DNA of 27,167 nt. Source: Candidatus Bathyarchaeia archaeon (GTDB taxonomy: Archaea; Thermoproteota; CALKCG01; B24). The notes under the pieces are model-generated. The model did no database searches. It was not told the DNA's origin and saw only the letters and a program-made list of their open reading frames with translations. Each line of letters begins with the position of its first letter. Position 1 is the first letter of the stretch. The stretch is from positions 1 to 27,167 of the forward strand of contig JAWCKO010000002.1 of assembly GCA_038851915.1 (NCBI GenBank), in the 5' to 3' direction. Shown in pieces: positions 1 through 27,167 of the stretch. The position numbers and the translations under genes were made by a program.

Positions 1-611
1 TCAAGCGGCTCATCCCCAAGGATATATCTGAGTAAATCAGCTCCGTGAATACACAAGTCGAGGAACCCTCCCCCACCAGCCGCCTCTTTAACTGCAAACC
101 ACTCACTCCACCCTTTAAACCACCGGTCTATGGCTGCGGAGTGGGCCACTCTAATTCTAATCATACTTATTCTGCCAAGTTCACCGTTGAATACGATTTC
201 TCTCGCCTTAGCATTTTCAGGGTTAAACCTTGCGTTAAAACCTGTGGTGAATTCGACTCCACTATTCTCTACTATGGCTTTTATGTTTAACGCATCCTTA
301 AGGTTTACACCTATAGGTTTCTCACAGAAAACATGAATATTATTTTCAGCTGCAAGCCTAACATATGTTAAGTGCTTTACTGTTTCAGTATTTACTACGA
401 AAACATCTGGTTTTTCTCTAACGGCTTCATCGATTTTTCCGAAGAATTTCAAGTGATATTTGTTTGCATAGTATTTACCTCTCTCTTCATTATCATCATA
501 AACACCTACTACTTCAACGTCACCAGTCTCTATTTTCCTCTTCAAAAGCTGTTCGGTATAGCTTAACGCGTGTCCATGAGCATAACTAACCATTAATACT
601 TTTACAGTCAT
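1..611 (-). CDS. Gfo/Idh/MocA family oxidoreductase, 3' end runs off the window (absent from the ORF track)
   Basis: Manual translation from ATG at 611: MTVKVLMVSYAHGHALSY...HVFCEKPIG...FTTGFNARFNP...GGGGFLDLCIHGADLLRY. It has the EKP motif and the GG..D..IH C-terminal motif, with an SD-like GGAGGGG upstream. Confidence 0.9.
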   Translation of the reverse strand, partial: MTVKVLMVSYAHGHALSYTEQLLKRKIETGDVEVVGVYDDNEERGKYYANKYHLKFFGKIDEAVREKPDVFVVNTETVKHLTYVRLAAENNIHVFCEKPIGVNLKDALNIKAIVENSGVEFTTGFNARFNPENAKAREIVFNGELGRISMIRIRVAHSAAIDRWFKGWSEWFAVKEAAGGGGFLDLCIHGADLLRYILGDEPL

Positions 612-721
612 CTACAACCCCTCCCACCCACCTAAGTTGCTCCTTTAAATAATTCTAAGACTAAAATGTTAAACTTTAATATGACCATCTATGGTACTTT
701 AGCTTAAATCAGCGGTCTACT

Positions 722-1933
722 ATGAAACATACTTCCGAGTTTAAAAGCATCTACGTCAGCATCTTACTTCTTGGGATAGTAAGCTTAATGGGTGATATCG
801 TCTATGAAGGTTCACGTGGTTTGATACCGGACTATCTCAAGTTTCTTGGTGCTACTGCCTTCATCGTAGGGCTTATAAGCGGGTTTGGAGAATTTCTAGG
901 ATACGCTGTTAGATTGGTCAGCGGTTTTCTAGCTGATACCACCCGTACCTATTGGGTTTTCATGTTCATGGGCTACGGGCTAATCGCTTCAATACCGCTT
1001 CTAGGGTTTACAAACAGCTGGGAAATAGCAGCAATCCTAGTCTTGCTTGAAAGATTGGGGAAAGCATGTAGATCCCCATCTAGGGATACGATTCTATCGA
1101 TCGTAAGCAGAGACGTTGGAACTGGTAAAGCGTTTGGAATACACGAATTTCTAGATCAAGTTGGTGCCGTCATAGGTCCACTTATAGTAGCAGCGCTAAT
1201 GTTCTACAGTAGCAATAGCTATAATTGGACTTTTAGCCTTCTCATAATACCATTTACAATGCTTCTAATAGCTTTGGCCTTCACGTACTGGAAGATAGGC
1301 TCTAGAATAGCTGTTGAACCAAAGACGGCAACCGCAAGAGGGAGGGTTCTTGGAAGACCTTTCTACATTTACACGTTGGCAGTTATATTGAACACTATCG
1401 GAATCATTCCAGCATCATTGATATTATATAAAGCCTCGATTATTCTTCAACCGGAGCGGCAACAGTGGATGGTTCCTTTAATCTACCTTTTAATTCAGGG
1501 GATTGATGCTCCAGCAGCTCTACTTTCAGGATACCTATATGATAGATTTAGTATTAAAATTCTAATTCTACCTTTCATTCTTTCAATATTTCCACCTGTA
1601 TTCACCATGGTTAACACCGATTTAACAGCTTTAATAATTGCCTCTGTATTCTTCGGAGTAGTCCTCGGAGTGCAGGAATCGACGTACCGTGCAGCAGTTT
1701 CAGAATTCACACCCATCTCTTCAAGGGGAACCGCTTATGGAATTTTTAACGCTGCCTATGGAATTGGCTTCTTAATAAGCGGTGGAATTTACGGCTTAAT
1801 AATAGATCTTAACATTCCTCTGATTGTAACATTGCTCTTTGTAGTTTCGATTCAGACTACAGCGTTAGCCACTCTACTAAAGGTCTATCAAAAACCACGT
1901 GAAATTAAACACAGCTCGGTTCCAATTAAATAG
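722..1933 (+). CDS. Major facilitator superfamily transporter
   Basis: 403 aa with about 12 hydrophobic segments, MFS-type loop motifs (SGFLADTTR, SGYLYDRFS) and ERLGKACRSPSRD. Confidence 0.9.
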   Translation: MKHTSEFKSIYVSILLLGIVSLMGDIVYEGSRGLIPDYLKFLGATAFIVGLISGFGEFLGYAVRLVSGFLADTTRTYWVFMFMGYGLIASIPLLGFTNSWEIAAILVLLERLGKACRSPSRDTILSIVSRDVGTGKAFGIHEFLDQVGAVIGPLIVAALMFYSSNSYNWTFSLLIIPFTMLLIALAFTYWKIGSRIAVEPKTATARGRVLGRPFYIYTLAVILNTIGIIPASLILYKASIILQPERQQWMVPLIYLLIQGIDAPAALLSGYLYDRFSIKILILPFILSIFPPVFTMVNTDLTALIIASVFFGVVLGVQESTYRAAVSEFTPISSRGTAYGIFNAAYGIGFLISGGIYGLIIDLNIPLIVTLLFVVSIQTTALATLLKVYQKPREIKHSSVPIK

Positions 1934-2041
1934 ACTTAACCGATAATGAGATGCTAAAACTTCCTAAGCGAAAAATTCATAATTGATTCATTAAGGAATA
2001 CCTGCTCTATGTTTAAGTTTAACCTAATCGTCGTATAGTCT

Positions 2042-2542
2042 ATGTGCAAATTTAGACTTATTGCGATAGGCGGCACATTCGATGTGATTCATAAAGGCCA
2101 TAGAGAGCTTTTACGTATTGCTTTCGAGCTTGGAGATAGAGTCCTCATAGGTCTTACGACGGATACATTCATAAGAAGCATGGGTAAGACTCATGAGGTT
2201 AAACCTTACGTTGATAGGTTGGAAGATTTAAAGAAGCTATTGGTTAATATGCAAGTGGCGTCTAGAGCGATAATCATACCCTTAGAAGACCCATATGGTC
2301 CAACAGTATCTGATTCAGCTATAGAAGCAATAGTGGTTAGCGATGAAACTTACAATAGAGCACTTGAAATAAACAGACTTAGAGAAGCTAAAGGTTTAAA
2401 CGCTCTTAAAGTCGTAAAAATCACCATGGTTTTAGCTGAGAATGGGAAACCGATATCCTCTACTAGGATTAGGCTTGGAGAAATCGATGAGAATGGTAGA
2501 TTGTTGAAAAAAGATAAATTTTCCAGAAAAAGCATAATATAG
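2042..2542 (+). CDS. coaD: Archaeal phosphopantetheine adenylyltransferase
   Basis: GGTFDVIHKGH (HxGH), DPYGP, IVVSDET and KPISSTRIR motifs. Confidence 0.9.
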   Translation: MCKFRLIAIGGTFDVIHKGHRELLRIAFELGDRVLIGLTTDTFIRSMGKTHEVKPYVDRLEDLKKLLVNMQVASRAIIIPLEDPYGPTVSDSAIEAIVVSDETYNRALEINRLREAKGLNALKVVKITMVLAENGKPISSTRIRLGEIDENGRLLKKDKFSRKSII

Positions 2543-2546
2543 ACAC

Positions 2547-3914
2547 ATGGAGTCCTCCTACGACCTAGTAGTAGTAGGTGCTGGGACAGGTGGATGTCTA
2601 GCTGCGAAAACAGCTGCGGAAAACGGTTTAAACGTCTGCCTTGTAGAATCTAAATCTGCTGAAAACATTGGGCTTAAAGCTTGTGGAGACGCCGTTGGTA
2701 AACATCATTTTGACAATATAGGATTGGCATATCCTACTGGTTCAGAACTCTGCTGGGAACTTGAAGGTGTTAAAGTATTCTCGCCGGATTTTGAAACATC
2801 TTTTAGAATAATGGGTTTAGGTGCTAAAGCCTTCATGGTCAATAGACGTGAATTCGGAAGAAGACTTGTTAAAGAGGCTTTAGACACGGGTATAGAGCTT
2901 ATAGATAAAACTACAGTCCTAGAGCCAATAATTGAAAACAACTATGTAGTAGCTGTTAAAGTTAGAGGCAGTGTTTTCAGTGGAGTTTTAAGGGGGAAGA
3001 TTTTCATAGATGCGTCCGGTGTATCCGCAGTCCTCAGGAGGAATGCTCCCACGGTTCCAGGGTTTGAAAGGACAGTAGACAAAGAAGAACTTGAAATAGC
3101 GTATAGAGAGATCAGAGTTTTGGAGAATGAGATTGATGATAAAACTTTTGGTTCCATATACTTAAGCCAGGAGTATGCTCCTGGAGGATACTTCTGGTTA
3201 TTTCCTAAAGGTTTAAACACAGTCAACATAGGGTTGGGTGTTCAATTCTCAAGGGCAAAAATGGAAATTAAAAACTACTTCACACGGTTTATAGAGGAGA
3301 AACTTCCATGGCTTAATAAGGCTAAGACTCTGGATGGAAGAGGGGCATTCGTCCCAACAAGGAGGCCGCTGGATAATATGGTTTCGAACGGTTTAATAGT
3401 CGTAGGTGATGCCGCTTGCCAAGTCAATCCGATCCACGGTGGAGGAATAGGGCCGTCCATGACGGCTGGTAAGCTTGCTGGTGAAACCGCTGTGAAAGCT
3501 TTAGAGAAGGACGATTTAAGCTATGGAGGTCTTTGGGATTATAACGTAGCATACATGAGAGGCTACGGTGCTAAACAAGCATCTCTAGACGTTTTCAGAG
3601 TTTTTCTCCAGAATATTTCGGACGATGAATTAAACTACGGTATAAGTCGAAAGTTGATAGCTGAAGAAGATGTTTTAAAAACCAGTCTATACGGCGAAGT
3701 TAAACTTACGATAACAGATAAGGCCTTAAGATTTCTCCGCTCAGTAGGTAAACTTAATTTCGTTTCGAGACTTAGAAAAGTGTCTGAATTAATGAAAACG
3801 GTTAAAGCACACTATCAAAGTTTTCCGAAGAATCCTAATGACTTTCCGAAGTGGTTGAAGGTGACGAGAAAATTGGTCGAGGAGTATGAGATAGTTGGTA
3901 TGGGAAATGTTTAA
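2547..3914 (+). CDS. Geranylgeranyl reductase family (digeranylgeranylglycerophospholipid reductase)
   Basis: VVVGAGTGG FAD motif, KACGDAV, YFWLFPKG (YxWxFP) and VGDAACQVNPIHGGGI. Confidence 0.88.
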   Translation: MESSYDLVVVGAGTGGCLAAKTAAENGLNVCLVESKSAENIGLKACGDAVGKHHFDNIGLAYPTGSELCWELEGVKVFSPDFETSFRIMGLGAKAFMVNRREFGRRLVKEALDTGIELIDKTTVLEPIIENNYVVAVKVRGSVFSGVLRGKIFIDASGVSAVLRRNAPTVPGFERTVDKEELEIAYREIRVLENEIDDKTFGSIYLSQEYAPGGYFWLFPKGLNTVNIGLGVQFSRAKMEIKNYFTRFIEEKLPWLNKAKTLDGRGAFVPTRRPLDNMVSNGLIVVGDAACQVNPIHGGGIGPSMTAGKLAGETAVKALEKDDLSYGGLWDYNVAYMRGYGAKQASLDVFRVFLQNISDDELNYGISRKLIAEEDVLKTSLYGEVKLTITDKALRFLRSVGKLNFVSRLRKVSELMKTVKAHYQSFPKNPNDFPKWLKVTRKLVEEYEIVGMGNV

Positions 3915-3947
3915 CAATTCACGTGAACTGTAAAATACAGTGGAAAC

Positions 3948-4672
3948 ATGTCCTCTGAAGAATTTAAAATAGAAAAAGAGAGGCTCATAGAGATATACGT
4001 TAGAGAAGGAATTCTAAAGGCAAACTCAGTCATAGAGGCGTTTAGAAGAGTTCCGAGGGAGAACTTCATACCCGAATACTTGAGGGCATATGCTTATGTC
4101 GATACCCCACTACCCATAGGCTATGGTCAAACAATATCCGCACCACACTTCTAGCTGAATGGCTAGAAGGGTGAAACATGGTTTGCATAATGAATGAAGT
4201 GCTCGAACTCGAAACAGGTTTAAAAGTGTTAGAGGTTGGAGCTGGCTCAGGCTATCACGCATGTACAATAGCTGAAATAGTCGCCCCGTCGGATGTACCC
4301 AGAGAGAAATGGGGTCACGTCTGGACAATTGAGATAGTATTCGAGCTCTATAAAATGGCTGAAGAAAACGTACGTAGAAACGGTTATTCGGATAGAGTTA
4401 CGGTTATACATGGAGATGGGTCCTTAGGCTGTCCTGAAAACGCCCCCTACGACCGCATTCTAGTTACAGCTGCAGCTCCAGAAATTCCAGACACGCTTAT
4501 CGAGCAGCTTAAAATAGGTGGGCTAATAGTTACACCTATTGGAGCACCTGGTGGATTTCAAGAGCTGGTCAAAGCATACAAACGAAGCGGCGGATCCATT
4601 GAAACAGTAAATCTGGGAGGTGTAGCATTCGTACCTTTAAGGGGCAGAAAAGGCTGGAGAGGATGGTGGTAA
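3948..4672 (+). CDS. pcm: Protein-L-isoaspartate O-methyltransferase, interrupted by an intron: join(3948..4146,4176..4672), 231 aa after splicing
   Basis: Exon 1 encodes VPRENF...[15 protein letters not shown]. Exon 2 encodes [32 protein letters not shown] and FVPL. Removing 29 nt joins them as [10 protein letters not shown], matching the family consensus. Confidence 0.92.
4147..4175 (+). other. Putative bulge-helix-bulge (BHB) archaeal intron, 29 nt, in pcm mRNA
   Basis: Central 4-bp helix CACC(4141-4144)/GGTG(4170-4173), 3-nt bulges ACA(4145-4147) and AAA(4174-4176), inner 8-bp stem CTTCTAGC/GCTAGAAG with a 6-nt loop. Cutting after the second nucleotide of each bulge restores the reading frame. 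Confidence 0.85.
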
Positions 4673-5105
4673 AATCTCCCACGTTAGAGAGTTTATAGTA
4701 GCCAGAGGACATCCAAATATAACGGCTGAACATAAAACTACGTTTGAGATTACTAAAGACCCGTATGTAACGCCTAGGGGGGATTGCATAATAGCCGTTT
4801 CAGCGTCGAAAGCGGTTTGCGATTTAAGCTGGGAATTTAAACAGCTTCTTAAAAGCGAGGCTTCGCTCGTAAACTTTAAACTTGAAGTAGGACCATTTAC
4901 ATGGACGGTTAAGGGATACGGGTCTGAGAAGATGATTCTAACAGATGTAAAATCTATGGTTTTCAGAAGAACTCAGTACATATGTCCTAGAACAGTCATG
5001 ATTAAGGCGGATTCGTCAGCCTCCAGTCTACCTAGAGAAATTCTACCGCTTTTAAAAAATCCAGATACAGTCTTACGCATAACTCTTAAGGTATTTAGAG
5101 AGTAA
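4663..5105 (+). CDS. DUF371 family protein (start uncertain; absent from the ORF track)
   Basis: Open frame ending at TAA 5103-5105 encodes VREFIVARGHPNITAEHKTTFEITKDPYVTPRGDCIIAV. There is no in-frame ATG/GTG/TTG before this motif. ATG 4663 is out of frame and ATC 4674 is in frame. Confidence 0.8.
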
Positions 5106-5134
5106 TCTACTTCAATCTCTGAAGCGGCGGAGTT

Positions 5135-6190
5135 CTACTGGATTGTAGCGTCAACAACTACGTGGTATGTCCTAGGTGCAACCTCTCTAACCACCCGCAT
5201 TTTAGCGGATTTTACAGATCTTCCAAGCCTTTCTATGTTTTCGTGGAAATCCTCTAAAACCTTATTTTTCAAATCGCTCTCTGGACGGGACTCATAGTAG
5301 TGTATTACTCCACCTACCTGTTTAAGTGCGTCGCATGCCGCCTGGAGAAAAATTTTAGCTTGAGAAGGATTATCCATTATGACTCTGTCAAACATCCCTC
5401 TTAAACTAGATTCTACGATTTCAGCGACATCCCCCTTAATCGGTATGACTCTACTCTGAACCTTATTTCCCTCAATGTTACTCTTGAGGTATTTAACAGC
5501 GTTAGGGTTTAAATCAACAGCGTAGACTTTACATTCTCTAACCTTTTTAGCGATTAAAATCGCATAGCATCCTGCTCCTGTAAACATGTCCAGTATGGTC
5601 TCACCCGGTTTAACCATCGATGCAACTCTTAAGCGTTCGTAACTCAACCTAGGGCTTACATACACTTTAACCGGATCCACTAAATATCTACATCCATGCT
5701 CCTTGTAAATGGTCTCTGTTTCACCAGAGCCCACTACAATATCATAGCCTCCAACTCTGAAAACTCCAGATATTGGACTCCTCTTCACTAGAACTGTTTT
5801 AATACCTGGATAGATTTTAAGAATAGCTTCTCCAATTGTTTTTAGAAAAGGCTTCAATTCATCTTGGACTTGTATAATGGCGACTTCACCTATTAAATCT
5901 ATTGAGGATGGCACTAGGTTAAGTGTTTCGTCAGGGACCAGGCCTTTTAAAGCGTCTTTGATACTGGAAATTCTAACTCTAGGCTCAAACACATCTACGT
6001 GTAAAGTAGGCTTAACATGACTAAGCATTTCAAATTCTTCGATTGTCGGCCTTCTTAAAAGTGGAATTATTATAAAATCATCTGACCGCTTAATCTTCAG
6101 ATTATCATCTAAAAGCCTTAGACTTCTGAGGAGTTTAATTAATTCATTGGATTTACACTTATCAACTTTTAAAGCAACTTTTTCAGGCAT
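5135..6190 (-). CDS. trm5: Trm5/Tyw2-family class I SAM-dependent tRNA methyltransferase
   Basis: N-terminal D1-like domain, SIDLIGEVAII, ETIYKEHGCRYLVD, VYVSPRLSYER and ILDMFTGAG. The paralog type (Trm5a/b/c) is not resolved. Confidence 0.78.
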   Translation of the reverse strand: MPEKVALKVDKCKSNELIKLLRSLRLLDDNLKIKRSDDFIIIPLLRRPTIEEFEMLSHVKPTLHVDVFEPRVRISSIKDALKGLVPDETLNLVPSSIDLIGEVAIIQVQDELKPFLKTIGEAILKIYPGIKTVLVKRSPISGVFRVGGYDIVVGSGETETIYKEHGCRYLVDPVKVYVSPRLSYERLRVASMVKPGETILDMFTGAGCYAILIAKKVRECKVYAVDLNPNAVKYLKSNIEGNKVQSRVIPIKGDVAEIVESSLRGMFDRVIMDNPSQAKIFLQAACDALKQVGGVIHYYESRPESDLKNKVLEDFHENIERLGRSVKSAKMRVVREVAPRTYHVVVDATIQ

Positions 6191-6220
6191 TTAAATTATA
6201 AATAGAAATCTAATGAATTT

Positions 6221-7210
6221 TTACTTTTCTATACCAGCCATTCTACGTATACTTCTACCAACTGCTTCAATAGGATGCTGTTCAATCCTCATGAGGAGAC
6301 GCTTAAGATTGGGTCTACCTGCGACGTCTTCCCTAATCCACTCTTCAGCGTATTTTCCACTTATGACTTCTTCAGCTATTCTGTGCATTTTCTCTTTAAC
6401 CTCCTCGTCTAAAACTCTCGGCCTCCTAGTTAAACCTCCATGTTTAGCCGTATCGGAAACCGCCTGAAGCATGCCAGTTATACCTCTCTCATATATAAGA
6501 TCCATTATGAGCTTAGCCTCATTACATGCTTCAAAGTAGGCAAGCTCAGGTGGATATCCAAGCTCAACGAGAACCTCAAAACCCTTCATGATCAGCTCAA
6601 TCAATCCACCTACTAGTACACACTGTTCACCTATCAAATCGCTTTCAGTCTCATCTTTGAAAGATGTTTCTATAACTCCTGCTTTAGTGCAACCTAAAGC
6701 CTTAGCCATAGCTAGCACGACGTCCCTAGCCTTTCCACTATAATCTTGGTATACTGCCGTAAGCGCTGGAACCCCAAACCCCTCTAAATAAGTACGCCTT
6801 AAAAGGTGGCCTGGGCTTTTTGGAGCAACCATTATGACGTCTACATTTGAAGGTGGAATTATCCGTTTGAAGTGTATGTTAAAGCCGTGGCTGAAGCCTA
6901 AAGCTTTCCCCTCTGAGATATTTGAGGCAATATGCTTAGCATATACTTCTGGTTGAGCGGTGTCTGGTATTAATATATGGATGATGTCGCCGAGTTTAGA
7001 CGCCTCAGATATTTCATACGTTTTGAATCCGTCTTCAGATGCAAGCTTCCAAGACTTTCCGTCTCGTCGAACACCTATGATTACGTCTAAACCAGAGTCT
7101 CTGAAGTTTAAAGCCTGATTTCTCCCTTGGCTTCCATAGCCTATAATCGCTAGAGTTCTACCTCTGAGAGACTCTAGAGAGACATCTTCATCGTGGAAAA
7201 CTTTAACCAA
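6221..7210 (-). CDS. ilvC: Ketol-acid reductoisomerase
   Basis: [26 protein letters not shown] and [10 protein letters not shown] motifs. The likely start is TTG 7210, 6 nt after GGGGTG; the ORF extends to GTG 7219. Confidence 0.96.
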
Positions 7211-7224
7211 AGGTAACACCCCAA

Positions 7225-7728
7225 TTATTCCTCTACTTTCAAAGATTTAAGTCCTCTTGACATAGCGACAACACCAGTTCTGGCAAACTCTTTAATGCCG
7301 TATGATTTCACCAGTTCGACGAACGCATCGATTTTAGTAGGTGAACCCGTTATTTCGATTATCATGGAGTCTCTAGATACGTCAACGATTCTACCTCTAA
7401 ATATGGTTGCATAGTTTATAACATCGCTTTTAGCTTTAGAATCAGCCGTGTAAACTTTGACGAGGGCGAGTTCTCTAACGACGCTTCTACTAGGCTCAAG
7501 TCTACTGACTTTTATAACGTCTACGAGCTTTTGAAGCTGTTTCACGACTTGTTCGACTGTGGCTTCATCACCTTGAACTGTTATAGTCATTCTTGCTATG
7601 TCTCCAGTCTCACATGCACCAACAGTTATACTCTCTATGTTGAAATTCCTCTTTCTAAACATGTTTGAAACCTTATGCAAGACTCCAGGCTTATGCTCAA
7701 CGAGAGCCGCTAAAATATATTCTCCCAT
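7225..7728 (-). CDS. ilvN: Acetolactate synthase small (regulatory) subunit
   Basis: ACT domain [29 protein letters not shown], plus RELALVKV and [11 protein letters not shown] 7728 lies 6 nt after GGTG. Confidence 0.94.
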
Positions 7729-7740
7729 AAATACCACCTT

Positions 7741-9414
7741 TCAAAAAATCATATCCTTTAAACTCTTACCTGGGGGAACTATTGGCAGAACGTCCTCCTC
7801 CTTGGGTATTGGAACATCTATTACAACGGTTACATCCGATTTTACGGCTTCACGTAAAACTTGCTCAAGCTCGTTTAAAGAATCGACTCTAACGCCTCTA
7901 GCTCCAAAAGCTTCAGCAAGCTTAGCAAAGTCAGGCACACCCTTTAAATCCGTATGGGAGTATCTCCTTCCAAAGAAAAACCTCTGCCATTGAGCAACCA
8001 TACCTAGGCTTGAATTGTTAAGAATCATAACTATAACTGGTATGTCTTCAACAACGCTTGTAGCTAGATCCTGCTCAGTCATTAGAAAACTGCCGTCACC
8101 AGCGATATCTACAACAGGCACATCTGGCATTGCGACTTTAGCGCCTAAGGATGCTGGAAAACCGAAACCCATGGTTCCCAAGCCACCGGATGATATAAAG
8201 GTTCCAGTTTTCAAAACTCTAAAGTGTAGTGAAGCCCACATTTGATTCTGTCCAACCTCCGTAGCTACTATGGCATTCTCAGGTAGAACCTTACGTAGAA
8301 GCTTAATAGCGTTCACCGCTGTTAGCTCTTTACTTGGCTCTGAATCCTCGCATTCCTTTTTAAGCATTTCAATACGTTTAATCCATTCGGACTTTTCCCT
8401 CTTAAAGCCTCTGTGAATCATCTCATCTATTATGGCTTTAAGTGCAATCTTTGCATCTGCAACTATAGGTAGATGTACTGGTACGTTCTTCCTGATTTCA
8501 GAGGGATCTATATCTATGTGTATTATCTTAGCATCGTGGCAAAATTCGTCAACTCTACCAGTACTCCTATCCGAGAATCTAACACCCACAGCTAGAATAG
8601 CATCAGTAGCCATTATAGCCTTATTAGCTTCAACTCTACCGTGCATTCCTATACAGCCCAACGCCAATGGGTGGTTTTCAGGTATTACGCCTTTACCCAT
8701 GAAAGTCGTAGCCACAGGTGCCATTAGTAGTTCGGCTAAAGTCAATAGTTCACCATAGGCTTTAGACCAATATACTCCTCCTCCAGCAAGTATTATTGGG
8801 CGCTCACTATTTGCCAATATGTCTGTGGCTTTCTTAATTTGGAGAGGATGTGGCTCAATATTAGGCTTATAACCTCTTATATTAATCTTAACGTCAAAAT
8901 CTACATCAGCTACACTAGTCTGTACATCTCTAGGTACATCTATCAGTACTGGCCCAGGTCTACCTGTCGACGCTATATAGAAAGCCTCTTTAACAATCCT
9001 GGGTATGTCTTCCACCCTTCTAACTTGGTAATTGTACTTAGTTATAGGGGTGGTTATACCGATTATATCGGTTTCTTGGAAAGCATCCCTACCTATCAAA
9101 TGTGTAGCAACTTGACCAGTTATCGCTATAACTGGGCTTGAATCCATATACGCATTGGCAATACCAGTAACGAGGTTTGTAGCTCCAGGTCCGGAAGTAG
9201 CCATACAGACACCAGGTCCACGTATAGCTCTTGCATAACCATCCGCAGCGTGTGCAGCGCATTGTTCATGACGCATAAGAATATGCCTTATCCCTTTCTC
9301 ATCGTATAACACATCATATACGGGCATTATAGCTCCTCCAGGTATTCCGAAGATTACTTTAACGCCCTCCTTCTTCAGAGATTCTACTAACGCTCGACTT
9401 CCACTCATCTCCAT
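7741..9414 (-). CDS. ilvB: Acetolactate synthase large subunit
   Basis: FGIPGGA, RHEQCAAHAADGYAR, TSGPGATN, GGLGTMGFG and the ThDP motif GDGSFLM...NN. Confidence 0.96.
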   Translation of the reverse strand: MEMSGSRALVESLKKEGVKVIFGIPGGAIMPVYDVLYDEKGIRHILMRHEQCAAHAADGYARAIRGPGVCMATSGPGATNLVTGIANAYMDSSPVIAITGQVATHLIGRDAFQETDIIGITTPITKYNYQVRRVEDIPRIVKEAFYIASTGRPGPVLIDVPRDVQTSVADVDFDVKINIRGYKPNIEPHPLQIKKATDILANSERPIILAGGGVYWSKAYGELLTLAELLMAPVATTFMGKGVIPENHPLALGCIGMHGRVEANKAIMATDAILAVGVRFSDRSTGRVDEFCHDAKIIHIDIDPSEIRKNVPVHLPIVADAKIALKAIIDEMIHRGFKREKSEWIKRIEMLKKECEDSEPSKELTAVNAIKLLRKVLPENAIVATEVGQNQMWASLHFRVLKTGTFISSGGLGTMGFGFPASLGAKVAMPDVPVVDIAGDGSFLMTEQDLATSVVEDIPVIVMILNNSSLGMVAQWQRFFFGRRYSHTDLKGVPDFAKLAEAFGARGVRVDSLNELEQVLREAVKSDVTVVIDVPIPKEEDVLPIVPPGKSLKDMIF

Positions 9415-9417
9415 CTT

Positions 9418-10962
9418 CTACTTTCCTCCTTTAATCTTCTCATAGTCTACTAGAAGAGTATTCATACCGTTTAAAACGGCTTCTACACTTGCCATAACTA
9501 TATCCCCCCTAGCACCCATAGCCGTAACAATTCTAGCACCTTTCCTAAGCCTTACAGAGACTTCAACAACAGCGTCAGTCCCTCCAGTTATAGCTTTCAC
9601 GTGGTATTCTTCAAGTTGAATAGGCTCTACTGCTGAAACGGCTTTCCTGATGGCGTTTATAGCGGCGTCTACTGGACCTACACCTGTAGCCGATTCCGTA
9701 ATAACTTTACCGTTTAAAGCAAGCTTAACAGAAGCAGTTGGTGTAATCCTATTACCTGTTACAACTGTAAGTTCTCTCAACTGTATAGGTCTGACCTTAG
9801 GTAGACCTAAAACGGCTTCAGCTATGGCTTGAAGATCGGTATCTGTAACCTGCTTTCCCTTATCGCCTAGTGTTTTAATCCTCTTGAGGATTTCTGAAAG
9901 CTGTTCTTTCGTCACAGTTAAACCCATGCTTCTAAGTACTGCTTCAATACCGTGTGAACCAGCATGCTTACCTACAGCTATGCGTCTAGACGCCCCTACT
10001 AACTCCGGCGGGATAGGCTCATACGTCGCTGGATTCAATAAGACACCGTGAGTATGTATTCCAGACTCATGGGTAAACGCATTATCGCCTACTATGGCTT
10101 TATTAGGTTGGAGAAATATGCCCGTGAGTCTTGAAACGAGCCTAGACGTTTCATATACAAGCTCCACGCGGATGTTAAGTTTACAACCGTATAAGACGTT
10201 TAAAGCTACTACTAGCTCTTCTAAAGCGGCATTCCCCGCCCGCTCCCCCAGCCCATTAACTGTAACATGGATTTCCTGGGCTCCGCTTCTAAGAGCAGCT
10301 ATAGAGTTTGAAACAGCCAATCCGAAGTCGTTGTGGCAGTGAATGGCTAGAGGAATTTTCAAATTAGTTGAAAGTCTACGGACGATTTCACTCGTTTTTT
10401 CGACTGTCAACACTCCTACTGTATCACATAGACATGCTCTATCGGCTCCACACTCTACGGCTTTAGTGAAGACTCTCTCGAGAAAATCTACGTCGCTTCT
10501 GCTTCCATCTTCTGCGAGAAATTCTACTGTTAATCCTCTACTCTTAGCATAGGTTACAGATTCCTCAGTACTTCTTAAAATGTAATCCCTATCCTTCTTA
10601 AGCTTGTAAGTTATATGTAGGTCTGAGGTTGGTAGAGTTAAAGTTACGCCGTCAACACCAGCGTCTGCAGCAGAATCTATATCTGACTTAACACCCCTAC
10701 TGAAACTGTAGACTTTGGCTCTCAATCCTTGGGAAGATATGAGTTTCACCGCTTCAAACTCCCCTTGAGATGCGGCGGCGAAACCAGCTTCTATAAAGTC
10801 TACTCCAAATTCATCAAGTTTAACAGCTATTCTAAGTTTTTTCTCAGGGGTAAGGGATACGCCAGGCGTCTGTTCTCCATCTCTCAACGTAGTATCTAAG
10901 ATAAGTATTTTTGAAGGGAAGCCACTACAGTTTGACGATAAAATACCACCCCATTGCAACAC
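9418..10962 (-). CDS. cimA: (R)-citramalate synthase (archaeal CimA; LeuA/CimA family)
   Basis: DTTLRDGEQTPGVSLT, HCHNDFG and GERAGNA motifs. The C-terminal ELTVVTGNRITPTASVKL and GVGPVDAAINA...GGTDA segments resemble methanogen CimA as I recall it; LeuA is not excluded. The start is uncertain. Confidence 0.75.
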   Translation of the reverse strand: MLQWGGILSSNCSGFPSKILILDTTLRDGEQTPGVSLTPEKKLRIAVKLDEFGVDFIEAGFAAASQGEFEAVKLISSQGLRAKVYSFSRGVKSDIDSAADAGVDGVTLTLPTSDLHITYKLKKDRDYILRSTEESVTYAKSRGLTVEFLAEDGSRSDVDFLERVFTKAVECGADRACLCDTVGVLTVEKTSEIVRRLSTNLKIPLAIHCHNDFGLAVSNSIAALRSGAQEIHVTVNGLGERAGNAALEELVVALNVLYGCKLNIRVELVYETSRLVSRLTGIFLQPNKAIVGDNAFTHESGIHTHGVLLNPATYEPIPPELVGASRRIAVGKHAGSHGIEAVLRSMGLTVTKEQLSEILKRIKTLGDKGKQVTDTDLQAIAEAVLGLPKVRPIQLRELTVVTGNRITPTASVKLALNGKVITESATGVGPVDAAINAIRKAVSAVEPIQLEEYHVKAITGGTDAVVEVSVRLRKGARIVTAMGARGDIVMASVEAVLNGMNTLLVDYEKIKGGK

Positions 10963-11002
10963 CTCTAGAGGAACACAAAACCTATTAAATGCATACCCCC
11001 GA

Positions 11003-11016
11003 TATTTAAGCTTTTA
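11003..11016 (-). promoter_or_regulatory. Candidate BRE + TATA box for the cimA-ilvBNC operon
   Basis: The minus strand reads TAAAAG-CTTAAATA, about 40 nt upstream of the cimA 5' region. Confidence 0.4.
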
Positions 11017-11090
11017 CATTGAAACCTTGTTTATGCTAAAGCTTATAGGTGTTTCCGCAGATTGAACTATTGCGTGATTTTAAATTGAAT

Positions 11091-12740
11091 GTGTTAAGAA
11101 GCTGTGAGATTAAAACTGGTTTAAATAGGGCTCATCACAGAGGACTATTGTATGCTTTAGGAGTAGATGTAGAAGATTTGGAAAAACCGTTCATAGGCAT
11201 TGCAAACAGTTATACTGACATAGTTCCAGGCCATATGAATCTTAGACGTTTAGTGGAGGCGGTTAAAGAAGGGGTTTGGAGAGGAGGAGGGGTTCCATTT
11301 GAATTCAATACGATAGCCGTATGTGATGGGTTGGCCATGGGTCACTTAGGTATGAAATATTCTCTTCCATCTCGAGAACTCATAGCTAACAGCATTGAAA
11401 TTATGGTTGAGTCCCATAGATTAGATGGACTTGTGCTTTTAACAAACTGTGATAAAATAACCCCTGGAATGTTGATTGCCGCCGCTAGACTCAACATACC
11501 AAGCATAGTTTTAACTGGTGGGCCTATGGGTTCAGGGAGATGGAGAGGTAGAAAGACTGGAATACTAACAGTCGTTGAGGCTGTTGGTGAAGTATTGGGG
11601 AAGCGTTTAAGTGAAGAAGAGCTTAGAGAGCTCGAGAAGATAGCATGTCCTACATGTGGCTCCTGCAACGGACTGTTTACGGCAAACACTATGGCGTGTT
11701 TATCTGAAGCATTGGGCATGGCTCTACCATATACTGCTACCACTCCAGCATACTATTCGAGTAGAATTTCACTAGCTAGGAAAGTCGGTGAACAGATCGT
11801 TAAATTGGTTCACAAGGGTTTAATACCATCCCGGATAATGTCTTTAGAAGCATTCGAAAACGCTATAATAGTGGACATGGCTTTAGGCGGCTCCACCAAT
11901 ACAGTGCTTCACCTCCCAGCGATAGCCGAGGAACTTGACATAGAAATATCTCTAGACCTATTCGATGAGATAAGCCGTAGGGTTCCCCATTTAGCTAATC
12001 TAATAGGTTCCGGGGGAGAGATGGATATGGAGGATTTCCATGGAGCTGGAGGTGTTCCGGCACTTATGAGCGAATTGAAGACACTACTACACTTAGACAC
12101 TTTAACTGTTACATTTAAAACGCTCGGAGAAAACCTAGCCAATATCAGAGTTTTAGACCATAGTGTTATAAGTCCTATCAGTAACCCCTTGAAAAGTGAA
12201 GGCGGAATAGCAGTACTTAAAGGATCGCTTGCTCCTCAGGGTGCTATTGTTAAAGCTTCAGCCGTTTCTGAGAACGCGAAAGTGTTCATAGGGCCTGCCG
12301 TAGTATTTAATGGGCAGGATGAAGCTTTAAAAGCCATAGAAGACGGTAAAATAGAAAGAGGCTCGGTCATAGTAATAAGGTATGAGGGAATAATGGGAGG
12401 TCCAGGTATGCAGGAAATGCTTATACCGACTGCTTTAATATACGGTATGGGGCTATCAGATGATATTGCCCTTGTAACAGATGGCCGTTTCTCAGGAGCA
12501 ACTAGGGGGCCATGCGTAGGACATGTATCGCCTGAAGCCTATGAAGGAGGTCCTATTGCTTTCGTTGAAAATGGGGATGGGATTGAGATAAACATACCTA
12601 AGAGGGCTCTCAATTTAAGTGTTGGTGAAGATGTTCTTGATGAGCGTAAGCGTAAATGGATGAGACCTGAGAAAAAGCTGAGAGGTTTCTTAGCCGAGTA
12701 TGTAGCTGTTAAAAGGGCTAAAAGGCAGACAAAAGATTGA
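11091..12740 (+). CDS. ilvD: Dihydroxy-acid dehydratase
   Basis: KPFIGIANSY, CDGLAMGH, CDKITPG, CPTCGSC..LFTANTM and TDGRFSGATRG motifs. The likely start is GTG 11091 (MLRSCEIK); the ORF extends to 11049. Confidence 0.95.
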   Translation: MLRSCEIKTGLNRAHHRGLLYALGVDVEDLEKPFIGIANSYTDIVPGHMNLRRLVEAVKEGVWRGGGVPFEFNTIAVCDGLAMGHLGMKYSLPSRELIANSIEIMVESHRLDGLVLLTNCDKITPGMLIAAARLNIPSIVLTGGPMGSGRWRGRKTGILTVVEAVGEVLGKRLSEEELRELEKIACPTCGSCNGLFTANTMACLSEALGMALPYTATTPAYYSSRISLARKVGEQIVKLVHKGLIPSRIMSLEAFENAIIVDMALGGSTNTVLHLPAIAEELDIEISLDLFDEISRRVPHLANLIGSGGEMDMEDFHGAGGVPALMSELKTLLHLDTLTVTFKTLGENLANIRVLDHSVISPISNPLKSEGGIAVLKGSLAPQGAIVKASAVSENAKVFIGPAVVFNGQDEALKAIEDGKIERGSVIVIRYEGIMGGPGMQEMLIPTALIYGMGLSDDIALVTDGRFSGATRGPCVGHVSPEAYEGGPIAFVENGDGIEINIPKRALNLSVGEDVLDERKRKWMRPEKKLRGFLAEYVAVKRAKRQTKD

Positions 12741-12753
12741 GCTTAGCCTAAAA

Positions 12754-13968
12754 TCATAAACCGGTTAAAGCCCATTGGATAGCGCTCTTCAAGTATTTCT
12801 CTATGCTAGCCGGTAGCTCCGATAATCCAGATTCTAAGAAACCTCCGACAATTAAAGATACAGCCTCTTCTCTAGTAAACCCTCTAGTTTGCAAATAGAA
12901 TATTTCTTCTTCCGATATCTTACCTATGGCAGCTTCATGTGTAAGTTCAACGTTTTTAGCTCTAGCCTCCAACTCTGGAATGGCTACTATTGAGGCGTTA
13001 TCTGAAACTATTATACCATTACATTCCGTATGTCCTCTAACATTGTCGATTTTAGCCGTTATTCTACTCCTAGCCATGGTTTCGGAAGATCCACCTCCAA
13101 CAACTCTCGATAGGATTCTACAGTTCGACCCCTTAGACTCCAGACTGACATTTGAACCCACGTCTATACTTGCATTTCCAGACCCTAGTACTACAGATGT
13201 AGATATTGTTGAAGAACCTTCTCCAACCAATCTAATAAATGGATACGTCTGTATAGAAGTCGCTGGCTTTAGAACTACGTAATTACTTATAAAACGACCT
13301 CCATCTTCTACTAAAACAGCGGTTCTAGGTCTAACATGCGAAGCTCTACTCCAACTATGTATCATGGTAAATGTCACAGTAGCATTCCTTCTTACGTAAA
13401 ACTCTGAAATTCCAACGTGAAGGCCAAAGCTTTCAGGAGCGGAAATACATCCAGTAATCACATGTAGATTCGTCTCCTCCCCAGCAATTACTATATTATG
13501 TGGAGTTTGAAGGCTTCTAGGGCTTTTAACCAATAGACATGCCTGGATCGGTTTATCAGATTTAAACCCTTTTTCTGCGACTATTACATAACCGCTTTCC
13601 TCATAAAGGGTTGCTAAAGCTGTAAACTTATCCAAGTCTACTGGGATAAGTCTCCAATAAAAATCTCTTAAGAAGTCTAATTGTTTGACCGCCTCTTTAA
13701 GGTTTAAAATTGTTAACCCGCTTCTACGGCTTTGACTGTAGACGGCTGTCTGATCGATTTGAATATAACTTCCTAGCACATTATTCTCATCTACACTTAA
13801 ACCCACGGATTCCATACTACTACCAAGTTCATCATCTAATGCTTCAAAACATCCACCTTTTAAATTCGCATGCTTTGGCGCGTACTCAGATACATCTAGG
13901 TCTATGCCGTAGACAGACTTCTTAGTTAAAGCTTCTTCTGCCCTCCTTTTTAACGTTTCACTCGGCAT
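12754..13968 (-). CDS. smsB: SufB/SufD-family Fe-S scaffold (SmsB)
   Basis: HVITGC, HVGISEFY, FTMIHSW, GHTECNG, LTHEAAIGKI and YLQTRG motifs; it lies directly downstream of a SufC-like ATPase. Confidence 0.88.
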   Translation of the reverse strand: MPSETLKRRAEEALTKKSVYGIDLDVSEYAPKHANLKGGCFEALDDELGSSMESVGLSVDENNVLGSYIQIDQTAVYSQSRRSGLTILNLKEAVKQLDFLRDFYWRLIPVDLDKFTALATLYEESGYVIVAEKGFKSDKPIQACLLVKSPRSLQTPHNIVIAGEETNLHVITGCISAPESFGLHVGISEFYVRRNATVTFTMIHSWSRASHVRPRTAVLVEDGGRFISNYVVLKPATSIQTYPFIRLVGEGSSTISTSVVLGSGNASIDVGSNVSLESKGSNCRILSRVVGGGSSETMARSRITAKIDNVRGHTECNGIIVSDNASIVAIPELEARAKNVELTHEAAIGKISEEEIFYLQTRGFTREEAVSLIVGGFLESGLSELPASIEKYLKSAIQWALTGL

Positions 13969-13976
13969 TAGACAGT

Positions 13977-14732
13977 TTATCCCCCTCTAGACTTCTCATA
14001 GCATGATTTACACTTTTCAAATCCATCTCTAAAAACCCTTTTAATAACGTCTTCACCCTTCCCATAGCAAACGATTTCACCGTTCAACATGATATATGCT
14101 CGCGACGGGTTAACGTATTTAGCTAAAGCACCAGTGTGAGTTACTATCAGTATGGATCTTTTTGTACTTAGAAGATCGTCGTCTTCATGGAGGAATTCAT
14201 CTAAAGTCTTACCTATCACAGCTAAATTTTCAATATCCACTCCAGAGTCTGGCTCATCTAGGAGGAGGAGTTTAGGCCTTTGAAGAAGCGCTAATAGAAT
14301 TTCAAACCTCTTCGCTTCTCCTCCACTAAAACCTACGTAGAGCTCCCTATCCAAGAACTCTTCAAGTTTAAGAATTGAAACAAGACTCTCCACGTAACTT
14401 CTATGAACGTTAAACCTCTTAGAAACATCCTCCAAAAGCCTACCAGCTTTAAGACCCTTTATCTTAGGAGGTAACTGGAACGATGCAGCAATACCGATCT
14501 TAGCTCTCTCCTCCGGTTTAAGTATAGTTATCTCGAAACCCTGTGATACAATGCTACCTTTCAAGACTTTATAGATTGGGTTTCCAAGGATAGACTGGAT
14601 GAAGGAGGTTTTACCTGAACCGTTCGGCCCGAGTAGGAATACGGTTTCACCAAAACCTATAGATAGATTTACATCTTTTAAGACAAGTCTACCGGAGACT
14701 TCAACATTTAAATCCTTAACCTCTAGGATCAT
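13977..14732 (-). CDS. smsC: SufC-like ABC ATPase (SmsC)
   Basis: GPNGSGKT, GFSGGE and LLLLDEPDSGVD motifs, with a C-terminal C-X18-C-X2-C. Confidence 0.88.
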   Translation of the reverse strand: MILEVKDLNVEVSGRLVLKDVNLSIGFGETVFLLGPNGSGKTSFIQSILGNPIYKVLKGSIVSQGFEITILKPEERAKIGIAASFQLPPKIKGLKAGRLLEDVSKRFNVHRSYVESLVSILKLEEFLDRELYVGFSGGEAKRFEILLALLQRPKLLLLDEPDSGVDIENLAVIGKTLDEFLHEDDDLLSTKRSILIVTHTGALAKYVNPSRAYIMLNGEIVCYGKGEDVIKRVFRDGFEKCKSCYEKSRGG

Positions 14733-14840
14733 GTCTTCAAATCTACTGAAGATTGTTTAACATATTTAATCGTTACTATCTTCAATATAGTAGGAGACAG
14801 TTAAATACTTATTTGAAGAAAACACGTTTTAGGTGTATGT

Positions 14841-16073
14841 ATGGGTAAACTTGCCATTAACGGTGGAGAACCAATTAGGAGAAAACCATTCCCAAGGTGG
14901 CCTGTTTTCGATGAAAGAGAGTACGAGGCTTTGAAAGAAGTTCTCGAGAGTGGGGTTTGGGGTATAGGGGGATTGAAGAAGCCTAAGTTTGAAAAGGCTT
15001 TTGCTGAGTATCAGCATGCTAAGTATGGTATAGCCGTTACAAATGGAACAGCTGCACTAGTGATTTCTCTTAAAGCATGTGAAATTGGATGTGGAGATGA
15101 AGTTGTAGTGCCACCTTACACTTTCATGGCAACAGTTACAGCCGTTTTAGACGTTAATGCGATACCTATCTTCGCAGATATTGAGCTTGATACTTACACA
15201 CTGGATCCAAATAGCGTTGAGGAACGGATTTCTGAGCGGACTAAAGCCATAATACCGGTCCACATCGGCGGGAGGCCGGCTAATATGGATGATTTAACCC
15301 GTGTAGCTAGAAAATACGATCTTAGAATTATTGAGGATGCTTGTCAAGCATGGGGGTCTGAGTGGCGTAACAGAAGGGTTGGCTCTATAGGGGATTTAGG
15401 GGCATTCAGCTTCCAATCTAGTAAGAATGTAACTAGTGGTGAGGGAGGCATGATCGTTACAAACGATAGAGATCTATACGTTAAAGCCTGGAGTCTCCAT
15501 AACTGCGGTAGGTTGCCCAGTGGAGAATGGTATGAACATTATCTACCTGGTGGAAACTATAGGATGACGGAGTTTCAAGCAGCCATATTGCTTGTGCAAC
15601 TTTCCAGGTATGATGAACATGTTAAGCTTAGGATGGAGAATGCCTCCTACCTAGATGGTAAGCTTTCAAAAATCGATGGTTTAAAAATCATGAGGATGGA
15701 TGAGAGAGTTACTAGGAATGCATATCACCTGTACATTTTAAGATATGACCCTGAAGCATTCAACGGTTTACCTAAGGCAAGGTTCACAGAAGTTTTGAGG
15801 GCTGAAGGCATACCTTTAAGCCCAGGCTACAGTAGGCCTCTCTATAAGGAACCTTACCTAAACTACTACGTTAAATGTCCTCTCTCATGTCCATTCTACG
15901 GGAAAAGCCTAGACTACTCAAAGATTCGTCTACCCAAAGCTGAAAAAGCCTGCTATATTGAGGGTGTATGGCTCCCCCAATACGTCTTATTGGGTTCGAG
16001 AGAAGACATGGATGATATAGTAGCGTCTTTTGAAAAAGTCAGAGAAAACATCGATGAATTAAAACATTTTTAA
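14841..16073 (+). CDS. DegT/DnrJ/EryC1/StrS family PLP-dependent aminotransferase
   Basis: TNGTAAL, IIEDACQAWG, FSFQSSKNVTSGEGG (PLP lysine) and GNYRMTEFQAA motifs. SD AGGTG lies 5 nt upstream of the ATG. Confidence 0.92.
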   Translation: MGKLAINGGEPIRRKPFPRWPVFDEREYEALKEVLESGVWGIGGLKKPKFEKAFAEYQHAKYGIAVTNGTAALVISLKACEIGCGDEVVVPPYTFMATVTAVLDVNAIPIFADIELDTYTLDPNSVEERISERTKAIIPVHIGGRPANMDDLTRVARKYDLRIIEDACQAWGSEWRNRRVGSIGDLGAFSFQSSKNVTSGEGGMIVTNDRDLYVKAWSLHNCGRLPSGEWYEHYLPGGNYRMTEFQAAILLVQLSRYDEHVKLRMENASYLDGKLSKIDGLKIMRMDERVTRNAYHLYILRYDPEAFNGLPKARFTEVLRAEGIPLSPGYSRPLYKEPYLNYYVKCPLSCPFYGKSLDYSKIRLPKAEKACYIEGVWLPQYVLLGSREDMDDIVASFEKVRENIDELKHF

Positions 16074-16942
16074 GGAGCTAGAAAATTTAATATCGCTAAG
16101 ACTGCGTAGAGAGCTTCTTCTGTTCTAACGGTTAAAGAGCCTTGATGCGGAATGAAGTTTACAGTTAAATCCACATGCTCCTGAAGATTTAAACCTTCTT
16201 TAAGCATTATCTCCGCCAGTCCCTCTCTAGGAGAGCCGAATAAGACTAAGATGTTCGTACTATTTGCAAGACGTATATTCAAATCTTCATAGATCTCTGT
16301 TATAGGCAGTCCATACTTTGAAGTAGCAATTTTAAAAGCACTTTTATACATTTTGAGAATTCCTCCAAGGGAACGATGGATGTTTAAAACTCTATATCCC
16401 CAGTAGACTTGGGCGTCCCTTTTAGAAGTTAATTCGCCAGTCAGTTCATCCGCTCTCTTAAAGACTTTAACCGTAACTCTTGAACCCAGTTTAACCCTAT
16501 TGGGAATCTTAACCAGTTTATCCAATCCAACATCTACGAAGCTTGAAGATCCATCATAGGATACTACTAAGCCTTCTCTAAACTCACCATCTACAACTTC
16601 TTCTGCCTTTGCAACGGTAGGGTGGTGCGGTGTTCTTAAAGGTGGAAGTAGTCCAGCATATAGTAGATCCTTCTCCATCGGGAAGATTTTAACGCGTAAA
16701 TACTGAGGTGTCTCCATATACGACAGTAGGGATGATACAAGCGATGCGTCTCTTTCCTGATCCTTTAAACCGTAGAGGTCTCTGTAAATTATGACTTCTT
16801 CAACCCTGAATACTGCTAAAGCTCTACCTATAAACCCGGCTTTAATAGTCTTATCTCTTAGGTTTCTAGTTTCACTGATGATTGATGCTGGCAGAGCTAT
16901 GGATAACTTAAACCTCCTCTTTAAAGGGGTAGTTATAGACAT
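16070..16942 (-). CDS. SPOUT-class RNA methyltransferase (DUF171/COG2106, MTH1-like)
   Basis: IGRALAVFRVEEVIIY, YMETPQYLR, GLLPPLRTPHH, YWGY, FGSPREGL and QGSLTVRTEEA motifs. Confidence 0.88.
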   Translation of the reverse strand: MSITTPLKRRFKLSIALPASIISETRNLRDKTIKAGFIGRALAVFRVEEVIIYRDLYGLKDQERDASLVSSLLSYMETPQYLRVKIFPMEKDLLYAGLLPPLRTPHHPTVAKAEEVVDGEFREGLVVSYDGSSSFVDVGLDKLVKIPNRVKLGSRVTVKVFKRADELTGELTSKRDAQVYWGYRVLNIHRSLGGILKMYKSAFKIATSKYGLPITEIYEDLNIRLANSTNILVLFGSPREGLAEIMLKEGLNLQEHVDLTVNFIPHQGSLTVRTEEALYAVLAILNFLAP

Positions 16943-16986
16943 AGATTCAAATAAATCTAAGAATTCTTACAACTTAACTATTCTCC

Positions 16987-17589
16987 TCAGTGGAGTTTGA
17001 ATTTTTCAGATTTAGGCATAATGATGTATCCTTCAGACGGATCGCCGAGGGCTAAATACTTACCTATTCTGTAGAGATAGCCTACGTAGGCCGCGGTAGC
17101 TGCATCAAGCTCATGTATAGATAAATCATCCTTTAATCCCTTCAAACCAAGTCTAATAAGGCCGTTTTTCAACCCCTCTAAGTTGGATTTACCCCTCGAT
17201 ATTCCGAGAACATCTTGTGCTCCACCAGGATAAACTTCAATAGCTTCTAAGCCAACGGCGTTAAGCCTATTCTTAAGAGACATTCCCCTAGATGTAAGCT
17301 TCCTCATAGGGCCTAATGTTATCGGGAAAAACCTTATACCACTATTCAAAAGGATCCTATCGCATTTTCTCAAGTGTGGGCCACTCCGATCTTCCAACGA
17401 GGAACGGTCTTTTGGAAGAAACAATGGTGCGTCTATTGCAGTTACAGAGGGCTTATATGTTAAAATAAGCCTCATTATTTCTTCCTCTGTATATATGTGT
17501 CCAGTTTCAGCCGCTAGATCATCCTGTAGTATGCAGAAACCGGTCGGCCTGTTTTCGACACCAGCTAAATCTAAACCTAGTACAACCAC
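16987..17589 (-). CDS. DUF429 family protein (predicted RNase H-like fold)
   Basis: VLGLDLAG, AIDAPL, LRKCD, IEVYPG and HELDA motifs; GTG start. Confidence 0.75.
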   Translation of the reverse strand: MVVLGLDLAGVENRPTGFCILQDDLAAETGHIYTEEEIMRLILTYKPSVTAIDAPLFLPKDRSSLEDRSGPHLRKCDRILLNSGIRFFPITLGPMRKLTSRGMSLKNRLNAVGLEAIEVYPGGAQDVLGISRGKSNLEGLKNGLIRLGLKGLKDDLSIHELDAATAAYVGYLYRIGKYLALGDPSEGYIIMPKSEKFKLH

Positions 17590-17623
17590 GCTTGTTTAAA
17601 ATGCTATTAAAAGATAAAAATTT

Positions 17624-18232
17624 TTAAGGTTTTACTAATAGCGATTCCTCCCAAGACTTTTCACTGGTTATGATGAGCACATCTATACCGTCTCCACTTG
17701 TAGCATCTCTAGCCATAGCCGCTCGCATGCTTTTAACAACTAGGTTTTTAGAATCATCAAGTAACATATCTGGTCTATACTCAGCCTCTAAAACACCTAA
17801 AGATATCTCAGCTCCAGACCCAACGACTGCATACTCATCTTTTATTACTGAGCCTAGCGGGTCTAAAATGTAGAGACTTGCCCCTTCTTCATCTACACCA
17901 GCGACTAGAGTCTGTGTTAAAAGTGGAAAAAGCCTCCTGTAGAATAGAATTTGAGATGTGAGTTTCGCAAGAGCTCTAACGGTACATGGTCTACTGGTAT
18001 CCAACTCATGAAGCTTCATATTAGCCATTATAAGCTGAACTACAGATTGCATATCTGAAACTAGTCCTGCACATGCTACACCAATTCTATCGGACACTTT
18101 GAAGACCTTCTTAACGGCTTTACTTAAAACGTAACGGCCGTACGTGTAGCGTTTTTCAGAGGCAAGGATAACTCCGTCTTTAAAAACTAGACCAACGGTT
18201 GTAGCACCGGGTATAAGCATCTCCATAGACAT
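17624..18232 (-). CDS. psmB: Proteasome beta subunit, probably the non-catalytic paralog
   Basis: GATTVGLVFKDGVILASEKR, KKVFKV, LDPLGS, GSGA and RDATSGDG motifs. The likely start is ATG 18232; the ORF extends to 18280. Confidence 0.92.
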   Translation of the reverse strand: MSMEMLIPGATTVGLVFKDGVILASEKRYTYGRYVLSKAVKKVFKVSDRIGVACAGLVSDMQSVVQLIMANMKLHELDTSRPCTVRALAKLTSQILFYRRLFPLLTQTLVAGVDEEGASLYILDPLGSVIKDEYAVVGSGAEISLGVLEAEYRPDMLLDDSKNLVVKSMRAAMARDATSGDGIDVLIITSEKSWEESLLVKP

Positions 18233-18430
18233 ATGGAATCGCAAGTATAGAGTAGACAAAAACATTAATAAACATTTCACCGGTTTAAACCATGTAGTTA
18301 TGTGTGTTCTTTGAGATGGTGTTTCTCAGGTAATATTTCTATGAATATATCTCCAGCCAACGTTCATTCATCGACCATTTTAAACGGTTCTCTTCAAAAG
18401 CTTTAATTATTCCAACAATTATGTTAGAAT

Positions 18431-19666
18431 GTGAAGAGATTGGGAGAAGGCTTCTACGTAGGAGAGGCCTTGATAGGTTCAGGCTATGAAGTTGCCCACG
18501 TCGACATAGTAGTTGGAGAGAAGAATGGAGCGGCTGGTTTAGCATTTGTAAACGCTTTATCCAATCCTTCCGCGGGGCACACGGCTATGCTCGCCGTACT
18601 GAGACCCAATCTACTGGTTAAGCCCAGTACTCTGATAGTGCCCAAGATCACCGTTAAAAGTATGGAGGACTCTGAGAAGGTTTTCGGTCCAGCTCAAGCG
18701 GCTGTTGCTAAAGCTATAGCCGATGCCGTTGAAGAAGGAATTATTCCAAGAGATAAATGTGAAGATTGGGTTGTAATAGTCTCAGTCTTCGTACATCCTA
18801 AGGCTAAAGACTACAGGAGGATCTACCAGTTCAACTATTCTGCCGTAAAGCTTGCTGTGAGAAGGGCCTTAAAAGAATATCCAAGCATCGGAAAGGTCCT
18901 CAAAGAGAAGGATAGGGCAGTTCATCCGACCATGGGCTTTAGAGTTAAAAGACTATGGAGCCCACCGTATTTACAGGTCGCATTAGATTTGACAAATCTT
19001 GAAAAGGTTTTAGAGATAGTTAAACAGTTGCCTAAAACTGAAAGAGTGATTATTGAGGCTGGTACACCCCTCATAAAAGCCCATGGTGTTGGAGTAATCG
19101 AGAAAATAAGGGAAATTTGGAGAGACGCGTTTATAGTTGCAGATTTAAAAACTATGGATGTTGGTAGAGTTGAAGTTAAAGAAGCCACTGACGCCACTGC
19201 TGATGCGGTCTGCATACTTGCTGCGGCGTCAAAGATTACGATAGATAAAGCTATACTTGAAGCACGAAAACAGGGGGTCTACTCAATCTTAGATACGGTA
19301 GAAGTTTCAAACCCAATAGCTAAAATCGAAACACTAGAGTATAAGCCTGACATAGTGCTCTTACATATGAGTGCTGACGTTGAAAGAGAAACAGTGGAGT
19401 CCGGTAAACAGATCCAATTTAGATGGAGCGAACTGTCTGAGATTAAAAATCGTTTTAAAGTTCTCATAGCTGTTGCAGGGGGGATAACGCCTACTTCCGC
19501 TATTGATGCCTTGAAAAACGGAGCGGATATAGTAGTTGTTGGAAGATACATAGTTGGAAGTGAAGATCCTAAACGGGCTGCTGAACAGTTTCTAAACCTG
19601 ATGCCACCAGAACCATATGTCATGAGGCTTGCATTGGATGAAGATGAATCTGTCGGTGAAATTTAA
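18431..19666 (+). CDS. fae-hps: Bifunctional formaldehyde-activating enzyme / 3-hexulose-6-phosphate synthase
   Basis: N-terminal Fae domain ([29 protein letters not shown]) fused to an Hps barrel ([37 protein letters not shown]). Confidence 0.92.
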
Positions 19667-19669
19667 CTA

Positions 19670-20476
19670 TCAGATAGAGTTTAGAATGCCTCTCACATAG
19701 TTTAAATCCTTCCTGGCGCGTTCTATCAACTCTCCAAGAGATATTCCATCATATTCGCAATGTATCGATATGGGACCTTTAAAATCCATATTTTTAAGTA
19801 TTTCAAATACCCTTCTCCACGGAACCAATCCCTCACCCAACGGGACCACTTCAGCCCTCCAAGAATTGTCCTTCTTAACCCAGGCGAAATCTTTCACTGC
19901 AACTATACGTATTTTATCGTTTAACATGTCCATGCCCATAATCCACCCAGCTAATCCACCCTCAACAACCATATGGCCTGGGTCTACATAAGCCCCTACG
20001 AAGTCAGGATCGAAGTCTCTAAGGATTTCCAGAACAACAGCCGGCTCAGCTGTTAAAAACATTCCTGAATGTGTATGTATGGCTGCTGTAATGTTGTATT
20101 TTCGACTGAATTTCTCAATATCTCTTAAACTTTTACGGGCAGCCTCTATTTGAGTCTTCAATTTTCCAAAACCTTCGTAAAGCCAATATCCTAGTTTCAA
20201 GTACCTTATACCGCATTCTGACGCCGTTTTAAAAGTCTCCTCAGCATACGGTTCATTCGCATCTACTATTGATGTAGTTATCATTGGAACAGACAAGCCT
20301 TTAGATTTCAGTAGGTCGATGGCTTCTGGAAGCTTTTCGCCAACTTCTCCAGGAGTTATATAACCTCCAGGCCTAACGGTTAAATCTACGCCTTCAAAAC
20401 CGATGCCCGCCATAATGTTGGCGAACTCTAGTAATGGAAGCTTCTGAAACATCTTAGCGAAGACTACTATCTCCAT
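19670..20476 (-). CDS. Sugar phosphate isomerase/epimerase-like TIM barrel (xylose isomerase-like / AP endonuclease 2 family)
   Basis: GFEGVDLTVRPGG, IHTHSG, DPGH, VAVKDF, PLGEGLVPW and ISIHCEY motifs. Confidence 0.85.
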   Translation of the reverse strand: MEIVVFAKMFQKLPLLEFANIMAGIGFEGVDLTVRPGGYITPGEVGEKLPEAIDLLKSKGLSVPMITTSIVDANEPYAEETFKTASECGIRYLKLGYWLYEGFGKLKTQIEAARKSLRDIEKFSRKYNITAAIHTHSGMFLTAEPAVVLEILRDFDPDFVGAYVDPGHMVVEGGLAGWIMGMDMLNDKIRIVAVKDFAWVKKDNSWRAEVVPLGEGLVPWRRVFEILKNMDFKGPISIHCEYDGISLGELIERARKDLNYVRGILNSI

Positions 20477-20487
20477 AAAATCTCCCC

Positions 20488-21492
20488 CTACTCTGAAGAT
20501 TTTATACGCTCTACGAGCTTCATAGTTTCAACGGCATCTTTAAAGTTTGTTTCGGGTACTGAATCGTTTCTAATACAATCTATGAAGTGCCTATTTTCTT
20601 GAAGATAGCCGTAGACTACGTGGAAGTCTCTACACCCTCCCACTAGTTCTAGGTTTCTCAAAACCTCCGCTTCGCCGTACGATTTCCCATTTTTAAGTAT
20701 CAATGCTTCTTGTTTCTCAGGTTCAAAAGGTAAGTTGACGAATGCGTATAAGGCTTTAGAATGCATTTCAAAGTAATGTATGCGCCCACCTGAGGAGTAA
20801 TTGGAGCATAAGTGGCCTATACATCCATTCTTAAACCTTATAAGGGCATTGAAACTGTTCATGTAGTCTGCGTAGAAACTATAAACGTAAGCCGTGACTT
20901 CCTCCACATCTCCACCCATAAACCTTAAAGCGTCAACGGCATGTATTACGTCAGCCACCAGATGGCTTACACGACCCCAGGGTTCTGGTTGGCCTATCAT
21001 ATTTTTATGGAATACTGCTGTACAGTGTGTTATGGGACCGTTTTCTTCAACCATACGCTTAGCTTCTCTGAAGACAGGTATAAATCTCCTGTTGAAGCCA
21101 ACCATTGTCTTACAGCCGTATTTCTCAGCGGTATCAGCCATTTTCTTAGCCTCTTCGAGGGATACTCCAGGAGGTTTCTCTATGAAAACATGTAATCCGC
21201 GTTTAAGACAGTTTATAACGATGCTGGTTAAAGGCTCAGCATTTACGTAGTGGTCGGTCGGTACTGGAGCCATGATTGCGTAAACTGCGTCTAAAGGTAC
21301 TTTTTCAAGCATAAACCTATAGTCTGTAAACCGGTGCTCAACACCATAGCGGTCAGCGGTTTTATTAAGCTTTGTCTCATCTAGATCGCATATAGCAACT
21401 ATTTTAACGTCTTTAAAGCTGGTCAGCGATGGGTAATGGACACTGTTAGCCATACTTCCCGCTCCTATAAATCCAACTCTTATTAGATCCAT
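20488..21492 (-). CDS. Gfo/Idh/MocA family oxidoreductase
   Basis: VGFIGAG, HVFIEKPPG, MVGFNRRF and DVIHAVD motifs. Confidence 0.9.
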   Translation of the reverse strand: MDLIRVGFIGAGSMANSVHYPSLTSFKDVKIVAICDLDETKLNKTADRYGVEHRFTDYRFMLEKVPLDAVYAIMAPVPTDHYVNAEPLTSIVINCLKRGLHVFIEKPPGVSLEEAKKMADTAEKYGCKTMVGFNRRFIPVFREAKRMVEENGPITHCTAVFHKNMIGQPEPWGRVSHLVADVIHAVDALRFMGGDVEEVTAYVYSFYADYMNSFNALIRFKNGCIGHLCSNYSSGGRIHYFEMHSKALYAFVNLPFEPEKQEALILKNGKSYGEAEVLRNLELVGGCRDFHVVYGYLQENRHFIDCIRNDSVPETNFKDAVETMKLVERIKSSE

Positions 21493-21571
21493 GCCATTTA
21501 AAATCTAGCGTGGGAGGATATAAAATATTCTCCTTAAAGTTTTTACGTGTTTTCTTTACTATTAAGTAATT

Positions 21572-23740
21572 GTGGAAACTTTGGATACGTATGAAGTTTT
21601 ATCTTTAGCTAAGCCTGAGGGATTACAGCATCCCTGTAGAAGCTTAGACTATGCTGACCACGTCGTTAAAACCGCAATGATGGGTTATCCTCAGCTGGCT
21701 GCTGATAGTCTGTTAAATCCAGATCTAATCGGTAGATTGGCTGATATTGTCGGCTCCATAGTTAGACAGTTAAACTTAGTATTTATGGAGCCTGTTTGGG
21801 TTGAAAAGAAGAAGGAAGATATTGTTGTCCAAAGGGGACGGGCGTATGATGTCCTCCTTGAGATAGCGATAAACCTATTTGGTTTGGAGAAGGAGTGGAT
21901 CGGCTTCACCAATAGGGACTTTGAAGTTACGTTGAAGATCATAAGGAACACGTTATCCGTCTGGGAATCCGTTGAATGTGAAGAATGTGGGAATGCTGAA
22001 GTGGCTAAAGCGGTTGTCAGAATGAAGATTGAAGATATGAAGAAGGTTATGCGGGGGGATCCTAGAGGCGTAAAAAGTATGGTGGCTTTTATGGGCGAGA
22101 ATGTTGAAAAAAAGCTTGAAGACCATGGCATTACTTTGAGCTTTCTAGACGCTTTAAAAGAGGAAATTCAAAGCAATGTATACTACGTTATGTCTAAAAA
22201 AGGCATGTGTAGGTTTGGAAACGATTATGCTTTAGGGCTTAGATGGCTTAGAAGATTGGGTTATGTTCAGGTTTCAACAAACCCCGTTTTGGCTGCTATA
22301 GCCTACAGAGATGATCCAAACTTATGGAGTAAATTCGAAGACTACCTTAGGAGAAACCCGGAGTATTTGAAGAATATGGATGATCGTCAGGATGAACTCA
22401 CTATGCTGGCTACGATGTTGGCACTTTGGCCTAACATGGAGGTTTTCAGACCGGTTTTCTACCTGAAGGGTTTTTCAGATGGGATGATAAGCTACCAGTT
22501 GAATCCAAACGTGGCCGATGACGTTAAGAGAAGCCTTGAAGACGCTTTAAAAATATATAAGGCGACTCAAGAGTACTTTATGAGATATGATGAGTATCTC
22601 CTATGGGGTTGGTCGAGAGACGTTGAAAGAGGTAGACCGAATATCGTGTTTAAGGTTGCTGGAAGCAGTCCGGCAGCTGTCGATATAACCAGTATTCTTG
22701 AGAGTCTCGGAATAGGTACGAATAATACTATAACATTCACAGTCTCCCAGGAAGCTTCACTAATACTCGCTAAGATGCGTGGAATGGCTAAGGCTGTTAA
22801 AATGGGTATTAAACCAACTAAGGTCTATGAAACAAACATGGGCGGTAGGCTTGAAGGGCATCTTAGAGAGGTTAAAGCTGCTGAATTTTTAATGGAGGCT
22901 TTAAAGAAGTTCGAAGACCCAGAGGCTAAACTAATAGAATTCTGTAAGAAGCTTGGTGTACCAGTGGCTAGTAAAACTGAAGCTTGGACTGGGGCTACTG
23001 GATGGGGGTATAATTACACGGCTAAAAATTTAGAAGAGAAAGTCATTTTAGCGTCGTTCAGTCAGTACTTAAAAACTTTGGCCAATGAACACTTAGCTAG
23101 CCTTTTAGTTGAAGCGAAGCTGTTCAATTCTAGGGATGACGCGTTGAACTATTTGGCGGATTGGGAGAAGGCTATAGGGCTCGCTGGGACTCTTGTAGCT
23201 CAAAGGGTTTGGTGGATCTTCTTCAGCTCTGAAAACAAGGTTAAGTGGATCAACTACTTGATTTCCGAGTATGGTTTAGCTAGAGAAGAGGCTGAAAACG
23301 TCTTAAACGATATAGATGTGTTGCCAGCTTCCAAGAGAAAACCCATGGATACTTTCCTTACGCTGGCTAGGTGGAATATGACGAATACTGAGTTTCCAGA
23401 TCATCAACTCAATGTTTTAAATGAATCTAAGAGTTTAAATTTTGAAATTTCAAACTACGATAATGCTATAATGATGAAATATGATTCTAAAATCATCGAA
23501 ATTCTTAATCAACTGAGTGATTTTTTAAAAGCCTATGAATTGACGCCGGATTTGTCGGAATTATTGGTAAAAGTTGGTGTAGAAGTTAAAGATATGGGGA
23601 ATAGGGGACTACCATATGATGAGTGGGGTTTCTTCGGTTCTACTGTGAAAACAATGACAGGTTTCACTGAAGCATACAATAGTTTCAGAAGTAGAGTTGT
23701 TGAAATAGCTAAAAAAGTAGCTAAAACACTCAACATTTAA
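21572..23740 (+). CDS. Transaldolase-family protein with a ~210-aa N-terminal extension (722 aa)
   Basis: GND(218), STNP(235-238), NIVFK(361), GIGTNNT and GGR(426) line up by eye with transaldolase active-site motifs. Confidence 0.75.
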   Translation: METLDTYEVLSLAKPEGLQHPCRSLDYADHVVKTAMMGYPQLAADSLLNPDLIGRLADIVGSIVRQLNLVFMEPVWVEKKKEDIVVQRGRAYDVLLEIAINLFGLEKEWIGFTNRDFEVTLKIIRNTLSVWESVECEECGNAEVAKAVVRMKIEDMKKVMRGDPRGVKSMVAFMGENVEKKLEDHGITLSFLDALKEEIQSNVYYVMSKKGMCRFGNDYALGLRWLRRLGYVQVSTNPVLAAIAYRDDPNLWSKFEDYLRRNPEYLKNMDDRQDELTMLATMLALWPNMEVFRPVFYLKGFSDGMISYQLNPNVADDVKRSLEDALKIYKATQEYFMRYDEYLLWGWSRDVERGRPNIVFKVAGSSPAAVDITSILESLGIGTNNTITFTVSQEASLILAKMRGMAKAVKMGIKPTKVYETNMGGRLEGHLREVKAAEFLMEALKKFEDPEAKLIEFCKKLGVPVASKTEAWTGATGWGYNYTAKNLEEKVILASFSQYLKTLANEHLASLLVEAKLFNSRDDALNYLADWEKAIGLAGTLVAQRVWWIFFSSENKVKWINYLISEYGLAREEAENVLNDIDVLPASKRKPMDTFLTLARWNMTNTEFPDHQLNVLNESKSLNFEISNYDNAIMMKYDSKIIEILNQLSDFLKAYELTPDLSELLVKVGVEVKDMGNRGLPYDEWGFFGSTVKTMTGFTEAYNSFRSRVVEIAKKVAKTLNI

Positions 23741-23761
23741 TTAAACGACTGTAATATGACC

Positions 23762-23774
23762 TTTTTTTATTTTT
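23762..23774 (+). terminator. Oligo-T archaeal terminator candidate
   Basis: TTTTTTTATTTTT about 20 nt after the stop codon of the transaldolase-like gene. Confidence 0.5.
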
Positions 23775-23821
23775 GACATAGATTTAATAGTCAGATTTTC
23801 CCTTAAAATTTTTAGAAGAAA

Positions 23822-26323
23822 ATGTCTTCATTAACGCTTAAAGATAAGCGTGTTGTCTTCCCGTTCACCGCTTTCGTCGATCAGGAAGATTTAAAGCTTT
23901 CTCTCATACTTAACGCTATAAACCCTCAGATAGGTGGTGTCTTAATAAGAGGTGAGAAAGGTTCAGGTAAGAGTACTATAGTGCGGGCTTTAGCTGATCT
24001 ACTCCCGGAGATAAAGGTTGTAGATGGTTGTGTTTTCAACTGTGATCCGGATAATCCAGCTGAAATGTGTGAAGAATGTTTTAAAAAGTGGAGGGAAGGC
24101 CGTATCAAATTCGCCTTTAGGAAGATGAGGGTTGTAACGATCCCTCTAGGTGTAACCGAGGATAGGCTTATTGGGACTTTAGACATAGAGAAGACGCTTC
24201 GAGATGGTGTTAGGGTTTTCCAACCGGGCTTGCTAGCCGAAGCTAATAGAAACATCGTATACATAGATGAGGTAAACCTCCTCCCAGATCATATAGTAGA
24301 TGATATTTTAGATGCGGCGGCTTCAGGATGGAACATAGTTGAGAGGGAAACTATATCCGTGACACATCCTTCGAGGTTCCTACTGGTTGGTACGATGAAT
24401 CCTGAGGAGGGGGAGCTTCGACCGCAGCTTTTAGATAGGTTTCCACTATCAGCTGTATCCACGTCTGTTAGAAATGAGGAGTTGAGGGCTGAAATAGTTA
24501 AGAGGAATCTAGAGTTTGAAGCTGACCCCGAAGGGTTTAGAGTGAAGTACGAGCGTATGCAGGAGGAGCTTAGAAGGAGAATAACTGAAGCACGGAGTAC
24601 CCTTTCGAAGGTTTTAATACCGGACTCCATAGTTAGACTTGTGGTGAGACTTTGCATAACATTGGATGTTGATGGACATAGACCCGACATAGTTATCCTT
24701 AAAGCCGCGAAAACCTTAGCTGCTTTTGAGAATAAACCGATAGTTGAAGCTTCCCATGTCAGAAGAGCAGCTGTTCTAGCGTTGATGCATAGGACACGTA
24801 GCGGTGGATTTAGAGAACCAGCTTCCCGCGATGAAATACTCAAGACTTTTGAGCAATTATACACTTCCCTCTCTTGGGAAATAGTAAGGGAAATTTCTCA
24901 AATTACTGGTACTCAGGAGTCTGGAGTAAAGGATAGTTTGTCTGATTTAAGCCCTAAGCTTAAGAGTGGTGGTTTGGAAGAATCTAAGCCTTCTAGTGGC
25001 GGAGTAGTGGGGGAGACGAATCGTCTACACCCTCGCGGTTTGGAAAAAAGTGAGGCACATGATAAAATAGGCGGGTCTGAAAGAAAGAATATTAGTCGAT
25101 TTCTAGGTGTACTTGGAGTTTTCAGTAGCGGTAAAGGATCTGGGAGAAGAGGCATCAGCAGGTTTTTTCATCTGACTAAGTCTCCGCCTAAAAACGGAGT
25201 AAAGGTAAAGACGAAGCTTCCTGAAGGTTTTCGATCTGAAGATTTGAAGAGTAATACGGAGGGTCTTATCACAGTTCTAGGAGAAAAGTCTATGGGTAGA
25301 GGGGTTTTCAGAGAGAGTACATACGAAAGTGTCGGAGAGATTAAAGCCTTAGCATTACCGTCAACCCCCACAAAGCATGCTAGAAGGAGGACGTTCTACC
25401 TTTCAGGTAGGAGGGCTCAAACTTTGACATACGCCACGATAGGTAGATATGCTGGCTATGAAAGCTATAAACCGAACTCCTCTGCGAACTTAGCTTTGAT
25501 TCCTACCATCCAAACAGCTGTAGCGAATAGGCACGTATCTATCGGGCAAACAGATCAGTTAACCATAAACGTTAAGTCTGAAGACTTGAAAGTTAAACTC
25601 CTATCCTCAAGATCCGTTTTGACGGTGGTTTTCCTCTTAGACTTGAGCGATTCTATGGCTGACTACCTGCCCATCGTATCGAAGGTTATACTTGGGCTTC
25701 ATAGAGAGGCCTACACTAAACGTGACAAAGTTGGCGTTATAGCGTTTCAAGGGTTTAATGCTAAGGTTATTTCCCACCCGACTAGAAACCTCTTGGTTGT
25801 CGCTAGAAAAATTCGACGTTTAAAAGCGAGTGGATATACTCCACTTGCCAGAGGCCTTCAATGCTCTCTCGAGCTTATAAAAGCTGAGAAGAGGAGGAAT
25901 AGGAATGTCCTCCCCATTGTAGTCCTCGTAAGTGATGGAGCGGCGAACGTCCCCTTAAGTACAACTTTTGTAAGCCCATTCTACTTAGACAGTTTGAGGA
26001 GGGCCTACGAAGATTCTATATCTGTTGCTAAAAGCCTAGCTATGATGCGTGTACCTGTAATCGCTATAGCTCCTGTTGGAGAATCGTCTCACTATGGGTT
26101 GGATAGGTCTGGTGTTGAACTTCTTAGGACAATTGCAAGTATAACTGGTGGGGGCTTCTACGTAGCTTCAATGCCTAAGCCTAAAGAACTCGTCGAGCTT
26201 GTTAAGAAGAACGTTTTCCCCAACTACATAACTAACGATGAAGTTAGGACTATGTCTAGAGTTGTTAAAGACGCTATTACATTGTTTAGGAGGGTGAACG
26301 TTAAGGAAGGTCTACTCTATTAA
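23822..26323 (+). CDS. ChlI/BchI-type AAA+ ATPase fused to a vWA domain (ChlD-like)
   Basis: VFPFTA, GEKGSGKST, PLGVTEDRLIG, YIDEVNLL and NPEEGELRPQLLDRF motifs. The C-terminal MIDAS elements are DLSDS, TPLA and SDG. Confidence 0.88.
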   Translation: MSSLTLKDKRVVFPFTAFVDQEDLKLSLILNAINPQIGGVLIRGEKGSGKSTIVRALADLLPEIKVVDGCVFNCDPDNPAEMCEECFKKWREGRIKFAFRKMRVVTIPLGVTEDRLIGTLDIEKTLRDGVRVFQPGLLAEANRNIVYIDEVNLLPDHIVDDILDAAASGWNIVERETISVTHPSRFLLVGTMNPEEGELRPQLLDRFPLSAVSTSVRNEELRAEIVKRNLEFEADPEGFRVKYERMQEELRRRITEARSTLSKVLIPDSIVRLVVRLCITLDVDGHRPDIVILKAAKTLAAFENKPIVEASHVRRAAVLALMHRTRSGGFREPASRDEILKTFEQLYTSLSWEIVREISQITGTQESGVKDSLSDLSPKLKSGGLEESKPSSGGVVGETNRLHPRGLEKSEAHDKIGGSERKNISRFLGVLGVFSSGKGSGRRGISRFFHLTKSPPKNGVKVKTKLPEGFRSEDLKSNTEGLITVLGEKSMGRGVFRESTYESVGEIKALALPSTPTKHARRRTFYLSGRRAQTLTYATIGRYAGYESYKPNSSANLALIPTIQTAVANRHVSIGQTDQLTINVKSEDLKVKLLSSRSVLTVVFLLDLSDSMADYLPIVSKVILGLHREAYTKRDKVGVIAFQGFNAKVISHPTRNLLVVARKIRRLKASGYTPLARGLQCSLELIKAEKRRNRNVLPIVVLVSDGAANVPLSTTFVSPFYLDSLRRAYEDSISVAKSLAMMRVPVIAIAPVGESSHYGLDRSGVELLRTIASITGGGFYVASMPKPKELVELVKKNVFPNYITNDEVRTMSRVVKDAITLFRRVNVKEGLLY

Positions 26324-26353
26324 ACTAAGGTTGTTAAGTCTATTGGAAAATGT

Positions 26354-26372
26354 TTTAACAAGGTTTGTTAAA
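26354..26372. promoter_or_regulatory. Perfect 8-3-8 inverted repeat, candidate transcription-factor operator
   Basis: TTTAACAA-GGT-TTGTTAAA, 18 nt upstream of the ROK ATG. Confidence 0.45.
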
Positions 26373-26390
26373 GTATTTTTCTGATTGTCT

Positions 26391-27167
26391 ATGGAGTATG
26401 GTATAGCTGTAGATTTAGGTGCAACAAACACGAGGGTTGCTACCGGTACTGCGAAGGGTGAGTTTATAGCTAGAGTTTCGGCACGTACGAATCTATTCGA
26501 AGGTGCTGAAGCTATCAGTCTCCAGATAGTATCGATGGTGCGGAGGCTTCAAGATGAAGCTGGACTTGACGCTGGGGATATGGTCGGTATAGGTGTTGGT
26601 GCTTTCGGTCCTCAGGATCCTATGAGAGGCGGAATTGTGAGACCAGCTAATGCACCTTATGAGTTTATACCTGTTAGAAAACCTTTAGAGGATGCTTTCA
26701 AGGTTCCAGTAGAGGTTTACAACGACTGTGTAATATCTGTTATAGGGGAGAAGTTTTACGGTTTAGGGAGAAGCGTGGATAACGTCGTGTTTATAACTAT
26801 AAGTACGGGGATAGGAGCTGGCGTTTACGTAGATCGTCGTCTACTTCTAGGTAAAGATGGGAATGCTCATGAAATAGGCCACATTGTTGTAGATTGTGAG
26901 AGGAGGCTTGTCTGTGGATGCGGTAAGCGTGGACATTGGGAGGCTTATTGTTCTGGACGTAACATACCAAACTTTGTAAAGCTTATAATTGAAGCTAAAA
27001 ACAAATTTGAAGACTTTAAGAGTAGCTACTTATGGAAGGCTTCAAATGGTAGTTTAAATGGTGTAACCGCTAAATCGGTTTATGATGGGGCCAAAATGGA
27101 TGACAAACTTTGTATGGAGATGGTAGAAAGTATCGGTGTTTTAAACGCTATGGGTGTGGCTTCAGGG
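26391..27167 (+). CDS. ROK family sugar kinase (glucokinase-like), 3' end runs off the window (absent from the ORF track)
   Basis: Manual translation: MEYGIAVDLGATNTRV...GIGVGAFGP...VYNDC...STGIGAG...AHEIGH...CGCGKRGHWEAYCSG (ROK zinc motif). Confidence 0.92.
   Translation, partial: MEYGIAVDLGATNTRVATGTAKGEFIARVSARTNLFEGAEAISLQIVSMVRRLQDEAGLDAGDMVGIGVGAFGPQDPMRGGIVRPANAPYEFIPVRKPLEDAFKVPVEVYNDCVISVIGEKFYGLGRSVDNVVFITISTGIGAGVYVDRRLLLGKDGNAHEIGHIVVDCERRLVCGCGKRGHWEAYCSGRNIPNFVKLIIEAKNKFEDFKSSYLWKASNGSLNGVTAKSVYDGAKMDDKLCMEMVESIGVLNAMGVASG

Follow-up and report, generated by a model that had tools for sequence, protein, structure and literature searches.

A very probable bulge-helix-bulge intron in the coding sequence of the archaeal pcm gene

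The pcm gene of a hot-spring Bathyarchaeia-like archaeon is interrupted within its coding sequence by 29 nucleotides that have the make-up of an archaeal bulge-helix-bulge (BHB) intron. We consider it very probable that this stretch (4147-4175) is cut from the mRNA by the tRNA-splicing enzymes of the host, because an insert resembling a tRNA intron has been kept, with compensating changes, in dozens of related genomes. The window analysed here (27,167 nucleotides) is contig 2 of a metagenome-assembled genome of 1.37 Mb in 209 contigs, estimated to be 72.6% complete. The public genomes nearest to it come from hot springs and bear the label Candidatus Bathyarchaeota or Bathyarchaeia, and its class is represented by only 17 species in the genome collection.

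As annotated from the letters, pcm occupies two open reading frames on the forward strand (3948-4154 and 4178-4672) that differ in frame. The first closes at a TAG (4152-4154) lying inside the insert, in the frame of exon 1, and the second opens at ATG 4178. An earlier note on this DNA had proposed that the cut rule for tRNA introns removes exactly the 29 nucleotides and joins the codons CCA CAC ATG (Pro-His-Met) into an enzyme of 231 residues, and this was confirmed. The joined protein is matched by PF01135 in a single stretch (E = 7e-63, profile positions 3-209 of 210), above the cut-off, and scores 219.6 bits against NCBIfam NF001453 (cut-off 188) and 200.7 bits against TIGR00080 (cut-off 159). 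By these curated family cut-offs, the predicted product is a complete protein-L-isoaspartate O-methyltransferase (PIMT). The other particulars read by the earlier note, namely the insert, its TAG, the frameshift, the stems and the bulges, also stand in the sequence in every detail. The exons in the window are free of other damage, no second pcm copy was found in the window genome or its genus, and no Rfam family matched within 3800-4800. Just 3' of pcm lies a DUF371 gene (4641-5105, forward strand) in which the full Pfam domain is matched from 4683 (E = 6.5e-47); it has no in-frame ATG, GTG or TTG between the upstream stop (4638-4640) and 4932.

Table 1. Positions in the window of the pcm exons, the predicted intron and the elements of its BHB motif
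Feature	Position	Strand	Remarks
pcm exon 1	3948..4146	+	66 codons plus C4146, the first base of the split His codon; ORF 3948-4154
Exon 1 product			PIMT residues 1-68 matched
Outer exon-exon helix, 5' side	4128..4140	+	4128-4135 plus closing G4140; 4136-4139 unpaired
Central 4-bp helix H, 5' strand CACC	4141..4144	+	Exon; Ala and Pro codons; pairs with 4170-4173
5' bulge ACA	4145..4147	+	Predicted cut 4146/4147; unpaired in minimum-free-energy fold
Predicted 29-nt BHB intron	4147..4175	+	Sequence, fold and same-site inserts in 52 distinct loci
Inner stem h', 5' arm	4148..4156	+	9 bp in minimum-free-energy fold
Inner stem h', 3' arm	4161..4169	+	Minimum-free-energy fold, covariation
Central helix H, 3' strand GGTG	4170..4173	+	Intron; fold and conservation
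3' bulge AAA	4174..4176	+	Predicted cut 4175/4176
pcm exon 2	4176..4672	+	AC of the His codon, 164 codons from ATG 4178, stop codon; ORF 4178-4672
Outer helix, 3' side	4177..4185	+	Closing C4177 plus 4178-4185 (Met-Val-Cys codons)

The unconstrained minimum-free-energy fold of positions 4120-4195 contains the 4-bp helix, the 3-nt 5' bulge, an inner stem of 9 bp and part of the outer helix, at an energy of -21.9 kcal/mol (z = -2.9; two of 200 shuffled sequences fold as well). The inner stem comprises 8 perfect pairs (4148-4155/4162-4169), a U.G pair bringing it to nine in the fold. The window pcm presents the features that define a BHB, a 4-bp central helix and two 3-nt bulges on opposite strands, and its helix, bulge and stem strands follow one another in the order of a pre-tRNA BHB. 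The outer helix (4128-4135/4178-4185) is paired at seven of eight positions, and G4140 and C4177 are able to close the motif. This single G-C pair, which is absent from the minimum-free-energy fold, makes for a weak helix beside the 3' bulge. Because helix h is reduced to a single invariant G-C pair, beyond which come an asymmetry of 4 nt and the imperfect exon-exon helix, the predicted motif is a relaxed BHB, of the kind accepted by (alpha-beta)2 enzymes. A reading of the hairpin as a transcription terminator was rejected for want of a U-tract.

The host appears equipped to process such a motif. Two proteins of the tRNA_int_endo family are encoded in the window genome, by minus-strand ORFs at L075:444-1001 and L076:1459-2007. 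One of them, the alpha subunit, matches the catalytic subunit of the Aeropyrum pernix enzyme (1e-44); Tyr, His and Lys are all retained in it, and part of it aligns with the crenarchaeal loop. The other, a paralog, has lost the His, as have structural beta subunits. Their sequences identify the predicted enzyme as a crenarchaeal-type, broad-specificity (alpha-beta)2 endonuclease, a form that cuts relaxed motifs as well as the cbf5 mRNA (PMC5829648, PMC10485636). The genome thus encodes an endonuclease for relaxed motifs, and an RNA ligase is supplied by the evidence of its close relatives: RtcB was not found in the window's own 72.6%-complete assembly and is present in all five of the genus and family relatives. 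In two of these genomes (G003 and G004) rtcB lies ~3.5 kb upstream of pcm, a place taken in the window assembly by genes for an MFS transporter and a cytidylyltransferase. The RtcB of two congeners (G001:C1:62226-65000 and G003:C46:40697-43471) is a single open frame of ~1000 aa in which an insertion of ~1.4 kb, as large as an intein, separates model positions 50 and 49. The two-bulge cut rule was also applied to the organism's own tRNA-Tyr (48-nt intron) and tRNA-Leu-GAG (22-nt intron), and in both cases it gave an intron-less tRNA that ARAGORN accepts. In the assembly as a whole, ARAGORN placed introns in eight of 26 tRNA genes; two of the calls (184 nt and 1999 nt) are apparently spurious.

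Relatives carry the interruption at the same place. Following a protein search for pcm in 40 related genomes, from which the junctions were cut out, the gene was found in two adjacent pieces in all seven other genomes of the window's own family (f1), in all five from families f2 and f3, which belong to the order of f1, and in three more from other families. These 15 loci have inserts of 23-34 nt at the same codon, with the BHB arrangement in every one; in a further 15, among them the loci of the sister family f4, the His codon at this site is an unbroken CAY. A DNA pattern made of the exon flanks and the 3' strand of helix H matched 35 of 401 genomes of the phylum, and the reversed pattern used as a control matched none. 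A second, unbiased sample, again protein-based, covered 41 genera of family f15; here the insert is present in 28 of 38 genomes with pcm, and the motif in 19 of the 19 junctions fetched. The combined set holds 52 distinct intron-bearing and 27 intron-less junctions, the former spread over at least nine families with inserts of 23, 29, 30, 31, 32 or 34 nt. The earlier note had named a comparison with relatives, and degraded geometry in them or an assembly artefact as grounds for abandoning the intron; on both counts the idea came through, with same-codon inserts, intact geometry in every case retrieved and compensatory changes. The insert is real rather than an artefact of assembly, because independent Logan contigs of three other runs and more than 50 other genomes carry it. 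One relative also has a second, divergent pcm-like gene (~42% identity; G008:C9:19302-20024), likewise in two pieces with a TGA between them.

The predicted structure is supported by compensatory changes in the inner stem and in helix H. Part of the 52 loci were collected by the DNA pattern, in which the exon flanks and the 3' strand of helix H are fixed; this bias spares only the inner stem and the subsets gathered by protein search. Helix H, the closing pair (G-C throughout, G4140-C4177 in the window) and both 3-nt bulges are kept in 52 of 52 loci. The first, third and fourth pairs of the helix are C-G, and the second is A-U in 11 loci, G-C in 40 and G.U in one, with no mismatch. The Ala codon carries the A-U/G-C switch at its third, synonymous base, and the opposite intron base changes along with it; on the pcm tree this has occurred at least three times in separate lineages, namely in family f1, in family f23 and at one locus (L101) of family f15. 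The 5' bulge reads ACA in 44 loci, TCT in five and ACT in three, always 3 nt, and the 3' bulge reads A-N-A throughout, its outer As having been fixed by the search pattern for part of the loci. In the inner stem, which formed part of no search pattern, the first five pairs are made in 98.1% of cells over the 52 loci, and 3-7 types of pair occur at each position; over 2000 shuffles the paired fraction was 69.3% (maximum 76.5%). Nineteen different 5-nt arms occur among the first 35 loci, and sliding the partner by 1-2 bases reduces pairing to 18-63% in that set. Outer pairing averages 6.8 of nine positions in intron-bearing genes and 5.35 in intron-less ones; covariation in this helix is weak and largely dictated by the amino-acid sequence, and we discarded it as evidence.

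Excision by the two-bulge cuts would restore the reading frame and the His codon in all 52 loci, whichever the length class of the insert modulo 3 (10, 22 and 20 loci). Read unspliced, 36 loci run into a stop in the insert itself and the other 16 no more than 38 codons past it. All 52 intron-bearing loci have CAC as the joined codon, its AC having been fixed by the pattern for part of them, and intron-less genes have CAC (15) or CAT (10). Among intron-bearing genes, exon 1 has a median dN/dS of 0.12 and exon 2 one of 0.06, values that point to strong purifying selection on both exons. Within the genus, where dS is ~0.6-1.3, the intron stem changes to wobble pairs only and the loops vary freely. 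In runs X5 and X6, a 97%-identical strain shows 24 differences over 801 positions, none of them in the 128 nt around the intron (window 4086-4213), where ~4 would be expected; this difference-free stretch is suggestive only.

These observations also bear on the one serious rival, a split gene whose 68-aa N-terminal and 164-aa C-terminal fragments (the latter from ATG 4178) are translated apart and assemble, the hairpin acting as a translational coupling or stability element. Exon 2 does start exactly with an ATG and is called as an open reading frame by gene callers, in the genus a GGTGA resembling a Shine-Dalgarno sequence stands 4-8 nt upstream of it, and selection on both parts would be predicted equally. 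Yet in most lineages that upstream element is GGCG, a poor Shine-Dalgarno sequence, and its changes follow those of the Ala codon in the manner of a base pair. The C before and the AC after the insert, needless if nothing is excised, are kept in 15 of 15 loci of the first protein-based sample. The exact spacing of 3-nt bulge, 4-bp helix and 3-nt bulge is likewise maintained over insert lengths from 23 to 34 nt, and the break falls within the substrate-binding motif. We regard a split gene as unlikely.

Cutting of the motif with no rejoining, as a trigger of mRNA decay or a shut-off switch, is very unlikely in our view. An archaeal endonuclease would be expected to cut any accessible BHB, and decay initiated by TSEN with no ligation has been described for yeast mRNAs (PMC10485636). 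Such a fate would leave no full PIMT, however, yet the exons are strongly selected in their own frames with no second copy found, and frame and His codon are restored in all loci. Translational recoding, in which the ribosome would skip the 29 nt or shift frame across them on the model of phage T4 gene 60, seems still more improbable. The stable hairpin and the stop codon just past the break do recall gene 60, but the sequence offers no pair of matching take-off and landing codons by which the frame would be restored (a landing on CAU 4177-4179 would depart from the ATG frame), lineages with the TCT bulge have no His codon at the take-off site, and the stretch to be skipped ranges in length from 23 to 34 nt. 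An artefact of sequencing or assembly, or a pseudogene in decay, might be suspected in a 73%-complete metagenome-assembled genome of 209 contigs, and annotation pipelines would call pcm broken; this reading is scarcely credible given the undamaged exons, the dN/dS of 0.06-0.12 and the presence of the insert in more than 50 genomes and in independent contigs from other runs.

Reads and contigs from public runs were also searched. The one true RNA run (X13) contained no reads of the organism, and the spliced junction specific to family f1 was absent from the metagenome contigs scanned. Runs X5 and X6 are labelled metatranscriptomic; they are probably DNA, since they yield contigs of 5-14 kb in which the insert is included.

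For BHB splicing of pcm, we propose the following course, in which cleavage, ligation and the fate of the intron are inferred from sequence. One pre-mRNA would be transcribed from the whole gene. Exon and intron bases would fold into the 4-bp helix between two 3-nt bulges, set on the 9-bp intron hairpin and closed by the exon-exon helix. The (alpha-beta)2 tRNA-splicing endonuclease of the host would then cut after the second base of each bulge, and an RtcB-type ligase would join the exons, completing the His codon (C|AC) of the SAPHM motif and with it the frame of the 231-aa enzyme. The 29-nt intron would be set free, probably in circular form. Any regulation of PIMT production by way of this splicing is speculation.

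As to the history of the intron, a maximum-likelihood pcm tree groups 34 of the 35 intron-bearing genes in a single clade (support 95/91). The exception is the gene with the 23-nt insert (L029), which sits outside the main clade on a long branch. Nested inside the intron-bearing clade lies the intron-less family f4, the sister group of families f1-f3; since intron-bearing genes are over-represented in the tree, the number of losses is not countable from it. Members of f4 (G010, G013, G015 and G016; loci L009-L011) have no pcm intron and a CAT His codon, and keep two other coding-sequence inserts, in cbf5 and in a radical-SAM gene. Because those inserts are still in place, a clean loss specific to pcm is the simplest reading of this family and is what the tree suggests. 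A single gain of the pcm intron is probable, in an ancestor shared by a large Bathyarchaeia-like group, with a clean loss in one family or more.

Both of these other inserts are present in the window genome. Its cbf5 (L077; G000:C50:2028-5783, minus strand) has a 17-nt insert at ~2240-2290, in the codon of the catalytic Asp (GTL-D-P). Its fold has an exon-exon helix of 8 bp and a 4-bp helix CUCU/GGAG, and the 3' bulge reads ACA (z = -2.7). Most of 41 related genomes, drawn from many families, show a break in the same place (near position 70 of the CBF5 model), a range reaching well past the Desulfurococcales and Sulfolobales named in print. The radical-SAM gene is a second paralog of AmmeMemoRadiSam type (L137; G000:C22:8387-9447, minus strand; pieces 1-831 and 864-1061). 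Its 29-nt insert forms a clean BHB (helix AGAG/CUCU, bulges AAA and AGA, 8-bp stem), and the joined protein is matched by TIGR04337 in a single stretch across the break, above the cut-off (E = 1.4e-74). The split recurs in families f1, f2 and f4, and an intact paralog lies on contig C13. When the whole genome was scanned for BHB motifs by which open frames would be merged, 580 raw hits resulted, most of them neighbouring genes. Eight candidates were tested against Pfam, and the radical-SAM paralog alone held besides pcm and cbf5; hits on C4, C75, C149 and C134 were rejected as gene boundaries or as unsupported. Two of the three inserts, those of pcm and cbf5, lie inside an active-site motif. 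It is conceivable, and we offer it as a tentative idea only, that tRNA-endonuclease splicing of protein-coding mRNAs is routine in this Bathyarchaeia-like group, with at least three conserved introns in this one 1.4-Mb genome retained for a reason. As part of that same tentative reading, the output of repair and RNA-modification enzymes might be tied to splicing capacity, or the introns might be relics of a mobile element that targeted conserved sites.

Among known systems, the nearest is the cbf5 pre-mRNA intron of Crenarchaeota, whose splicing has been shown experimentally (Watanabe 2002; Yokobori 2009, PMC2738675). Both introns are short, lie in coding sequence within an active-site motif and form a relaxed BHB from exon and intron bases; in both cases the host endonuclease is of the (alpha-beta)2 form, excision restores the frame, and the tree suggests a gain followed by clean, lineage-specific loss. 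They differ in host gene and in host group (Bathyarchaeia-like for pcm), and splicing is experimental for cbf5 whereas for pcm we infer it from sequence. The pcm motif has a canonical 5' site and a weak outer helix, and the cbf5 of the window genome shows the reverse. The pcm intron works like the cbf5 intron, but it is not a member of the cbf5-intron family because its host gene is pcm. The BHB intron of HVO_1309 in Haloferax volcanii (Schwarz 2020, PMC7714728) resembles it in being an mRNA substrate of the tRNA-splicing endonuclease; unlike the pcm intron, it lies in a 5' UTR, is met by an alpha2 host enzyme and has no reading frame to restore.

Archaeal pre-tRNA introns of the hBHBh' and relaxed HBh' forms share with the pcm insert the 4-bp helix, the 3-nt bulges, the cut positions and a similar size range. 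In pcm, by contrast, the host molecule is an mRNA, and the exon parts of the motif also encode Ala-Pro-His-Met. The splicing of HAC1/XBP1 by IRE1 and tRNA ligase or RtcB offers a more distant parallel: it too is spliceosome-independent, with cuts at stem-loops in a coding region, exons joined by a tRNA ligase and a change of frame, but its nuclease, IRE1, is unrelated and its splicing is stress-regulated.

Reviews name cbf5 as the only case in a coding sequence and HVO_1309 as the case in a 5' UTR (PMC2738675, PMC7714728, PMC10485636), and the 2023 review expects that further archaeal cases are probably still to be found (PMC10485636). Whether pcm introns had been reported before was a question the earlier note had to leave aside; our full-text literature search found no paper linking an isoaspartate methyltransferase to an archaeal intron, and no report of mRNA introns in Bathyarchaeia.

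The splicing of archaeal coding sequence by tRNA endonuclease is thus in print for one gene, cbf5, and pcm would be the second gene family. With a second family, backed by covariation and found in many lineages, the mechanism would be general and not a single exception. The pcm introns furthermore make a clean comparative system for intron gain and loss. They also expose an annotation error: because the public protein sets of close relatives hold only the exon-2 fragment of pcm, of 160-164 aa, PIMT would score as truncated or missing in metabolic reconstructions of Bathyarchaeia.
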